In this document: positions 1 to 64,000 of the stretch, in pieces
Numbering within the stretch: position 1 is the first letter of the stretch
Layout of the letters: each line of letters starts with the position of its first letter
Assembly: GCA_001778235.1 (NCBI GenBank)
Contig: MFGJ01000006.1
Coordinates: 7,121 to 71,120, forward strand
DNA: 64,000 nucleotides
From: Candidatus Falkowbacteria bacterium RIFOXYC2_FULL_36_12
GTDB taxonomy: Bacteria > Patescibacteriota > Patescibacteriia > UBA11705
Direction: 5' to 3'
Position numbers and translations under genes: made by a program
Notes under the pieces: model-generated
What the model saw: only the letters and a program-made list of their open reading frames with translations
Databases searched by the model: none
What the model was told of the DNA's origin: nothing

Positions 1-105
1 CAGGCAAGCCCCGAGGCTTACGATGTTAGTGGGAGCTAGGATTAAATTTTGTTGAAATATTTGAAAGTTTAGATTATAGTTAGTTAATGAAATTGGTAGA
101 AATTA

Positions 106-891
106 ATGGTTATAATAAAAAATATGATTGGGATTTTTGATTCTGGGCTTGGAGGTCTGACTGTGCTGAAGGAAATAAGAAAAGTTTTACCAACGAATGA
201 TTTGATGTATTTCGGGGACACAGCCCATGTGCCATATGGCAATCGATCGGATGAAGTGATTTTTCAGTTAACACAAAAGGCAGTTGAATTTTTATTTAGC
301 CAAGGAGCAGAATATGTTGTGGTAGCTTGTAATACTGCTTCAGCCAGAGCATTGCCCAAATTATTGGATAAGTATAAAAATATTTCAGGTGTGATTGAGC
401 CGGTAGTAAATTTTTTGATAAAAAAAGATTTTGATAAAATTGGGGTGATTGGTACGAGAGCAACAATCAATTCAAATGTTTACAAAAATAAAATTTTAGA
501 AATAAAACCTGAAATTGAAGTTACGAGTGTAGCGACGCCACTTCTAGTGCCATTGGTTGAAGAAAATTGGATAGAAAAAGTTGAAACTGAAGCAATTTTA
601 CTCGATTATTTAAAAGTGCTAAGATTAAAGCAAGTTCAGGCTTTGATTTTGGGCTGTACCCACTATCCGATGTTACTGGTAAAGATCAGAAATATTATGG
701 GGCAAAATTGTTTTGTTCCTAATCCAGCAGAAATAGTGGCGCAGGATTTAATTAATAATAAAAAAATTCAAGATTTATCATCTGGAAATGGAAATGTTCG
801 TTACTCTGTAAGTGATTTGACGGATAATTTTCAGCAGATAGCGACTGAATTTCTTGATGAAAAAGTAATTCTTGAATTGGTAAAATTATAA
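106..891 (+). CDS. murI: glutamate racemase
   Basis: Translation has the FDSGLGGLTV, VVACNTASA and GCTHYP motifs typical of MurI. Confidence 0.9.
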   Translation: MVIIKNMIGIFDSGLGGLTVLKEIRKVLPTNDLMYFGDTAHVPYGNRSDEVIFQLTQKAVEFLFSQGAEYVVVACNTASARALPKLLDKYKNISGVIEPVVNFLIKKDFDKIGVIGTRATINSNVYKNKILEIKPEIEVTSVATPLLVPLVEENWIEKVETEAILLDYLKVLRLKQVQALILGCTHYPMLLVKIRNIMGQNCFVPNPAEIVAQDLINNKKIQDLSSGNGNVRYSVSDLTDNFQQIATEFLDEKVILELVKL

Positions 892-893
892 TT

Positions 894-2051
894 ATGTTTA
901 TAACAATAATAATATTTATTTTAATTTTAGGCTTGTTGGTTTTTGTTCATGAGCTTGGGCACTATGTTAGCTCGAAAAAACTGGGTGTAAAGGCTGAAGA
1001 ATTTGGCTTTGGTATTCCACCTAGAATTTTTGGGTGGAAAAAAATTAATGGTAAGAGAAAGTTTTTCTGGGGCAATAAAGATGTTGAAACCATAAAATCA
1101 GATGATACTATTTGGTCGCTAAACTGGTTGCCACTTGGTGGTTTTGTAAAAATCAAGGGTGAAGATGGAGCCAATAAAGCTGACAATGATAGTTTTGCCT
1201 CGCAGAAAGCTTGGAAAAGGGTGATTATATTAAGTGCTGGAGTCTTGATGAATTTTGTGCTGGCAGCAGTTTTGTTAGCAATAGCTTTTAACATTGGCGC
1301 ACCTCAAGTGATTGAGTCCACATCCAATTCTGGTGGAATAATTGTTGGTGAGTCTAGGGTTCAGATTTTGCAGGTTGTGCCAGATTCTCCGGCTGACAAA
1401 ATAGGACTCCAAGTCGGAGATGTTATTGTTAAAATTAATAATGAAAAAAGAGGTGTAAAAGAATTGGTCCAAAAATATATAGCAGAAAATAGAAATCAGG
1501 ATTTGGAATTTGTAGTTGAGAGATTTGGTGAGGAACAAATTGTAACTATTCCAGCGCTTGAAACAGAAAGTTCGGATGATCGATTGATCGGCGTGGCTCT
1601 GATTGAATCGGCAATTGTAAAATATCCTTGGTATACCTCGATTTGGCTTGGAATAAAAGCTATGGTTATAATGACCGGTGCTATTATCAAAGCATTTGCC
1701 CTGATAATCAGAAATTTATTTATTGGTATGCCAGTCGGTGTGGAAGTTGCCGGTCCAGTTGGAATCGCGGTCTTGACTGGTCAGGCGGCGAAACTTGGCT
1801 TGGCTTATTTGCTACAATTTGCCGCTATATTGTCAATAAATTTGGGTATAATTAATTTTATGCCGTTTCCGGCGCTTGATGGTGGTAGAGTATTATTTAT
1901 TCTGATTGAAAAAATTAGAAGAAAACCAATTAGCCAGAAAATTGAAAATGCGATTCATGCGGTTGGTTTTTTCTTGCTTATATTTGTAATATTGTTAGTG
2001 ACTATAAAAGACCTCAAGTTGGGACAGCTGTTTGGAAGAATATTTGGTTGA
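894..2051 (+). CDS. rseP: RIP metalloprotease / site-2 protease, RseP family
   Basis: HELGH zinc motif in the first TM helix, a central PDZ-like segment (GLQVGDVIVKINN) and an LDGG motif near the C-terminus. Stop-start overlap with murI. Confidence 0.85.
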   Translation: MFITIIIFILILGLLVFVHELGHYVSSKKLGVKAEEFGFGIPPRIFGWKKINGKRKFFWGNKDVETIKSDDTIWSLNWLPLGGFVKIKGEDGANKADNDSFASQKAWKRVIILSAGVLMNFVLAAVLLAIAFNIGAPQVIESTSNSGGIIVGESRVQILQVVPDSPADKIGLQVGDVIVKINNEKRGVKELVQKYIAENRNQDLEFVVERFGEEQIVTIPALETESSDDRLIGVALIESAIVKYPWYTSIWLGIKAMVIMTGAIIKAFALIIRNLFIGMPVGVEVAGPVGIAVLTGQAAKLGLAYLLQFAAILSINLGIINFMPFPALDGGRVLFILIEKIRRKPISQKIENAIHAVGFFLLIFVILLVTIKDLKLGQLFGRIFG

Positions 2052-2098
2052 AATATAATTTAAAGTCGAGATGATTTTAGTAAATTTGTAATAAATAT

Positions 2099-2854
2099 AT
2101 GCCGAGAAAAAAAGTTGCGAAAAAAGTAAATACAATAATCAAAACAAAAACAGAAAGAAAAGAATTTTACAAGGGTTCGGCGTTTATTGGTTTTGTTGCA
2201 ATCGTATTGTTGATTTTAGTTTTCTTGGTTGTTGTTTATTCTAGTTTGCAAAAAGTTCAAAGCGATGTCTTCAATGTCAGAGAAGTTATTTCTGAACAAC
2301 AGAAATTTAATTTGCAAGAAATCAAAGATCAGGTAAAACAGGAAGAACTTGAGAATAAAACATATTTATATCTAAATCGCAGGTTGGGGATAAAATTTGA
2401 AATACCTGCAGGTTATAATCAGGAAGAAGGTGTGATTGAAGATAATGGAATTTTGATGTTCGGTCCGATTCAGGATTTATCAGGCGTTAAATTGCCGAAA
2501 TTTACCTTGCGGATTTTTGAAAAAACAAATTTGGAAGATTACAAGAAGAATTTTTATTTTGCTGATGAGACTTGTGGGAGTGCTAATAGTTATTGTTTGA
2601 TGTTTGATTTTAATTATACTGATTTGTCAGAAAATAGAGTTGAAGCAGTTGATAAATTGCTCGAAGAAGAAGATGTAATTCAGTATCCAGCTTGGAAATA
2701 TTCTATTGAGAATGAATGTTTGGTGCCAACCATTATTATTTATAATGAAAAAACAAATACTATGTATGAATTCCAAGAACATTGCAGTGAAGAGGGTTCT
2801 GTGAAATATCTTCAGCTACAAGAAATGTTAAAAAGTTTTTCTTTTATTGAATAA
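2099..2854 (+). CDS. hypothetical protein, K-rich N-terminus plus a single TM anchor
   Basis: 251-aa ORF. Basic N-terminus, one hydrophobic helix, then a soluble domain. Confidence 0.5.
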   Translation: MPRKKVAKKVNTIIKTKTERKEFYKGSAFIGFVAIVLLILVFLVVVYSSLQKVQSDVFNVREVISEQQKFNLQEIKDQVKQEELENKTYLYLNRRLGIKFEIPAGYNQEEGVIEDNGILMFGPIQDLSGVKLPKFTLRIFEKTNLEDYKKNFYFADETCGSANSYCLMFDFNYTDLSENRVEAVDKLLEEEDVIQYPAWKYSIENECLVPTIIIYNEKTNTMYEFQEHCSEEGSVKYLQLQEMLKSFSFIE

Positions 2855-2917
2855 AGTGATATGATGTTGTTGTAATATTGAAATAAAGTTGAAAATATAT
2901 TGTAATTTTATAAATAT

Positions 2918-3655
2918 ATGACTAGGAGGGTTGCAAAAAAAGCAATAAAAAATTCCAAATCAAGTAAAAAAGAATTATCAGCGGTGGAAAATTGTTCAGC
3001 TGAATCAAATTATTTTCATGGTTTAAGTTTGTTTTTGTTATTTTTGTTGTCAGTAATATTTTTCACTTTTAGTTTTCTGTTTGCTTCAATGTACAAAGAA
3101 ACTAAGTTGATTCGGGTAAATTATGAAGATACTCACAATCGTTTGGTTGATGTCCTTGAGGGGAAAAATGGGGGGTCTGTTGACTCAAAGGCTTTGGCTG
3201 ACCAAGTGGTTGAACAAAAGGAATCTGTAAATGTTGATAAGTGGCAGAGTTTTTCTAAATATGGTTTTAGGTTGAAGTTCCCAGAAACTTGGACATATAG
3301 GGATGATCCTTATCAAAAAAGAGTAGATTTTTATACTGATGGTGTTGTGAGAGGATTGGACAATAAAGATTCAGGTAATTTTTATATTAGGATTACGAAT
3401 GGTTTCGAGGATAGTTTTCTGAATACTGATGATGTTATTCATAATGAAGCAATAGAAATTGCTAATCGTACTGGAAGAAAATATGAGCTGATTGGTCTTG
3501 GAGATTCAATAAATAAAACAGCTGTAGCTGTGCTCGGAGAAGTAGGATTTTATGAATTGGTATTCGGATATCCTGCTGGCTGTGTTGATTTGTGCCCAAC
3601 CATACCTGAAGAAATCCAAGTTCAAATTGTTCAGAATTTTGAGATTATTAAATAG
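2918..3655 (+). CDS. hypothetical protein, K-rich N-terminus plus a single TM anchor
   Basis: 245-aa ORF with the same architecture as the preceding gene, so a possible paralog. Confidence 0.5.
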   Translation: MTRRVAKKAIKNSKSSKKELSAVENCSAESNYFHGLSLFLLFLLSVIFFTFSFLFASMYKETKLIRVNYEDTHNRLVDVLEGKNGGSVDSKALADQVVEQKESVNVDKWQSFSKYGFRLKFPETWTYRDDPYQKRVDFYTDGVVRGLDNKDSGNFYIRITNGFEDSFLNTDDVIHNEAIEIANRTGRKYELIGLGDSINKTAVAVLGEVGFYELVFGYPAGCVDLCPTIPEEIQVQIVQNFEIIK

Positions 3656-3835
3656 TTTTTAATTATAAAAAATGGTTCAAGCTCGTGATGTTGTGAATGA
3701 TAAGGTTGTAAAGTTGATACTTGATTATATTGAAAAAGAATAATTTCGGGTTATTTGAAAATTAATTGGAAGATTTATTTGTTTGGTTTAATCTTTGAAA
3801 TGATAAATCGGTCAATCGCAGGAAAGGCGGAGGAA

Positions 3836-5176
3836 ATGAGAGTACTGCTTATTAGTCCTAATATCTTGGGTGTAAGAGGTGGTATTAATAGAATCCAGCC
3901 ACCACTGGGGCTTGGTTATGTCGCAAGCTTTGCAAGGCAAGCTGGTCACGAGGTTTTTGTTCGTGATACTGCTTTGGAAGGTTATGGCAATCAAATTGAA
4001 TTAGACAATGGATTGATAAGAATTGGCGAAACTGATGATCAGATAAGGGCTTTTATTAGAAAAATAAATCCTGATGTTGTAGGTATAACTGCCACCTTGT
4101 CCAATTTGGAAGTTGCTGCTTTGGAAGTTGCAAGACTGACCAAGGAGGTAAATCCGCAGATTGTGACTGTGCTTGGGGGGAACCATATTAGCTTTTCTGA
4201 TAAAGATTATGATGTTGATTATGTGGTTAAAGGCGAAGGAGAGATTGCTTTTGTTAAATTGTTGGAAGAATTGGGAAAGGGGAATAACCCAAATAAAGTA
4301 ATAGTCGGTATAGCTTTTGAAAATTTGAATCATCTGCCAAGTCCTGCGCGTGATTTAATGAATATGGAGGCCTATTTCAGAATTAATTTGTTTCATTCTA
4401 GTCGAAGTGATAAACGAATTTTGAATGTGATGACTAGCCGAGGTTGTCCTCATAGCTGTTCTTTTTGTACCAGTCCACAAATGTGGGGGCGACGAGTGCG
4501 ATTTAGAGATGCTAGCAATGTAATGGCGGAAATTGTTGAGGCGATTGAGAAATATGGTATTGAGGAGGTTCAATTTGAGGATGATACTCTGACTGTTAAT
4601 TATCAAAGGCTGATGGAATTGTGTGATTTATTACGGCCGCCACATAACATTCAGTGGTGTGTCCCCAATGGGATTAGAATAAATTGCCATAGTTCAAAGC
4701 AAGATCAAATGTTTAAGCGGATGAAAGAGTCAGGTTGTTATCAAGTTACGCTGGCTTGTGAAAGTGGTTGTCAGAGAGTACTGGATCAAATTTTAAATAA
4801 AAATTTAAAATTAGCTGAAATTAAACCAGCGATTAGAAAAGCTCATGATGCCGGTCTTCTAGTCCATACTTTTTGGCTGGTTGGCTCACCTGGTGAGACC
4901 AAGTCAGAAATGGAACAAACAATTGCATTTGCGCAAAGTTGTGGAGCAGATAGTTATTCGGTCAGCATTCTATGTCCATTGCCTGGAACTAGGGTCAATG
5001 ATGAGGTTGAGCAGAAAAATCTATGGTGGACTGGCATTGATTTGAAACAGATGATTTACAGAAAATCTTTATTCAAAGTTGATGGATTTAGTTGTGCCGA
5101 GGATTTTGAAGCTTGGGCAGAGGAACAAAATAGAGTTCTTAATCAGGGGGATAAAATTGAAGTAAAGCAAACATAA
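3836..5176 (+). CDS. B12-binding domain / radical SAM protein
   Basis: CX3CX2C motif (SRGCPHSCSFCTS) after an N-terminal B12-binding-like domain (MRVLLISPN...). The in-frame ATG at 3836 is preceded by GGCGGAGGAA, so it is preferred over the ORF-track start at 3755. Confidence 0.8.
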   Translation: MRVLLISPNILGVRGGINRIQPPLGLGYVASFARQAGHEVFVRDTALEGYGNQIELDNGLIRIGETDDQIRAFIRKINPDVVGITATLSNLEVAALEVARLTKEVNPQIVTVLGGNHISFSDKDYDVDYVVKGEGEIAFVKLLEELGKGNNPNKVIVGIAFENLNHLPSPARDLMNMEAYFRINLFHSSRSDKRILNVMTSRGCPHSCSFCTSPQMWGRRVRFRDASNVMAEIVEAIEKYGIEEVQFEDDTLTVNYQRLMELCDLLRPPHNIQWCVPNGIRINCHSSKQDQMFKRMKESGCYQVTLACESGCQRVLDQILNKNLKLAEIKPAIRKAHDAGLLVHTFWLVGSPGETKSEMEQTIAFAQSCGADSYSVSILCPLPGTRVNDEVEQKNLWWTGIDLKQMIYRKSLFKVDGFSCAEDFEAWAEEQNRVLNQGDKIEVKQT

Positions 5177-5484
5177 TTGAGAGTATAAATTAATTTAAAA
5201 CTGTGTTATAAACCAGTTTTTTTGTTTGAAAAAAATAATTGTTCAGGATTTTGAAATTATTAAATAGATTAGATAAAAAGAACCGTCTTGAGCTAGTTGA
5301 AGGGTGATTTTTGTGGAAAAAGGGTTTAAACATGTCTTCCGATTGAGGTGTAAAAAACAGCTCTTTTTTGTTTTATTTGTTTATAAATTATGCTATAATT
5401 CTAATAGATTTATTTATAATTGATAACAAAATAACTACGCAATTTTTGCAGATTCGCAGTAAATTTGTTATTTGTTGAAAATTT

Positions 5485-6483
5485 ATGCCAAAAAGAGTTG
5501 CTATCAATGGTTTTGGTCGCATTGGGAGGGCTGTGGCCAAGGTATTGTTGAGCAAAGGCTCAAAGTATCAAATTGTAGCTATTAATGATTTGGGAAATTG
5601 GGATAATTTAGCTTATCTTATGAAGTATGATTCTGCTTATGGCAGATATGATAAACCAGTAGAAATGGTTGGAAAAAACTTGAAAATTGGGAATAAATTA
5701 ATTCCGGTTTTATCAGATCCAAACCCAGCCAAATTGCCTTGGAAGAGATTGAAAGTAGATGTTGTGCTTGAATGTACTGGTGCTTTTACCAAAAAAGAGG
5801 AAGCTGGTAAACATTTGAAAGCTGGGGCAAAGAGTGTTATTATTTCTGCTCCAAGTAATAGTGATGGGATTGTTACTGTAGTAAAAGGTGTAAATGAAAA
5901 GATGGCGAAAAATGCTGGTGTTGTGGCCAATGCATCTTGTACCACCAATTGTACCGGTCCGGTGATGGCAGTGCTCGAGAGTGTTTTTGGCGTTGAAAAA
6001 GCTTTGTTAACAACGATTCACGCTGTAACTGCTTCACAGAGAACTGTTGATTTGCCGACTGAAGATGATTATCGGCGAGGCAGGTCTGCGCTCAATAATC
6101 TGATCCCAACAACAACTGGTGCAGCCATTGCGACAACTTTAACCTTACCATCTTTGAAAGATAAGTTTGATGGAATTTCAATTCGCGTACCAATGATTAC
6201 AGGTTCGCTAGTTGATATTACAGCTTTGTTGAGAAAAAATACTAGCGTCAAGGAAATTAATAATGCTTTTATTAAGTACTCTAAAATGCCAAGATTCAGA
6301 GGAATTCTTGAGGTGACTGAAGATGAGCTTGTTTCCAGTGATATTATTGGAACTGCAGCTTCAGCTATTGTTGATTTGAAATTTACCAAAGTAGTTGATG
6401 GCAATTTGGTGAAAATATTGGCTTGGTATGATAATGAATGGGGTTATTCAAATAGATTGGCAGAAATGGTTGATGAGGTTTAA
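5485..6483 (+). CDS. gap: type I glyceraldehyde-3-phosphate dehydrogenase
   Basis: NGFGRIGR NAD-binding motif and active-site ASCTTNC. Confidence 0.9.
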   Translation: MPKRVAINGFGRIGRAVAKVLLSKGSKYQIVAINDLGNWDNLAYLMKYDSAYGRYDKPVEMVGKNLKIGNKLIPVLSDPNPAKLPWKRLKVDVVLECTGAFTKKEEAGKHLKAGAKSVIISAPSNSDGIVTVVKGVNEKMAKNAGVVANASCTTNCTGPVMAVLESVFGVEKALLTTIHAVTASQRTVDLPTEDDYRRGRSALNNLIPTTTGAAIATTLTLPSLKDKFDGISIRVPMITGSLVDITALLRKNTSVKEINNAFIKYSKMPRFRGILEVTEDELVSSDIIGTAASAIVDLKFTKVVDGNLVKILAWYDNEWGYSNRLAEMVDEV

Positions 6484-6657
6484 GATAAAAGGATATTTTA
6501 AATTGTTATACTGAACTTTTATCAGAATATATTTGGTAAGGTGTGGGTTATGGATATTTAAATTGTTGATGAATATATTTGGCAAGGTGTGTGTTATGGA
6601 TATTTAAATTGTTCATGAATATATTTGGTAAGGTGTGGGTTATGGAGATTTTAAATT
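6484..6657. repeat. tandem repeat, 46-bp unit, about 3.7 copies
   Basis: Unit gaatatatttggtaaggtgtgggttatggatatttaaattgttgat begins at 6525, 6571 and 6617, with a partial copy upstream. Confidence 0.8.
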
Positions 6658-6685
6658 GTCACCCTGAATTTATTTCAGGGTATAA
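6658..6685 (-). repeat. REP-like hairpin element, inverted copy
   Basis: GTCACCCTGAATTTATTTCAGGGTATAA is the reverse complement of the TTATACCCTGAA-loop-TTCAGGGTGAC unit that is arrayed at 6955-7497. Confidence 0.8.
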
Positions 6686-6693
6686 AGGAAAAT

Positions 6694-6954
6694 ATGTATT
6701 ATGTTTATATTTTGACAACAAAAAATAATGCGATGACATATATTGGTGTTACTAATTGTCTTGAGAAGAGAGTTTATAAACATAAAGAGAAAATTAATGA
6801 AGGTTATACAAGAAAGTATAATGTGAATAAGTTGGTTTATTATGAGGAATTTCAATATGTTGAAGATGCAATTAATCGAGAAAAGCAGTTGAAGAATTGG
6901 AGGAAGGAATGGAAAATTAATTTGATTAAAGAATTTAATCCGAGTTTTGAATAA
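6694..6954 (+). CDS. GIY-YIG nuclease family protein (UPF0213-like)
   Basis: 86 aa. YYVYIL...YIGVT...L..R..KHK...Y matches a GIY-YIG domain. RBS-like AAAGGAAAA upstream. The stop codon lies inside a repeat unit. Confidence 0.8.
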   Translation: MYYVYILTTKNNAMTYIGVTNCLEKRVYKHKEKINEGYTRKYNVNKLVYYEEFQYVEDAINREKQLKNWRKEWKINLIKEFNPSFE

Positions 6955-7497
6955 TTATACCCTGAAACAAGTTCAGGGTGACAAGTGAGTGAGAGGTGGT
7001 GATAAGTGTATGGTTGAATAATTATACCCTGAAATCCATCTTCGTTAAAACTTCGATGGACAAGCAAGTTCAGGGTGACAAGTGAGTGAGAGGTGGTGAT
7101 AAGTGTATGGTTGAATAATTATACCCTGAAATCCATCTTCGTTAAAACTTCCGACTACGCTCTTTTGGGAGCTTCGACGGACAAGTCGATGGACAAGCAA
7201 GTTCAGGGTGACAAGTAAGAGGTGATTAATTATACCCTGAAATAAATTCAGGGTGACAAGTGAGTGAGAGGTGGTGATAAGTGTATGGTTGAATAATTAT
7301 ACCCTGAAACAAGTTCAGGGTGACAAGTTGGGAGATCCTGAAACAAGTTCAGGATGACGAGTGTAGGGTTCAGGGTGACAAGTAAGAGGTGATTAATTAT
7401 ACCCTGAAACAAGTTCAGGGTGACAAGTGAGTGAGAGGTGGTGATAAGTGTATGGTTGAATAATTATACCCTGAAATAAATTCAGGGTGACAAGACT
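6955..7497 (+). repeat. array of about 7 REP-like hairpin units
   Basis: Each unit is TTATACCCTGAA-(loop of 5-70 nt)-TTCAGGGTGACAAG followed by GTGAGTGAGAGGTGGTGATAAGTGTATGGTTGAATAA. Some loops carry nested palindromes. The array ends 1 nt before the prepilin peptidase ATG. Confidence 0.85.
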
Positions 7498-8292
7498 ATG
7501 TTGATGATTTATATAATTGCAATTTTACTGGGATTGGCGATTGGTAGTTTTTTAAATGTTGTGATATTTAGATTGCCAGAAGAAAAATCTTTGATAAAAA
7601 TTAGAAGATCTGTTTGTCGTTTTTGTAATAAATTTTTGAAAATAGCTGAATTAATCCCAGTTGTAAGTTTTGTCGTTCAAAAAGGTAAATGTCTTGGTTG
7701 TAAGAAAAAGATTTCTTGGCAGTATCCGATAATTGAGATTATTACAGTTTTGTTTTTTGTGATTGAGGTTTGGTACAGATTGAACCCGACTTTGAATAAT
7801 TTGGGTCATGATATGATTTTGATAGCCAGAGATTTGGTTTTTATCTGTACTTTGATAGTAATTTTCATGATAGATGTTAAACATTTACTTATTTTTGACA
7901 GAACTATCTACCCAGCTATGGTTATTGTATTTATTTTGAATTTTATAGCGTCGGGATTTGATAATAATATATTGTGGAGAATGATTTTAGCCGGTTGTAT
8001 TGGGTATTTGTTTTTTGCTTTGCAATATTATGGGTCAAGAAAGAAATGGGTTGGTGGTGGAGATATGAAGTTAGCAGCTTTGATAGGTGTGGCACTTGGT
8101 GTTTCAGGAATATTGTTAACATTGTTTATTGCCTATGTAGGTGGAGCGATTATTGCTTTGTGTCTGGTTTGGATGAGGAAAAAGCAGATGAACAGTCAGT
8201 TGCCAATGGGGGCATTTTTAGCTCCAGCAGCCATTATAGTCTTATTTTTTGGTACGCAGATATTGGATTGGTATTGGGGGTTTTTGTGGTAG
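7498..8292 (+). CDS. pilD: prepilin peptidase (A24 family)
   Basis: N-terminal TM helix with GSFLNV, a C-x-x-C...C-x-x-C cluster, and multi-TM DUF/peptidase A24-like helices. Confidence 0.75.
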   Translation: MLMIYIIAILLGLAIGSFLNVVIFRLPEEKSLIKIRRSVCRFCNKFLKIAELIPVVSFVVQKGKCLGCKKKISWQYPIIEIITVLFFVIEVWYRLNPTLNNLGHDMILIARDLVFICTLIVIFMIDVKHLLIFDRTIYPAMVIVFILNFIASGFDNNILWRMILAGCIGYLFFALQYYGSRKKWVGGGDMKLAALIGVALGVSGILLTLFIAYVGGAIIALCLVWMRKKQMNSQLPMGAFLAPAAIIVLFFGTQILDWYWGFLW

Positions 8293-8301
8293 ATTTGTTT
8301 T

Positions 8302-8823
8302 ATGAAAAAGATTAAATTCAAAAAAAATGAATTGATAAATATTGTATTGTTGTCTGCCATGGGTTTGATTTTAGTTTTTTTTATAGTTTATAATGTAAAT
8401 TCATTGCGTAGTTCGCAGTTAATTGTTTCGCAAATGAATATGGTAAAACAATTTTTTGTTGATGCTCGGGAAAAAGCAATTTGGGGTGAAAAGCTTGAGG
8501 GCGCAGGAGAGAGTCCGGCTGCTTATGGTGTTTATTATGATGTGGCGCGAAATGAATTGGTGATGTGTGCGGACTTGGCGGGAGACCTTGATTGTGAATC
8601 CAGTGAAGTGGTTGATAAACTTCAATTGCAAGAGAATTTTGAAATTTCTGATTTCAAAGTTGTGAATTTTCTTCGTTTTCATACGGTCAATGGTGCTTGT
8701 GTGGATTTGGATTGTCAACTTGATGGCGAAACCAGTGTGCTAACATTGGAGTCAAAACAAAATAATAATATAAAAAAACAATTGATTTTAAATCAAACTG
8801 ATCTGGAGATTAAAATTCAGTAA
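8302..8823 (+). CDS. hypothetical protein with an N-terminal TM anchor
   Basis: 173-aa ORF. It has no canonical prepilin G-F-T-L-x-E motif. Confidence 0.45.
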   Translation: MKKIKFKKNELINIVLLSAMGLILVFFIVYNVNSLRSSQLIVSQMNMVKQFFVDAREKAIWGEKLEGAGESPAAYGVYYDVARNELVMCADLAGDLDCESSEVVDKLQLQENFEISDFKVVNFLRFHTVNGACVDLDCQLDGETSVLTLESKQNNNIKKQLILNQTDLEIKIQ

Positions 8824-8826
8824 TTT

Positions 8827-9705
8827 ATGACTTGGATATTATATACATTGGGTGCAATATTACTGTGGACAGTAGTCAATGTTTTGGATAAACATATTAT
8901 TTCTGATGATTTGAAAGACCCCAAATTGGTAACAACTCTATTCGGGGTGCAAGTATATTTGTTGTATATAATTTTTGCTTTGATTAATGGTTCTATTTCG
9001 GCTGAATGGACTGTAATTGTTTGGTCAATGATATCTGGTTTAGTGTATTCAAGTGCAATTTATTATTATTACACGGTAATGCAAGATCAGGAGGTTACAC
9101 GGTTTGTGCCTTTGTTTGCCCTAACTCCAGCTTTTATTGCAATTGTTGCCTATTTCATGTTTGGTGAAAAATTAGATTTGATACATTATGTTGCGATTTT
9201 TATTATTATGGTCGGAGCAGTTGTTCTAACTCATGAAAAAAAGAAAAAAACAAAAAATGGTTATATGGTTTTATTTCTAACGATGTTAACAGTATTATTG
9301 TTCAGCACTCATACAATGATTTTTGATTATACTTTGAATTTTGCTGGTGTAGGGCCGATATTGTTCTGGTTTGGAATCGGTGGTTTAATCCTGCCATTAA
9401 TTCTTTATATTTTTCATCATCCCCACATAAAAGCAAAAGCTAAACAAGGTGTATCATTATTAATAGTGGTAATTACTTTGTCAGCAATTGGGATGATTTT
9501 TCTGATAAAAGCCTTGGCAATTGGATCGGTTGTGCTGATTACCGCTTTGATTGCGACTAAACCATTATTGGTTTTTTTACTAGCGACATTTTTGAGTTTT
9601 ACTCATCCAAAATTTATTCGAGAGAAGCACAGTATGCCGGTTTTAATCCAAAAAGGAATTGGAATTGTATTAATTGTAATTGGTGGGGTGATGATTGTAA
9701 TATAA
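8827..9705 (+). CDS. EamA/DMT-family membrane transporter
   Basis: About 10 predicted TM helices in two homologous halves. Confidence 0.6.
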   Translation: MTWILYTLGAILLWTVVNVLDKHIISDDLKDPKLVTTLFGVQVYLLYIIFALINGSISAEWTVIVWSMISGLVYSSAIYYYYTVMQDQEVTRFVPLFALTPAFIAIVAYFMFGEKLDLIHYVAIFIIMVGAVVLTHEKKKKTKNGYMVLFLTMLTVLLFSTHTMIFDYTLNFAGVGPILFWFGIGGLILPLILYIFHHPHIKAKAKQGVSLLIVVITLSAIGMIFLIKALAIGSVVLITALIATKPLLVFLLATFLSFTHPKFIREKHSMPVLIQKGIGIVLIVIGGVMIVI

Positions 9706-9709
9706 ATAT

Positions 9710-12030
<2,321 letters not shown>

Positions 12031-12034
12031 AATT

Positions 12035-12676
12035 ATGAAAATTGATAAAGAAAAACAAGAATTTAATTTTTTGGAAAAATTATTGGCTGGTCGTGGAATC
12101 AAGTTTGTGATTGAAATTGGTTGTGGCGATGGCAGAATCACGAAAATGCTTGATGAAATTTTGGGGGCAGATATTACAGCAATTGATGCTGATGAAGTTG
12201 CTTTGGAAAAAGCTAAGAAAAAATTACCAAAGGTTTATTTCAAAAAAAGTGGTTTTACTGATTTTTTCAGTGATGACAAGTTTGATTTGATGGTTTTTTC
12301 AATGTCAGCTCATCATTTGCCGAATTTTGAATTTCAGTATGTCAAGATTGTCAGATTTCTGAAAGAGGAGGGCTATGTTTTGTTTATTGAGCCAAATATA
12401 AAGAATCAGATATCAAAGTTGGTGTTAATTGAAGACCCTGAAGAAGAACTCCGGGTGGAAAATACAGCCAAAATAATAAAAAATTTGCCATGGAAAAAGG
12501 TTGTTGATCAAACTTTGAAACTAATTTGGCAATTTGAAAATTTAGCCCAGTTGAATAAGAAGTTATTTGAGGATCATGATCATGTTGATGAGATAAAAAA
12601 AATATTGAAATGTGAAACTGATAAAAAAGTTGAATTGACGGATGAAATTAATTATTCTCTATTTAAAATTTCTTGA
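12035..12676 (+). CDS. class I SAM-dependent methyltransferase
   Basis: Motif I VIEIGCGDGR. Confidence 0.65.
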   Translation: MKIDKEKQEFNFLEKLLAGRGIKFVIEIGCGDGRITKMLDEILGADITAIDADEVALEKAKKKLPKVYFKKSGFTDFFSDDKFDLMVFSMSAHHLPNFEFQYVKIVRFLKEEGYVLFIEPNIKNQISKLVLIEDPEEELRVENTAKIIKNLPWKKVVDQTLKLIWQFENLAQLNKKLFEDHDHVDEIKKILKCETDKKVELTDEINYSLFKIS

Positions 12677-13722
12677 TTATGAAGTTTGTTGATGAATTTT
12701 TAATCCAATATATTGAAAATAAACAATTGACTCATAGTCCAGTTGTGGTCCAGAAATTGTTTGAACAGAAGATTGAACAATTTGAGCCAAATGAAAGAAA
12801 AACGGCAATTGAATATTTGCAACAGAAGATACAAGATTTAGAAACAGCAATGTATGGGTTACAAGAAATTAAAAAATTAAATAGTGAAGAAAAAGTTGAT
12901 TGGCGTCAAGTGTTTCAAAAGTATGATTTGACCGAGGAGGATATTAGAGATGAATTGACTGGAGTACTGGAAGAATATTTAGAAAAGAAAGGATTTTCTG
13001 ATTATGAACAGATATTAAATCTTTATCAACAAGTCCCTGAAACAATTAGAAATAATAATATTAGGCAGAAGATTTTAGAAAAGATTCTAGGTTTGCATTT
13101 GTCATATTCTTCTAGTCAGAGAAAAAATTTCTTGAGACAAATTTTGAAAAATTTTCCTGATGTTTTGGTCTTGTCTGCGTCGAAGGTTTGTAAGCTCGAT
13201 TGGCACTCCGAAGAAAAATATGCTTTGTTTCAGCAGTTTATTGATAATGAGTCTGCTCGAGAGGCGTTGGCAGAATTTGAGCTTAGCGATTTTCTGGAAT
13301 TACGCCGTAATAAGATATTGGATGAACTGTTTGCACTTTATTATGAATATAATCCAATAATGATTATTTGTCAGGCTGATGGTTTTACTGCTCAAATTGA
13401 TAGTATTAGAGGTGAACCTTTTGATGAATTGTTGCAAAAGTTATTAGCAGACAAGCCATCTGATGTTTTGAAATTTTTATTGAAAGTTGATTTACCTGAT
13501 GAACAAAAAGTAGAAATTTATAGTAGATTTATGACTGAAAATGATTGTGATTTGCTTCATAATACAGAATTATTAAAGTATTTAGGTAGTAGCCGAATAA
13601 AATATTATAAACAAATAACAGATTTGTTTCCTGATAAGGCAAAACAAATTTTAGTCACAGTTTTGCATGAGCAAGATTGTAAAACTATCCAGGAGTGTTG
13701 GGTGAAATTACAAAATTACTAA
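12673..13722 (+). CDS. hypothetical protein
   Basis: 349-aa ORF with 4-bp overlap to the upstream gene. No recognisable motifs. Confidence 0.5.
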   Translation: MIMKFVDEFLIQYIENKQLTHSPVVVQKLFEQKIEQFEPNERKTAIEYLQQKIQDLETAMYGLQEIKKLNSEEKVDWRQVFQKYDLTEEDIRDELTGVLEEYLEKKGFSDYEQILNLYQQVPETIRNNNIRQKILEKILGLHLSYSSSQRKNFLRQILKNFPDVLVLSASKVCKLDWHSEEKYALFQQFIDNESAREALAEFELSDFLELRRNKILDELFALYYEYNPIMIICQADGFTAQIDSIRGEPFDELLQKLLADKPSDVLKFLLKVDLPDEQKVEIYSRFMTENDCDLLHNTELLKYLGSSRIKYYKQITDLFPDKAKQILVTVLHEQDCKTIQECWVKLQNY

Positions 13723-13748
13723 AAATTACAAACATTACAAAAATCAGT

Positions 13749-14063
13749 ATGAATTTTAAATTCCCATACAAGAATTATAAACCCCAAGAGTTAATACGAC
13801 GAGCAGGTTATGGCCAGATTTTTAATCGACATACAAATGAAACTAGCTATAAGAGAGCTCTGGGTTCAGCTTTTTATCCAAGGTTTCATGTTTATATCAA
13901 AGAATTTGAAAAATATTTTGAGATTAGTTTGCATCTGGATCAGAAACAAGCAAGCTATGAAGGTAGCAAAGCCCATTCTGGTGAGTATAATGGTGAACAA
14001 GTTGAAAATGAAGCCAGGCGGATTACCAAGGTAATTGCTGATATTTATGGCATTGAAGTTTGA
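13749..14063 (+). CDS. hypothetical protein
   Basis: The ORF begins at 13695 in the track. The internal ATG at 13749 avoids overlap with the upstream gene. Confidence 0.4.
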   Translation: MNFKFPYKNYKPQELIRRAGYGQIFNRHTNETSYKRALGSAFYPRFHVYIKEFEKYFEISLHLDQKQASYEGSKAHSGEYNGEQVENEARRITKVIADIYGIEV

Positions 14064-14090
14064 TTTTAATAATGCTAAAATTTAATCAAT

Positions 14091-14381
14091 ATGATTTCAA
14101 AAGATGAGATTGAACATTTGGCAAAATTAGCCAAATTGGAATTAACTGAACAAGAAAAAAACAAGTTTACTGGACAGCTTGATTCTATTTTGATGTATTT
14201 TAATCAGATTGATGAAGTTGATTTGGATGGAGTTGAGGTTTCTGACCATATTACTGGGTTGCAAAATGTTATGAGACCAGATGTGGTCAGTCAGGATATT
14301 GATCCTGATGATTTGCTTCGAGGAGTACCAGAGGTTGAGGAAAATCAAGTGAAAGTTAAGCCGGTGTTAAATAATCAGTAA
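14091..14381 (+). CDS. gatC: Asp/Glu-tRNA amidotransferase subunit C
   Basis: Size, position directly upstream of gatA, and the EVDLDGVEV region. Confidence 0.8.
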   Translation: MISKDEIEHLAKLAKLELTEQEKNKFTGQLDSILMYFNQIDEVDLDGVEVSDHITGLQNVMRPDVVSQDIDPDDLLRGVPEVEENQVKVKPVLNNQ

Positions 14382-14383
14382 TT

Positions 14384-15805
14384 ATGCTCAAAAAATATAC
14401 AATAAAAGAAGTCCATGAAGGCTTGATGCAGGGTAGATTTACATGTGAAGACCTAACTTTGTTTTTTCTGCAGAGAATAAAAAACAGAAATAAGGAAATT
14501 AATGCTTTTATTTCTATTACTGAAAATTTAGCTTTGAGACAAGCAAAAAAAGTTGATGAAAAAATTGCAACTGGAGTGAAGATTGGATTGCTTGAGGGTG
14601 TTCCTTGCGCTATAAAAGATAATATTTTGGTAAAAGATGAGCTAGCAACGGCTGGGTCTAGAATTTTGGAAAACTATATTGCCAGTTATGATGCTACGGT
14701 TGTGGAGAAATTGAAACAAGCTGGTGCGGTTATTTTGGGAAAAACAAACATGGATGAATTTGCTATGGGTGGTTCAGGTGAGACTTCCAGTTTTGGACCG
14801 ACAAAAAATCCAGTTGATTTGACTAAAGTTCCCGGAGGTTCATCGTCAGGTTCAGCTGCCGCGGTTAGAGATAATTTGTGTGTTTTTGCTCTTGGATCAG
14901 ATACAGGTGGTTCAATTCGTCAGCCAGCCAGTTTTTGTGGTTTAGTTGGTTTGAAACCAACATATGGACGAGTTTCTCGATATGGACTGATGGCAATGGC
15001 TTCAAGCTTTGATCAGATTGGTCATATTACCAATTGTGCTGAAGATTCAGCGATTGTATTAAAGACAATTTCTGGATTGGATAAAAAAGATTCAACTTCG
15101 ATTGATAGAGCAGATGATTATTTGACAGATATTAATAAACCTTTGGCAGGTCTGAAAGTTGGTTTACCGGCAGAATATTTTATCAAAGGCATGGATGAGG
15201 AAGTTGAGCGCATTGTTTTGCAGGCAGTAAATAAGCTTCGTGATCTTGGAGCAGAAGTAAAAGAAATTTCTTTGGCATATTCAAAGTATGCTTTATCAAC
15301 ATATTATATCCTGATGCCAGCGGAAGTTTCATCAAATTTGGCTAGATTTGATGGTGTCAGGTATGGATTTCGCGCTGACGGTGGTAATCTAGAAGAAATG
15401 TATTTGAAGACCAGAACTCATGGTTTCGGTGATGAAGTCAAGAGAAGAATTATGCTTGGTACCTATGTTTTATCTGCAGGTTATGCTGATCAATACTATA
15501 AACAGGCGCAGAAATTGAGAACAAAAATAAAAAAAGATTTTGAAGTTGCTTTTAAGGAGGTTGATATTATTGTTACCCCAACAACTCCTTCAGTTGCTTT
15601 TGATTTGGGAGAAAAATTTGATGACCCATTAACAATGTATTTAGCTGATATTTTTACTGTTTCTGTCAATGTTGCTGGTCTGCCAGCGATTTCATTGCCT
15701 GTAGGCTTGAAAGGAGATTTGCCTATTGGTATGCAGATAATTGGTAAGTATTTTGCTGAATCAGAAATTTTAAATGTATCAAATATACTTGAACAAAATT
15801 TGTAG
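14384..15805 (+). CDS. gatA: Asp/Glu-tRNA amidotransferase subunit A
   Basis: Amidase signature GGSSSGSAAAV and the KDNI catalytic Lys region. Confidence 0.9.
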   Translation: MLKKYTIKEVHEGLMQGRFTCEDLTLFFLQRIKNRNKEINAFISITENLALRQAKKVDEKIATGVKIGLLEGVPCAIKDNILVKDELATAGSRILENYIASYDATVVEKLKQAGAVILGKTNMDEFAMGGSGETSSFGPTKNPVDLTKVPGGSSSGSAAAVRDNLCVFALGSDTGGSIRQPASFCGLVGLKPTYGRVSRYGLMAMASSFDQIGHITNCAEDSAIVLKTISGLDKKDSTSIDRADDYLTDINKPLAGLKVGLPAEYFIKGMDEEVERIVLQAVNKLRDLGAEVKEISLAYSKYALSTYYILMPAEVSSNLARFDGVRYGFRADGGNLEEMYLKTRTHGFGDEVKRRIMLGTYVLSAGYADQYYKQAQKLRTKIKKDFEVAFKEVDIIVTPTTPSVAFDLGEKFDDPLTMYLADIFTVSVNVAGLPAISLPVGLKGDLPIGMQIIGKYFAESEILNVSNILEQNL

Positions 15806-15806
15806 T

Positions 15807-16955
15807 ATGAAAACTTTTTTATTAATTTTATTGATGATTGTATTTGCTCCGGCAATGACTGGTCAGGTTTTGGCTCGAGAATTTATTTATGATGTTGGTC
15901 TGTCAGCGCAAGATATAACATTTTCTTTGCCAGTTGATCGAATGCCAGCTCATGATTTTGTCCGCATATACGCAAAAATTACTAATTATGGCAGTTCGGA
16001 TATGATGGCATCGGTGGCGTTTTACAAAGGTGTTCAGCTTATAGGCAGATCACAAGAGATTTCAATCAGAGCAGATGGTCTGGCTGACGAGGTTTTTGTT
16101 GATTGGGAGGTGCCGACAGAGCCTTTTTCAATTACAGCAAAGATTCAAAATTCTCAACCCGGTGATCAAAATTTATTGAATAATGAAACCCAATCAATTT
16201 TAATTGTGCCTTTACCAGACAGGGATAAGGATGCTATTCCTGATACTGAAGATACTGATGATGACAATGATAATGTTTCTGATATTGATGAAATTGCTCA
16301 AGGTACAAATCCTAATAATCCAGATTCAGATGAAGATGGCGTGCTGGATGATGTGGATTATTATCCCCTTGATTCAGCTAAACAAGAACAAGAAGTTATT
16401 ATTCAGCCAGTGCCAGAAGAAAAGCAACCAGTGGTTGAAGAATCTCGAACTAATAATGATTCAGCCAGTCAAAATGATTCAACAGGGCAAACAGAAAATG
16501 CACAGGATAATAATGAGCAAAATTCTTCTGACCAGGAAAGTGAAGTTGAAATTGTAGATGAAGCCCAAGATAACCAAACTCTGGATGAGTTACAAGCACA
16601 GATACTTGATGCTGATGGAATCTTGGAAAAGGTAAAAATAGTGGTTAGTCAAATTGCTTGGGGAGAGTATGAATTTTCTTTTGTGACAGATGAAGTTGAT
16701 ATAAATCCAGCTGATTTGAATCATGTTTGGGAGTTTGGGGATGGAGAAACTAGCAGTACTAGCGGAATTCATAAGTATAAGCAACCTGGAAGTTATTTTG
16801 TAAAAGTGAAAATTGATGGAGAATATGGCAACACAATAAAAGATGTTGTTGAGGTAAATGTGCCATTTTTCTCTATATACAATATTTATCTTTGGGGGGC
16901 TGGATTGTTAATACTGTTTGTTGCAATAGTATTAGTCATATTTATAAAAAAATAA
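15807..16955 (+). CDS. surface protein with thrombospondin-type-3-like Asp-rich repeats, a PKD-like domain and a C-terminal TM anchor
   Basis: Signal peptide from M at 15807, which abuts the gatA stop. DxDxDG-like acidic repeats. WEFGDGETS...GSYFVKVK is PKD-like. The C-terminus is hydrophobic. Confidence 0.55.
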   Translation: MKTFLLILLMIVFAPAMTGQVLAREFIYDVGLSAQDITFSLPVDRMPAHDFVRIYAKITNYGSSDMMASVAFYKGVQLIGRSQEISIRADGLADEVFVDWEVPTEPFSITAKIQNSQPGDQNLLNNETQSILIVPLPDRDKDAIPDTEDTDDDNDNVSDIDEIAQGTNPNNPDSDEDGVLDDVDYYPLDSAKQEQEVIIQPVPEEKQPVVEESRTNNDSASQNDSTGQTENAQDNNEQNSSDQESEVEIVDEAQDNQTLDELQAQILDADGILEKVKIVVSQIAWGEYEFSFVTDEVDINPADLNHVWEFGDGETSSTSGIHKYKQPGSYFVKVKIDGEYGNTIKDVVEVNVPFFSIYNIYLWGAGLLILFVAIVLVIFIKK

Positions 16956-16986
16956 AATATCCTGTTTCAACAGGGGTGATAAAATC

Positions 16987-17526
16987 GTGAGGGGATTGAA
17001 ATTTTTCACAATTCTAATGTTAATTATTCTGCCCAGTCTGGCCCAGGCCCAGCCTGGTGATTTTGGTACAATGAGCCAAGTTGTAATACGCTACAATCAG
17101 ATTGATTGGCAGACCTATGAATTTCTGGCTGATAGTAATGACAATGAAGAAATTTTTAGTTATATCTGGAGAGTTGATGGTAAGGATTTTTATTATTCTC
17201 CGAAAATTCAGTATCATTTCAGTCCAGGTGAACATGATGTGATGGTGACGGTCAGTGATCTGCATGGTAATAAAAAATATGATAATGTTCGTATAGATGC
17301 TAATTTCTGGTCTTTGCAAAATAATTATCTTCTGTGGTTTTTGTATGCCTTTGTGGTGCTGGTAATATTATATTATTGGATTTTGAAATTGATATATTTA
17401 TTCAATGAGCGTCGGATCGGCAAAGAGACGCGGCAATTTTTTTCCTTTCTAGATTCGCATGGTTGGGTTGAGAGGGTGATTAATCATCATAGTGGAAAAA
17501 TAAGAAAAACTTTAAAAAAGAAATAA
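16987..17526 (+). CDS. secreted or anchored protein with a PKD-like domain
   Basis: Signal peptide, a PKD-like GEHDVMVTVSDLHGN segment and a C-terminal TM helix. Confidence 0.5.
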   Translation: MRGLKFFTILMLIILPSLAQAQPGDFGTMSQVVIRYNQIDWQTYEFLADSNDNEEIFSYIWRVDGKDFYYSPKIQYHFSPGEHDVMVTVSDLHGNKKYDNVRIDANFWSLQNNYLLWFLYAFVVLVILYYWILKLIYLFNERRIGKETRQFFSFLDSHGWVERVINHHSGKIRKTLKKK

Positions 17527-17543
17527 TTAAATAAAAAAAATTT

Positions 17544-17891
17544 ATGTTTTTAATCAGATGGTTAATAAATGCATTAGCAATTTATGCGATTGCTGAATTA
17601 TATTCAGGTTTGTCAATCACGAGTTTTTATACTGCTTTGTTAATAGTGATAATTTTTGGTCTGGTAAATGCAGTAATCGGTAATATATTGAAGTTGTTAA
17701 CTTTGCCGATAAATATTTTAACTCTGGGAGTTGGTTGTTTGTTTATAAATGGATTGATGCTATGGTTAACCAGTTCTATTATTAAAGGTATGGAATTGTC
17801 TGGTTTTTGGGCAGCTTTTTTGGTGGCGCTCATTTATAGTATTATTACATTTTTTACTGGTTGGCTATTGAAGAGAGGGAAGGAGTATTAA
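17544..17891 (+). CDS. DUF360 / phage holin family 4-like membrane protein
   Basis: 115 aa with 4 TM helices. LINALAIYA...LGLxNxxIxPxLxLLTLP...TLG pattern. Confidence 0.5.
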   Translation: MFLIRWLINALAIYAIAELYSGLSITSFYTALLIVIIFGLVNAVIGNILKLLTLPINILTLGVGCLFINGLMLWLTSSIIKGMELSGFWAAFLVALIYSIITFFTGWLLKRGKEY

Positions 17892-17973
17892 GGTGGAGTT
17901 TGGATAATTGAAGATTAAAGATTGGAGAATTGAAGATCTGTGAAGTGGTGATTTATAAATTTATTAATGTTGT

Positions 17974-18345
17974 ATGGCAATAAATTTTTATGAACTTGAT
18001 GTCTGGAAGAATGCTTATGATTTATTGATGAAAATTTATGATGTTACTAAGGGTTACCCAAGGGAAGAAATTTATAGCTTGATTCAACAAACAAGAAGAT
18101 CAGCAAATTCTGTTGTGGCCAATATTGCTGAGGCACATGGAAGGTATTATTATAAAGATAAAATTAGGGTTTTGTATATTGCTAGAGGAGAAGTGACGGA
18201 AATTCAAAGTCATCTTCGTGTAGCTTTGGGTGTAGGTTATATGGAAACTATGAGTTTTAATAGCATTGATTTGAAGTATCAAGAATTGTACAAAAATTTA
18301 AGTAATTATATAAGATATTTATTGACGCAAGTTAATAAATCCTAA
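17974..18345 (+). CDS. four-helix-bundle protein (23S rRNA IVS-type protein family)
   Basis: N-terminal FYELDVWK...Y..T..FP.EE.Y.L..Q.RR.A.S...NIAEG signature. Confidence 0.8.
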   Translation: MAINFYELDVWKNAYDLLMKIYDVTKGYPREEIYSLIQQTRRSANSVVANIAEAHGRYYYKDKIRVLYIARGEVTEIQSHLRVALGVGYMETMSFNSIDLKYQELYKNLSNYIRYLLTQVNKS

Positions 18346-18408
18346 TATATTAAATTTTATTTAATTTTTAATCTTTAATCCTTGATCTTTGATTCTCAAC
18401 ATTTATTT

Positions 18409-18945
18409 ATGCCTAGAATTTTACTTCACACCTGTTGTGCGCCATGTGGTGGCTATGTGATAAAAAAACTTCAATCTATGGGATATGAAGTTACGGTTTT
18501 TTATTATAATCCAAATGTTTTTCCCGAAGATGAATATAAATTACGATTGAATGAAGCAAAGAGATTTTGTGCCAAAGAAAAGGTGGATTTAATTGAGGGG
18601 GGATATAATTATAATGAATGGAAACAGAAAATTAAGGGTTTTGAAAATGAACCTGAAAAAGGTCATCGTTGTGAAATTTGCATTGGTCTTCGATTGCTTG
18701 AAACAGCTCAAGTAGCAATTGAAAACGAATTTGAGGCTTTTGCCACAACACTGACAATAAGTCCGCATAAATCAGCTGAAATGGTTAATAAAATTGGGCA
18801 TGAAGCTACAACTTTGTATAATATAAAATTTGTTGATAATGTTTGGCGTAAGGAAGATGGGTTTAAAAAATCTTGTGATTTGGCTGAAAAAGAAAGTTTT
18901 CACCGACAGGATTATTGTGGCTGTGAGTTTTCAATTAGAGTATAA
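18409..18945 (+). CDS. queH: epoxyqueuosine reductase QueH (DUF208)
   Basis: LLHTCCAPCGGY motif near the N-terminus and conserved Cys residues later in the protein. An ORF-track start at 18382 is possible. Confidence 0.75.
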   Translation: MPRILLHTCCAPCGGYVIKKLQSMGYEVTVFYYNPNVFPEDEYKLRLNEAKRFCAKEKVDLIEGGYNYNEWKQKIKGFENEPEKGHRCEICIGLRLLETAQVAIENEFEAFATTLTISPHKSAEMVNKIGHEATTLYNIKFVDNVWRKEDGFKKSCDLAEKESFHRQDYCGCEFSIRV

Positions 18946-19065
18946 TAGATTGAAAGATTATAGTTGATAGTTGTGCTATTGACACTTGGGATGTTTTTTG
19001 TTAATGTTTATAGTCCTTTGATTATTGAAGAATAATTTCCCTTAGAGCGCAAAAGGAGCAGAAGA

Positions 19066-19533
19066 ATGACAGAACAAAAAAGAGTTTGTATTTTTTATAA
19101 TACTTCGTTTACTCCAACAAAAAATGAAATACAGTCGGTGTTTGAACATTTTTTTGATATTATAAAAGTTTCTGATTATGAAATAGACTGTATTGAATGT
19201 TTAGATACTGTTCAAGTTCAGACCGCTGTTACTAGATGCAATGAATTTTACTATGATTTGATTTTTATGGATATTGCACCGAGGTCGCAGATTGTTGTGG
19301 CTATGGGTAAAATTTTTGGTCGACTGCGGAAAAGTCTTTATACTCGAATTGTGGTTCAATATTTTCATATGGCAATGGAGTTTTTGGTGGCTTGTCACCA
19401 TATAACTTCGGAGCAGGCAGAGGCATTAGCCCAGTTGCCAAATTTGTTTGAAACAGTGGGAAACCAGACAAATACTAGAATCTTTGCTATCATCTTGGGA
19501 GTGCAACTTCCAAAGTGTTTGCAAAGTTTGTGA
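19066..19533 (+). CDS. hypothetical protein, possibly a degenerate receiver-like fold
   Basis: 155 aa, RBS AAAGGAG. Possible -35/-10 at 18981-19015. Confidence 0.4.
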   Translation: MTEQKRVCIFYNTSFTPTKNEIQSVFEHFFDIIKVSDYEIDCIECLDTVQVQTAVTRCNEFYYDLIFMDIAPRSQIVVAMGKIFGRLRKSLYTRIVVQYFHMAMEFLVACHHITSEQAEALAQLPNLFETVGNQTNTRIFAIILGVQLPKCLQSL

Positions 19534-19592
19534 GAATCTGATTAATATGTCAGATTTTTTGTTTTATTAAAGGTTTGTGTTAAAATAAGCTC

Positions 19593-21569
19593 ATGCGAAT
19601 TGATTATAAACAAGCTCTAAATCTGGAACAGTACAAGGCGGTCGTTGAAGGCGATGGTGCTTGTTTGGTTTTGGCGGGAGCCGGTAGTGGCAAGACCAGA
19701 ACTCTAGTTTACCGCGTAGCCTATCTAATGGAAAAAGGTATAGCTCCAGAAAATATCTTATTGGTAACCTTTACCAATAAAGCGGCCAAAGAAATGATTG
19801 AACGAGTTCAACATTTATTGGGGTTTAAACCAGATGGATTGAATGCGGGGACTTTCCATAGTATGGCCAATAAATTGCTCCGACAATATGCTCATAAAAT
19901 CGGTTTTACTCGAGGATTCAGTATTCTGGATCAAGAAGATTCTGTCAGTCTGGTCAAGGATTGTATGAAAGATTTTAATTTGAATGTAAAAGGACAAAAT
20001 TTTCCTAAAGCCAATGTGGTGCAGGCAATAATTTCTTTTTCTAGAAATTCCAATCAAGAAATAGCTGAAGTTGCCAGAATGAAATATGGTTATCCTGATT
20101 TTATTGCTGATACAATTGATAAATTGGCAATAAATTATAATGACAAGAAAAAAGCCAGTAATTCGATGGATTTTGATGATTTGTTATATTTTTGGTTATT
20201 ATTGCTCCAAAAATTGCCCGAAGTTAGAGCTGAACTGGCTGAACAATTTCAGTATATACTGGTTGATGAGTATCAGGATACCAATTATCTGCAAGCTGCG
20301 ATAATTTATAATTTAGCTTCAAAACATAATAATGTGTTAGTTGTCGGTGATGATTCTCAAAGTATTTATAGTTTTAGAGCAGCCGATGTTGGCAATATAT
20401 TGAATTTCCCTAAAGATTTTCCAGGAGCAAAAATATTTAAGATTGAACACAATTATCGCAGTACTCCTCAAATATTGAATTTGGCTAATAAATCAATTGA
20501 ACACAATCAAGATAAATTTGAAAAAAAATTACAAGCAATCAGAGAAGGAGGAACAATGCCGAATTTAATCCCAGCCAGAGATGTTTATCAGCAAGCACAT
20601 CTTATCTGTAATAAGATAATTGAATATGATGATAAAGGTATTGATTATAATAATATTGCAATATTGTTTCGTTCAACTTTTCATTCAGCGGAATTGCAAT
20701 TGGAATTAGCCAAGAGAAATATTCCTTTCATCGTTCGAGGTGGTTTACGATATTTTGAACAAGCGCATGTAAAGGATTTGGTATCATATTTGAAGATTTT
20801 AGGTAATTTCAAGGATGAACTTGCTTGGAAGCGAATTTTGAAAATGCATGATGGTATTGGTCAGGCAAGTGCTGAAAAAATTTGGCAGGAAATAAATAGT
20901 TATTCTAGTTTGGCGCAAATTATAAATCAGGGATTGGATTTGAGAAATTCGAGAGCTCAAAATAGTTGGGCGAAGATTATTGGTTTATTCACTTTCTTGT
21001 CGGCTATAGATTTTTCAAAAAAAGGTAGTATGGCTGAAGCAATTATTTATGTTCTTGAACATGGATATAGAGATTATTTGAAAACAACTTTTGACAATCA
21101 TAAAGAGAGAATGGATGATGTCCAGCAGTTTATTGATTTTGTTATGACTTATGACAATCTGGACAATTTGTTGTCTGATGTCATGTTGTCAGAAAGTTTT
21201 GCCAATGATAGTGAACAAAGAGAGAAATCAATTGTTCTAACAACGATTCATCAGGCCAAAGGACTTGAATGGAAATATGTTATGATTTTGGGTTTGCGCG
21301 ATGGTGATTTCCCTCATTATAAATCAATGGAGGATCAAAAACAGTTAGAAGAAGAACGACGATTGTTTTATGTAGCAGTTACTCGGGCCAAGGATCAATT
21401 ATTTATGCTTTATCCAATCAGAAAAAATACTTTTCAATACGGCGAGATGACTGGTGGACCATCAATGTTTATTCGAGAGGTAGGCAATGATAAATATGTT
21501 ACGACAAGATCAAATAATTTTGTTGATGAAGGTGGAGAGTGGGAGGATGATGTGGTGTGTTATGATTGA
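19593..21569 (+). CDS. ATP-dependent DNA helicase, UvrD/PcrA family
   Basis: Walker A AGAGSGKTRTL, motifs II (VDEYQDTN), IV and VI. Ends with a TGA stop. Confidence 0.85.
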   Translation: MRIDYKQALNLEQYKAVVEGDGACLVLAGAGSGKTRTLVYRVAYLMEKGIAPENILLVTFTNKAAKEMIERVQHLLGFKPDGLNAGTFHSMANKLLRQYAHKIGFTRGFSILDQEDSVSLVKDCMKDFNLNVKGQNFPKANVVQAIISFSRNSNQEIAEVARMKYGYPDFIADTIDKLAINYNDKKKASNSMDFDDLLYFWLLLLQKLPEVRAELAEQFQYILVDEYQDTNYLQAAIIYNLASKHNNVLVVGDDSQSIYSFRAADVGNILNFPKDFPGAKIFKIEHNYRSTPQILNLANKSIEHNQDKFEKKLQAIREGGTMPNLIPARDVYQQAHLICNKIIEYDDKGIDYNNIAILFRSTFHSAELQLELAKRNIPFIVRGGLRYFEQAHVKDLVSYLKILGNFKDELAWKRILKMHDGIGQASAEKIWQEINSYSSLAQIINQGLDLRNSRAQNSWAKIIGLFTFLSAIDFSKKGSMAEAIIYVLEHGYRDYLKTTFDNHKERMDDVQQFIDFVMTYDNLDNLLSDVMLSESFANDSEQREKSIVLTTIHQAKGLEWKYVMILGLRDGDFPHYKSMEDQKQLEEERRLFYVAVTRAKDQLFMLYPIRKNTFQYGEMTGGPSMFIREVGNDKYVTTRSNNFVDEGGEWEDDVVCYD

Positions 21570-21672
21570 AGATTAAAGATTGAAGATTAAAGATTGAAGA
21601 TTGAAGATTGAAGATTGAAGATTGAAGATTGAAGATTGAAGATTGAAGATTGAAGATTGAAGATTGAAGATT
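21566..21672. repeat. heptanucleotide microsatellite, (GATTGAA)n of about 13 units with two GATTAAA variants
   Basis: A perfect 7-bp periodicity is visible, overlapping the UvrD stop codon. Confidence 0.9.
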
Positions 21673-21748
21673 TTTATTAGAGGTGGGTTAGCTTATGGTT
21701 GAAAAGAGTATAGTTGAGAGTCGAAATGTTAGTGTGATTTTTTGGATA

Positions 21749-21781
21749 AAAAGATTCGAGTGTGTTAGCTCGAATTTTTTA
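21749..21781. terminator. bidirectional intrinsic terminator
   Basis: AAAAAG-ATTCGAG-loop-CTCGAAT-TTTTTT lies between convergent genes. Confidence 0.5.
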
Positions 21782-22324
21782 GATATTGTCGATTTTATAT
21801 TTTTTCTTACTAATTAGATGGCCTAAAATTGCTCCAAGTAAAATCAGTCCAAGAACAATTAGAATATTTAACAAAGTTTGAACCCCAGGATTTGTCGTAT
21901 TTTTTTCTGAAATTTCAACCCGAGTCAAGCCAGGACCAAAGAAATTGATATAGGATTTATCCGAGAATGTCAGTTGCTGTAAAGAGCATTGATTGAATTG
22001 GCAGGATTTCAGACCCAAGATACTTGATTGAATTGTTTGACGAAATTTTTCTTGGAACATGTCTGATCCGGTCAACTGTTCAACAGTGAAATCTGAAGTA
22101 ATGGTATCAAGGTTTTTTTGGAATTCAGCTGTTGTTACTGAATTAATATGACAGTTGTTTTCTGATGAAACGGAAATTGCCACGAGTAGAGTTTCTTTAT
22201 CAGATGTTAGTGTGGCATATGAAACAATAGTGGTATTATCCTGTACCGGTGGTGATTCAGCTTTTAGTCTGATGCCTGAAAAAATGATAAAAATTACGAT
22301 AATGAGTTGTAAGGATCTTTTCAT
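21779..22324 (-). CDS. hypothetical secreted protein with a C-terminal TM anchor
   Basis: Start taken at MKRSL (22324), preceded by GGAGAGGGGGG. Signal peptide and a C-terminal hydrophobic helix. Confidence 0.45.
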   Translation of the reverse strand: MKRSLQLIIVIFIIFSGIRLKAESPPVQDNTTIVSYATLTSDKETLLVAISVSSENNCHINSVTTAEFQKNLDTITSDFTVEQLTGSDMFQEKFRQTIQSSILGLKSCQFNQCSLQQLTFSDKSYINFFGPGLTRVEISEKNTTNPGVQTLLNILIVLGLILLGAILGHLISKKKYKIDNI

Positions 22325-22499
22325 TTGCCCCCCTCTCCTGGTGTTGACTGGGAAGGAAAATATTAACATACTAACTAATAAAAGTCAAGCTAAGATTGAT
22401 TTTTTGATATTCTTGTTGATTAAAAAACAAGTGGTTATTTAGCACTTGTTAAAGTTGTTATCCTGTAAATTTTTATATAATTAATTATAATGCAAATTT

Positions 22500-22532
22500 C
22501 AAAATAAAAAATCTAAGTATATTAACTTAGAT
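22500..22532 (-). terminator. intrinsic terminator for the upstream minus-strand operon
   Basis: AATCTAAGT-loop-ACTTAGATT hairpin followed by a U-run on the minus-strand transcript. Confidence 0.45.
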
Positions 22533-22546
22533 TCTATTAATTAAAT

Positions 22547-23578
22547 TTATTCCAGTTGAAGTCTCAATGAGTTAGTCATGTTTTCAGGGATGATGAAAAC
22601 TCTGGTATTGGAAATGTGATGTCCATCTGTTCCAACAGCTACACTGTCATCGATTGCACCTTGCAACATGTGAAAGAGTTGTTGTCTGATGATGTTGGGA
22701 TTTCTTGCAAGTGCATCGCGGAGATTTAGAGCTTCATCTCGATCAGCTTCAGCTTTGGTTTTCATGATTTCATTTTGCAACTTGGCTTGTTTTAGCATTT
22801 CTCTAAGTTGGACAACTTGAGCTTTGGCAGTTTGGATATTGCTGATTACTGCAAGCAGACTATCTGGAGCTTTGTAATCAGGGATTGAGATGGCTTCAAT
22901 GTTGATAACATCAAGGATAGAAATACTTTGCGTTGGATCATTCAAATCTGCTTCTGGATTGAATTCAAATTGACTTTCGCTGGTGATCTTAATTCTGGGG
23001 ATGCGTACTTGGCTAAGTCTTTCTGTTAGACGGCGCTCAATTTCTTTGGCAACATTAGCCATGTTGAATGTCTTACTGTTAGATTCGTCAATCACATCAC
23101 GGCTGACTTCATCAAAATATGGTAGAACATTTCGGTTGAAGATATCTTCCACTGATACTGTATCCAGTCTGAAGGCATTATTCCCAGCTGTCATAATAGT
23201 GAATTGATCTGCTGGCAGGTAATGCACAGCCGCATCAATTACGGTTTCAGGAATCATTCTCCATGAGCAATTGATGTTCAGAGGAAGATTGACTTTATCA
23301 GTCATTAAAACTTCAACGGCAACCTTTGTTTCCTGGTTAGCCAGATCAAAATCATAACAGTGAGTTGGACCATTGTCGAAATTGTGTTTGCCTGTGGTGT
23401 AGATTTTTGAAGAAATAGCTCCGCCTTCATTACTGGTGAAGAAAGCAAAGGGATAAATTACGCAGACTCTGTTGGTTTGTTGAGCAACTGTTTCATATCG
23501 GTCACAACCCACACAACCGAGATTGGAATAAAATCCAATAAAACAAATGGCAATAATGAGAAGGCTGATGCGCTTCAT
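22547..23578 (-). CDS. SPFH/band-7 (HflC/stomatin-like) domain lipoprotein
   Basis: Signal/lipobox-like N-terminus. A central SPFH-like region and a C-terminal coiled coil (AQVVQLREMLKQAKLQNE...) of HflK/C type. RBS GAGGAGG. Confidence 0.55.
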   Translation of the reverse strand: MKRISLLIIAICFIGFYSNLGCVGCDRYETVAQQTNRVCVIYPFAFFTSNEGGAISSKIYTTGKHNFDNGPTHCYDFDLANQETKVAVEVLMTDKVNLPLNINCSWRMIPETVIDAAVHYLPADQFTIMTAGNNAFRLDTVSVEDIFNRNVLPYFDEVSRDVIDESNSKTFNMANVAKEIERRLTERLSQVRIPRIKITSESQFEFNPEADLNDPTQSISILDVINIEAISIPDYKAPDSLLAVISNIQTAKAQVVQLREMLKQAKLQNEIMKTKAEADRDEALNLRDALARNPNIIRQQLFHMLQGAIDDSVAVGTDGHHISNTRVFIIPENMTNSLRLQLE

Positions 23579-24579
23579 TATTGCACCTCCTCAACCTGTT
23601 CGAAATCAATGGTTGCGCTTCGTACAGGTTTGTCAGGATTTTTTTGATTGTCTTCATTGACTTTGAACCAGACAATATTTCCATGTTCATCAACGGTGAT
23701 AATCATCGTCACATCAATGTCATCGTCGGTAATCAAACCTTCAATGATTTCTCGACCACGATATTGCATGACAGCATCGGTAAGCGCTCCGGCTTCAATC
23801 GCAGAGGCAACCATTGTTCCTTTTGATTTCTCAACTTGAATTTGGCCCCGTAGTTTAGCTGCTTCGCCTTCAATGGTTAGTGTTTCAGTGTTATAACTTT
23901 CTGTGACAGCCTTGGAAAAAGCTTGTAGCAGTGGGTCTGAAAATTGTACATTACCCGAAGAAACACCAATAAAGTAGAAGCAAGTATAGAATTCAGGATG
24001 GCTAGTCTTGAAGCGATCTTTGAAATTAGTAAGAATTTTGGCTGATACTTTTGCTCGGCTTTCAAAACTCAATGTTGCTCTAGCTGTTGCTTGATCAGCA
24101 ATTTGAGCCGCGGTCCTGTCAATCATAGGTGTAATAGAATCATCATCAATATTGAGTCCGAGATCAAGACGACCAAGTTCTTCAAGACAAGCACTGCGGA
24201 AGTGTCGTTCAACCGCTTGCTGGTAATTCTTGAACTGGCTGTAGATTATCCAAGTTTTAGTCGGATTGAGCATGAAATTGATACCCATGGTGAAAGTGAC
24301 GGTTTCATTTTTCATTTGTGGCATGACAACCGGGACGGTGGTTTGATAAAATCTGGGTGTATAGACCATGTGTTCATTGCTGGAATCAACAAAAGCTCCC
24401 GCAGTTTCATGGATGCCAATGGCAAAACTGTTTTCTAGTACTCCTCCACCTTCAGATCTGGCTCCTGCACCTTTGTGCAAAGCCATTGATTCACCAATGC
24501 CAACAATTTCATAATCAGAACAGTTCAGTCCGTTAAATGTAGTAGTAAAAGCAAGCATAATAAACAATGTTTTTCTCAT
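23578..24579 (-). CDS. SPFH-like secreted protein (paralog of the downstream gene)
   Basis: Signal peptide and band-7-like core with a C-terminal AAKLRGQIQVEKSKG. RBS GGGAGGAG. Stop/start overlaps with both neighbours. Confidence 0.45.
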   Translation of the reverse strand: MRKTLFIMLAFTTTFNGLNCSDYEIVGIGESMALHKGAGARSEGGGVLENSFAIGIHETAGAFVDSSNEHMVYTPRFYQTTVPVVMPQMKNETVTFTMGINFMLNPTKTWIIYSQFKNYQQAVERHFRSACLEELGRLDLGLNIDDDSITPMIDRTAAQIADQATARATLSFESRAKVSAKILTNFKDRFKTSHPEFYTCFYFIGVSSGNVQFSDPLLQAFSKAVTESYNTETLTIEGEAAKLRGQIQVEKSKGTMVASAIEAGALTDAVMQYRGREIIEGLITDDDIDVTMIITVDEHGNIVWFKVNEDNQKNPDKPVRSATIDFEQVEEVQ

Positions 24580-24596
24580 GCAGGCTCCTCCCTTTC

Positions 24597-26417
24597 CTAG
24601 GAGTGGCTGGGTTCGCGGTTCAGTTTGTCTCTAAGTCTGGAAATGTCGTCAGCAGTTACACCTGTATTTCTAGCATCACTGATATGGGTACTTAGACCAT
24701 TAACATCAAAGTTGATGGTTTTTGAATTTGAAATTCGATCAGTAGCTTGTTGACAGATATCTCGTGATTTTTCCATAATATCTACCAGATTTAGTGTGCT
24801 TTGCTGGTCAATAATGAGTGCGTCGGCTCGGTCAATTGCTTCTTTTAAGAAGTTTGACAAATCAATCAGCAGTTTTTTCTTGTCTACAATCATTCCAGAC
24901 AGGGCAACAAATGATTCTTCAAATGATTTGATTGCTTCGCTAACTTGTTCATAACGAGTTTCTGCTGCAAGTGCTAGATCATGCTGACCTTGATCAACAA
25001 ATCTTCTCATTTCGTCGAATTGTACATTTCGTTGGATTTTTAGTGCTTCTCGCTGTGATGATGCATCATTCATACTATCCATTTGCTTGTTGATTTCATC
25101 TACTAGTAGTTCAATCTGGGTGCAAAGTTTTGAGATGATTTTGCTTTGAGTTTTGTCAATTCTTTTATCAGTAGTTAACTCTCTGGCACGGAGGACTCGA
25201 TCATGTACGGAAGTTGATTTTGATGCGCGATTAAAGCTCGCAATGCGCTTGGTATTATTTTGAAGTTTTTCTTGAGATCGTTTTCTTTTCATCATGACCA
25301 TAAGACCAATAGCCGGGATAATAAGCAGAGCGATACCTGTGAGCCCGATAATCCATTGTACACTGGTTGAAGTTTTGCTTTCATTCATTGGTGATGGATT
25401 CATATCGTTCAATTCCTGTTGCGTATAAGTTTTTGGTCGTTCCAAAAGTTGCCTTTTCATTTTATCAATGTCCAGTTCAACTCGTGGCAAACCATATGGC
25501 AAGTTTGAAGTCTCTTTGAACGAGTATTTTTCTGCCCCATCGGCAGAAAATACTTGGAATTCAAAAGGTTTACTGCTGTTCATGAGATTGTCATTGAGTT
25601 CAACATAGCCAACATATAAAGCTGGCGAAGCAGTATGACGGAGCATCAATCTGAAATAGTATCTAGGTGTTGGCTGTGATGTTTCTTCAACATAAGCGGT
25701 AGAAATTTCAAAGTCGCTGTAAACTTGAGCAGGAATGATTGGTCTGACTTCTCGAACAAAATAAGGAATTCTTTTCATTTTAATATCATCAATTGGCATG
25801 GCTAACAATTTGTTTGGATTTTCAAAGAGTTCAGTTGGCAGATCAAATTCAACTTTGGTTAGTTCATATCCTGTTCGTGCTAAATACATGGTTCTATGTG
25901 GGACATCGGTTTGAATATAAAGGCTGGGGTTGAGCATGCCGGAAATGTCTGTTTGGCTAACATCCGAGGATTCAGTAAAATAAACATTTACATCTTTAAT
26001 CGGTCGTGAGGTTTTGTCGTCAATAACCCGAGGTCCATAGAATTTCACCCTGACATCAGAATGTAATTCTGTTGCAGGTTGAGGAAAAATAGTAAAGTAA
26101 TAGTCTTCGGTTGTAGGAATGGTTGCTGTAAGTGTTTCAAAGCAACTATTTCCTGGAACAAGAACGGTTAGAGGATTTCCGACTGAAGTATTGGGATAGT
26201 GTCTGCTGATTGTTTCGATTTGATAATTGGGATCAAAAGATGGCATTCGATTAACCACTCTACCTCGATAAATCCAACCAATATTTTCCACAAAGATAGC
26301 TGAAAATGAAGGACATAAATCATTGTTTGGGAGTTCAACTACGATTAGAGCTTGTGCAGGAAAGGCAATAAGACCTAGTAGACTAAAAACAATAAATTTT
26401 ACCAAAGATTTATTCAT
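24597..26417 (-). CDS. bitopic membrane protein: large extracytoplasmic domain, one TM helix and a cytoplasmic coiled-coil domain
   Basis: Start at MNKSL (26417) with a GGAGGAG RBS. Signal peptide, TM helix WIIGLTGIALLIIPAIGLMVMM, then about 220 aa of coiled coil. Confidence 0.5.
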   Translation of the reverse strand: MNKSLVKFIVFSLLGLIAFPAQALIVVELPNNDLCPSFSAIFVENIGWIYRGRVVNRMPSFDPNYQIETISRHYPNTSVGNPLTVLVPGNSCFETLTATIPTTEDYYFTIFPQPATELHSDVRVKFYGPRVIDDKTSRPIKDVNVYFTESSDVSQTDISGMLNPSLYIQTDVPHRTMYLARTGYELTKVEFDLPTELFENPNKLLAMPIDDIKMKRIPYFVREVRPIIPAQVYSDFEISTAYVEETSQPTPRYYFRLMLRHTASPALYVGYVELNDNLMNSSKPFEFQVFSADGAEKYSFKETSNLPYGLPRVELDIDKMKRQLLERPKTYTQQELNDMNPSPMNESKTSTSVQWIIGLTGIALLIIPAIGLMVMMKRKRSQEKLQNNTKRIASFNRASKSTSVHDRVLRARELTTDKRIDKTQSKIISKLCTQIELLVDEINKQMDSMNDASSQREALKIQRNVQFDEMRRFVDQGQHDLALAAETRYEQVSEAIKSFEESFVALSGMIVDKKKLLIDLSNFLKEAIDRADALIIDQQSTLNLVDIMEKSRDICQQATDRISNSKTINFDVNGLSTHISDARNTGVTADDISRLRDKLNREPSHS

Positions 26418-27450
26418 GTTCTCCTCCGCTTCCCTTGAGTAGTCGGGTGTTGATCTCATCTCTTGACATTTGTGCGACCTTGGCCTTGAGATCTTCAGAG
26501 GCTTTGTTCGCAGCTTTGATTGCTTCAGCTTGTTTTTGCTGGGCGTCTTTGACAGCTGTTTTTACATCATCAATCATGGCCATGACTTCAGCAGTGGTTG
26601 CTTGGATTGTTTCAGCATCAAAAATAGGTTCTTTGGTGGCTTTGATAACCCTAACAGCATCTTGTCTGGCCATTTGCGCAATCATAAGCACGGCTGCTCG
26701 CAGGCCTTCTTTGGATGATTGCAGTGTGGCTGCAGCTGTTCTAACTTCATGTTGTCCAATCAAAGTGCTCAATTCAGTTTTTAGCAAAGTTTCAAGTTGA
26801 GGTCTGAAACAACCCATTGTGCCATAAAGTTCTTCTCGTTCAGCCAATTGAATTGCAATTATAGTTGCATTTGTTTCCATGCTGATTCTGAATCCTGCCA
26901 GATTGGAAACCTGCAGTTGTCTGACGGCAATGGCTTTGTTGATTTGTTTTTCAGTCTCTGGGTCAGGTGTTTGGGATGCTTTGTATTGATTTAGATATTC
27001 AATTTGTTCATCAAGGACATCAATAGCTTTTTGAATATTATGTGCTAATTCAATATCATTCCGAGCTAGTTGTGTGAATTCATCAATGTTTGTATGAAGT
27101 TGTTTTCTGGCTACATAATATTTTGCCAACTCATTTTCAATTGCAGTTTTTAGTGATTGTCTTAGTACAATTTGTCGCTGTAGCTGTTTGCCAGCATTGG
27201 CGAAAATTCTACTTAGAAATCCTGGTTTGTTTGAGTTCTTTTTAAGTGTGGCTAGGTTTTTATTGAGGTTTCCTAGTAGCCTTTCAGCGGATTGCAGATC
27301 GCCGACTTTAATCGCTGATAAAAGTTGATCAGCTGAATTATTGACATCATCATATAGTGGTTCCAGTTGGTCTGACAGTGCTACCGCATCGATTTTCAAC
27401 AAGACGGGTAGAGATAGGTCTGTTTTTAGAGTAAGAGAATTACTTGGCAT
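26410..27450 (-). CDS. TelA-like (toxic anion resistance family) protein
   Basis: GFLSRIFANAGKQLQRQ...LK...EL...L...I..L..Y aligns in my reading with the TelA/KlaA region GFLxRLFGG..K. All-helical coiled-coil protein. Confidence 0.5.
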   Translation of the reverse strand: MPSNSLTLKTDLSLPVLLKIDAVALSDQLEPLYDDVNNSADQLLSAIKVGDLQSAERLLGNLNKNLATLKKNSNKPGFLSRIFANAGKQLQRQIVLRQSLKTAIENELAKYYVARKQLHTNIDEFTQLARNDIELAHNIQKAIDVLDEQIEYLNQYKASQTPDPETEKQINKAIAVRQLQVSNLAGFRISMETNATIIAIQLAEREELYGTMGCFRPQLETLLKTELSTLIGQHEVRTAAATLQSSKEGLRAAVLMIAQMARQDAVRVIKATKEPIFDAETIQATTAEVMAMIDDVKTAVKDAQQKQAEAIKAANKASEDLKAKVAQMSRDEINTRLLKGSGGEHE

Positions 27451-27616
27451 GATGGTCTTTCCTTTCTCTGGGGGTTTTCTTTTTCAATGGACTAGATGAA
27501 CCCACTGTTTTGTGGATTCAGAATAGCTAAAATTAGCATAAATATTAATAAAAGTCAATTTTGTAAACAGTTGCTGTTTTGGTGAAAATGGGGTATAATA
27601 TTTTTGTCTAAAATAA

Positions 27617-28249
27617 GTGAAAATCATTATGTTAACCAAAAATAAAAAATTAGCTTTAATCTTGTTGGCTGTGCCAATAGTTTCTGTTTTGTTTTCTTTG
27701 GCTGTGGTAGAAGCAATGTCACTATTGGTGGATTATCAGATAAATCTGCAAATTGCTAATGATGTCAGTGCTGGAATTACAACCGGTCAATATGATCAAA
27801 CGGATTTGATGAGGGCAATGATGTTTATTGGTTTTGTAATGTATGTATTTGGATGGATAAGTTCAATTGTTTTATTGTTTTGTTTATTGCCACTAGCAAT
27901 TTATTTTTTGATAAAAAATGATAATGAGTTGGAGATAAATAAATTAAAATCAGAAAAAGAGTTCCAGGATTTGAAAAATAATGAAATAAAATATTTGACT
28001 GGTTGGTCTTGGTCGGCATTTGTAAATCCATTGGTGTTTGCACTTGGGAATGGATTGTATTGGTGGGCGCTAGGCTCAATTATCCCGTTTTGGAATGTTT
28101 ATGTTTGGTTGACGCTAGCTCTGGCAGGTAAACAGCTAGCTTGGAAAGAGGGCTTTATAAAATTTGAGGCATTTAAAATTAAACAATATAAACTGCTTGT
28201 GGTTGGTTTGATAGTTGTCAGTGGAATTGTTTTATTGATTGGTAAATAA
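27617..28249 (+). CDS. hypothetical membrane protein
   Basis: 210 aa with 4 or more TM helices. Divergent from the TelA-like operon. Confidence 0.45.
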   Translation: MKIIMLTKNKKLALILLAVPIVSVLFSLAVVEAMSLLVDYQINLQIANDVSAGITTGQYDQTDLMRAMMFIGFVMYVFGWISSIVLLFCLLPLAIYFLIKNDNELEINKLKSEKEFQDLKNNEIKYLTGWSWSAFVNPLVFALGNGLYWWALGSIIPFWNVYVWLTLALAGKQLAWKEGFIKFEAFKIKQYKLLVVGLIVVSGIVLLIGK

Positions 28250-28451
28250 ATTAGAAATAAAGTATTTTACTTTTCGTTATTCAGTCAATAATTTTTTCAT
28301 TAATATTTAAATAATAAAAAGTAATATGTAAAAAATGTCTGGAGTTTTCCAGATTTTTTTAATTTCTTGGATTATAGAGTTGTATTGGTATTTTGATTAA
28401 TTTTGCTAATGATTATTATTGAGTTATAATAATTATATTAAAATCTATTTT

Positions 28452-29240
28452 ATGTCATTAACTAGAAGTTTGGAAGGTGCGCGTATAGCTTATAAAAAAA
28501 GAGATGTTGAAGCGAGTATAAAGGCTCATCAGGGAGGTGATGATCACGAGCATCATCAAGTCGAAGGTCGGTATATAAAAAGTTTTGTTTATGGCGGGCT
28601 TGATGGTTTGATTACTACCTTTGCGATTGTGGCTGGTGTGGCTGGAGCATCTTTATCTGTAGGGGTAATTATGATTTTAGGTTTGGCAAATTTAATAGCT
28701 GATGGTATTTCAATGGCTGTCGGGGATTTTTTGAGTTCAAAAGCAGAAAGCGAGTATAAACAAACAGAACGAAAAAGAGAGGCGTGGGAAGTTGATAATC
28801 ACCCAGAGGGGGAAAAATTGGAATTAATAGAGCTGTATCAGGAAAAAGGTATTTCCCAGAAAGATGCCAAGACAATTGTAAATGTTATTTCAAAGTATCG
28901 TGAAGCTTGGCTTGATATTATGATGCTTCAAGAATTAAAAATAGTTGATGATGAAAAGTCAGCGACAAAGAATGCTTTGGTTACTTTTTTTTCATTTTTA
29001 CTTTTTGGGTCTATTCCGGTTTTAATTTATGTTTTTTCCAAGTACTTACCGTTTATTGCCGATAATACATTTTTGTCAGCTGCTATTTTTACTAGCATAA
29101 CATTGTTTTTTCTTGGCTCTTTGAAAGTGAGGATGACTGGTAAAAATTGGTTCATGTCTGGTCTAGAAATGTTGTTTGTTGGTGGTTTGGCAGCGGGAGC
29201 AGCTTTTATGATAGGTTATTTATTGTCAGGATTAAAATAA
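28452..29240 (+). CDS. VIT1/CCC1-family iron/manganese transporter
   Basis: GGLDGLITTFAIVAGVAGA motif and a C-terminal TM bundle. Start at MSLTRS is preferred. Confidence 0.75.
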   Translation: MSLTRSLEGARIAYKKRDVEASIKAHQGGDDHEHHQVEGRYIKSFVYGGLDGLITTFAIVAGVAGASLSVGVIMILGLANLIADGISMAVGDFLSSKAESEYKQTERKREAWEVDNHPEGEKLELIELYQEKGISQKDAKTIVNVISKYREAWLDIMMLQELKIVDDEKSATKNALVTFFSFLLFGSIPVLIYVFSKYLPFIADNTFLSAAIFTSITLFFLGSLKVRMTGKNWFMSGLEMLFVGGLAAGAAFMIGYLLSGLK

Positions 29241-29262
29241 AATAATTATTAATTTGATATTT

Positions 29263-29433
29263 ATGAAAAAAATCAAAGTTGAACATCACACAATGACAGC
29301 TTTTTCATGGTTTGCTGGTTGGTTGTTCTCGATTGGTTTTCTGCACTTAACATTTTGGAAAGGTGTTTTGGCAATTATAATTTGGCCATATTATATTGGT
29401 CAGTTTATAAGTACATTAATATCTGGTGCATAA
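29263..29433 (+). CDS. small membrane protein (56 aa), not in the ORF track
   Basis: ATG 29263 to TAA 29433. Two hydrophobic helices (FSWFAGWLFSIGFLHL / VLAIIIWPYYIG). Confidence 0.3.
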   Translation: MKKIKVEHHTMTAFSWFAGWLFSIGFLHLTFWKGVLAIIIWPYYIGQFISTLISGA

Positions 29434-29457
29434 TTTTTAATGATTAATTAATATTTT

Positions 29458-29589
29458 ATGGAGGACTTGTATCGATGCACTACCTGCATGAGAGAGTCAG
29501 GTGAACCCGGCTCATGTTGCGGTGGTGAAATGGAAAAGGTTTGTAGTTGCGGATCAGGTGAAATTTATAAAGATTGCTGTGGTAGATAA
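29458..29589 (+). CDS. cysteine-rich small protein (43 aa, 8 Cys), putative metal-binding
   Basis: MEDLYRCTTCMRESGEPGSCCGGEMEKVCSCGSGEIYKDCCGR. An intrinsic terminator follows directly. No strong SD is present. Confidence 0.35.
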   Translation: MEDLYRCTTCMRESGEPGSCCGGEMEKVCSCGSGEIYKDCCGR

Positions 29590-29590
29590 T

Positions 29591-29620
29591 AAAAAAGAGG
29601 CCCGTAAGGGCTCTTTTTAA
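29591..29620 (+). terminator. intrinsic terminator
   Basis: AAAAAAGAGGCCCGTAAGGGCTCTTTTT. Confidence 0.6.
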
Positions 29621-29688
29621 TTGGTGTAAATTTTTAATAAAAATTGCTTTTGTGGTATAATATATACATTAAAAATAAAAAATATTGT

Positions 29689-29892
29689 ATGAATATTTTG
29701 GGGATGACATTGCAAACGATTGGTGAAGTAATCATCGCTCTAATGGTGATGTTGGTTCATCATCGGATGAAGGTGGAGAAAAAAATTGACATTCAAGTTT
29801 CTAGAATTATGAAAAGCGAACAAATTATAGGTTTGATTGCGATCGCTTTTATGTTGGCTGGGTTTATTTTGCAGGTAGTTTATGAAGTATAG
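29689..29892 (+). CDS. small membrane protein
   Basis: Two TM helices. Start at MNILGM is preferred. Confidence 0.35.
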   Translation: MNILGMTLQTIGEVIIALMVMLVHHRMKVEKKIDIQVSRIMKSEQIIGLIAIAFMLAGFILQVVYEV

Positions 29893-29952
29893 CTTGGTTT
29901 TTATTTTAGCAATTAGAAATAATGGTGTAAGAGATAAAATGATGATAAATTT

Positions 29953-30948
29953 ATGTTAAAAAGGAAGATTTTTGTTACAAGAGAAATTCCAGATAGTGGT
30001 TTAAAATTATTGAAACAAAAAGGTTATGAAGTAAAAATCAGCCTATTTAATCGTGCGATAAAAAAGCGTGAATTAATAAAAGAATTGAAAAAGGGATATG
30101 ATGGTCTTTTGTGTTTATTAACAGATAAAATTGATATTAAAGTATTGGAGGCAGGAATGCCGAGATTGAAGGTAATTGCAAATTATGCGGTTGGTTTTGA
30201 TAATGTTGATGTAAAGTCTGCAAATATGAAAAAAATCTTGGTTTGTAATACTCCGGCTGATGTAGTGAATGAATCTGTCGCTGAACATGTTATTGCTTTA
30301 ATGTTTGCTTTGGCAAAAAGAGTGGTGGAGTCTGACAATTTTACTCGTGATGGCAGGTATAAAGGTTGGCAACCAGATTTGTTTATTGGTCAAAACTTGA
30401 TGAATAAGACTCTGGGTATAATTGGTCTCGGTAGAATTGGCAAGGCAACGGCTCGTAGAGCTGTTGGAATGGATATGAAAGTGGTGTATGCTGATTTAAA
30501 TCAAAATAAGTCTTTTGAACAGCAATATAAAGCAAAATATTGTAGCCAAAATGAGTTATTGAAAGTTTCAGATTTTGTTTCTCTGAATGTTCCTTTGCTG
30601 GCTTCAACCAGACATTTGATTTCAACATCACAATTGAAAAAAATGAAAAAAACAGCTTTCCTAATAAATACTTCAAGAGGTTCGGTTGTTGATGAACTGG
30701 CATTATTAAAAGCTTTGATTAAGGGGGATATTGCCGGCGCTGGTTTGGATGTTTTTGAATGCGAACCTTTGATAGATTGTAATCCTCGAGATCATTATGA
30801 ACTTCGTAAAATGAATAATGTGATTATGACTCCTCATACAGCTTCTGCAACGATTGAAGCCAGAGAGGCCATGTCGATCGTGGCGGCAAATAATATTATA
30901 GCAGGGCTTTCAGGTAGGAGGCCAGTGAATTTGATTAAACTGAAATAA
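29953..30948 (+). CDS. D-isomer-specific 2-hydroxyacid dehydrogenase (glyoxylate/hydroxypyruvate reductase-like)
   Basis: NAD-binding GIIGLGRIGKATARR, a catalytic Arg/Glu/His region and the MTPHTASAT segment. Confidence 0.85.
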   Translation: MLKRKIFVTREIPDSGLKLLKQKGYEVKISLFNRAIKKRELIKELKKGYDGLLCLLTDKIDIKVLEAGMPRLKVIANYAVGFDNVDVKSANMKKILVCNTPADVVNESVAEHVIALMFALAKRVVESDNFTRDGRYKGWQPDLFIGQNLMNKTLGIIGLGRIGKATARRAVGMDMKVVYADLNQNKSFEQQYKAKYCSQNELLKVSDFVSLNVPLLASTRHLISTSQLKKMKKTAFLINTSRGSVVDELALLKALIKGDIAGAGLDVFECEPLIDCNPRDHYELRKMNNVIMTPHTASATIEAREAMSIVAANNIIAGLSGRRPVNLIKLK

Positions 30949-31109
30949 ATTTAATGATTTTAATTTCAGCACATTGAACATGTCGAAAAATTTTAAACAC
31001 TTCGATAAGCCTGACTACAAGTAGACAAGTTTGGTGTGATAAAAGCGTTTGAAAAGCTGTTGTTGAACAGTTTTTTGTTTTCGAAAAATATTATTTTATG
31101 GTATAATAA

Positions 31110-31505
31110 TTGCATAGAAAAATAAATATTATGGTGCAGAAAAGTATTACAATGAAAGCGGTAAATTTTATCGTGAAAGATTTACTTTTAGATTTTTTGT
31201 ATTGGCCGATTTGGTGGTATACCCGAGGGGTAGTAAAAGCTTTTAATATGATGACTGATACTATTGTTCAGGGCAATGATGAGCTAGCTATTGGTATTTG
31301 GATGAAAAATATTTTCACTCCAATGTTTGGCGATGCAACTTGGCAGGGGAGATTGGTTAGTTTTTTCATGAGAGTTGTTCAGATTGTCGGTCGAATTATA
31401 GCCTTTTTGTTTTGGGTTTTATTTGCTTTTATTGTTTTTATTGTTTGGTTTTTGATTCCGATTTTTGTAATTTATGAATTTGTATTTAATCTTGGTTTGA
31501 TTTAG
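31110..31505 (+). CDS. hypothetical membrane protein
   Basis: 131 aa, hydrophobic, directly upstream of the Clp ATPase. Confidence 0.4.
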   Translation: MHRKINIMVQKSITMKAVNFIVKDLLLDFLYWPIWWYTRGVVKAFNMMTDTIVQGNDELAIGIWMKNIFTPMFGDATWQGRLVSFFMRVVQIVGRIIAFLFWVLFAFIVFIVWFLIPIFVIYEFVFNLGLI

Positions 31506-31508
31506 TTT

Positions 31509-34298
31509 ATGGCAGAAGAAAAAAAAGATAATAATGAAGAAAAGTCAGAATTGAACTATCTGGTTTGTGATTCGTGCAATGGAAAAGGTTTTCTGCAGAA
31601 TGAAAAGTGTCCTAAATGTGGTGGTATGGCAATTGCTGCTCCGTTTTATGGTCGGTTTTTGTATTGGGGTAAAAAAATAGATAATTTAAATATTGTTGTT
31701 GATAGAGCTATCGTTACCATTAACAAAGCAATAAATATTATTTTGGCGGTGATTGGGGTTTTTGGTTTATTTTTCTTGATCTATGTAGCTTATATCAATA
31801 ATTTTAACGAAATATTAACAATAAAATATTGGAATTCGCCATCATATGATAAATCGATTTTTTGGTTTACGATTTTGACTGATTTATATTTATATTATCG
31901 AATTTCAATGCAATCTGGTCCAAGTAAGCAGGTAGTCAGAAAAATATTTTTAAAGCAACCAGAATTACCAGAATTTGTTGATTGGTCATTTGTTCGTAGG
32001 CAATCCAGAAGCAAGTTGGTGGATATTTCTCTGGCTTTTGACAAAGAGTCAATTGAATTGATTGAAACAGCTTGGCAATTGGCTAGAGCTTTGAAACACG
32101 CTGAACTCAAGAGAATACACTTGTTTGCAATGCTTCCGAGTTTTAATGATGGAGCTGTGATATGGGGTCGGCTTGGCATAGATCCAGAGGTTTTCAAGGA
32201 AAAAATGGGTAGGGCGTTCCGTAAATATTCTGATGAAAAAGCCAATCATACTGACATAAGTCATGAAATTTATAAAATTTTAATGAAAGCTTATTTTGAA
32301 GCTTATAATGGTGGTCGGAAAAAAGTTAGTATAACTGAAATCATGTTTGCTTTGGTTGATGTTGATTTGCTTGAAGCGTCAGAAAAGCATGATGACTATA
32401 TTGAGAAAATATTAATTGATTTTGAAATTGATTACCAAAAAGTGATAAATGTTATTGAATGGATTAGACTTCAACGACAATTGCGTGAAGGGTTGCAGAG
32501 ATTTTCAGCCAAAGCACGATATAAACCAAAATCTGGCATGGACAGAGCGATGACTGCGATTGCGACTCCACTGCTCAATCAATTTAGTATTGATTTGACT
32601 TTGCAGGCCAGAAATGGACAGCTTTTTCCCTGTATTGGTCGAGAAAAAGAATTTGAGCAGATTTTTAGAATTATTGAAGGTAGCCGTGATGGAATATTGT
32701 TAACAGGTTTTTCTGGAGTTGGACGAACAACCATATTAAATGGTTTAGCCCAGAGAATGGCGGAAGAAACTGTACCTGATGTGATAAAAGATAAAAGGTT
32801 GGTTAGTATCAGTGTGGCTCATTTGATTAGTGGTGCAGCTCCAGCTGAAGCAGAAGAAAGATTATTAATGGTGGCGGATGAAGTGGTAAAATCAAAGAAT
32901 ATTATTTTAGTGATTGAAGATTTGCATAATTTAGTTGGTGCTGGCGCTGGCAGTGGTGGAACAAGTTTGGATTTGGGCGAAGTTTTTGCTGAAATGGTAA
33001 GAAAGCATTATTTTTATGCATTGGCAACAACTGATCCTGAAAATTTTACAGACCGGATTGAAAGGGGAAGTTTGGGGGAGGTATTTCAGCGAGTACAGGT
33101 CAATGAACTGGAGTTTAATGATGCGATCCAGGTAATTGAAGCTAAAAGTGGACCGATTGAGTACAAGAATAATGTTTTCTTTTCTTATGCTTCAATTGAA
33201 GCTTCAGTTGAGTTGTCAGCAAAATATATTCATGACAAATATTTACCAGAAAAAGCTCTTGATATATTGGAAGAAGTTGCTGTCAAAGTTAGAAAAGATA
33301 GAGGCGCAAGAGCTGTGGTTTCTCGTGAAGATGTGGCTGAAACGATTTCATCAAGTACAGGAATTAAAGTAACAAAAGTGTCTGAAGATGAAAGTCAAAA
33401 ATTATTAAATCTAGAAGATGAGCTTCACAAAAGAGTGATTGGTCAGGAAGAAGCGGTAAAAATGGTTTCTGCCAGCTTACGAAGATCAAGAGCAGAACTT
33501 CGTGATGAAAAACGACCGATTGTAAATTTATTGTTCCTTGGTCCAACTGGAGTGGGAAAAACCGAGTTGGCAAAAGCTGTGGCTGAATCATATTTTGGTC
33601 AGGAAGAGAATATTTTGCGTTTTGATATGAGTGAGTTTCAGGAAAAATCAGCAATTGATAAATTGATTGGGGGTAAAGATGAAGTTGGTGTTTTGACGGA
33701 GGCGGTTCGTAAAAATCCATTTAGTTTAGTTTTGTTTGATGAAGTTGAAAAGGCTCATCCTGATATTTTGAATTTATTTTTGCAGGTGATGGATGATGGT
33801 AGATTAACCGATGGACTTGGGAGGACAATTGATTTTACCAATGTTATTTTAATCATGACCAGCAATGCAGGTGCACAGAGAATCCAGGATGAAATTCAGG
33901 CTGAATTACCGATTGAACAAATAAAAGATCATTTGATAAATGAAGAATTGAAACAAGTGATGAGGCCAGAATTGATTAATCGTTTTGATGGTGTGATTGT
34001 ATTCAAACCGTTGACACAGCTTGAAGTCAATCAGATAGCTGGTTTGATGGCCAAGAAGATTGTCAAAAAATTAGCAGATAAAGAAATTTATCTTACTTTT
34101 ACAGACGAAGCAGTTCATGAATTGGCTGAAGCTGGTTTTGATCCAAAGTTTGGTGCTCGTCCATTGAGACGCGTGATGCAAGAGCGGGTAGATGATATGT
34201 TGGCTAATGCTTTGTTAAAAGGTGAGATAAATAGGCGAGACAAGGTGACTTTGATGCCTGGAGGTGAGTTGAAGGTTGAGAAGGCAGAGGAGATTTAA
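31509..34298 (+). CDS. Clp/Hsp100-family AAA+ ATPase with an N-terminal zinc ribbon and TM segment
   Basis: CDSCNGKG...CPKCGG zinc ribbon, a TM helix near residues 75-95, Clp_N-like repeats, a D1 with an atypical P-loop GFSGVGRTT, and a canonical D2 GPTGVGKTELAKA with sensor motifs. Confidence 0.8.
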   Translation: MAEEKKDNNEEKSELNYLVCDSCNGKGFLQNEKCPKCGGMAIAAPFYGRFLYWGKKIDNLNIVVDRAIVTINKAINIILAVIGVFGLFFLIYVAYINNFNEILTIKYWNSPSYDKSIFWFTILTDLYLYYRISMQSGPSKQVVRKIFLKQPELPEFVDWSFVRRQSRSKLVDISLAFDKESIELIETAWQLARALKHAELKRIHLFAMLPSFNDGAVIWGRLGIDPEVFKEKMGRAFRKYSDEKANHTDISHEIYKILMKAYFEAYNGGRKKVSITEIMFALVDVDLLEASEKHDDYIEKILIDFEIDYQKVINVIEWIRLQRQLREGLQRFSAKARYKPKSGMDRAMTAIATPLLNQFSIDLTLQARNGQLFPCIGREKEFEQIFRIIEGSRDGILLTGFSGVGRTTILNGLAQRMAEETVPDVIKDKRLVSISVAHLISGAAPAEAEERLLMVADEVVKSKNIILVIEDLHNLVGAGAGSGGTSLDLGEVFAEMVRKHYFYALATTDPENFTDRIERGSLGEVFQRVQVNELEFNDAIQVIEAKSGPIEYKNNVFFSYASIEASVELSAKYIHDKYLPEKALDILEEVAVKVRKDRGARAVVSREDVAETISSSTGIKVTKVSEDESQKLLNLEDELHKRVIGQEEAVKMVSASLRRSRAELRDEKRPIVNLLFLGPTGVGKTELAKAVAESYFGQEENILRFDMSEFQEKSAIDKLIGGKDEVGVLTEAVRKNPFSLVLFDEVEKAHPDILNLFLQVMDDGRLTDGLGRTIDFTNVILIMTSNAGAQRIQDEIQAELPIEQIKDHLINEELKQVMRPELINRFDGVIVFKPLTQLEVNQIAGLMAKKIVKKLADKEIYLTFTDEAVHELAEAGFDPKFGARPLRRVMQERVDDMLANALLKGEINRRDKVTLMPGGELKVEKAEEI

Positions 34299-34302
34299 TG
34301 TG

Positions 34303-34345
34303 AGTTGATTAAGTTGATTGAGTTGATTGAGTTGATTGAGTTAAT
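34303..34345. repeat. 9-bp tandem repeat (GTTGATTGA, about 5 copies)
   Basis: Seen directly after the Clp stop codon. Confidence 0.7.
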
Positions 34346-34473
34346 TAAGTTAACTAGTTAATTAAGGAGTGATTAAAAATCGATTTATATTTAAAATAAC
34401 TTTCAGTTTTGAGGGTTATTTTTTTTTGAATGCCAGGGAAGACTACTTTGATACTTTGTCTGAACAGACAGGA

Positions 34474-34900
34474 GACTGTCACGTCATGTATTCTCATTCC
34501 TCACAGATTGTGTGGTTTAGTGTATCCAATCTTATGAATGTTGATAAACCAGTTGCGAATCTTTGCCAGAGACTGTCATGTTATGTATTCTCATTCCTCA
34601 CAGATTGTGTGGTTTAGTGTATTCAATCTTGTGAATGTTGATAAACCAGTTGCGAATCTTTGCCAGAGACTGTCACGTCATGTATTCTCATTCCTCACAG
34701 ATTGTGTGGTTTAGTGTATTCAATCTTGTGAATGTTGATAAACCAGTTGCGAATCCTTGCCAGAGACTGTCACGTCATGTATTCTCATTCCTCACAGATT
34801 GTGTGGTTTAGTGTATTCAATCTTGTGAATGTTGATAAACCAGTTGCGAATCTTTGCCAGAGACTGTCATGTCATGTATTCTCATTCCTCACTGGCTTGA
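34474..34900. repeat. 97-bp tandem direct repeat, 4.4 copies
   Basis: The unit GACTGTCACGTCATGTATTCTCATTCCTCACAGATTGTGTGGTTTAGTGTATTCAATCTTGTGAATGTTGATAAACCAGTTGCGAATCTTTGCCAGA starts at 34474, 34571, 34668, 34765 and 34862 (partial), with only a few point differences. Confidence 0.9.
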
Positions 34901-34984
34901 TTGGTATAGGAACTTCTTGTAAAATGAGTGAGAAGTGTGATGCTTGAAAAAATGGATGATTAGGGGTAAAATACAGGCAATAAT

Positions 34985-36103
34985 ATGACTGTGATAGATT
35001 ATATTTTTGCTTTGGTTTTGAGCTTTATTTTGGCAGGATTTCTGACACCGGCAGTTATTTGGTTTGCCAAGAAAATAAAAGTTTTGGATTATCCGAAAAA
35101 AGAAAGAAAAATTCACAAAAAACCAATACCGCTTCTTGGTGGCTTAGCAATTTTTTTGGCGATAAATATTAGTATAGTTATTTATTATTTTTTTAGTTCA
35201 AGCCTTGTTTATGACAATCTAGTGCCTAAATTTTTGTTAGGAATAATTATTGGTGGATTTTTTGTGATGATTGGTGGTTTTCTTGATGATAAGTTTGATT
35301 TGAATCCCAAATATCAAATTTTATTTCCGGTTGCTGCGATTTTGGCAGTAATTGTCAGCGGAGTTGGAATTGATCAAATGACAAATCCTTTTTCTGGAGG
35401 ATTGTTCCACCTTGATAAATATGTAACAATATTATTTTGGTTTAAGGGGTTGCCATACAAGTTTACACTGCTCGCAGATTTATTTACTTTGATTTGGATG
35501 TTACTGATGATGTATACGACAAAATTGCTTGATGGTCTAGATGGTTTGGTTTCAGGTGTGTCGGTGGTTGGAGGTTTGTTTATTTTTATAACAGCCTTGA
35601 TGAATGATACTGCTCAACCTGATGTAGCAATGCTGGCAATGATAATTATCGGTAGTTTTTTAGCTTTTTTGATTTTTAATTTTAATCCGGCAAAAATATT
35701 TCTTGGAGAAGGTGGTAGTTTGTATTCAGGCTTTATGCTTGGTGTATTGTCGATTATTTCCGGTAGCAAGGTGGCAGTAACTTTGATTGTTATGGGTATT
35801 CCTGTTCTGGATATGTTATGGACCATTATTAGGAGATTAATGGAAGGCAAAAATCCTCTTCGGACTGCTGATCGCAAACATTTGCATTTTCGATTACTTG
35901 ATGCAGGTTTATCAGTTCGACAATCAGTATTTATTTTGTATATTATTTCAATAATTTTCGGTCTAGCAGCCTTGTTTTTACAAAAAATCAGTTTAGGGTT
36001 GACTATTTTAGGGATGATGGTGATATTAACTTTTATTATTATGTCAGGATATTTGTATAAAATTAGGAAAGAAAAGGAAAAAGGTGCACTTGACATATCT
36101 TGA
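34985..36103 (+). CDS. glycosyltransferase family 4 (MraY/WecA-like phospho-sugar transferase)
   Basis: 10-11 TM helices with DDxxD (DDKFDL) and LLDGLDGL motifs. Confidence 0.8.
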   Translation: MTVIDYIFALVLSFILAGFLTPAVIWFAKKIKVLDYPKKERKIHKKPIPLLGGLAIFLAINISIVIYYFFSSSLVYDNLVPKFLLGIIIGGFFVMIGGFLDDKFDLNPKYQILFPVAAILAVIVSGVGIDQMTNPFSGGLFHLDKYVTILFWFKGLPYKFTLLADLFTLIWMLLMMYTTKLLDGLDGLVSGVSVVGGLFIFITALMNDTAQPDVAMLAMIIIGSFLAFLIFNFNPAKIFLGEGGSLYSGFMLGVLSIISGSKVAVTLIVMGIPVLDMLWTIIRRLMEGKNPLRTADRKHLHFRLLDAGLSVRQSVFILYIISIIFGLAALFLQKISLGLTILGMMVILTFIIMSGYLYKIRKEKEKGALDIS

Positions 36104-36126
36104 GAAGTAATGTACTATATTGCTAT
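36091..36126 (+). promoter_or_regulatory. sigma70-like promoter upstream of rplU
   Basis: TTGACA, 17 bp, then TACTAT. Confidence 0.5.
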
Positions 36127-36268
36127 ATTAAATTAAGAAAGTAGTTTCCACAAATTGCCTACCTACGCTGACTTCAGCTTTGGCAGGTGAACAAATTAGC
36201 TACAAATCTACGAATCTAAGAATTAGTATTTGTAATATTTGTAACAATTTGTAGATTTGTAATAAAAT

Positions 36269-36664
36269 ATGACTATTGCTGTAATAAAAACTGGCGGAAA
36301 ACAATATAAAATTAAAGAAAATCAACAGTTGAAAGTTGAGAAATTAGCTGGTGAAGTTGGTGAAAAGATTGTTTTTGACAATGTTTTGCTTGTAGCAGAT
36401 GCCGAAGGCAAAAATGTTCAGATTGGACAGCCAATACTTGAGGTAAAAATTGAAGCTGAAATCATGGAACAAGGCAAAGCAAGAAAAGTATCTGTAGTAA
36501 AGTATAAAGCCAAAACCAGATATCACAAAACTCAAGGGCATAGACAAGCTTTTACCAGAGTAAAGATTTTGAAAATTGGAGCTGGAAGTCTAAGTGTAGA
36601 GAAAAAAGTTGTAGCAAAGAAACCAACAGTAAAGAAAGTGGTAAAGAAGGTAAGTGAAAAATAA
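36269..36664 (+). CDS. rplU: 50S ribosomal protein L21 with a K-rich C-terminal extension
   Basis: MTIAVIKTGGKQYKIKENQ...ILKIGAGS is the canonical L21 sequence. Confidence 0.9.
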   Translation: MTIAVIKTGGKQYKIKENQQLKVEKLAGEVGEKIVFDNVLLVADAEGKNVQIGQPILEVKIEAEIMEQGKARKVSVVKYKAKTRYHKTQGHRQAFTRVKILKIGAGSLSVEKKVVAKKPTVKKVVKKVSEK

Positions 36665-36717
36665 GCAAGAAATAGTTATTTAGATAAAAAATCATCTGTT
36701 CGGATGGTTTTTTGTTG

Positions 36718-36825
36718 TTGACAAGATAAATTAATTGTGATAAATAAGAGTTGTCCTTTACCAGAGGTTCTGGGAAGGGCAGGGTGCGACTAGGCAGCGG
36801 TGCTGCCAAGACAAGGAGGTGTGCG
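36718..36825 (+). promoter_or_regulatory. promoter plus a GC-rich structured 5' leader
   Basis: TTGACA at 36718, 17 bp, then TGaTAAATA. The roughly 80-nt leader is much more GC-rich than its surroundings, contains the hairpin GGCAGCGGTGCTGCC, and ends with an AAGGAGG RBS. Confidence 0.4.
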
Positions 36826-37236
36826 ATGTTCCTTAAATCGGCTTGGCTGACTGCCAATGAATTGGCAGCATTAGCAGCTTTGTATTGTTCAGTACATAAT
36901 TGTGTGGATATCTTGCGAACTATTGAAGAAAAAGATGGTCACGATGTTGATCACTCAAAGAAGACAAAAGTTGTCTCCTTCCGAGAACACTGGTTTAAAG
37001 TGGTTAAAACTAATATAGATGAAAAATCTTTTAATCCAAAGGGGGAGTTGCGGTTTATGGTAGAAATTGAGATTTGTGATGGATATTGGGATTTGCCTGA
37101 AGAAACTTTTGGCAATGGTGGCTGGTTTGCCGGTACAAAGCAAAGTTTGTCGGTGGAAGGTTACTTACTAAAAATGCCGTTTTCTCTTATGAAGCAACTT
37201 TTGGTTTTGACCAATAAGTTTGATATGGAACTCTAA
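36826..37236 (+). CDS. hypothetical protein
   Basis: Start MFLKSAWLT with RBS AAGGAGGTG. The ORF-track N-terminal extension overlaps the GC-rich leader. Confidence 0.4.
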   Translation: MFLKSAWLTANELAALAALYCSVHNCVDILRTIEEKDGHDVDHSKKTKVVSFREHWFKVVKTNIDEKSFNPKGELRFMVEIEICDGYWDLPEETFGNGGWFAGTKQSLSVEGYLLKMPFSLMKQLLVLTNKFDMEL

Positions 37237-37292
37237 TTTTAAATTGAATTAAAAAGACAGAATAAATCTGTCTTTTCTATTTTTAGTGTATT

Positions 37293-37709
37293 TTATTTTG
37301 TTAAGGGATTGAATTGTTGTTTCAACAAATTTTGTTGAGGCAGAAATAGAGGTTGTGGCAGTTTGTCCTCATCCCATTCAAACCATTGCCAGATTTCGCA
37401 TTTGTCAGGTTCCATGATTTTTACTTCACCTGAATCATAGTCTGCCTGCATTATTATGGTGATGTAATGTTTTTCTTCATCAGTGTAGATATCATTAGTG
37501 ACTGCAGAGAATTGAATATTTTTTATATTGATGCCAGCTTCTTCCAGTGTTTCGCGAATAGCGCAATCTTTCCATGATTCACCATATTCCAGGTGTCCGC
37601 CAGGAAAGCACCAAGCTCTTTGGCCGTGCGCACTTTTTCTTTTGCCAAGTAATACTTTGTTATCTTTTATAATACAAACACCTACTCCGACTTTTGGTCG
37701 TTCTGGCAT
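37293..37709 (-). CDS. NUDIX hydrolase
   Basis: Nudix box GGHLEYGESWKDCAIRETLEEAGI. Confidence 0.85.
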   Translation of the reverse strand: MPERPKVGVGVCIIKDNKVLLGKRKSAHGQRAWCFPGGHLEYGESWKDCAIRETLEEAGINIKNIQFSAVTNDIYTDEEKHYITIIMQADYDSGEVKIMEPDKCEIWQWFEWDEDKLPQPLFLPQQNLLKQQFNPLTK

Positions 37710-37739
37710 AATTTTTTTTATTAATTTTATTAGAGAAAA

Positions 37740-37940
37740 TTATTTTTTCTTTTGGAAAAATAAAATGTAAACAATCGGTAAAATACCAACTGTGTTGAAG
37801 ATCATGATGCAAATAAACCAAGCAAGCTGTTTGTGTCCAGCTGATTTCCACAGGCCAATGGCTTTCCAGACAGCGTCCCAGAGCATTAGAGGGATGATTA
37901 GCAGGAGATAGAGTGGATTAAAGGGTAATTCGTCGATCAT
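37740..37940 (-). CDS. small membrane protein (PLDc_N-like, two TM helices)
   Basis: 66 aa, two TM helices and a C-terminal KKK. Confidence 0.35.
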   Translation of the reverse strand: MIDELPFNPLYLLLIIPLMLWDAVWKAIGLWKSAGHKQLAWFICIMIFNTVGILPIVYILFFQKKK

Positions 37941-37966
37941 AGATTTTTATTTTTATTAATAATTAT

Positions 37967-38191
37967 TTATTTTATAAATTTAAATCGAGGAATTAATTCA
38001 TTGTTTACTTCAACAAAATCCGCAAACATTTTTTTTGGTCTGACCCAGATGGCTTGATCGCCAAATTCAGTTGATGGATATAGTGCTTGATAGACAACTA
38101 ATTCTTCCAGAGTTTCTGAATTTTTGGCAAGGCCAATCACCTGATAGTGTTTTCCTTTGAAATGTTGATATTTACCGAGTTTTATATCCAT
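37967..38191 (-). CDS. DUF1653-family protein
   Basis: G.YQHFKG..Y.V...A.NSET.EELVVYQALY...W.RP..MF pattern. Confidence 0.5.
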   Translation of the reverse strand: MDIKLGKYQHFKGKHYQVIGLAKNSETLEELVVYQALYPSTEFGDQAIWVRPKKMFADFVEVNNELIPRFKFIK

Positions 38192-38258
38192 AGTTTTTTC
38201 ATTAATCTTGATTTGCTTCTAGCTACAGTGTTTTCTTCAATCCAGTGTATAAGCAATA

Positions 38259-40088
38259 CTAGTATAATTTCCAAGCTACTGGCAATGTCCCTGTAAAAGA
38301 ATAATCTCCAAACAAGACATCTGTCACTCCCTGTCCCTCGCTTCCTGGAAGCCAGGTCGCTATAACCCCGTCCCAATTTTTAGCATAGTCTTTTATATCC
38401 AATGGGCGTCCAGACACTATTATAACTACGATTTTTTTACTTTTTGCTTTTACTTTTTCTATTGCTAATAGATCTTCAGGACTTAAACTTGGATTAGCAT
38501 TATCTCCCCAACCTTCGGCATAAGGTTTTTCGCCAACAATTGCAATTCCAACATCTGCAAAATCATTTTTGATAGGAAAATCGCCATCTTTATTATATTC
38601 AATCTCCGTATTTTTGGAAACTGCATTTTTTATGGCTTCAAGTATGGTGGTTCCCGAAATACCCTCATTACCATCAATGCCTTGCCACTCCGTTGTCCAA
38701 CCTCCTGCTTGGCGACCTAAATTGTCGGCTGATGAACCAGCCACTATAATTTTTTTCAATGATTTAGATAGAGGTAAGACAAAGTTTGTATTTTTTAATA
38801 ATACTTGAGATTTACGAACTGCTTCCCTGCCTATCTCTCGATGCTGGTCACTACCTATAACCGATAATCCCTCTGGTAGAGCTTGGGGACGGTCAAATAG
38901 ACCTGTCTCAAATTTTACTGTTAAAATTCTTTTAACTGCATCGTCTATTCGTTCTTTTGTTATATCGCCATTAGATAAGGCTTTTTGTATATTAGATATA
39001 AAATCTTTGTATTCAAACGGAGTCATTACCATATCAATCCCGGCATTCACCGCTCTGACCAATGAATTGTATTTATCTGTTTCAATTTGATAAACACCAT
39101 ACCAATCGGAAACGATAAAACCAGAAAATTCCAATTCGTTTTTTATGACCTCTGTTAAAAGGTAATTATTATCAGAGTTTATTTTACCTTGCCAACTGGC
39201 AGTACTTACCATTATAACTCGCGCTCCAGAGGTGATGGCTTTTTGAAAAGGGACCAGGTGTGTTTGCCGTAATGTTTTTTCGTCAATAGTTATATTTCCT
39301 TCTTCTACTTTAAAATTATTATTGCGGGATGTGCCGTATTTCATATCTCCACCACCAATAAAGTGTTTGGGATTAGCCAAGACATTGAAGTAGTCATGTG
39401 ATGAATCTTGTAGCCCCTCTAAATAGGCGACTCCGAGTCGCGCTACATTGTTCGTGTTTGAGCCAAAAGTTTCGTAGGTTTTCCCCCAACGAATATCTTT
39501 TGCCACATCAAGATTCGGGGCAAAATTCCAATATATTCCGGTTGCAGCCATTTCTTCGGCAGTTGCTTTGGCAACCTGTTTGACTAATTCAGGATCTCTA
39601 GTAGCGCCCAAGCCAATGAAATGAGGGAAAATTGTAGCTTCAAGAACATTGCCATGACCATGGACAGCGTCAATCCCATACAAAAGTGGTATGCCTAAAC
39701 AAGTGTCTTTGGCGGCGGATTGGAAATCGTTTATCATTTGAAGCCATGCTAACGGAGTCTCTTGTTTTGGCCCGGCTCCGCCACCGCTTAAGAGTGCTCC
39801 TAAATTATATTGTGTAATATCCTTAAGATCATGGATACTGTTTTTTTCAATCAAAACCATTTGTCCAATTTTTTCCGCGTCGGTCATTCTGTTCATTAAA
39901 TCAGTAACTCTTTCGTCAATAGGTAATGTCTGATTTTGATATGGAAGATTTGTTTGGTGACAACGGATGTCTTTATTGGTGGCTGGTGAAAGTTGTATCT
40001 TGAGAAAAATAAAAACTAACATCGCGACTGAAAGCAGTGTTATAATAATAACTGTAATAAATCTTGAGTGATAAAAATTAGTATTCAT
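38259..40088 (-). CDS. glycoside hydrolase family 3 (BglX-like beta-glucosidase / beta-hexosaminidase), membrane-anchored
   Basis: N-terminal TM anchor, KHFIGGGD, a nucleophile region GFIVSDW, and a C-terminal GH3 domain. Confidence 0.85.
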   Translation of the reverse strand: MNTNFYHSRFITVIIITLLSVAMLVFIFLKIQLSPATNKDIRCHQTNLPYQNQTLPIDERVTDLMNRMTDAEKIGQMVLIEKNSIHDLKDITQYNLGALLSGGGAGPKQETPLAWLQMINDFQSAAKDTCLGIPLLYGIDAVHGHGNVLEATIFPHFIGLGATRDPELVKQVAKATAEEMAATGIYWNFAPNLDVAKDIRWGKTYETFGSNTNNVARLGVAYLEGLQDSSHDYFNVLANPKHFIGGGDMKYGTSRNNNFKVEEGNITIDEKTLRQTHLVPFQKAITSGARVIMVSTASWQGKINSDNNYLLTEVIKNELEFSGFIVSDWYGVYQIETDKYNSLVRAVNAGIDMVMTPFEYKDFISNIQKALSNGDITKERIDDAVKRILTVKFETGLFDRPQALPEGLSVIGSDQHREIGREAVRKSQVLLKNTNFVLPLSKSLKKIIVAGSSADNLGRQAGGWTTEWQGIDGNEGISGTTILEAIKNAVSKNTEIEYNKDGDFPIKNDFADVGIAIVGEKPYAEGWGDNANPSLSPEDLLAIEKVKAKSKKIVVIIVSGRPLDIKDYAKNWDGVIATWLPGSEGQGVTDVLFGDYSFTGTLPVAWKLY

Positions 40089-40249
40089 GGTAATTTATTA
40101 AGATTTTTTATGTCTTGAGTGGAAAAAAGCTCATTTCAGCTAAAAGATGTTTGCGATATATTGTCAGGTTTGCAACAGTCAAACATAAACAAAATATTAT
40201 TGTACTGGGGGTGGAAGTACATTTGTGTGCTGTTGACTGGTATTGGTGG

Positions 40250-40399
40250 TTACAATATTTTTTGACCTTTAATCAGTCTTACAAGCACTACGATAATAGC
40301 TACTACGAGTAGGATGTGGATGAAACCTCCGATTGTGTAGGAAGTAACTACTCCGAGTAGCCATAAAATGATGAGAATGACTGCGATAGTCCAAAGCAT
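40250..40399 (-). CDS. lmo0937-family small membrane protein (49 aa), not in the ORF track
   Basis: MLWTIAVILIILWLLGVVTSYTIGGFIHILLVVAIIVVLVRLIKGQKIL. Confidence 0.5.
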   Translation of the reverse strand: MLWTIAVILIILWLLGVVTSYTIGGFIHILLVVAIIVVLVRLIKGQKIL

Positions 40400-40590
40400 A
40401 TGGTATGTATTAGTGAATAAAATTTTGTTCTTTTAGAATAACTTATTTTGAGTGTAAACAAGATTGAAGTTAGTGCGTTAATTTGTCAATATCTCTTTAT
40501 TTAAGTATAGCACGAGAATTTAATATACTATAGTATAATTTGGTTAGAGAAAAATCTTGGAATCGGATGATTGTTGTTTTTGGATATTAT

Positions 40591-40617
40591 AAAAAACCTT
40601 TGGTCGAAAGGTTTTTT
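40591..40617. terminator. intrinsic terminator (palindromic, bidirectional)
   Basis: AAAAAACCTTT-GGTCG-AAAGGTTTTTT at the 3' end of the 507-aa gene. Confidence 0.6.
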
Positions 40618-42139
40618 ATTTATATGTTACAAGTACATCAACATTGATATTTTTAGGTGTGGCTGTTCCTCTGATGAAATCACCAGTGACAGTTTCTAAA
40701 TTTCCGTAGTTTGGTACTTTGCTATCATGGAAGTCTGCTGAACCGACTACCACCTTTAAATTTTTTGGAAAGTTAATCCATTTTTCCGTGCTGATTCTAG
40801 ACAAAACACCTATAAAAACGATAGTTTCATCAGTGATTTTATCATCTTCGGTTGCCACTTGGTTAATATTACAGCTATAAATTCTAGCGTAATCCTCTTT
40901 TTGGTTTCGTTTTTTTACTATTTCTTTTATTCTTGGGTCTTTTTTTCCGCTAAATCCTTCTATTTTATAATCGATTTCGTAAAGAAATTTTAGTTCACTT
41001 AATGTCAGCTTTTCATTTAGGCTGGATTTGGTTTCAATATCAGTTAATAATTGCATATCGTGTGATTTTTTTCTAAATTCATTGTAACCCGGTAATGGCC
41101 GAGCTTTCTCAATTGCAATTTCTAACAGGGAAGGCTCAATTTCTTGATCTGGGTCAACGCCTCGGATTTCTGCAATTCGACCATTTTCCATTCTAATAGC
41201 AATTCGAGGTATGGTATTTTTGCCCTTTTTGTCTCTTGTATGATAAACATAAAAATCTCCGAATTGTAGATGTTTCTTTGCTGTTTCTTGTCCAGCTGTA
41301 CACCACCCAGTTCCTTTTCCTTGCAGTGTTTTTACAAGTAATAAAGAATCAGAACCCTGATCGTATTTTACCCATTCTCCAGTTGTTTGTTCACGTTCTT
41401 CTTGGGATGAGGGTGTGACATGTTCAATTGAATATGCATAAAGTTCACCAAAATTCATTTTTTTTAAAATTTTCCACCATTCATCTTTTTCCCCTTTTGT
41501 ATCTTTATCATGAGGAGGTTCTACTTTTCCTTCTTCCGTCATGGCATGACTTACCTCATCATAGACATAAGCCAATGCCTCATAGTCTATGTCGGGAAAA
41601 ACGGCTACGGTGTGGGTGGTGCGTTTTTTGAAACTTTTATCTTTCTTATTATACGGACAAAGATTTAAAACATTCCGAATAACATAGTATCTGAACCAAG
41701 TTGGATATTTTGCGTCGTTTTGTAACACTAAATAGTCAATCCAGGTATCAAGACTGTGTTGTTGTTCAGCAATAATATCTTGAGCCATCAAATAGCGAAG
41801 TTTTTCTGTGATTTCAACATTTCCGTACCCTTGCTGTTTAAGGATTTCTTTTTGATGCTCATAATATCTATCTGGGATATCAGCTTCTTTGATTGTAAAA
41901 AGTTCATACAAATTTTGTTTAAGGCGTTGAGTTCTCGCTTCTAATTTAATTCGATCTGTAATATCAAAAATTTTTTCAAGACGATCTAAAAATAATTGTA
42001 TTTTTTTATTTTTATCTGTTTGACTAGGGAGTTCTGCTTTTCCTCTCTTTTTCCAATCATCAACCGCTTTTGTTACTTCTTTTGAAGCGTGTAAGTCGTT
42101 GTATTTTTTATTTAAGAATTGAGATCCAGGTTCATGCAT
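40616..42139 (-). CDS. hypothetical protein (507 aa)
   Basis: Long ORF with no recognisable motifs. It shares its upstream element with the SET-domain gene. Confidence 0.5.
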   Translation of the reverse strand: MHEPGSQFLNKKYNDLHASKEVTKAVDDWKKRGKAELPSQTDKNKKIQLFLDRLEKIFDITDRIKLEARTQRLKQNLYELFTIKEADIPDRYYEHQKEILKQQGYGNVEITEKLRYLMAQDIIAEQQHSLDTWIDYLVLQNDAKYPTWFRYYVIRNVLNLCPYNKKDKSFKKRTTHTVAVFPDIDYEALAYVYDEVSHAMTEEGKVEPPHDKDTKGEKDEWWKILKKMNFGELYAYSIEHVTPSSQEEREQTTGEWVKYDQGSDSLLLVKTLQGKGTGWCTAGQETAKKHLQFGDFYVYHTRDKKGKNTIPRIAIRMENGRIAEIRGVDPDQEIEPSLLEIAIEKARPLPGYNEFRKKSHDMQLLTDIETKSSLNEKLTLSELKFLYEIDYKIEGFSGKKDPRIKEIVKKRNQKEDYARIYSCNINQVATEDDKITDETIVFIGVLSRISTEKWINFPKNLKVVVGSADFHDSKVPNYGNLETVTGDFIRGTATPKNINVDVLVTYK

Positions 42140-42198
42140 AGTGTTGAAAAGTAAGATTTTTTATTAATCGGGTGTTAATTTGAAAAATAAAAGGAATG

Positions 42199-42272
42199 TT
42201 TTAGCTAATGTTTCGGCATAGACGATGTTTGCCAAAATTCCTTAAAAATCAATTGGTTTTGGCAAATTTGGG
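42199..42272 (-). promoter_or_regulatory. duplicated upstream element, copy 1: 10-bp inverted repeat TTTGCCAAAA-N19-TTTTGGCAAA
   Basis: The roughly 72-bp segment is about 90% identical to 43316-43390. Both copies sit just 5' of minus-strand genes. Confidence 0.6.
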
Positions 42273-42400
42273 TGAAGAAATTTTGCATTACTTGGTTTTA
42301 TTAAAGTGTAAAATTTTTGAATCAGATACGCCGTGTTATCGGATGTAAATTTTTTATTCATATTTCCCTACATAGAGTTGATCCGATAAAAACTAAAAGA

Positions 42401-42766
42401 TTAATGGGGGTTTGCAATTTCACCAATAACCATAAAGATCCAAAAGGCTAAGACTAAAACAGCTAAGAAAATTCCAGTCCATACAGCCCATGATTTATTA
42501 CCTTGCCTCAAAGTATTTACACCTTTAGTAATCGCAAAAATAGAAATTATCGAAGAAAGTAGAAAAGACGCAAAACCAGCTTCTCCTAAAATAGTTCTAG
42601 ATGGATTAACGCTTTCAGGATCAAAGATTTGACGAGTAATTGAGGTAAAAAATCCTAATATTGGAACAATTAAAACTGCACAAAAGCTAAGCAGTAATAC
42701 CAACCAAGATTTTACCGGGACTTTTTTATCTTTTAGTTTATTGAAGTTTATTTCGACATGTTTCAT
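42401..42766 (-). CDS. hypothetical membrane protein
   Basis: 121 aa with 3-4 TM helices. Confidence 0.4.
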   Translation of the reverse strand: MKHVEINFNKLKDKKVPVKSWLVLLLSFCAVLIVPILGFFTSITRQIFDPESVNPSRTILGEAGFASFLLSSIISIFAITKGVNTLRQGNKSWAVWTGIFLAVLVLAFWIFMVIGEIANPH

Positions 42767-42784
42767 ATATAAAGAATTTATCCA

Positions 42785-43300
42785 TTACACTCCATTATTC
42801 AATTTTTGGATTCGCTTGTTGAGGAGAGGTGAAAAATGTTCTTTATAGCGGTTTTGCAAATCAGACTTTTTCCAGTCGATCCCTGTGACCCGACCACGGC
42901 ACAAGGGCGAACCACATTTGCACTCCCATTTTGAAATATAATTTTCATCAGCTTCAAATAACGCATAATCAACAGTCAGTTCTTCGCCCGATTTAATATC
43001 TCTACTCGTGATTAAAGTATAAGCGTCTGACATCCATATATTAGGGTCACAGGAATGGTTGATGAAATATCCATCGTCATCAGCTCTATCTTCGTAGCTA
43101 TAAAGATCGTCGTCCCATTGCATAACCAACATACCATTTTTTCTCATTAATTCTGCGCCAACTGTATCAGTATAATTTCCTCCCCAGACGACGATTTTTT
43201 CGCCTCGGTTAATGTCAGAGTTAGCAAACAAGCCCTTTCCTTCAACTGGACTGGCATGAATATCAACCTTTGGACTTTTCCAATCTTGTTTAACGCTCAT
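42785..43300 (-). CDS. SET-domain protein (putative protein-lysine methyltransferase)
   Basis: GKGLFA (GxG), NHSCDPN, ELTVDY, and the post-SET Cys cluster CKCGSPLC. Start at 43300 or 43369. I do not regard the 43369 start as coding, because its N-terminal extension would be encoded by the duplicated element. Confidence 0.75.
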   Translation of the reverse strand: MSVKQDWKSPKVDIHASPVEGKGLFANSDINRGEKIVVWGGNYTDTVGAELMRKNGMLVMQWDDDLYSYEDRADDDGYFINHSCDPNIWMSDAYTLITSRDIKSGEELTVDYALFEADENYISKWECKCGSPLCRGRVTGIDWKKSDLQNRYKEHFSPLLNKRIQKLNNGV

Positions 43301-43315
43301 AGGGAATTTTTTAAT

Positions 43316-43390
43316 TTCAGCTAATGTATCGGCATATACGATGTTTGCCAAAATTCCTTTAAAAATCAATTAGTTTTGGTAATTTATTCA
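43316..43390 (-). promoter_or_regulatory. duplicated upstream element, copy 2
   Basis: Near-identical to 42199-42272. TTTGCCAAAA-N19-TTTTGGTAA. Confidence 0.6.
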
Positions 43391-43498
43391 TTGATAGGAT
43401 AACCAAGGTCGGCTAATAGTGCTTTGAAATCACCATCCTTCCATCCTTTGTAATATTCTTCGCGGACTCCTTTGAAATATTGGTATTTGCCGAGTTGT

Positions 43499-43732
43499 TT
43501 ATCCATAGTTTAATCCTTTTATTTCCGGAGTAATTTTAAGGACATAGATGATCATGATAACAATGAAAGCAACAACTATAAGGCCGAGGATTTTCAATGA
43601 TTTTTTGAAGTTGGTGAAATCTTTTTTACTGATTGAGATAATACCAAGAACTGCGGTGACAATTATCATAATGATTGCACCAAATACTGCAATCATTCCC
43701 AAAACAGTTAAAATACTGATTAATATTGACAT
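43499..43732 (-). CDS. small membrane protein
   Basis: 77 aa with 3 TM helices. Confidence 0.35.
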   Translation of the reverse strand: MSILISILTVLGMIAVFGAIIMIIVTAVLGIISISKKDFTNFKKSLKILGLIVVAFIVIMIIYVLKITPEIKGLNYG

Positions 43733-43757
43733 AGGTTTGTTATTGTATGTGCAAATT

Positions 43758-45314
43758 TTATTTTTTTAATTCTTCTCTGATTTGTTTTATTTTTTTAACA
43801 TCCTCTATTGTCCGCTGAACTTTTTCTGTTTTTCCTTTTATTTCTTTTACGATTAAATCAAAAAAATTTTGGTAACCCGCAAGGTTTTCTTGTGTTTGTA
43901 GGTCATATCCCGCGATATCTTTAATATCTTGAAAATTTTCTGCGGTTTCTAAAAATAAAGCCAAATTTTTTTTTGCTTTCGGGGTTAAATTGGTGATTAT
44001 ACTATTCACATAGGTTTTCACAATGGATACTTCAGGTGTTTCGTTCCCGCCCTGCCTCAACGCCTCTATTACTGGTTTAATATGGGAGCCGACTAATAAA
44101 ATTTGTCTGTATAGTGCGAGTTCTTTTTCTTTAGTCCATTCTTTTTTTCTTGCTTCATCACTGCCAACCCACGCTGGTCGATTTTTTTCGTCATTTAAGT
44201 AATCCTCGTTCAGTTGGTATGATCCATCAAAATCGCATATTTCAGCAGCTAAAGTAATATCTTGCTTATGGTTATTCATCGCTCCCTGATTAATTCTATT
44301 TTCCAGCAAAATAGCTGTTTGCCGTCCCAATAATTTACTGAATGTTTTTAGAAAATTTTCATTACTCATGTCTTCTCCGAACTCTTTGGCAAGAATGAGT
44401 CTAGATGCATCTAAAATTGAGGAAACCTTTTCTATCCTTTTCTCCTGATCTTTTTCTTTCATAGCTTCTTCCAATTCGCTAACTCTCCAGACATTTCTAA
44501 ATGCTCTTACATTTTGACCCAATATTGCCGACTTATAGTCTTGAACTTCGTATGAACCTACCATTTTTTTGTAGAGTTCAGGGTCGTTAATTCTTTCTTT
44601 GTTTGCTTCTATGTGCTGAACGGGGTTTTGCCCAGCAATATCTTCTGGGTCGTCATTATCAGGTATTGGCAAATTATTATCAATACAGAATTGGCGAGAA
44701 AATTTTATAGTGGTTAGAATTTTTGGCATTCTTAAACCGTATTGCTCCATCAATTTTGACTGTTTCTCTTCTAATAGTAAATCTTCATGATAAGCGGCTC
44801 CCATAAATCTAACCAATAATTTTTCATCAACTTCTGCCACAAACAGTGGCATGGCATTTTCTTTGCCCAAAGGAAATAACATTGTTCCGCCTTTGGCTTC
44901 AATTTTTTTCTGCCCTTGTTCGTTAACGCGATTTTCTCCTACACCTTTCCATTGCACAAAATTATAATCAGTGTTCCCGATTCGTGTTTGATGTTCAATA
45001 CACGCGGCTTTGCCCATGGCAACGGTCGATTTTACGGCTATAGCGGACATGTTCATATCTCCCGCCATATTTTTGCCTTGTTCTCCAACAAACATTGGTC
45101 GCAAGTAAGTTCGTGAAATCTGTGGCACTTCATTTGTTTGAGAAAAACCATTATCAGGAATCAAAAAGCCGGTGTCTTCGAAGACTAGGCCTTCTGCAGG
45201 TGACAACTCAATTTTTTCCCTTGGTTTTTTGATTTCCACTGCTTCTTGTGGTCGTTTGAGGGTAGCGACTTGTTCGTGATCGGGATTTGGTCCAAATTCG
45301 CTCATAAATATCAC
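43758..45314 (-). CDS. hypothetical protein (518 aa)
   Basis: Long ORF with no recognisable motifs. It is preceded by GC-rich element copy A. Confidence 0.5.
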   Translation of the reverse strand: MIFMSEFGPNPDHEQVATLKRPQEAVEIKKPREKIELSPAEGLVFEDTGFLIPDNGFSQTNEVPQISRTYLRPMFVGEQGKNMAGDMNMSAIAVKSTVAMGKAACIEHQTRIGNTDYNFVQWKGVGENRVNEQGQKKIEAKGGTMLFPLGKENAMPLFVAEVDEKLLVRFMGAAYHEDLLLEEKQSKLMEQYGLRMPKILTTIKFSRQFCIDNNLPIPDNDDPEDIAGQNPVQHIEANKERINDPELYKKMVGSYEVQDYKSAILGQNVRAFRNVWRVSELEEAMKEKDQEKRIEKVSSILDASRLILAKEFGEDMSNENFLKTFSKLLGRQTAILLENRINQGAMNNHKQDITLAAEICDFDGSYQLNEDYLNDEKNRPAWVGSDEARKKEWTKEKELALYRQILLVGSHIKPVIEALRQGGNETPEVSIVKTYVNSIITNLTPKAKKNLALFLETAENFQDIKDIAGYDLQTQENLAGYQNFFDLIVKEIKGKTEKVQRTIEDVKKIKQIREELKK

Positions 45315-45377
45315 AATTAAAAAATAAAATTTGCCTGAATAATTTTTGCTCCGCAGAGCAAAAGAGTTTATTTATTT

Positions 45378-45557
45378 CAGCTAATGGGCTGCGCCTAATG
45401 CGAAGTTGCGGACGGGTAGCGGAGCTACCCGACGGGCAATGTCGCATAGGCGCTGTTGTGCGATGCCATAGCGAGCACACAGCGCCGGAGGCGCAGCCCA
45501 TTGTGCAAAACAACGGGAGCGACACGCGGAGCGTGTGCGAGCGGTTTTGCACAACGT
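45378..45557. repeat. GC-rich structured element, copy A (the GC-rich region extends to about 45700)
   Basis: The GC content is far above the flanks. Long-range complementary pairs are visible: TGGGCTGCGCC/GGCGCAGCCCA, TTGTGCAAAAC/GTTTTGCACAA, CGGGTAGC/GCTACCCG, ACACGC-GGA-GCGTGT. A near-identical copy sits at 48316-48515. Confidence 0.7.
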
Positions 45558-45810
45558 TTCAGTATATGCGATGTTTTGCGTAGTGAAACGGAGCAAAATA
45601 TGGGAGAGCGAAGTGCAACGAGCGAACTGCATATACTGTGTTAGGCGAGCCGAACGAAGCGATAGCGGAGTGAGAGTGCAACGTGCCTTGCGTATTTTTG
45701 AAAAATTTATCCATATTATTCCGTTTTTGGTGGGCTTTTTATTGTATTTGATTTTTTTGTTTTGAAAAATGGAAGAGGGGCTGGGGGTGAATTCCATTTT
45801 TCAAAACTCC

Positions 45811-46707
45811 TTATTTTAATATCTTTTTAAATATTTCTTCTACTTTTAAATCAATATTTTCAACTTTTTTTGAATGAGGAATACATAGTTTTGTTAATAT
45901 CTCTTCAAACTTCATATATCCATTTTTTGATCTTAATTCTACCCAATTTACTTTTAACATTTCAGCTTGTTTTTTATTCAAATCTGATAGCTTGTCTGCT
46001 ACAAATATATTACTTTCTCTTGCAAATATTGCATCAGCACTTTCAGGGTTTCCTTTTCCCATTAACTTGACTTCACATCTATAATAATTCTCATTATTGA
46101 TGATGAAAAAATCCACCTCTCTCATACTTTCAGGAACTCTGCTTTGATCAAAATGAATGAATGGAACATCGAATAAATGACAAAGTGTAGCCATCAAAAA
46201 CTTTTCAACTCTTTTTCCGGCAGTACTCCATAAACCACCTCTTAAAGCGGCTCTTTTAACAGCGAGTGTATTTATCACAATCAAGCTTTCATTCATATTT
46301 AGATCCACACTTACGCCTTTTAGTTTAATTGTAAGTGTTAAATCAATATCTGGCTGACTATCTACTAGACTACTAATAGAGTCATACAAAACATCATAGT
46401 GCTCGTTTGATGCATCAATAACTATTTCTTTTGATGCAGAATTGTACATATTTGTAATTGTTTTTTTATTCAATCCTGAGTTAATTGCGATATCTGTTGA
46501 ACTTAAATTTGAATTTAAGAATGTTTTTTTATACCAATCAACCGTTAAATCTTTATTTGATAATTTTGCTTCGATAACTTGTTTAAAAAAGTCTATTGCA
46601 AACTGTAAAAATTCAGCATTAATAAGTGCAACTACTTCAATTCTATAGTCCTTTCCATTTATTAATCTTTTAATTATATTTTTAATTACTTGATCTGTTA
46701 ATGTCAT
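45811..46707 (-). CDS. putative Type II restriction endonuclease (PD-(D/E)xK-like)
   Basis: 4-bp overlap with the upstream methyltransferase. EVDFF...CEVKLMGKG is a candidate D...ExK motif. Confidence 0.45.
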   Translation of the reverse strand: MTLTDQVIKNIIKRLINGKDYRIEVVALINAEFLQFAIDFFKQVIEAKLSNKDLTVDWYKKTFLNSNLSSTDIAINSGLNKKTITNMYNSASKEIVIDASNEHYDVLYDSISSLVDSQPDIDLTLTIKLKGVSVDLNMNESLIVINTLAVKRAALRGGLWSTAGKRVEKFLMATLCHLFDVPFIHFDQSRVPESMREVDFFIINNENYYRCEVKLMGKGNPESADAIFARESNIFVADKLSDLNKKQAEMLKVNWVELRSKNGYMKFEEILTKLCIPHSKKVENIDLKVEEIFKKILK

Positions 46708-48116
46708 ATTGTATTACTTAAAGAAATAAAAGTATTTAAATCAACAAAATTAACTTGTTGTTTCTGTAAATCAAATAAATCGCTATTTTTTAATAGATCC
46801 TGTTTCATTCTGTCTATGTATTTATCTTCTTTTTCGGTTAAGAAGAAATTCCTTTTTAATTTTAATGCAGATTTACCAAGTGTGCCACTCCCTGCAAAAG
46901 GATCAAAGACCAAATCATTAATGAATGAATAGTATTTTATAACTCTATCACATAATTCAATTGGGAATACCGCACTATGTACTTTGTCAAAGGTAGGATC
47001 AATTTGCCATACATTTGTAGTTTCATATTTTTCTTCGACTTTACTATTTTTTACTTTTTCCCAACTATACTGCTTCATGTTCCAATCAATAAGTTTATCT
47101 GTTTTTTTTCTATATACCATTAAACATTCCGTAATCGCATTTGGTTTATATCCAAGAGGTTTTCTATGTTGAAGAAAACCACCATTTCTATTTTTTACAC
47201 TAGCTTCAGGTTTTACCCATACAATATCATCAATAAATTCCCATCCCATTTTTATAAGCAATGGATGTATGTCATAAGGAATTGGATACCTTTTACTTGA
47301 ATGAGCACGACTAATTCTTGGAACTATTACTGGAGATGTATTTAGAATAAAAAATCTTCCCTCCTTTGTTATTCTGTGGACTTCCTTAAATACTTCTTCT
47401 AGAAAATTTAAATATTCTTCATAGCTTTGATATATTGAATAGTCTCTTGCATTATAGTATGGGGGAGATGTAAAGGTTAAATGTATTGATTCGTTTGGTA
47501 CATATTTCATTGTTTCTTGAACATCTGCACCAACAACTGTGTTTTGCATATAAATCGGGGATTCATCGTGTTTCTGCGATGATTTAGAGCTATATTTACT
47601 ACCATTTAATTCTTTACTAATAACTTCTTGAATTACTTCATTTGGATGATTTATTAGCTTTTTAAGTTCATCTTTTATTTCTTTTTTACTTGAAAAAACC
47701 AACAATCCTCTAATTGCTTGCATTACAACTTTAGGATCATTGTCTTTTAAAAAATTGCAGAGTGTCGGGATTATCTCTGGCTTTCTCAAACGCCCAATAG
47801 CTGATACAGATTCTCTTCTAACATCCGTGCTTTCATCTTTACTTGCATGTTTTACAAAAATATCAAGTAATTTTATATCACCAATTTTAGCCAAGTTTTT
47901 AATAGAGAGCGAACGTATTTTTTCATTAGGATTTTCTAATAAATTCAACAAAGGATTACGGCTGTTGTCATTATCTAATTTTCCAAGTTTTTCCAAAGTA
48001 TAAATTATAGTTCCATCATTCTGATTTTCTAAAAAAGATAATAATACATTTGTATCATTTTTTAATTCATCTATTGTTTTTTTATCAATTTTTTTCCCCA
48101 AAGTTGCTCTATTCAT
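46704..48116 (-). CDS. DNA methyltransferase (beta-class N4-C/N6-A; SPPY then FxGxG) with N-terminal HEAT-like repeats
   Basis: Motif IV TSPPYYNARDY lies upstream of motif I VFDPFAGSGTLGK. Residues about 40-170 carry 4 tandem PBS-lyase/HEAT-like repeats (D..VR..A..A.G.L). Confidence 0.8.
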   Translation of the reverse strand: MNRATLGKKIDKKTIDELKNDTNVLLSFLENQNDGTIIYTLEKLGKLDNDNSRNPLLNLLENPNEKIRSLSIKNLAKIGDIKLLDIFVKHASKDESTDVRRESVSAIGRLRKPEIIPTLCNFLKDNDPKVVMQAIRGLLVFSSKKEIKDELKKLINHPNEVIQEVISKELNGSKYSSKSSQKHDESPIYMQNTVVGADVQETMKYVPNESIHLTFTSPPYYNARDYSIYQSYEEYLNFLEEVFKEVHRITKEGRFFILNTSPVIVPRISRAHSSKRYPIPYDIHPLLIKMGWEFIDDIVWVKPEASVKNRNGGFLQHRKPLGYKPNAITECLMVYRKKTDKLIDWNMKQYSWEKVKNSKVEEKYETTNVWQIDPTFDKVHSAVFPIELCDRVIKYYSFINDLVFDPFAGSGTLGKSALKLKRNFFLTEKEDKYIDRMKQDLLKNSDLFDLQKQQVNFVDLNTFISLSNTI

Positions 48117-48315
48117 AATTATTTTCCTAATTTAGTAAAATCTTTTGTATTATATAAGTATTTTTCTTCTTTAATCAATTTATAATAAATCGTTTTCGGA
48201 ACGATAGTGGAGAAAACACCTTTTACCCCCCTCTTTAAAAATTAAAAAAATCAAATTCCTTATTTCTTAAAGCCCACCAAAAACATTTCAATTAACAAAT
48301 TTTTCAAAAATATGT

Positions 48316-48515
48316 CGCCTAATGGGCTGCGCCTAATGCGAAGTTGCGGACGGGTAGCGGAGCTATCCGACAGGCAATTTCGTATAGGCGCTGTTGTGCG
48401 CTTGTCCGCCTGAGGCGGGATGCCATGCGAGCACACAGCGCCGGAGGCGCAGCCCATTGTGCAAAACAACGGGAGCGACACGCGGAGCGTGTGCGAGCGG
48501 TTTTGCACAACGTTC
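48316..48515. repeat. GC-rich structured element, copy B (the GC-rich region runs about 48300-48650)
   Basis: Direct repeat of copy A with a 19-bp hairpin insertion (CCGCCTGAGGCGG). Confidence 0.7.
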
Positions 48516-48718
48516 ACCGATATCAGATGTGTCGCCGTTGTTTCTGCGCTCAAATTTTGGGTTATCACATTACTTGCTCCTTGCTGTGAACATTCACATT
48601 ACGAAGCGGCATATGGGAGAAGAAAATTGCGACACCTTTGAAATTATTAAGAGCAATTTTCTGAACCTGATATCGGTTGTTAGCTGATGTAATTAAAATT
48701 TTCTCCCCCCCATATCAT

Positions 48719-49171
48719 TTATGGATTTACAGTGAATTTTTTGTTAGCGATATCATACATAAATATTTTTTTGTCGATACTAAATAAAACTTTCCCCTCA
48801 TTTTGATTTGAAAGTAGCTCAAATTCAGGATCTTTATTTTCTGATGAAATGGGCAATGAAGCTTTAGACTTTTTTGATACCAGTGTGCCTGTGTGTGGTG
48901 AAGCAGAATCATCCCAAACCATTTCAAGGTAAAAAAGTTCTTCATTGCCTTGACACACATGTCTAATTGTTGGCGCGTGATTCATTCCATTAAAAAATTC
49001 TGATGAAATCCACAACTCGTTGTTAGTGGGCTTTACTTCGTCGCACCAGGTAATGACCTTGGTCTGTATATTTTCTGATTGTTTATCTGTAGTCTGAGTG
49101 TTCCTTGTTGAAGTACAACCAGCGCCAACAATTACAAAAAAGATGATGGGGACAAAAAAATATTTAAGCAT
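48719..49171 (-). CDS. hypothetical lipoprotein
   Basis: Signal peptide plus lipobox (VGAGC). Confidence 0.45.
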   Translation of the reverse strand: MLKYFFVPIIFFVIVGAGCTSTRNTQTTDKQSENIQTKVITWCDEVKPTNNELWISSEFFNGMNHAPTIRHVCQGNEELFYLEMVWDDSASPHTGTLVSKKSKASLPISSENKDPEFELLSNQNEGKVLFSIDKKIFMYDIANKKFTVNP

Positions 49172-49334
49172 AGATTTGAGTAAAAAAATTTTAATTATTT
49201 TAGCTAACTCCTTTTATGCGAAGTTTGTATTCTAGGTATTTAATATCCGCTATAATAAGTGAATAAAAGGAGTATGAATTGCTTAAAATAGTAATTTATA
49301 AGTATATTATGATTATAGCAAAAATAATGGAAAA

Positions 49335-49928
49335 TTAAACCTCCCGTCTATTGGATAGGGCGTTGGAAAGAGTAACTTCATCTGCATATTCGAGGTCAGA
49401 GCCCATTGGCAGACCACGGGCAAGGCGGGTGATTTTTATTTTATTTGGTGAAAGATGTTTTTTCAAAAATATAATTGTAGCTTCCCCTTGCATGTCAGGA
49501 TTGAGGGCTAAAATTACTTCTAGTATATTATTTTTTTCAATTTTTGGTATAAGTGTTTTAATATTTAAGTCATTTTCTGTGAAATCTTCAAGTGGATTTA
49601 ATACTCCGCCGAGAACATGATAAAGTCCATGATATTCATGGGTTTCTTCAATCACATTGAGATCATGTTGTTCGGCAACAATACAAAGCTGGGTTCGGTC
49701 GCGGTTTGAATTATTGCAGATTGGGCAAAGGCCGTTGTCGGAAAAATTAAAACATTCTGTGCAGAGTTTGAGTGATTGCAGTTCTTTTAGGTGCTGGGCA
49801 AATAGTTCTAAATCATTTTGTTGTTTTTTTAATAAACTAAAAACTAAGCGTTCGGCGGTTTTTCGGCCAATGCCAGGGAGTTTGGAAAAATCTTCAATTA
49901 GATTTTGGATTTTGTCGGGAAAGCGCAT
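49335..49928 (-). CDS. recR: recombination protein RecR
   Basis: HhH (LPGIGRKTAERL), a C4 zinc finger (CTECFNFSDNGLCPIC) and a Toprim domain. Confidence 0.9.
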   Translation of the reverse strand: MRFPDKIQNLIEDFSKLPGIGRKTAERLVFSLLKKQQNDLELFAQHLKELQSLKLCTECFNFSDNGLCPICNNSNRDRTQLCIVAEQHDLNVIEETHEYHGLYHVLGGVLNPLEDFTENDLNIKTLIPKIEKNNILEVILALNPDMQGEATIIFLKKHLSPNKIKITRLARGLPMGSDLEYADEVTLSNALSNRREV

Positions 49929-50042
49929 GATGTTACAAATTTACTAATACTACAAATATTACAAATTCAAGAAAAAATGTTGTGTCTGTTGAGAAATAAA
50001 TTGCTAGTATTTGTAATTTCCGTAAATTTTTCTATTTGTATT

Positions 50043-50330
50043 CTACATTCCTGGAAGACTAAAACCACCTTGTTGCATTTTCATCGCCATGATTCTTTGG
50101 ATTTTTTTTATGGCGTCGTTAATTGCTTCTTTAAGCGCGCCCTCGAGTTTTTCTTTGTCTGCAAGCATTTCTGGTTCAATTATTACAGATTGGACTTCTT
50201 GATTGCCGTTCATAATTACTTTGACTTTGCCCCAAGCTCCGGAGCCTTCAGCTGTTTCAGTTGAAAGTTGTGATTGAAGTTGTTTGGCTTGATCGCGGAG
50301 TTCTTTGAAGTTTTTAAGTTTGTTGAACAT
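50043..50330 (-). CDS. ybaB: YbaB/EbfC nucleoid-associated protein
   Basis: 95 aa with an N-terminal coiled coil and the GSGAWGKVKVIMNGNQEV region. Confidence 0.85.
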   Translation of the reverse strand: MFNKLKNFKELRDQAKQLQSQLSTETAEGSGAWGKVKVIMNGNQEVQSVIIEPEMLADKEKLEGALKEAINDAIKKIQRIMAMKMQQGGFSLPGM

Positions 50331-50378
50331 AAGATAAGATTAGAGATTAAATTTGATAGATTAGAGATTTTTAATTGT

Positions 50379-51761
50379 TTACATTCCTGGTGGTAGGTTT
50401 CGGTGTTGTTCAATTGTTTTAAATGATGCTTGAGACCCTTCGAAGAAGAATTTAATTGTTCCTGTTGGGCCGTTTCTGTGTTTAGCAATGTGAACTTCGG
50501 CTGAACTTTTTTCTTCTGGGGTAAGCTCTTCAATGTTGTAATTGCGATCAGCTGCTTTACGATAAATAAACATAACTATGTCAGCGTCTTGTTCAATAGA
50601 ACCTGATTCACGCAAGTGAGAAAGTTTTGGAATAGCTGGTTTATTCATTTCCACAGCACGGGAAAGCTGTGATAAGGCGAGAATTGGAATATCAAGTTCA
50701 CGGGCTATTTGTTTCAGACCACGAGAAATTTCAGAGACTGCTTGTAAACGGTTTTCAGCACCTGGTCGGCCTTCCATCAGTTGCATATAGTCGACAACAA
50801 TTAAACCAAGACCTTTTTCCATTTTTAATCTTCTAGATTTAGTCCTGACATCAATAATGTTTAGTCCAGCTGAATCATCAATATAGATGGGTGCTTCAGA
50901 TAAAACCCCCATGGCATGTCCAAGTCTCTGGAAGTCATCATCACCTTCGCCTGAAGATAATTTTCCGGTTCTGATTTTCCATAGATCAATGCCTGATTGG
51001 GCGCAAAGCATACGATCGACCAGCTGTTCTTTGCTCATTTCCAAACTAAAATAGCCGACAGATATTTTTGACTCAACAGCAACTTTTCTGGCAATGTCTA
51101 ATGCTAATGAAGTTTTCCCAACTGAAGGACGAGCTGCCAAGATAACTAAATCTGATTTTTGCAAACCAGCGAGATGATTATCAAGGTCACGAAAACCAGT
51201 TGGTACGCCTCGAAGTTCGCCAGCGTTTTTGTGTAGATCATCAATACGGTCAAAAGCATCGGTTAAAACAGAGGAAATAGGAACAAAAGATTTTTTTTGA
51301 TTTTTTTGTGAGACTGTAAAAAGTTCTTGTTCAGCAGAATCAATGATTGCATCAACATCTTCATCTTCTTGATAACCAAGGTTGGTAATTTTATTAGCAG
51401 CCATGAGCAGGCGTCTAAGTGTGGCTTTTTTTACAACAATTTTGGCGTAGTTGACAATGTTTGATGAGGTAGCAATCGAGTTGGTTAAATTGACCAGATA
51501 ACTTCGACCACCTACTTGTTCAAGCAATTTTTTTTCATCTAATAGATTTGTCAGTGTCAGTAAATCAATTGGATCATGACGGCTGTATAGTTCCATCATG
51601 TTTTCATAAATCTGTTCGTGGGCTTTTTTGTAAAAATCAGGAGCATTGATAATGTCAGCGATTTTATAAAAAGATTCATTGTCAATCAAAATAGAGCCAA
51701 GCAGTGATTGTTCTGCTTCAAGGTTTTGTGGTGGGATTTTACCTAAATTTTCACTGCTCAT
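50379..51761 (-). CDS. dnaB: replicative DNA helicase
   Basis: Walker A GKTSLALD, Walker B IVVDYMQLM and a DnaB N-terminal domain. There is no intein. Confidence 0.9.
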   Translation of the reverse strand: MSSENLGKIPPQNLEAEQSLLGSILIDNESFYKIADIINAPDFYKKAHEQIYENMMELYSRHDPIDLLTLTNLLDEKKLLEQVGGRSYLVNLTNSIATSSNIVNYAKIVVKKATLRRLLMAANKITNLGYQEDEDVDAIIDSAEQELFTVSQKNQKKSFVPISSVLTDAFDRIDDLHKNAGELRGVPTGFRDLDNHLAGLQKSDLVILAARPSVGKTSLALDIARKVAVESKISVGYFSLEMSKEQLVDRMLCAQSGIDLWKIRTGKLSSGEGDDDFQRLGHAMGVLSEAPIYIDDSAGLNIIDVRTKSRRLKMEKGLGLIVVDYMQLMEGRPGAENRLQAVSEISRGLKQIARELDIPILALSQLSRAVEMNKPAIPKLSHLRESGSIEQDADIVMFIYRKAADRNYNIEELTPEEKSSAEVHIAKHRNGPTGTIKFFFEGSQASFKTIEQHRNLPPGM

Positions 51762-51888
51762 AGTATGTTGTTAGTACCCTTATTTTATCTTAATTCTAGG
51801 CTATAAACAAGTTGATAATATGTTGATAATTATAGTGTTTTTAATTCGGTTAATATGCCTAAATTTAGCTAAATTTATTGGTTGCCTG

Positions 51889-51917
51889 TTGACAAAGTTA
51901 AAAATCTGTGATATAAT
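51889..51917 (+). promoter_or_regulatory. consensus sigma70 promoter with an extended -10
   Basis: TTGACA, 17 bp, TGaTATAAT. Confidence 0.7.
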
Positions 51918-51923
51918 GATTAG

Positions 51924-52548
51924 TCGTGAAGATGGAAGTATCCGTGGTCGGAGCTTTCCATCAGATCGGTTGCAGTACATCTTTCCTGGATGCTGAGGCA
52001 TTCTTGACGGCGCCCAAGGAGCTTTCCTCGTGCGACTTGTACTGACCCCGTTGACCCGCTTTCGACACCAAGCGGTGAGGGGCCTTTGAAATCAGGGTGT
52101 CAGGTCTGCGAAGCTCGCGGGGACCTTAAATACCGCAGAGTTAGATTGCCACGGCAATCGAATTGCTACTAGCTCATGGACTGCCAAGAGGCGGATATGA
52201 ATCTCCTGACGCGGTAGTTAGCTCTCAGAACAAAACCTCGACACCGGTCGATCAAGTAAGAAAAACAGCGATGTACGATGATCGAGGTTGAGCTGGGAGG
52301 GTAAACTGGGCGTAGACAACAAGACGCAGTTGGCGTATGAGTCGAAGCGCCCAAAGCGCGTAAACCAGAGTTGATCTGTGTGGCTCGCAGTAGCCCACGG
52401 ACGACTCATAATGTCATGGGAAAGGAAGAAGCCATGACAAAGGCAAGGCCACCGCCGTTGTAAAATTCTCTGCGGAGATTCAACGACGACGACAGCGCCG
52501 AACCCCCGGAATCGCCATGCGATCGGGGGTTGTGTTTTTTTAAATTTA
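51924..52548 (+). ncRNA. unclassified GC-rich structured RNA of about 620 nt (candidate large ncRNA)
   Basis: A consensus promoter lies upstream. The transcript ends in an 11-bp GC stem (CCCCCG...CGGGGG) followed by TTGTGTTTTTTT. The GC content is much higher than in flanking DNA. No plus-strand ORF longer than about 20 codons is present. Confidence 0.55.
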
Positions 52549-52610
52549 ATTTTTAATTTGAACAAAACTGCCGACCAGGAGCTTGGCTCCTGGTCGGCAG
52601 TAATAAACAG

Positions 52611-53477
52611 TTACTTTTTTGTTTGAGTTTGTTTATTGAAAAGTTGTAGTGTATTTTTTAGTAAATAAGCAATGGTCATGGGACCGACTCCACCTGGAAC
52701 GGGTGTGATGAATGAAGCCTTTAGAATAACATTGTTTGCATCAACATCACCGACTGTTTCACCTGAAATTTCATTTATCCCAATATCAATTACTATTGCA
52801 TTATCTTTTATAAATTTATTATTGACGAATTTTGGTTTGCCAATGGCAACAATCAGAATATCAGCTTCATGACATTTTTCTTGTGCCTGATGATCATTGA
52901 GTGAAGTAAAAATTATTTTATTGTTTTTTTCATATAAAAATTTAAATGGTTCTGCAAAAATTTCATGATTGGCAAAAATTGTGATAATTTTGTTGTTTAA
53001 TTCAGTTTTTGTTTCTTGAATCAGACGGTCAACTCCGAGTACAAGCGGTGAAAGAATTGTTGGTTTACCTAACTTGATTTTTTCTATATTTTTTGGATGA
53101 AAACCATCGACATCTTTATTCTGGTCAATTGATAATATTATTTTATTAGCATCAAATTTTTCAGGTAATGGTAATTGAACTAAGATGGCGTTGGTTTCCT
53201 CGTCAGCATTTAGGAATTTTATAACTTCAATTATTTCTTTTTCTGATGAAGATTCGTCAAATTTATATAAATGAAAATTGATGTTGGCATTGAGACAAGC
53301 TCTTTGTTTCAAAGAAACATATAGTTCAGAGGCTGGATCATTGCCAACAAGAATAACAGCTAAACCAGGTTCAATTTTATTTGAATTTATTGTTTTGTAT
53401 GTCTCTAAATTGATTTGTTCTGCCAGATATTTGCCATCAATTATTTGACATTTAAGTTTTGGACCTGTGATTTTCAT
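52611..53477 (-). CDS. folD: bifunctional methylene-THF dehydrogenase/cyclohydrolase
   Basis: LAVILVGNDPAS...YV..K motif and GxGxxVG in the NAD(P)-binding half. Confidence 0.9.
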   Translation of the reverse strand: MKITGPKLKCQIIDGKYLAEQINLETYKTINSNKIEPGLAVILVGNDPASELYVSLKQRACLNANINFHLYKFDESSSEKEIIEVIKFLNADEETNAILVQLPLPEKFDANKIILSIDQNKDVDGFHPKNIEKIKLGKPTILSPLVLGVDRLIQETKTELNNKIITIFANHEIFAEPFKFLYEKNNKIIFTSLNDHQAQEKCHEADILIVAIGKPKFVNNKFIKDNAIVIDIGINEISGETVGDVDANNVILKASFITPVPGGVGPMTIAYLLKNTLQLFNKQTQTKK

Positions 53478-53486
53478 GGTGTTTTA

Positions 53487-54716
53487 TTATTCTTGTTTTA
53501 AACTAGGATATAATGGGAATTTGGCAGTAAGCTTATGAACTTTTGCTCGGATTTCAGCTAGCTTGTCATTGTTTTCATGATTTGTCAAGGCTTCATCAAT
53601 TAGATCCACAATATATTCCATTTCCGGTTGTTTCATCCCTCTTGTAGTCAAAGCTGGGGTTCCAAGTCTGATCCCTGAAGGGTCCATTGGGCCTCTTGGG
53701 TCGTCTGGGATGGCGTTTTTGTTGATGGTTATTCCTGCTAAATCAAGAGCGCTTTGTGCTTGTTTGCCGGTTATATTTTTATTGGTTAGGTCAATTAGAA
53801 GTAGGTGATTGTCTGTGGTGCCAAAACAGATAGAATAATTTTTTTCCTTAAATTTTTTTTCAAGAGCTTTTGCGTTTAATAAAATTTGTTTACAATAATC
53901 TTGAAATTCAGGCTGAAGTGCTTCAGCAAAAGCTATGGCTTTGGCCGCAATATTATTTTCATGAGGGCCCCCTTGGAGTCCTGGAAAAACTGCTTTATCA
54001 ATTTTTTTAGCTAAAGCTTGTTTGCACATGATCATGGCACCACGCGGTCCACGAAGAGTTTTGTGTGTAGTGGTGGTGACAACATCAAAAATTGGGACTG
54101 GATTTTCCAATTGTTTGCCGGCAATAAGCCCGGCAATATGAGCAATATCTGCCATGGTGTAGGCACCGACTTCATCAGCTATTGCTTTGAATTTTTTATA
54201 ATCAAGATGACGAGAGTAAGCAGAAAATCCGGCTAGAATTAATTTTGGTTTATGTTCGATTGCCATTTGTCTAAGATTGTCAAAATCAATATCACCTTCT
54301 GCATTGGTTTTGTAACGAATAAAATTAAAAATCTTGGACATGTGAGTTACCGGATGGCCGTGAGTCAAGTGTCCGCCATGGCCTAGGTCCATGCCGAGAA
54401 TTGTATCGCCAGGTTCGAGCAAAGCAAAATAAACTGCAATATTGGCTGGTGCACCTGAAAGTGGTTGAACATTTACATGTTCGGCGTCAAACAATTGTTT
54501 AGCGCGATCAATGGCCAGTTGTTCAACTTGGTCAATAATTTCATTGCCACCATAATATCTGGCGCCGGGATAACCCTCTGAATATTTGTTGGTCAAAACA
54601 CTACCTAGCGCTTTCAGAACATCGAGAGAAACAAAGTTCTCTGATGGGATCATTTCTAGGTCATTTTCCTGTCGTTCAAGTTCTTTTTTGATAAGTTGTT
54701 GTATTTGTGTGTCCAT
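53487..54716 (-). CDS. glyA: serine hydroxymethyltransferase
   Basis: PLP-lysine region TTTTHKTLRGPRGAMI. Confidence 0.9.
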   Translation of the reverse strand: MDTQIQQLIKKELERQENDLEMIPSENFVSLDVLKALGSVLTNKYSEGYPGARYYGGNEIIDQVEQLAIDRAKQLFDAEHVNVQPLSGAPANIAVYFALLEPGDTILGMDLGHGGHLTHGHPVTHMSKIFNFIRYKTNAEGDIDFDNLRQMAIEHKPKLILAGFSAYSRHLDYKKFKAIADEVGAYTMADIAHIAGLIAGKQLENPVPIFDVVTTTTHKTLRGPRGAMIMCKQALAKKIDKAVFPGLQGGPHENNIAAKAIAFAEALQPEFQDYCKQILLNAKALEKKFKEKNYSICFGTTDNHLLLIDLTNKNITGKQAQSALDLAGITINKNAIPDDPRGPMDPSGIRLGTPALTTRGMKQPEMEYIVDLIDEALTNHENNDKLAEIRAKVHKLTAKFPLYPSLKQE

Positions 54717-54939
54717 AATTTTCAGGTTATTTTTCTTAATTTTGGCTATAAATTTAATTATATCAGATTGCAGGAACTTGACAAGTTTGATTTTTTACTG
54801 TTAAATAAGGTATTAACTTGTTCATTATATTCTATATTCTGAATTTAATATTAGTGATAATAGAAATTTTTTATAATATTATTTTATTATTACTTGCGCC
54901 CAGAGCGAAAACCCATGGAAAAAGGGAGGAATTGTAGCC

Positions 54940-56025
54940 ATGGTAGACAAGAAGTCTAAGAATGTGACCCAGCCTTTTGATGTGGCAGTACAAGTCTTGA
55001 GACAGCTTTATGATGCTCATACAGCCAGAATTAATGAATTGATCCACGAACAAAAATATTTGGCTGATAAAACAAGTCGTGATTGGGGTGCAGAAATCAG
55101 GAATGAATTGATGAGGTTTAATTCGTTGGTTGAGAATTTTACTACACTTGATGATATCGGTGCATCATTAATGAGAGATAGTGTGAAATCTTTGGGAGCT
55201 TTGGTTGAAGATGCCTTGAACTATCGTGAGATGCTTTGTAAGGTGGATCGTCAGTTGACTGCAGAAAGTGTCAATCAGGAAGCTTGTGGTCGTGTTTGGG
55301 ATGAATTGGTAAGGAGAGGTGCAATTGTTGAAACTAAGAAGATTGAAGAAAAAAAGATTGATGACGACAAAAAGGATGAAAATGATCCGGCTTTGGTTAG
55401 TTTTGCAATGGGTCCATGGTCATTTGGTGATGCAATTGTTTGTGCTTTGATTGGGCGAGAGAAAGTGTCTTTTGGAGAACTGTATTCTCAACTGTTTGCA
55501 TGGAAAGTTATTTCTAAATCAGAGGTTGAGAGCTATGAATTCATTGCTGAAGCAATTCTTCATAATTCCAAGTATATCAATGTGTGGAATGAGCCGGTTG
55601 GAGTAGAGGATGTTCGGAAGCGTTTTTGTGCTTTGACTGAAAATGGGAAAATGCATTTTGCGCAGAAATTGCACATGGAGTTGTTTGTTGAGCTCACAGG
55701 GATGAAGTCATTGAAGTTTATTCCATTGGTGGCGCAGAAGCTTGCTTCAAGATCGGATTTTTTGGTTGCCTTTGCAATTGATCTTCACCTGGAAAAGGGA
55801 TTTACACGCGATCAGCTACATGAGGCAATGAAAAAATATGGTCTGGATTTGCCGAAAAAAGAATATGTTGTCAGTCCGATTAACCAGGACCGGCAGTTGG
55901 CAAATACGAGATTTACACATGTTGGTGATAGTACTCTCAAATCACAGAATGCAAAATTTGTTGTGTCAGAATATGGTTTGACGAAATATCAAGAAATTTT
56001 GGATCAACATTTTGCTGTAAAGTAA
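54940..56025 (+). CDS. hypothetical protein
   Basis: 361 aa with RBS AAGGGAGGA. Confidence 0.5.
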   Translation: MVDKKSKNVTQPFDVAVQVLRQLYDAHTARINELIHEQKYLADKTSRDWGAEIRNELMRFNSLVENFTTLDDIGASLMRDSVKSLGALVEDALNYREMLCKVDRQLTAESVNQEACGRVWDELVRRGAIVETKKIEEKKIDDDKKDENDPALVSFAMGPWSFGDAIVCALIGREKVSFGELYSQLFAWKVISKSEVESYEFIAEAILHNSKYINVWNEPVGVEDVRKRFCALTENGKMHFAQKLHMELFVELTGMKSLKFIPLVAQKLASRSDFLVAFAIDLHLEKGFTRDQLHEAMKKYGLDLPKKEYVVSPINQDRQLANTRFTHVGDSTLKSQNAKFVVSEYGLTKYQEILDQHFAVK

Positions 56026-56044
56026 CTTTAGATACAAAAAATCA

Positions 56045-56072
56045 AAACCGCAGATAAATCTACGGTTTTTTA
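56045..56072. terminator. bidirectional intrinsic terminator
   Basis: AAAACCGCAG-ataaat-CTACGGTTTTTT lies between convergent genes. Confidence 0.5.
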
Positions 56073-56082
56073 TGTGGGAAAA

Positions 56083-57990
56083 TTATTTTGTTGTTAGAGA
56101 AATTATATTGCTATAAGTACCACAAGCCTCACCTACGGCTTGGCAAACACGAAAAAAATAGGTGGTTGCAGGCTTGAGATTGGCCCAACGATAATTTTTG
56201 TTTGAAGTTTTGACAGTATCGCTATTTTCCAGTGTTGGTTCAGTAGAAAAAGAAACCATGATGAAAAATTCACTATTAGTGGGGTTGGCGGTTGTCAAAG
56301 ATAGGTTTACAGCTGATTGTTCTGATTCTCCTGATAAAGTTATTGCTCCTGGGTTTGAGTTGGTTGGAGGAGTTTCAGTATTGGTATTTTCCGCTGGATC
56401 AGTTTTAATGGTTAGGATATTGCTATAAGTTTGACAGTCATTGTCTTTGAATAAACAAACTCTGATTTTATATTCTGTGTCATTGGTTAAATCAGTTAAA
56501 GTGTCGGTAAAAATTAATTTATTGACTACATGATAATTTGAAGTCGGCCAGCTCGGAGTTGTTTCATTACTGAAAAGAATGTGGAAATTATCAAATTGGT
56601 TGTCTGTTAGATTTTCTCCAGACCAAGTTAATGATATTGAATTTGAAGTCTTGGTGCCGGTTAAGGATAGAGAAGCTGAAACGCCTCCAATTTTTTCGGA
56701 AATAGTATTGCTCCAACTAATACATTTATCATCGGCAAAAGCACAAACGCGAAAATAATATGTTCCGTCCGCTAGGTTTTCCCAAATATCAGAAGTGTTT
56801 TCTGTGAAATGATATGGCTCTGTTCCACTGGAAATATTGTTTGTTGTAGCCTGAAAAACTCGATATCCAGTTGGAGTCGTTTCAGAATTTATTTTCCAAG
56901 ACAAGGAAAGATTTTTGTTTTGTAGGGTAGAAGTTAAGGTGATATTTTCTTCTGCATCTGTTTTGGTGATATAGAGAATTTTCTTTTCAATTTTTTTATC
57001 TTTTTTGACTACAATGTTGATGATGTTTTCGCCAGCTTGAAGTGCAACCTCGGTTTCAAAGTTTCCGTTATTATTTTTTACATCTTTGCCATCAATGAAT
57101 ATTTCTGCTTCAGTATCTGTTGAGCCTTTGATGGTGATTTTATCTTCATTGGTTTTTAATTCTGTTTGTGTTGGTTCTGATAAAGTCAGTACAATATTTT
57201 TTTCAAAAATTCCAAGGTAAACACCAAGCTGGCTGTCTTGTTCTTTATTCCAAACTAACCAATCATTATTAATGATATCTGCGAGCTCTTTTTCTTCGGA
57301 TTCAATCATTTTGTCAGGCTCAAGTGTCGGATTTATTTTGGCATAATATCCTTCATCAATTGTTCTCATTGAAAGAATATTGTCAAGATCAGTGTTTTCA
57401 TAAACTTTTACTTTGACCCGGCTGGCTATTACTTGTAATTCAGAATTTTGTTCACTGACAATGAGATCAAACCCAGTACCAAGGGCGGTTGATTCGGTTA
57501 GGTTATGTCTAACATTATAAATTGAAGGGCTTTGTTCATTGACACGATGATAGACTTCACCTTTTTCTTGGATTAATACAATATTGGCAAAATTAAATTG
57601 TTCCAGGGTTATTTGGGAATTTGAGTTCATGCGAAATATACTACCATCTGGTAATTTTATAATTGCTCGGCCAGAGTCAGAAGTCAGGATCGTGCTTCCT
57701 TCGGCTAAAATGTCATCTTGATTTAAATTTGTCCATTGATTTTCTTCTTGTTGGTAAATTTGGACTATTCCTTTTATTCCAATAATTTGAGCTTCAGACA
57801 ACTTTTCACTTGAGTTTGTATCGACTAGAGAGATTTGTTCGGAACTTTTTGGGCTATTAAGATTGAAAATTATAATTAAAAATAAAATAATTAAAATAAT
57901 AAAAAAAATAAAAAATTTTTTACTTAAAAATTTTGGTTTAGCCCAAATTTTCTTTGGTTTTTTGGGCGTAAATGAAGAATAGATTTTCAT
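56083..57990 (-). CDS. membrane-anchored FecR-domain protein with fibronectin-III-like repeats
   Basis: N-terminal TM anchor, a FecR-like region (EGSTILTSDSGRAIIKLPDGSIFRMNSNSQITL), then 3-4 Fn3-like repeats (YYFRVCA...). Confidence 0.5.
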   Translation of the reverse strand: MKIYSSFTPKKPKKIWAKPKFLSKKFFIFFIILIILFLIIIFNLNSPKSSEQISLVDTNSSEKLSEAQIIGIKGIVQIYQQEENQWTNLNQDDILAEGSTILTSDSGRAIIKLPDGSIFRMNSNSQITLEQFNFANIVLIQEKGEVYHRVNEQSPSIYNVRHNLTESTALGTGFDLIVSEQNSELQVIASRVKVKVYENTDLDNILSMRTIDEGYYAKINPTLEPDKMIESEEKELADIINNDWLVWNKEQDSQLGVYLGIFEKNIVLTLSEPTQTELKTNEDKITIKGSTDTEAEIFIDGKDVKNNNGNFETEVALQAGENIINIVVKKDKKIEKKILYITKTDAEENITLTSTLQNKNLSLSWKINSETTPTGYRVFQATTNNISSGTEPYHFTENTSDIWENLADGTYYFRVCAFADDKCISWSNTISEKIGGVSASLSLTGTKTSNSISLTWSGENLTDNQFDNFHILFSNETTPSWPTSNYHVVNKLIFTDTLTDLTNDTEYKIRVCLFKDNDCQTYSNILTIKTDPAENTNTETPPTNSNPGAITLSGESEQSAVNLSLTTANPTNSEFFIMVSFSTEPTLENSDTVKTSNKNYRWANLKPATTYFFRVCQAVGEACGTYSNIISLTTK

Positions 57991-58033
57991 AACTTAAAGA
58001 TTCAATTGCTATTTTAAATCAGGTACTTCGAAT

Positions 58034-59614
58034 TTATTTCTTTAGGGTTTTTATCATGTAAGTGCCTTTGAGCTTATAATAATTTTTCTTGTAATAGCTT
58101 CTTACTCCAATTCCAGAGATTACTGCTATTTTATCAAAATTATTTTTTTTGGCAATCTTTTCTGCTTCTAAAAGAAGTTTTTTGCCAAAACCCATGTGTT
58201 GTACAGCTTTTTCTTTGCTACCGAGTGAGATAAGTTTTCCATAAGTATGTACTTCTCGAATCAGGGCACAATCCTGTAATTCTGGGATGAAATGTTTAAA
58301 TTTTTGATCTAAACGCAAACGAAGAAACGCGTATAAGATTTTTTTGTTTGGTGAACTATAATGCAAAAAATATTCGGTTCCTTCAGAAGCGGGATATTTT
58401 ACAATAAAGAGCTTGGCTTTGCTAATTCCTGTAATATTCTCACGCGCTTCTCGGCAACGAATACATTGACATTCAACACCTTGTTCATCAAGCTGGGTTT
58501 TCAAGGTTTGGCGCAGGTTTGATACTTTATTTCCGGCGAGGATGCTTTGTTCAGGTATATCTCGAATTAATCGAATAATTCGGACATAATTAGGGATGAT
58601 TTTTTTGATTTTTATTAAAAGAGTTATTAATTGTTTGTTTGAATAAGGTTTGAATTTGCCTTTTTTCCACCAGGTATAAATTTTTGTTCCTGCTGTTACC
58701 ACTGTCGGGTAAATTTTTAGCATGTCTGGTTGAAAATTTTCATCAGAAAAAAGTTTTTCAAACATTTTGAAATCTTTTGTGGGAGTAGAGCCTGGTAAAT
58801 TTGGCATCATGTGATAAGCGACTTTGAATCCTGCTTGTTTCATCAGTTTGGTAGCTTTGACAATTTGTTCGACTGTATCACCCCGTTGATTGAGTTCTAA
58901 TATTTTGTTATCAATAGCCTGAACACCGATTTCGATTTTGGTACAACCAAGTTGGCGAAATCGGATTAATTCTTTTTGATTAATATAATCTGGTCGTGTT
59001 TCTAGAGTCAAACCAATAATTCGGTGTTTAGCTCGTTCATTGGTTTTTTGCGCTTGGGCTAGAGATTGACTGGTTTTCTTGTTGCAGGCGTCAAAACAGC
59101 GTCTGATAAACCATGTTTGGTATTGTTTTGGTAGAAATGAAAAAGTACCTCCCATGATAATTAATTCAATTTTGTCAGTTTGGTGTCCATGTTCTTCCAA
59201 GGCTCGAAGTCGGTATTTTACTTGATCATAGGGATTGAATTTTGTTAGAATGGCGCGCATAACCGCTGGTTCGTTTGAAAGGTAGCTTTTTGGCATGTCT
59301 TTTTCATTTGGGCAAAAAGCGCAGTTTCCTGGACATTTGTAATGCTTGGTTAGGACTGCAACTGGTGCAACTCCAGACAAAGTTCTGATTGCTCGCTTTT
59401 TTAAAAGATGTTCAATTTCTGGTTTGGCCGAGATTTTTTTCTTCTTTAGTAAATGTTTGTAGGTATATAAAAGTTCAGCATTGCTGACAATGCCGACCTT
59501 GTAATTATTAGCCATTCTGTTTTTTACTTTTTTCAATCGGTTTTGGTTGAGGATTTTGGCAGATAACAGAATTTTAATTATTTGTTCATTGATGTTTACC
59601 GTTGTTTTTTGCAT
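58034..59614 (-). CDS. Elp3-like tRNA uridine(34) carboxymethyl-modification enzyme (radical SAM + GNAT)
   Basis: RTLSGVAPVAVLTKHYKCPGNCAFCPN (Cx4Cx2C), IELIIMGGTFSFLP, and the C-terminal GNAT region HMGFGKKLLLEAEKIAK. Confidence 0.8.
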   Translation of the reverse strand: MQKTTVNINEQIIKILLSAKILNQNRLKKVKNRMANNYKVGIVSNAELLYTYKHLLKKKKISAKPEIEHLLKKRAIRTLSGVAPVAVLTKHYKCPGNCAFCPNEKDMPKSYLSNEPAVMRAILTKFNPYDQVKYRLRALEEHGHQTDKIELIIMGGTFSFLPKQYQTWFIRRCFDACNKKTSQSLAQAQKTNERAKHRIIGLTLETRPDYINQKELIRFRQLGCTKIEIGVQAIDNKILELNQRGDTVEQIVKATKLMKQAGFKVAYHMMPNLPGSTPTKDFKMFEKLFSDENFQPDMLKIYPTVVTAGTKIYTWWKKGKFKPYSNKQLITLLIKIKKIIPNYVRIIRLIRDIPEQSILAGNKVSNLRQTLKTQLDEQGVECQCIRCREARENITGISKAKLFIVKYPASEGTEYFLHYSSPNKKILYAFLRLRLDQKFKHFIPELQDCALIREVHTYGKLISLGSKEKAVQHMGFGKKLLLEAEKIAKKNNFDKIAVISGIGVRSYYKKNYYKLKGTYMIKTLKK

Positions 59615-59656
59615 TTTAGAAGGATGTTAGGGATGATATGGTTGTAATTGCTTATC

Positions 59657-60286
59657 TTAATCCGCAATATTGATTTTGGCAAGGTCAGAATTGGAAATTC
59701 CTAAGCCCATACCTCTCATGATTTCAAAGGCATCAGATGGTCGGCCAAGAAAATATCTTTTGCCGTTGCTAGGATAAACATACCAGGCTTCACCATGATT
59801 TTCGACTTGGAGGAGAATTTTGCCTTTTACTAGGTTGATTAAGTCTTGATCCAGTGGAAGAATAGGAAATCGGCCATCGCCGTTTGGGTTGTAGCCATTT
59901 AGTAGTTCTTCTTTGTCAAGAAAATTGTCAGCATCAGAGTCTGGATTGTTTAAGTTGGTTTTAATGGCTGTTTCAAGAAGGTCAACTAAACCGTCTTTGT
60001 CTGTATCTTCCCCTGACTGGGCAAAAAGTCCGATTGGAATTTTATCAAGATGTTCATTGGTAATACCCAGACCAAGTGTTTTCATAAGTCTGAAGGCAGA
60101 ATCTGGTCGGTCAAGGAAAAAACGGGTGTCAGTGCTTGGGTTGATGTACCAAGCCTCGCCATTATCTTCAACTTGCAAGACAATTTTACCTCGAAGTTCG
60201 TCTATAATATTGCCGGCAAAAACAGAATAGGTAGTAACAACGGCAATGGCAAGTATTATAATAAATAAAGCAATTATTTTTTTCAT
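59657..60286 (-). CDS. secreted protein with an internal duplication and an Asp-rich TSP3-like loop
   Basis: Signal peptide. GKI(V/L)LQVE(D/N)(N/H)GEAWY...RP.DAF..M..(L/M)GLGI(T/S)N occurs twice. Confidence 0.5.
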   Translation of the reverse strand: MKKIIALFIIILAIAVVTTYSVFAGNIIDELRGKIVLQVEDNGEAWYINPSTDTRFFLDRPDSAFRLMKTLGLGITNEHLDKIPIGLFAQSGEDTDKDGLVDLLETAIKTNLNNPDSDADNFLDKEELLNGYNPNGDGRFPILPLDQDLINLVKGKILLQVENHGEAWYVYPSNGKRYFLGRPSDAFEIMRGMGLGISNSDLAKINIAD

Positions 60287-60406
60287 AAATTGAAAATGGT
60301 TATTTTTTGTTTTTGGTTCAATTGATTGATATTATGAATAAATTATAGCAGAAAAGCTTAGAATTTTGAAATAAAGCGTAGTTTAAGAACTGAATAATGT
60401 TTTTTT

Positions 60407-60441
60407 CGCCCGAACCGACAGCCGGGCTGTCGGTTCGGGCG
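60407..60441. repeat. GC-rich perfect palindrome, copy 1
   Basis: CGCCCGAACCGACAGC-CGG-GCTGTCGGTTCGGGCG followed by GAAAGAGAAGTCGGGCGAAAGAG. Confidence 0.8.
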
Positions 60442-60842
60442 AAAGAGAAGTCGGGCGAAAGAGAAAATTGACAAAATTATTTATCTGTACAATTATGATA
60501 TATACATAATCTATGGAATTAGAGGTGACCAAAGGTCACTTCTTACAAAAGGAGGTGTGGATGGTACCACTCAATGAAAGTGATGATTTTACTGCGTCAG
60601 CATGTTCAAACTCAAGTAAATCTAATGCTGTACTTTATCTTGTGGTGGGTTCTCCAAGAATTTTATCGCTACCTTTGATAAGGATAAGGCTTATCGAGCA
60701 TTAAAAAAAGCGGAGCAATTTTCTAGTCATGCTCATGTTGTAGCTATGCCACTTGATGTTTATGATCAAAATAGGTGGGTTGTGTAAAACATTGATAATA
60801 TCAGTGTTTTTTTGTAAAAAGTTAGTTAATGAAAAAACATTT

Positions 60843-60947
60843 TCGCCCGAACCGACAGCCAGGCTGTCGGTTCGGGCGAAAGAGAAGTCGGGGAAAAAGA
60901 AGTCGGGGAAAAAGAAGTCGGGGAAAAGAGAAGTCGGGGAAAGCTTG
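60843..60947. repeat. GC-rich palindrome copy 2 plus a tandem (GAAGTCGGGGAAAAA) x4
   Basis: Same palindrome with one substitution, then four 12-13-bp units. Confidence 0.8.
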
Positions 60948-60984
60948 ATTTCTATTAGGCTTGAAGCTATAATTTAATAGTATT

Positions 60985-61716
60985 ATGAAAGATAAGTTCC
61001 AACAAATTACCCAGAAAAGCTATGATCAGATTGCAGGGCAGTTTTCTTATTCTCGAAATTATGTTTGGAGTGATTTGCAGGTGTTTCTGGAATATGTAAA
61101 TGATGGTGATGATGTTTTGGATCTTGGCGCTGGTAATGGTCGAATGGTGGAATTTTTGCAGGACAAGGCAGTGAATTATTTGGGGGTTGATAGTAGTCGA
61201 GAATTGATAAAACAAGCAAAACAAAAATTTCCTAAATTTAAATTTCAGGTAAAAGATGCCTTGAAGATAAATTATAGGAATAAATTTGATGTGGTGATCG
61301 CAACTGCTGTTTTGAATCATTTTGCTGATGAAAAATCCAGAATTGTTGTTTTGAAAAATATTTATAGAAGCTTGAAGCCCGGTGGTGATTTGCTTATGAG
61401 CAATTGGAATATGTGGAATGAAAAAAATCCAAAAGGAATGAGAAAATTTGAAAAAATGAAAAAAGAATTGAATGATGAAAACTTTTTTGACAAATTTGGG
61501 GTTAAAAAGTCTGAAATTGACACTGGTGATGTCTTGACTGTGTGGGGTGAAGACAGTGTTTTGTATTATCATGCTTTTACAATTGAAGAGTTGAAAGAGT
61601 TGTGCGAAAAAGTTGGATTTAAGGTTGTGAAAAATTATTATTCTTTGCGCGGTGTGAAAAGTACGAAATTGAAAGGGGATAATTTGATTTTGGTTGGGAA
61701 GAAATGGGAAAAATAG
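60985..61716 (+). CDS. class I SAM-dependent methyltransferase
   Basis: Motif I VLDLGAGNGR, with motif II/III spacing typical of the class. Confidence 0.7.
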   Translation: MKDKFQQITQKSYDQIAGQFSYSRNYVWSDLQVFLEYVNDGDDVLDLGAGNGRMVEFLQDKAVNYLGVDSSRELIKQAKQKFPKFKFQVKDALKINYRNKFDVVIATAVLNHFADEKSRIVVLKNIYRSLKPGGDLLMSNWNMWNEKNPKGMRKFEKMKKELNDENFFDKFGVKKSEIDTGDVLTVWGEDSVLYYHAFTIEELKELCEKVGFKVVKNYYSLRGVKSTKLKGDNLILVGKKWEK

Positions 61717-61749
61717 ATTTAGATCAATTATACATAATTTAGAAAAAGT

Positions 61750-62028
61750 ATGGGTATGTTTGAATGGATTCGTTCAAAACCAAAAAAAGAAGAGCCTGCG
61801 ATTGGAGTTTTTGAGTACGAAGATGAAAACGGAGTATTGCGAACTGAGGGAGGGATTGAAGATGCTGACGATGCGGATACTCCAGAGGATGAGTTTGATA
61901 ATGATAGCGAAGATGCAGAAGATACTTTTACAGCGCGTGAGGATGAAGATGGTGATGCTGATGAGGATGCTGGAAACGAGGATGGTCATGATGCAGAAGA
62001 TGAAGGTGTGGATGATGGGGAGGAATAA
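61750..62028 (+). CDS. hypothetical highly acidic (D/E-rich) protein
   Basis: 92 aa, more than 40% D+E. It may be a purine-run artefact. Overlapping alternative frames look spurious. Confidence 0.3.
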   Translation: MGMFEWIRSKPKKEEPAIGVFEYEDENGVLRTEGGIEDADDADTPEDEFDNDSEDAEDTFTAREDEDGDADEDAGNEDGHDAEDEGVDDGEE

Positions 62029-62111
62029 ATATTGTAAAAGATAAGCCAACTTCCAGTTTGAAATATAGCTGGATTTTGGTATAATAAAGATAGATTAAGA
62101 ATTAGTAAATT

Positions 62112-63476
62112 ATGCAGTTAAATTACAAGAAGGTATATTTTTCAGGAATTGGTGGAATTGGTGTGTCTGCCTTGGCAAAAATGTTTTTGCAATCTGGGGT
62201 TGAAGTGGTTGGTTCAGATTCTAATAAATCAGAAATAACTGAAGAAATCGAAAAATTAGGTATCAAAGTAAATTATAAACAAACAGCTGGTAATATTACG
62301 GGTAATTTTGATTTGATGATTTACTCTCCAGCTGTGTCTGAAAATAATCCCGAGCGACAGAAAGCAAAAAAAATAGAATTAATACAAAAAAGTTATCCTG
62401 AAATGCTTGGTAAGATCAGTAAAATGTTTGAAACTGTGGCTGTTTCTGGTACCAATGGCAAATCAACAACAACGGCTATGTTGGCGCAGATTTTGCTTGA
62501 TGCAGGCATTGACCCAACCGTTATTTTGGGATCAAAAATGCCAAGGATTGATGGAAATTTTCACCAAGGTAAAAGTAAATATTTTGTGGTTGAAGCCTGT
62601 GAATATCGTAGTCACATGATGAATTTATCGCCAAAAGCGATTATTTTAACCAATATTGAAGAAGATCATTTGGATTATTTCAAGGATTTGCATCATATAA
62701 TCAGTTCTTTCCAGCAATATATTGAAAAGTTGGGGGTTGATGATTTGCTAGTTATCAATAATGATGATCTCAATATTGCTCAACTGAATTTGCCTGATTG
62801 CAAAATAATGACTTATGGTATTAATAAAGTTTCAGATGTCATGGCTAGTAATGTGCATATAAAAGACGGGCATCAAATTTTTGAACTAGCTTTTAAGGGA
62901 GAAAATGTTGGTGAGGTAAAGTTACAAGTTCCTGGTGTTTTTAATGTTTACAATGCTTTGGCGGCAATCTGCTATGCCATGAGTTTGAATGTTTCGCTTG
63001 AAAAAATAAAAAACAGTTTGCACAGTTTTCCCGGTTTATGGCGAAGATTTGAAAAAATTTGTAATGATGATATTACTGTAATTTCAGATTATGCACATCA
63101 TCCGACTGCGGTGGCAGGAACAATTCAAGCTGCTCGTGATTTTTATTCCGGACGAAGAATTATTGCGGTCTTTCAGCCTCATCAGCATAGCAGGACAAAA
63201 GAATTATTTAATGAATTTGTTGAATCATTAATTAATGCTGATGTGATTATCTTATCAGAGATATTTGATGTGGCAGGACGAGAAGAAACCAAAGATCAAG
63301 ATGTTAGCTCGGATGATTTAGCGAAAGAATTAAATGAAAAAGGTAAGGAAGTATATTTTACTGAAAATTTGAAAAAAACAATAAAGCAAATACAAAAAGT
63401 GATGCAAGCTGGTGATGTTATTTTGGTAATGGGTGCGGGTTCGGTTTATACGATTGTTGAAAAAATTATACCCTGA
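62112..63476 (+). CDS. murC: UDP-N-acetylmuramate--L-alanine ligase
   Basis: GTNGKSTTT P-loop and Mur ligase middle and C-terminal domains. The stop codon lies inside a REP-like unit. Confidence 0.9.
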   Translation: MQLNYKKVYFSGIGGIGVSALAKMFLQSGVEVVGSDSNKSEITEEIEKLGIKVNYKQTAGNITGNFDLMIYSPAVSENNPERQKAKKIELIQKSYPEMLGKISKMFETVAVSGTNGKSTTTAMLAQILLDAGIDPTVILGSKMPRIDGNFHQGKSKYFVVEACEYRSHMMNLSPKAIILTNIEEDHLDYFKDLHHIISSFQQYIEKLGVDDLLVINNDDLNIAQLNLPDCKIMTYGINKVSDVMASNVHIKDGHQIFELAFKGENVGEVKLQVPGVFNVYNALAAICYAMSLNVSLEKIKNSLHSFPGLWRRFEKICNDDITVISDYAHHPTAVAGTIQAARDFYSGRRIIAVFQPHQHSRTKELFNEFVESLINADVIILSEIFDVAGREETKDQDVSSDDLAKELNEKGKEVYFTENLKKTIKQIQKVMQAGDVILVMGAGSVYTIVEKIIP

Positions 63477-63720
63477 AACCATGTACTATAAACAAGTTTA
63501 AGTGCATGGCGAGTAAATTCAGGGTGACAAGTGAGTGAGAGGTTGTGACAAGTGGGTTTTGAAGAATTATACCCTGAAATAAATTCAGGGTGACAAGTGA
63601 GTGAATGTTTTGGCAGGCTTAGCGTGACAAATTATTTGTAGGTTTTTGACAAGCTTACTGGGATAGTTTAATTTATAATTTCTAGCAAATTCAGGATGAC
63701 GAGAAATGTTAATAATTATG
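63463..63720 (+). repeat. REP-like hairpin units, 2 clear copies plus degenerate copies
   Basis: TTATACCCTGAA-loop-TTCAGGGTGACAAGTGAGTGAG... is the same family as 6955-7497. The tail has TTCAGGATGACGAG as seen at about 7350. Confidence 0.8.
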
Positions 63721-63894
63721 AAAAATAATCACGAACAATTAGAAAATAGTGTATTGAATAAGACTCGAGTGAGAAAACAAAATAAAAGACTTGTTAGCGC
63801 GAAGACAGGGACTCTTAGTCGTGAATTGAAAAAACAGGAAATAGCAATGAAGCGGAAAAAGATAGGGGTTAGGGTTCGGGTGAAGAAAATATAG
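63706..63894 (+). CDS. small basic hypothetical protein
   Basis: 62-aa K/R-rich ORF whose start lies inside a degenerate repeat. Weak evidence. Confidence 0.2.
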   Translation: MLIIMKNNHEQLENSVLNKTRVRKQNKRLVSAKTGTLSRELKKQEIAMKRKKIGVRVRVKKI

Positions 63895-64000
63895 TTACAA
63901 ATATACAAATATTACAAATACTACAAATACTAGAATGCTAGAAATACGAATTACTAATATTAAAATTTTACAATATGTTAGATAAATTAAAATTGGATTA

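What the first reader, a model, noticed from the sequence alone, without database searches (positions are those of the whole stretch)
51889..52548. Candidate large structured ncRNA of about 620 nt with a perfect promoter and a strong terminator
The promoter TTGACA-17-TGaTATAAT is the best in the window. The downstream 610 bp are much more GC-rich than the flanks, have no ORF, and end in an 11-bp GC stem plus a U-tract. By eye I could not find RNase P P4 motifs (GGAAAGUCCGG / ACAGAANCCGGCUUA), a tmRNA tag ORF and tRNA-like 3' end, or a clean SRP domain IV. The transcript is therefore either a very divergent essential RNA or an unclassified large ncRNA.
Basis: seen in the sequence. Interest (0 to 1): 0.7.

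Follow-up and report, generated by a model that had tools for sequence, protein, structure and literature searches.

The report
GC-rich RNA with stalling mini-ORF
A strongly promoted, roughly 620-base GC-rich transcript in a Falkowbacteria (candidate phyla radiation) genome matches no known RNA family and is not conserved in sequence, but it shares with equally odd transcripts at the same spot in relatives a tiny ribosome-binding-site-led reading frame that encodes a known ribosome-arrest motif (Arg-x-Pro-Pro).

Summary
At 51889-51917 lies the only perfect TTGACA-17-TGnTATAAT promoter in the window. It is followed by about 618 nt at 51-55% GC (genome about 35%) with no real ORF, then a 13-bp bulged hairpin and T7 at 52501-52541. 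The identical sequence occurs in at least six independent assemblies of Candidatus Falkowbacteria RIFOXYD2_FULL_35_9.

It is not RNase P, tmRNA, SRP, 6S, OLE, GOLLD, ROOL or an intron: Rfam 15 and ARAGORN find nothing.

It is also not a conserved structured RNA. Relatives with 74-79% DnaB identity keep the glyA-folD-[gap]-dnaB synteny and the promoter. Their GC-rich, ORF-free transcripts (about 190-1800 nt) share no detectable nucleotide or six-frame similarity with it or with each other.

The one shared element is a Shine-Dalgarno-led mini-ORF with an RAPP-like arrest motif:
- Window: MTKARPPPL*, 52434-52463.
- Relatives: MIRAPP.., MIRGPP*, MRVCFARGPP*, MPRDPP*.

I count 7 such ORFs against 0.013 expected from shuffles, 0 on the reverse strands and 0 in 2.19 Mb of background.

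Best reading: a lineage-specific structured RNA that loads and stalls a ribosome. What the stall regulates is not resolved.

The parts
51889..51894 (+). -35 hexamer TTGACA
   Evidence: A perfect TTGACA is conserved at the syntenic promoter in L091, L093 (two promoters), L096, L097, L099 (two promoters) and L105.
51909..51917 (+). Extended -10, TGaTATAAT, 17-nt spacer after the -35
   Evidence: A TGnTATAAT-type extended -10 is seen in six of the nine listed promoters, and TATAAT itself in eight of nine (L105 has TAAAAT). The transcription start is inferred at about 51922-51926 and has not been measured.
51924..52541 (+). Predicted transcript body, about 618 nt: GC about 0.53, G 29%, A 25%, C 24%, T 21%
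   Evidence: Composition. MFE -232.9 kcal/mol, z -3.8; z -3.2 on the + strand and -3.4 on the - strand with 60 dinucleotide shuffles. No Rfam hit. No codon periodicity, and stop codons in all frames. Identical in at least six assemblies.
51931..51962 (+). 5'-proximal hairpin GAUGGAA...UUCCAUC
   Evidence: Inverted repeat I4. Present in both the MFE and the centroid structure.
52412..52439 (+). Hairpin UGUCAUGG / 12-nt loop GAAAGGAAGAAG / CCAUGACA. The Shine-Dalgarno-like AAGGA (52422-52426) sits in the loop and the AUG in the 3' arm.
   Evidence: An 8-bp stem in the MFE and centroid structures. The spacing from AAGGA to the ATG is 7 nt.
52434..52463 (+). Mini-ORF ATG ACA AAG GCA AGG CCA CCG CCG TTG TAA = MTKARPPPL*. 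The R-P-P-P codons are at 52446-52457.
   Evidence: It is the only SD-led mini-ORF of 25 aa or fewer carrying an arrest-type motif (the broader regex of that script) on either strand of the 64-kb window. One is observed against 0.002 expected in dinucleotide shuffles of the RNA. Counterparts with RAPP, RGPP or RDPP occur in the syntenic transcripts of L091, L093, L096 and L099. RxPP with x = Pro partially to strongly supports arrest in ApdA/ApdP reporters (PMC12992588, read).
52456..52489 (+). Hairpin CGUUGU...UCUC-UGCG-GAGA...(U)CAACG. Its 5' arm overlaps the last sense codon and the stop codon of the mini-ORF.
   Evidence: The hairpin is lost when the footprint of a ribosome stalled at RPP|P (52438-52469) is forced to be unpaired.
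52501..52541 (+). Intrinsic terminator: 8+5-bp GC-rich hairpin with a GA bulge and CAU loop (52501-52531), then GUG and U7 (52535-52541)
   Evidence: Sequence; fold. The hairpin persists when the stalled-ribosome footprint is masked.
52567..52601 (-). Context, not part of the RNA: a perfect 16-bp hairpin that terminates the convergent folD-glyA operon. It is followed by a T-run only on the - strand.
   Evidence: terminator on the - strand; I1.

Best explanation
The element is an independent transcription unit. It is transcribed divergently from dnaB and convergently with folD-glyA, and makes an abundant, GC-rich, hairpin-rich RNA of about 620 nt. It belongs to a Falkowbacteria-specific family of RNAs anchored on a shared promoter. 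The body of these RNAs turns over so fast that no nucleotide similarity remains between species. The conserved functional module is a Shine-Dalgarno-led mini-ORF encoding an R-x-P-P (RAPP-like) arrest motif.

Proposed mechanism:
1. A ribosome binds the SD exposed in the loop at 52420-52431.
2. It opens the stem that holds the AUG and translates MTKARPPPL.
3. It stalls with R-P-P in the P site and Pro-tRNA in the A site (P site at 52452-52454). This is the peptidyl-transferase short-circuit described for ApdA, ApdP and SecM.
4. The parked ribosome remodels the 3' domain by melting hairpin 52456-52489, and stays on the RNA.

The RNA would therefore be a ribosome-engaging, dual-function RNA that senses or titrates translational capacity, not a ribozyme or a housekeeping RNA.

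Shown here:
- The promoter, terminator and GC island.
- Absence from all Rfam families.
- Conservation of the promoter, and non-conservation of the body.
- Statistical enrichment, strand specificity and locus specificity of the RxPP mini-ORFs.
- Synonymous-codon divergence of MIRAPP.

Inferred:
- That the RNA is made and is stable.
- That the mini-ORF is translated and stalls.
- What the stall controls.
For: Promoter, terminator and GC island.

No known family. The same holds for the relatives' transcripts.

Real genomic sequence in many assemblies.

Locus in relatives. Synteny glyA-folD-[gap]-dnaB-ybaB-recR is kept, with gene-free gaps of 390-2140 bp. Each has a perfect TTGACA/TATAAT promoter in the same orientation. 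Each drives a GC-rich, ORF-free transcript ending in a hairpin plus T-run.

Bodies unrelated: no nhmmer or blastn similarity, no six-frame similarity, and no shared k-mers beyond GGAGGG.

Excess structure: z = -3.2 for the window RNA and -7.5 for L091.

Mini-ORFs:
- 27 SD-led ATG mini-ORFs on the transcript strands against 1 on the reverse strands and 5.1 in shuffles.
- For the motif set defined in the literature (R[AGSDP]PP or RAGP): 7 observed (6 independent) against 0.013 in 3000 dinucleotide shuffles. For the window alone: 1 against 0.002.
- 0 on the reverse strands and 0 in 2.19 Mb (both strands) of other held DNA, mostly CPR loci and including high-GC loci.
- M-I-R-A-P-P is written ATGATCCGCGCTCCCCCG in L099 and ATGATTAGAGCACCCCCG in L093. 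That is five nucleotide differences, all synonymous.

Literature:
- RAPP and RGPP give the most robust arrest and are refractory to EF-P.
- RDPP, RSPP and RPPP are partially permissive.
- RAGP is the SecM motif.
- These motifs are the most avoided tetrapeptides in bacterial proteomes.
- Ile precedes the Arg in ApdP (CIRAPP) and in SecM (GIRAGP).
Sources: PMC12992588 and PMC10951233.
Against: - There are no expression, ribosome-profiling or toeprint data. The transcription start, the 3' end and translation are all predictions.
- The window RNA has a single such ORF. Its motif is the weaker RPPP variant, its SD (AAGGAAG) is weaker than the GGAGG of the relatives, and its AUG is paired in an 8-bp stem.
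- Published RAPP arrests were measured on nascent chains much longer than 9 residues, and the N-terminal context modulates stalling (PMC10951233).
- No ORF lies downstream for a stall to regulate. The terminator hairpin is unaffected when the stalled-ribosome footprint is masked, so the classic cis output is missing.
- The mini-ORF sits at different places in different species: near the 5' end in L091 and L096, near the 3' end in the window, L093b and L097.
- The 590 nt outside the mini-ORF remain unexplained.
- L093a, L097 and L105 lack a strict RxPP motif and carry only RDSP, RDGP or none.
- Hairpin loops show no enrichment of GNRA tetraloops, which are typical of evolved structured RNAs.
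Confidence: 0.5

Rival explanations
1. A conventional trans-acting structured non-coding RNA of an undescribed, very fast-evolving class. It acts through its fold or through protein binding, and the mini-ORF is incidental or secondary.
For: The GC island in an AT-rich genome, the stable-RNA-type promoter and the strong terminator. Folding energies are well below those of shuffles. 95% of the RNA lies outside the mini-ORF. The body is purine-rich on the transcribed strand.
Against: No sequence or alignable structure is shared with the syntenic RNAs of relatives at 74-79% DnaB identity, and lengths range from 190 to 1800 nt. The z-scores are equally negative on the antisense strand. There is no GNRA or UNCG tetraloop enrichment and no GGA-in-loop pattern (6 of 115 loops). 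The mini-ORF enrichment is far beyond chance.
Confidence: 0.2
2. A translation-gated antisense or transcriptional-interference device for the convergent folD-glyA operon. Ribosomes on terminal mini-ORFs modulate termination, and read-through transcripts run antisense into folD-glyA. This could couple one-carbon/formyl-Met supply to translation initiation.
For: The RNA always points at the 3' end of folD, or of a gene inserted next to it. In three relatives the stop codon of an SD-led mini-ORF lies 3-6 nt from the terminator stem: L093a and L105 and L096. A terminating ribosome there would occlude the hairpin. The second hairpin, 52567-52601, has no T-run on the + strand.
Against: In the window the stop codon is 37 nt from the terminator stem, and the terminator survives masking of the ribosome footprint. 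L093 has a HAD gene, and L097 a repeat element, between the RNA and folD. The model does not explain bodies of 600-1800 nt. It is entirely inferential.
Confidence: 0.12
3. Non-functional or selfish DNA. The locus is a recombination or insertion hotspot next to a strong divergent promoter, and repeatedly acquires GC-rich filler such as remnants of mobile or foreign DNA.
For: Sequence is completely replaced between close relatives. In L097 the cassette is flanked by 36-bp direct repeats. Contigs from several assemblies break inside or beside the locus: L086, L088, L090, L100, L108. L104 and L103 lack a GC-rich RNA.
Against: High GC and excess folding are maintained against the genome's AT bias. 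No protein-coding remnant, Pfam hit or codon periodicity is present. There is no match in phage, plasmid, viral-contig or metagenome scans beyond chance 20-22-mers. There are no terminal inverted repeats and no second copy in the window. The promoter, the terminator and the arrest mini-ORF are conserved, the last with synonymous changes.
Confidence: 0.1
4. A divergent member of a known RNA family (RNase P, tmRNA, SRP, 6S, OLE, GOLLD, ROOL, HEARO, raiA, group I or II intron), or an ordinary protein-coding gene, possibly with a recoded stop codon.
For: Its size and GC content resemble those of large structured RNAs. With TGA read as sense, frame +1 has only one stop codon.
Against: Rfam 15 finds nothing at gathering score and only noise at E<=10. 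ARAGORN finds nothing. GC by codon phase is flat at 0.54/0.52/0.54. Neighbouring genes read normally in table 11. There is no Pfam hit and no conservation in relatives.
Confidence: 0.03

Closest known systems
RAPP-like ribosome arrest peptides: ApdA, ApdP, ApcA, SecM, and the Streptomyces RAPP/RGPP uORFs
   Same: A C-terminal R-x-P-P or R-A-G-P core, often preceded by Ile (ApdP CIRAPP, SecM GIRAGP; here MIRAPP, MIRGPP, YIRDGP, and KARPPP in the window). It is encoded by a small SD-led ORF on a regulatory transcript. The predicted stall has R-x-P in the P site and Pro-tRNA in the A site.
   Different: Known examples are proteins of about 50-300 aa with a signal peptide or TM segment. A pulling force on that segment relieves the arrest, and they lie directly upstream of the gene they regulate (secA, secDF, yidC and others). 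Here the ORFs are 6-20 codons, too short to leave the exit tunnel. They have no targeting signal and no downstream cistron, and they are embedded in a long GC-rich RNA ending in a terminator.
Leader-peptide and minigene elements: ErmCL/ErmBL, TnaC, SpeFL, and the phage lambda bar minigenes (AUG-AUA-stop)
   Same: Very short SD-led ORFs whose function lies in the act of translation, stalling or peptidyl-tRNA drop-off, not in the peptide. Several of the mini-ORFs here end in Pro-stop, as TnaC does (..RP*).
   Different: Those elements sit in 5' leaders of defined target genes, or in a phage genome, and are 50-300 nt long. Here the unit stands alone at 620 nt (up to 1.8 kb in relatives) with several mini-ORFs per RNA.
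Dual-function regulatory RNAs with an embedded small ORF (S. aureus RNAIII/hld, SgrS/SgrT, B. subtilis SR1/SR1P)
   Same: A few hundred nucleotides of structured RNA with its own strong promoter and intrinsic terminator, a narrow phylogenetic range, and a short internal ORF.
   Different: Those RNAs have alignable homologues within their genus and known base-pairing targets. No target complementarity was found here, and the body is not conserved at all.
Large orphan structured RNAs found as GC-rich intergenic islands (OLE, GOLLD, ROOL, raiA)
   Same: Discovered by the same signature: a long, GC-rich, ORF-free intergenic region in an AT-rich genome. The size is about 600 nt.
   Different: Those classes are defined by conserved sequence blocks and covarying helices across many species. 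This RNA has no detectable homologue even in its nearest relatives, and scores with none of their models.

Membership tests
Bacterial RNase P RNA (Rfam RNaseP_bact_a/b) | Conserved P4 helix sequences and the core fold recognised by the covariance model | tested here: not met
   No hit at gathering score in the 64 kb. No hit even at E<=10 in 51700-52700.
tmRNA | tRNA-like domain plus tag-peptide reading frame | tested here: not met
   ARAGORN finds no tmRNA or tRNA in the window. No Rfam hit.
SRP RNA / 6S RNA | Domain IV (helix 8) motif; or a rod-like fold with a central bubble of about 180 nt | tested here: not met
   No Rfam hit at E<=10. The MFE is a multibranched 618-nt fold, not a rod. The loop GAAAGGAAGAAG only superficially resembles the GGAA/AGCA motif of SRP.
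OLE, GOLLD, ROOL, HEARO, raiA and other large Rfam ncRNAs; group I and II introns | Match to the family covariance model (conserved sequence blocks plus covarying helices) | tested here: not met
   All 4227 Rfam 15 models were scanned. Zero hits at gathering score and only noise at E<=10.
CsrB/RsmZ-type protein-sponge RNAs | Many GGA motifs presented in hairpin loops | tested here: not met
   GGA occurs 13 times, and about 13 are expected from composition. Only 6 of 115 predicted hairpin loops across the locus family contain GGA.
RAPP-like arrest peptides | An R-[A/G/S/D/P]-P-P or R-A-G-P core near the C-terminus of a small ORF | tested here: met
   The window has K-A-R-P-P-P-L-stop at 52434-52463. 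The relatives have RAPP (two), RGPP (two) and RDPP. Observed 7 against 0.013 expected. Motif set taken from PMC12992588.
RAPP-like arrest peptides | An N-terminal signal or TM segment, and enough length (over about 30 aa beyond the tunnel) for force-dependent release | tested here: not met
   The mini-ORFs are 6-20 codons, 9 in the window. For the length criterion see PMC10987492.
RAPP-like arrest peptides | Located directly upstream of a co-oriented regulated gene | tested here: not met
   The window stop codon (52461-52463) is followed 37 nt later by the terminator. The next gene, folD, is convergent.
RAPP-like arrest peptides | Demonstrated elongation arrest (peptidyl-tRNA accumulation or toeprint) that depends on the Arg | not testable with these tools
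   This needs in vitro translation and toeprinting.
Leader-peptide transcription attenuators | The ribosome's position on the leader ORF decides between terminator and antiterminator folds | tested here: inconclusive
   In the window the terminator persists when the stalled footprint is masked. In L093a, L105 and L096 the stop codon lies 3-6 nt from the terminator stem. No regulated downstream gene lies on the same strand.

The most novel reading that the evidence does not exclude
Falkowbacteria carry a previously undescribed class of RNA gene. A conserved stable-RNA-type promoter beside dnaB drives hypervariable, GC-rich, hairpin-rich RNAs. Their only conserved 'active sites' are ultra-short RxPP arrest ORFs. 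The RNAs would therefore act by parking ribosomes on an abundant RNA. Possible purposes are a ribosome-sequestering or translation-state-sensing device, or a generator of peptidyl-tRNA(Pro) drop-off, in organisms with minimal regulatory repertoires. Arrest here would be constitutive and independent of any secretion-type pulling force.
Probability: 0.3. Interest if true: 0.8.

Novelty: new variant of a known kind. Interest (0 to 1): 0.65.

Why it matters
If this is right, it extends the RAPP/RGPP arrest mechanism in three ways:
- From secretion-monitoring proteins to 6-10-codon mini-ORFs.
- Into the candidate phyla radiation.
- Into a free-standing RNA with no cis target gene.

That raises the possibility of RNAs whose job is to hold ribosomes.

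It also shows that the standard 'GC-rich intergenic island = conserved structured ncRNA' heuristic can pick up a different kind of object. This one is anchored by a conserved promoter and a peptide-level motif, while its nucleotide sequence turns over completely. Covariance-model pipelines cannot see such elements.

The prediction is directly testable with a short in vitro toeprint experiment.

Tried and rejected
1. Known RNA families. Rfam at gathering and E-value thresholds on the window and on three relatives' loci, plus ARAGORN, found nothing.

2. Homologues by synteny in 80 GTDB representatives. There were no nhmmer or blastn hits. Outside the Falkowbacteria the dnaB-upstream gap is short or unrelated.

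3. Homologues by sequence:
- Phage and plasmid blastn found none.
- A 22-mer scan of the JGI metagenomes gave two chance hits in high-GC efflux-pump-like genes.
- Four 20-22-mer scans of IMG/VR gave one chance hit, inside a phage gene.

4. Protein-coding reading. No periodicity was found, TGA recoding did not rescue an ORF, there were no Pfam hits and no six-frame similarity among the loci.

5. CsrB-like sponge. Rejected: GGA is not enriched and does not sit in loops.

6. Shared k-mers or motifs among the transcripts. Only GGAGGG (SD-like) exceeds chance.

7. Complementarity to other parts of the window. Only 11-13-mers, which is chance level.

8. MITE or terminal repeats. None convincing.

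9. Common local structure around the mini-ORFs. None.

10. Antiterminator in the window's 3' region. The terminator is unaffected by masking the footprint.

11. PP-ending mini-ORFs in GC islands of other CPR loci (L011, L013, L035). L011's lies inside a real gene and L035's is probably chance. L013's (MQPEQDHPP*) sits in an apparently non-coding GC-rich RNA and was not pursued.

12. One Python z-score run timed out and was repeated.
Full report
**1. The observation**

- TTGACA(51889-94)-17 nt-TGaTATAAT(51909-17) scores 12/12 with a TG extension.
- It is the only exact TTGACA-N16-18-TATAAT in 64 kb on either strand; 0.04 are expected.
- From about 51920 to 52540 the GC content is 0.51-0.555, against 0.25-0.40 in the flanks. 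The 52001-52400 bin is the most GC-rich of the whole window.
- The + strand has no ORF above 42 aa. The longest ORF, 115 aa on the - strand, runs through the terminator and has no Pfam match.
- The 3' end is a bulged 8+5-bp GC hairpin (52501-52531) followed by GUG-U7.
- Seventy bases further on, the convergent folD gene ends with its own perfect 16-bp terminator hairpin.

**2. Organism and reality of the sequence**

DnaB (50379-51761, - strand) is 100% identical to the protein of Candidatus Falkowbacteria bacterium RIFOXYD2_FULL_35_9. The exact FolD protein is found on 23 contigs. Six of the ten fetched loci (ENA, NCBI and Logan assemblies from different samples) contain all 628 nt at 100% identity, between folD and dnaB. 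It is therefore not a chimeric or mis-binned fragment. Several other contigs end inside the element (L086, L088, L090).

**3. Known families**

- Rfam 15 (4227 models) gives no hit at gathering score anywhere in the window.
- At E<=10 in 51700-52700 it gives only noise: snoRNA, miRNA and terminator-like hits.
- ARAGORN finds no tRNA or tmRNA.

RNase P, tmRNA, SRP, 6S, OLE, GOLLD, ROOL, HEARO, raiA, and group I and II introns are therefore excluded as far as covariance models can see.

**4. Comparative genomics**

In 80 GTDB species representatives retrieved through DnaB (66% identity or less), nothing resembles the RNA, and the dnaB-upstream gap is short or unrelated.

The protein database shows that the nearest relatives are at 79% DnaB identity, with nothing between 79% and about 96%. 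Contigs for those relatives show the conserved order glyA-folD-[gap]-dnaB-ybaB-recR, with gene-free gaps:

| Locus | DnaB identity | Gap |
|---|---|---|
| L091 | 79% | 1380 bp |
| L096 | 78% | 520 bp |
| L093 | 76% | 2090 bp |
| L099 | 75% | 1820 bp |
| L097 | 74% | 2140 bp |
| L105 | 71% | 390 bp |
| L103 | 71% | AT-rich gap |
| L104 | 71% | none |

In every gap that is not AT-rich:
- A perfect TTGACA and TATAAT (L105: TAAAAT), 16-17 nt apart and usually with TGn, point away from dnaB.
- In most of them a GC-rich stretch without ORFs follows (L099 is barely above its genome's GC).
- Where I read the 3' end, it is a hairpin plus T-run.
- Estimated transcript lengths are about 190 nt (L093a, L105), 355 nt (L096), 620 nt (window), 920 nt (L091), 1500 nt (L093b) and 1700 nt (L097).

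Similarity stops at the transcription start:
- blastn and nhmmer find only the promoters.
- Six-frame comparison finds nothing.
- No k-mer is shared beyond chance except GGAGGG.
- Rfam finds nothing in the relatives either.

The locus is thus a conserved promoter driving unrelated, or unrecognisably diverged, GC-rich RNAs. This excludes a 'very divergent essential RNA'.

**5. Nature of the transcript**

- There is no codon periodicity (GC by phase 0.54/0.52/0.54), and stops of all three kinds occur in all frames.
- Folding is more stable than in dinucleotide shuffles. The window gives z = -3.8 (20 shuffles) and -3.2 (60 shuffles). L091 gives -7.5.
- The antisense strands score similarly.
- Predicted loops are enriched neither in GNRA tetraloops nor in GGA.

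The RNA is hairpin-rich, but it does not look like a classical, deeply selected tertiary fold.

**6. The shared element**

Reading the relatives' transcripts revealed many short ORFs preceded by strong Shine-Dalgarno sequences.

Systematic counts, for ATG ORFs of 25 aa or fewer with an SD 4-13 nt upstream:
- 27 on the transcript strands.
- 1 on the reverse strands.
- 5.1 on average in dinucleotide shuffles.

A subset encodes the same peptide motif:

| Locus | Mini-ORF |
|---|---|
| L099 | MIRAPPVH* |
| L093 | MIRAPPS.., MPRDPP*, MRYIRDGP* |
| L096 | MIRGPP* |
| L091 | (TTG) MRVCFARGPP* |
| L097 | ..NPRDGPNVLM* |
| window | MTKARPPPL* (ATG 52434 to TAA 52463; SD AAGGA at 52422-52426) |

Statistics for the motif set taken from the literature (R[AGSDP]PP or RAGP):
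- 7 SD-led mini-ORFs (6 independent) in 7,256 nt of transcript strand.
- 0.013 expected from 3000 dinucleotide shuffles.
- For the window alone, 1 observed against 0.002 expected.

M-I-R-A-P-P is encoded with five synonymous differences and no non-synonymous one between L099 and L093. That is the signature of selection on the peptide, or of convergent evolution towards it.

**7. What the motif means**

R-A-P-P and R-G-P-P are the core of the ApdA/ApdP/ApcA class of arrest peptides, and R-A-G-P is the SecM core. Published findings:
- The arrest occurs with R-A-P in the P site and Pro-tRNA in the A site, and is refractory to EF-P.
- RGPP is the strongest variant.
- Ala-to-Asp, Ser or Pro substitutions (RDPP, RSPP, RPPP) are partially permissive. 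ApdP A132P is almost as strong as wild type in B. subtilis.
- RxPP was independently selected from random libraries.
- These tetrapeptides are the most avoided in bacterial proteomes.
- The residue before the Arg is Ile in both ApdP (CIRAPP) and SecM (GIRAGP), as in MIRAPP, MIRGPP and YIRDGP here.

Sources: PMC12992588 and PMC10951233.

The window's motif, A-R-P-P-P, is the x = Pro variant.

**8. Mechanism: shown and inferred**

Shown:
- The SD of the window mini-ORF lies in the 12-nt loop of an 8-bp hairpin whose 3' arm contains the AUG.
- The last sense codon and the stop codon lie in the 5' arm of a second hairpin (52456-52489).
- That second hairpin is lost when a ribosome footprint centred on the RPP|P stall (P site 52452-54) is masked. 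The terminator remains.

Inferred: a ribosome loads, stalls and stays parked, and so remodels the 3' domain.

What is controlled is not resolved. There is no downstream cistron. In the window, the terminator is not within reach of the stalled ribosome.

In three relatives (L093a, L105, L096) the stop codon of a terminal SD-led mini-ORF abuts the terminator stem at 3-6 nt. Translation-dependent read-through into the convergent folD-glyA operon is therefore a possible output. I rank this as a rival or sub-model.

The 9-codon length means the peptide cannot be pulled on from outside the ribosome. Any arrest would be constitutive, or would be relieved only by rescue or ABCF factors or by drop-off. 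That points towards ribosome parking or sequestration, or peptidyl-tRNA effects of the minigene type. All of this is inference.

**9. Rivals**

- Fast-evolving structured ncRNA with an incidental ORF: 0.2.
- Antisense or interference gate for folD-glyA: 0.12.
- Non-functional GC-rich filler at a hotspot: 0.1. This is supported by the complete turnover, by the 36-bp direct repeats flanking the L097 cassette, and by frequent contig breaks. It is opposed by the maintained GC content and folding, by the conserved promoter and terminator, and by the mini-ORF statistics.
- Known family or ordinary gene: 0.03.

**10. Novelty and verdict**

The arrest motif is known. New here are the architecture (mini-ORFs of 6-20 codons in free-standing, promoter-anchored, hypervariable GC-rich RNAs of CPR bacteria, with no cis target) and the lineage. 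I found no description of this in the searchable literature.

I classify it as a new variant of a known kind, with interest 0.65. There is a 0.3 probability that it represents a genuinely new class of ribosome-parking RNA.

Noticed in passing
window 48318-48525 and 45378-45570 (+ strand coordinates): Two copies (about 95% identical over about 210 nt; one carries an extra 19-nt hairpin) of another GC-rich element in AT-rich DNA. It has long-range complementary arms (AATGGGCTGCGCC...GGCGCAGCCCATT; GTGCAAAAC...GGTTTTGCAC). There is no Rfam hit for copy A even at E<=1. Copy B overlaps a mechanical ORF (45381-45797, - strand). It is a candidate multi-copy structured RNA or small mobile element.
   Followed up: partly
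L086, L088, L090 (window species); L100, L108 (relatives): Contigs from independent assemblies end inside or immediately beside the folD-dnaB RNA locus. For the window species they end at RNA positions 405, 429 and 485. This suggests either co-existing alleles (population hypervariability) or GC-related coverage loss at this locus.
   Followed up: no
L097 about 4868-4903 and 2884-2919 (gap coordinates 98-133 and 2082-2117): 36-bp direct repeats (94-97% identical) containing a GGAGCC-AAA-GGCTC hairpin flank the whole promoter-plus-RNA cassette in this relative. They look like insertion or recombination scars, or REP-like elements. The same RNA also has an internal 58-nt repeat, each copy carrying a mini-ORF that ends in ..VAAD*.
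   Followed up: partly
L093 4640-4880 and 2950-4490 (- strand); L099 3182-4800 (- strand): Two relatives carry two consensus promoters in tandem at the locus, and so two successive GC-rich RNAs. L099 has a run of related mini-ORFs (MRIRDQTY*, MRIRDSPS*, MIRIRDRP*), which suggests module duplication and divergence.
   Followed up: partly
L011 about 440-1000 and L013 about 5600-5950 (upstream of dnaB in other CPR lineages): GC-rich islands upstream of dnaB in more distant CPR genomes. L011 has two GC-rich small ORFs (48 and 29 aa) with strong SDs and their own terminators. L013 has a GC-rich RNA of about 330 nt running towards dnaB, with an SD-led mini-ORF MQPEQDHPP*. Neither shows sequence similarity to the window RNA.
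   Followed up: partly
L094 2676-3047 / L095 1858-2229: In the relative with 79% DnaB identity that lacks the RNA locus, a 123-aa bAvd / 23S-rRNA-IVP family gene is inserted between dnaB and ybaB. Its family is the accessory protein of diversity-generating retroelements.
   Followed up: no
L091 4724-4897: A long, nearly perfect inverted repeat of about 170 nt lies between dnaB and the RNA promoter in this relative. It registers as weak plant-miRNA-precursor hits in Rfam (E = 0.05-1).
   Followed up: no
window 52004-52290 (+ strand): The window RNA holds further short ORFs with weaker SD-like sequences: MNLLTR* (ATG 52197), (GTG 52030) MRLVLTPLTRFRHQAVRGL*, and TTG-start ORFs at 52004 and 52086. 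By themselves they are not more frequent than chance.
   Followed up: partly
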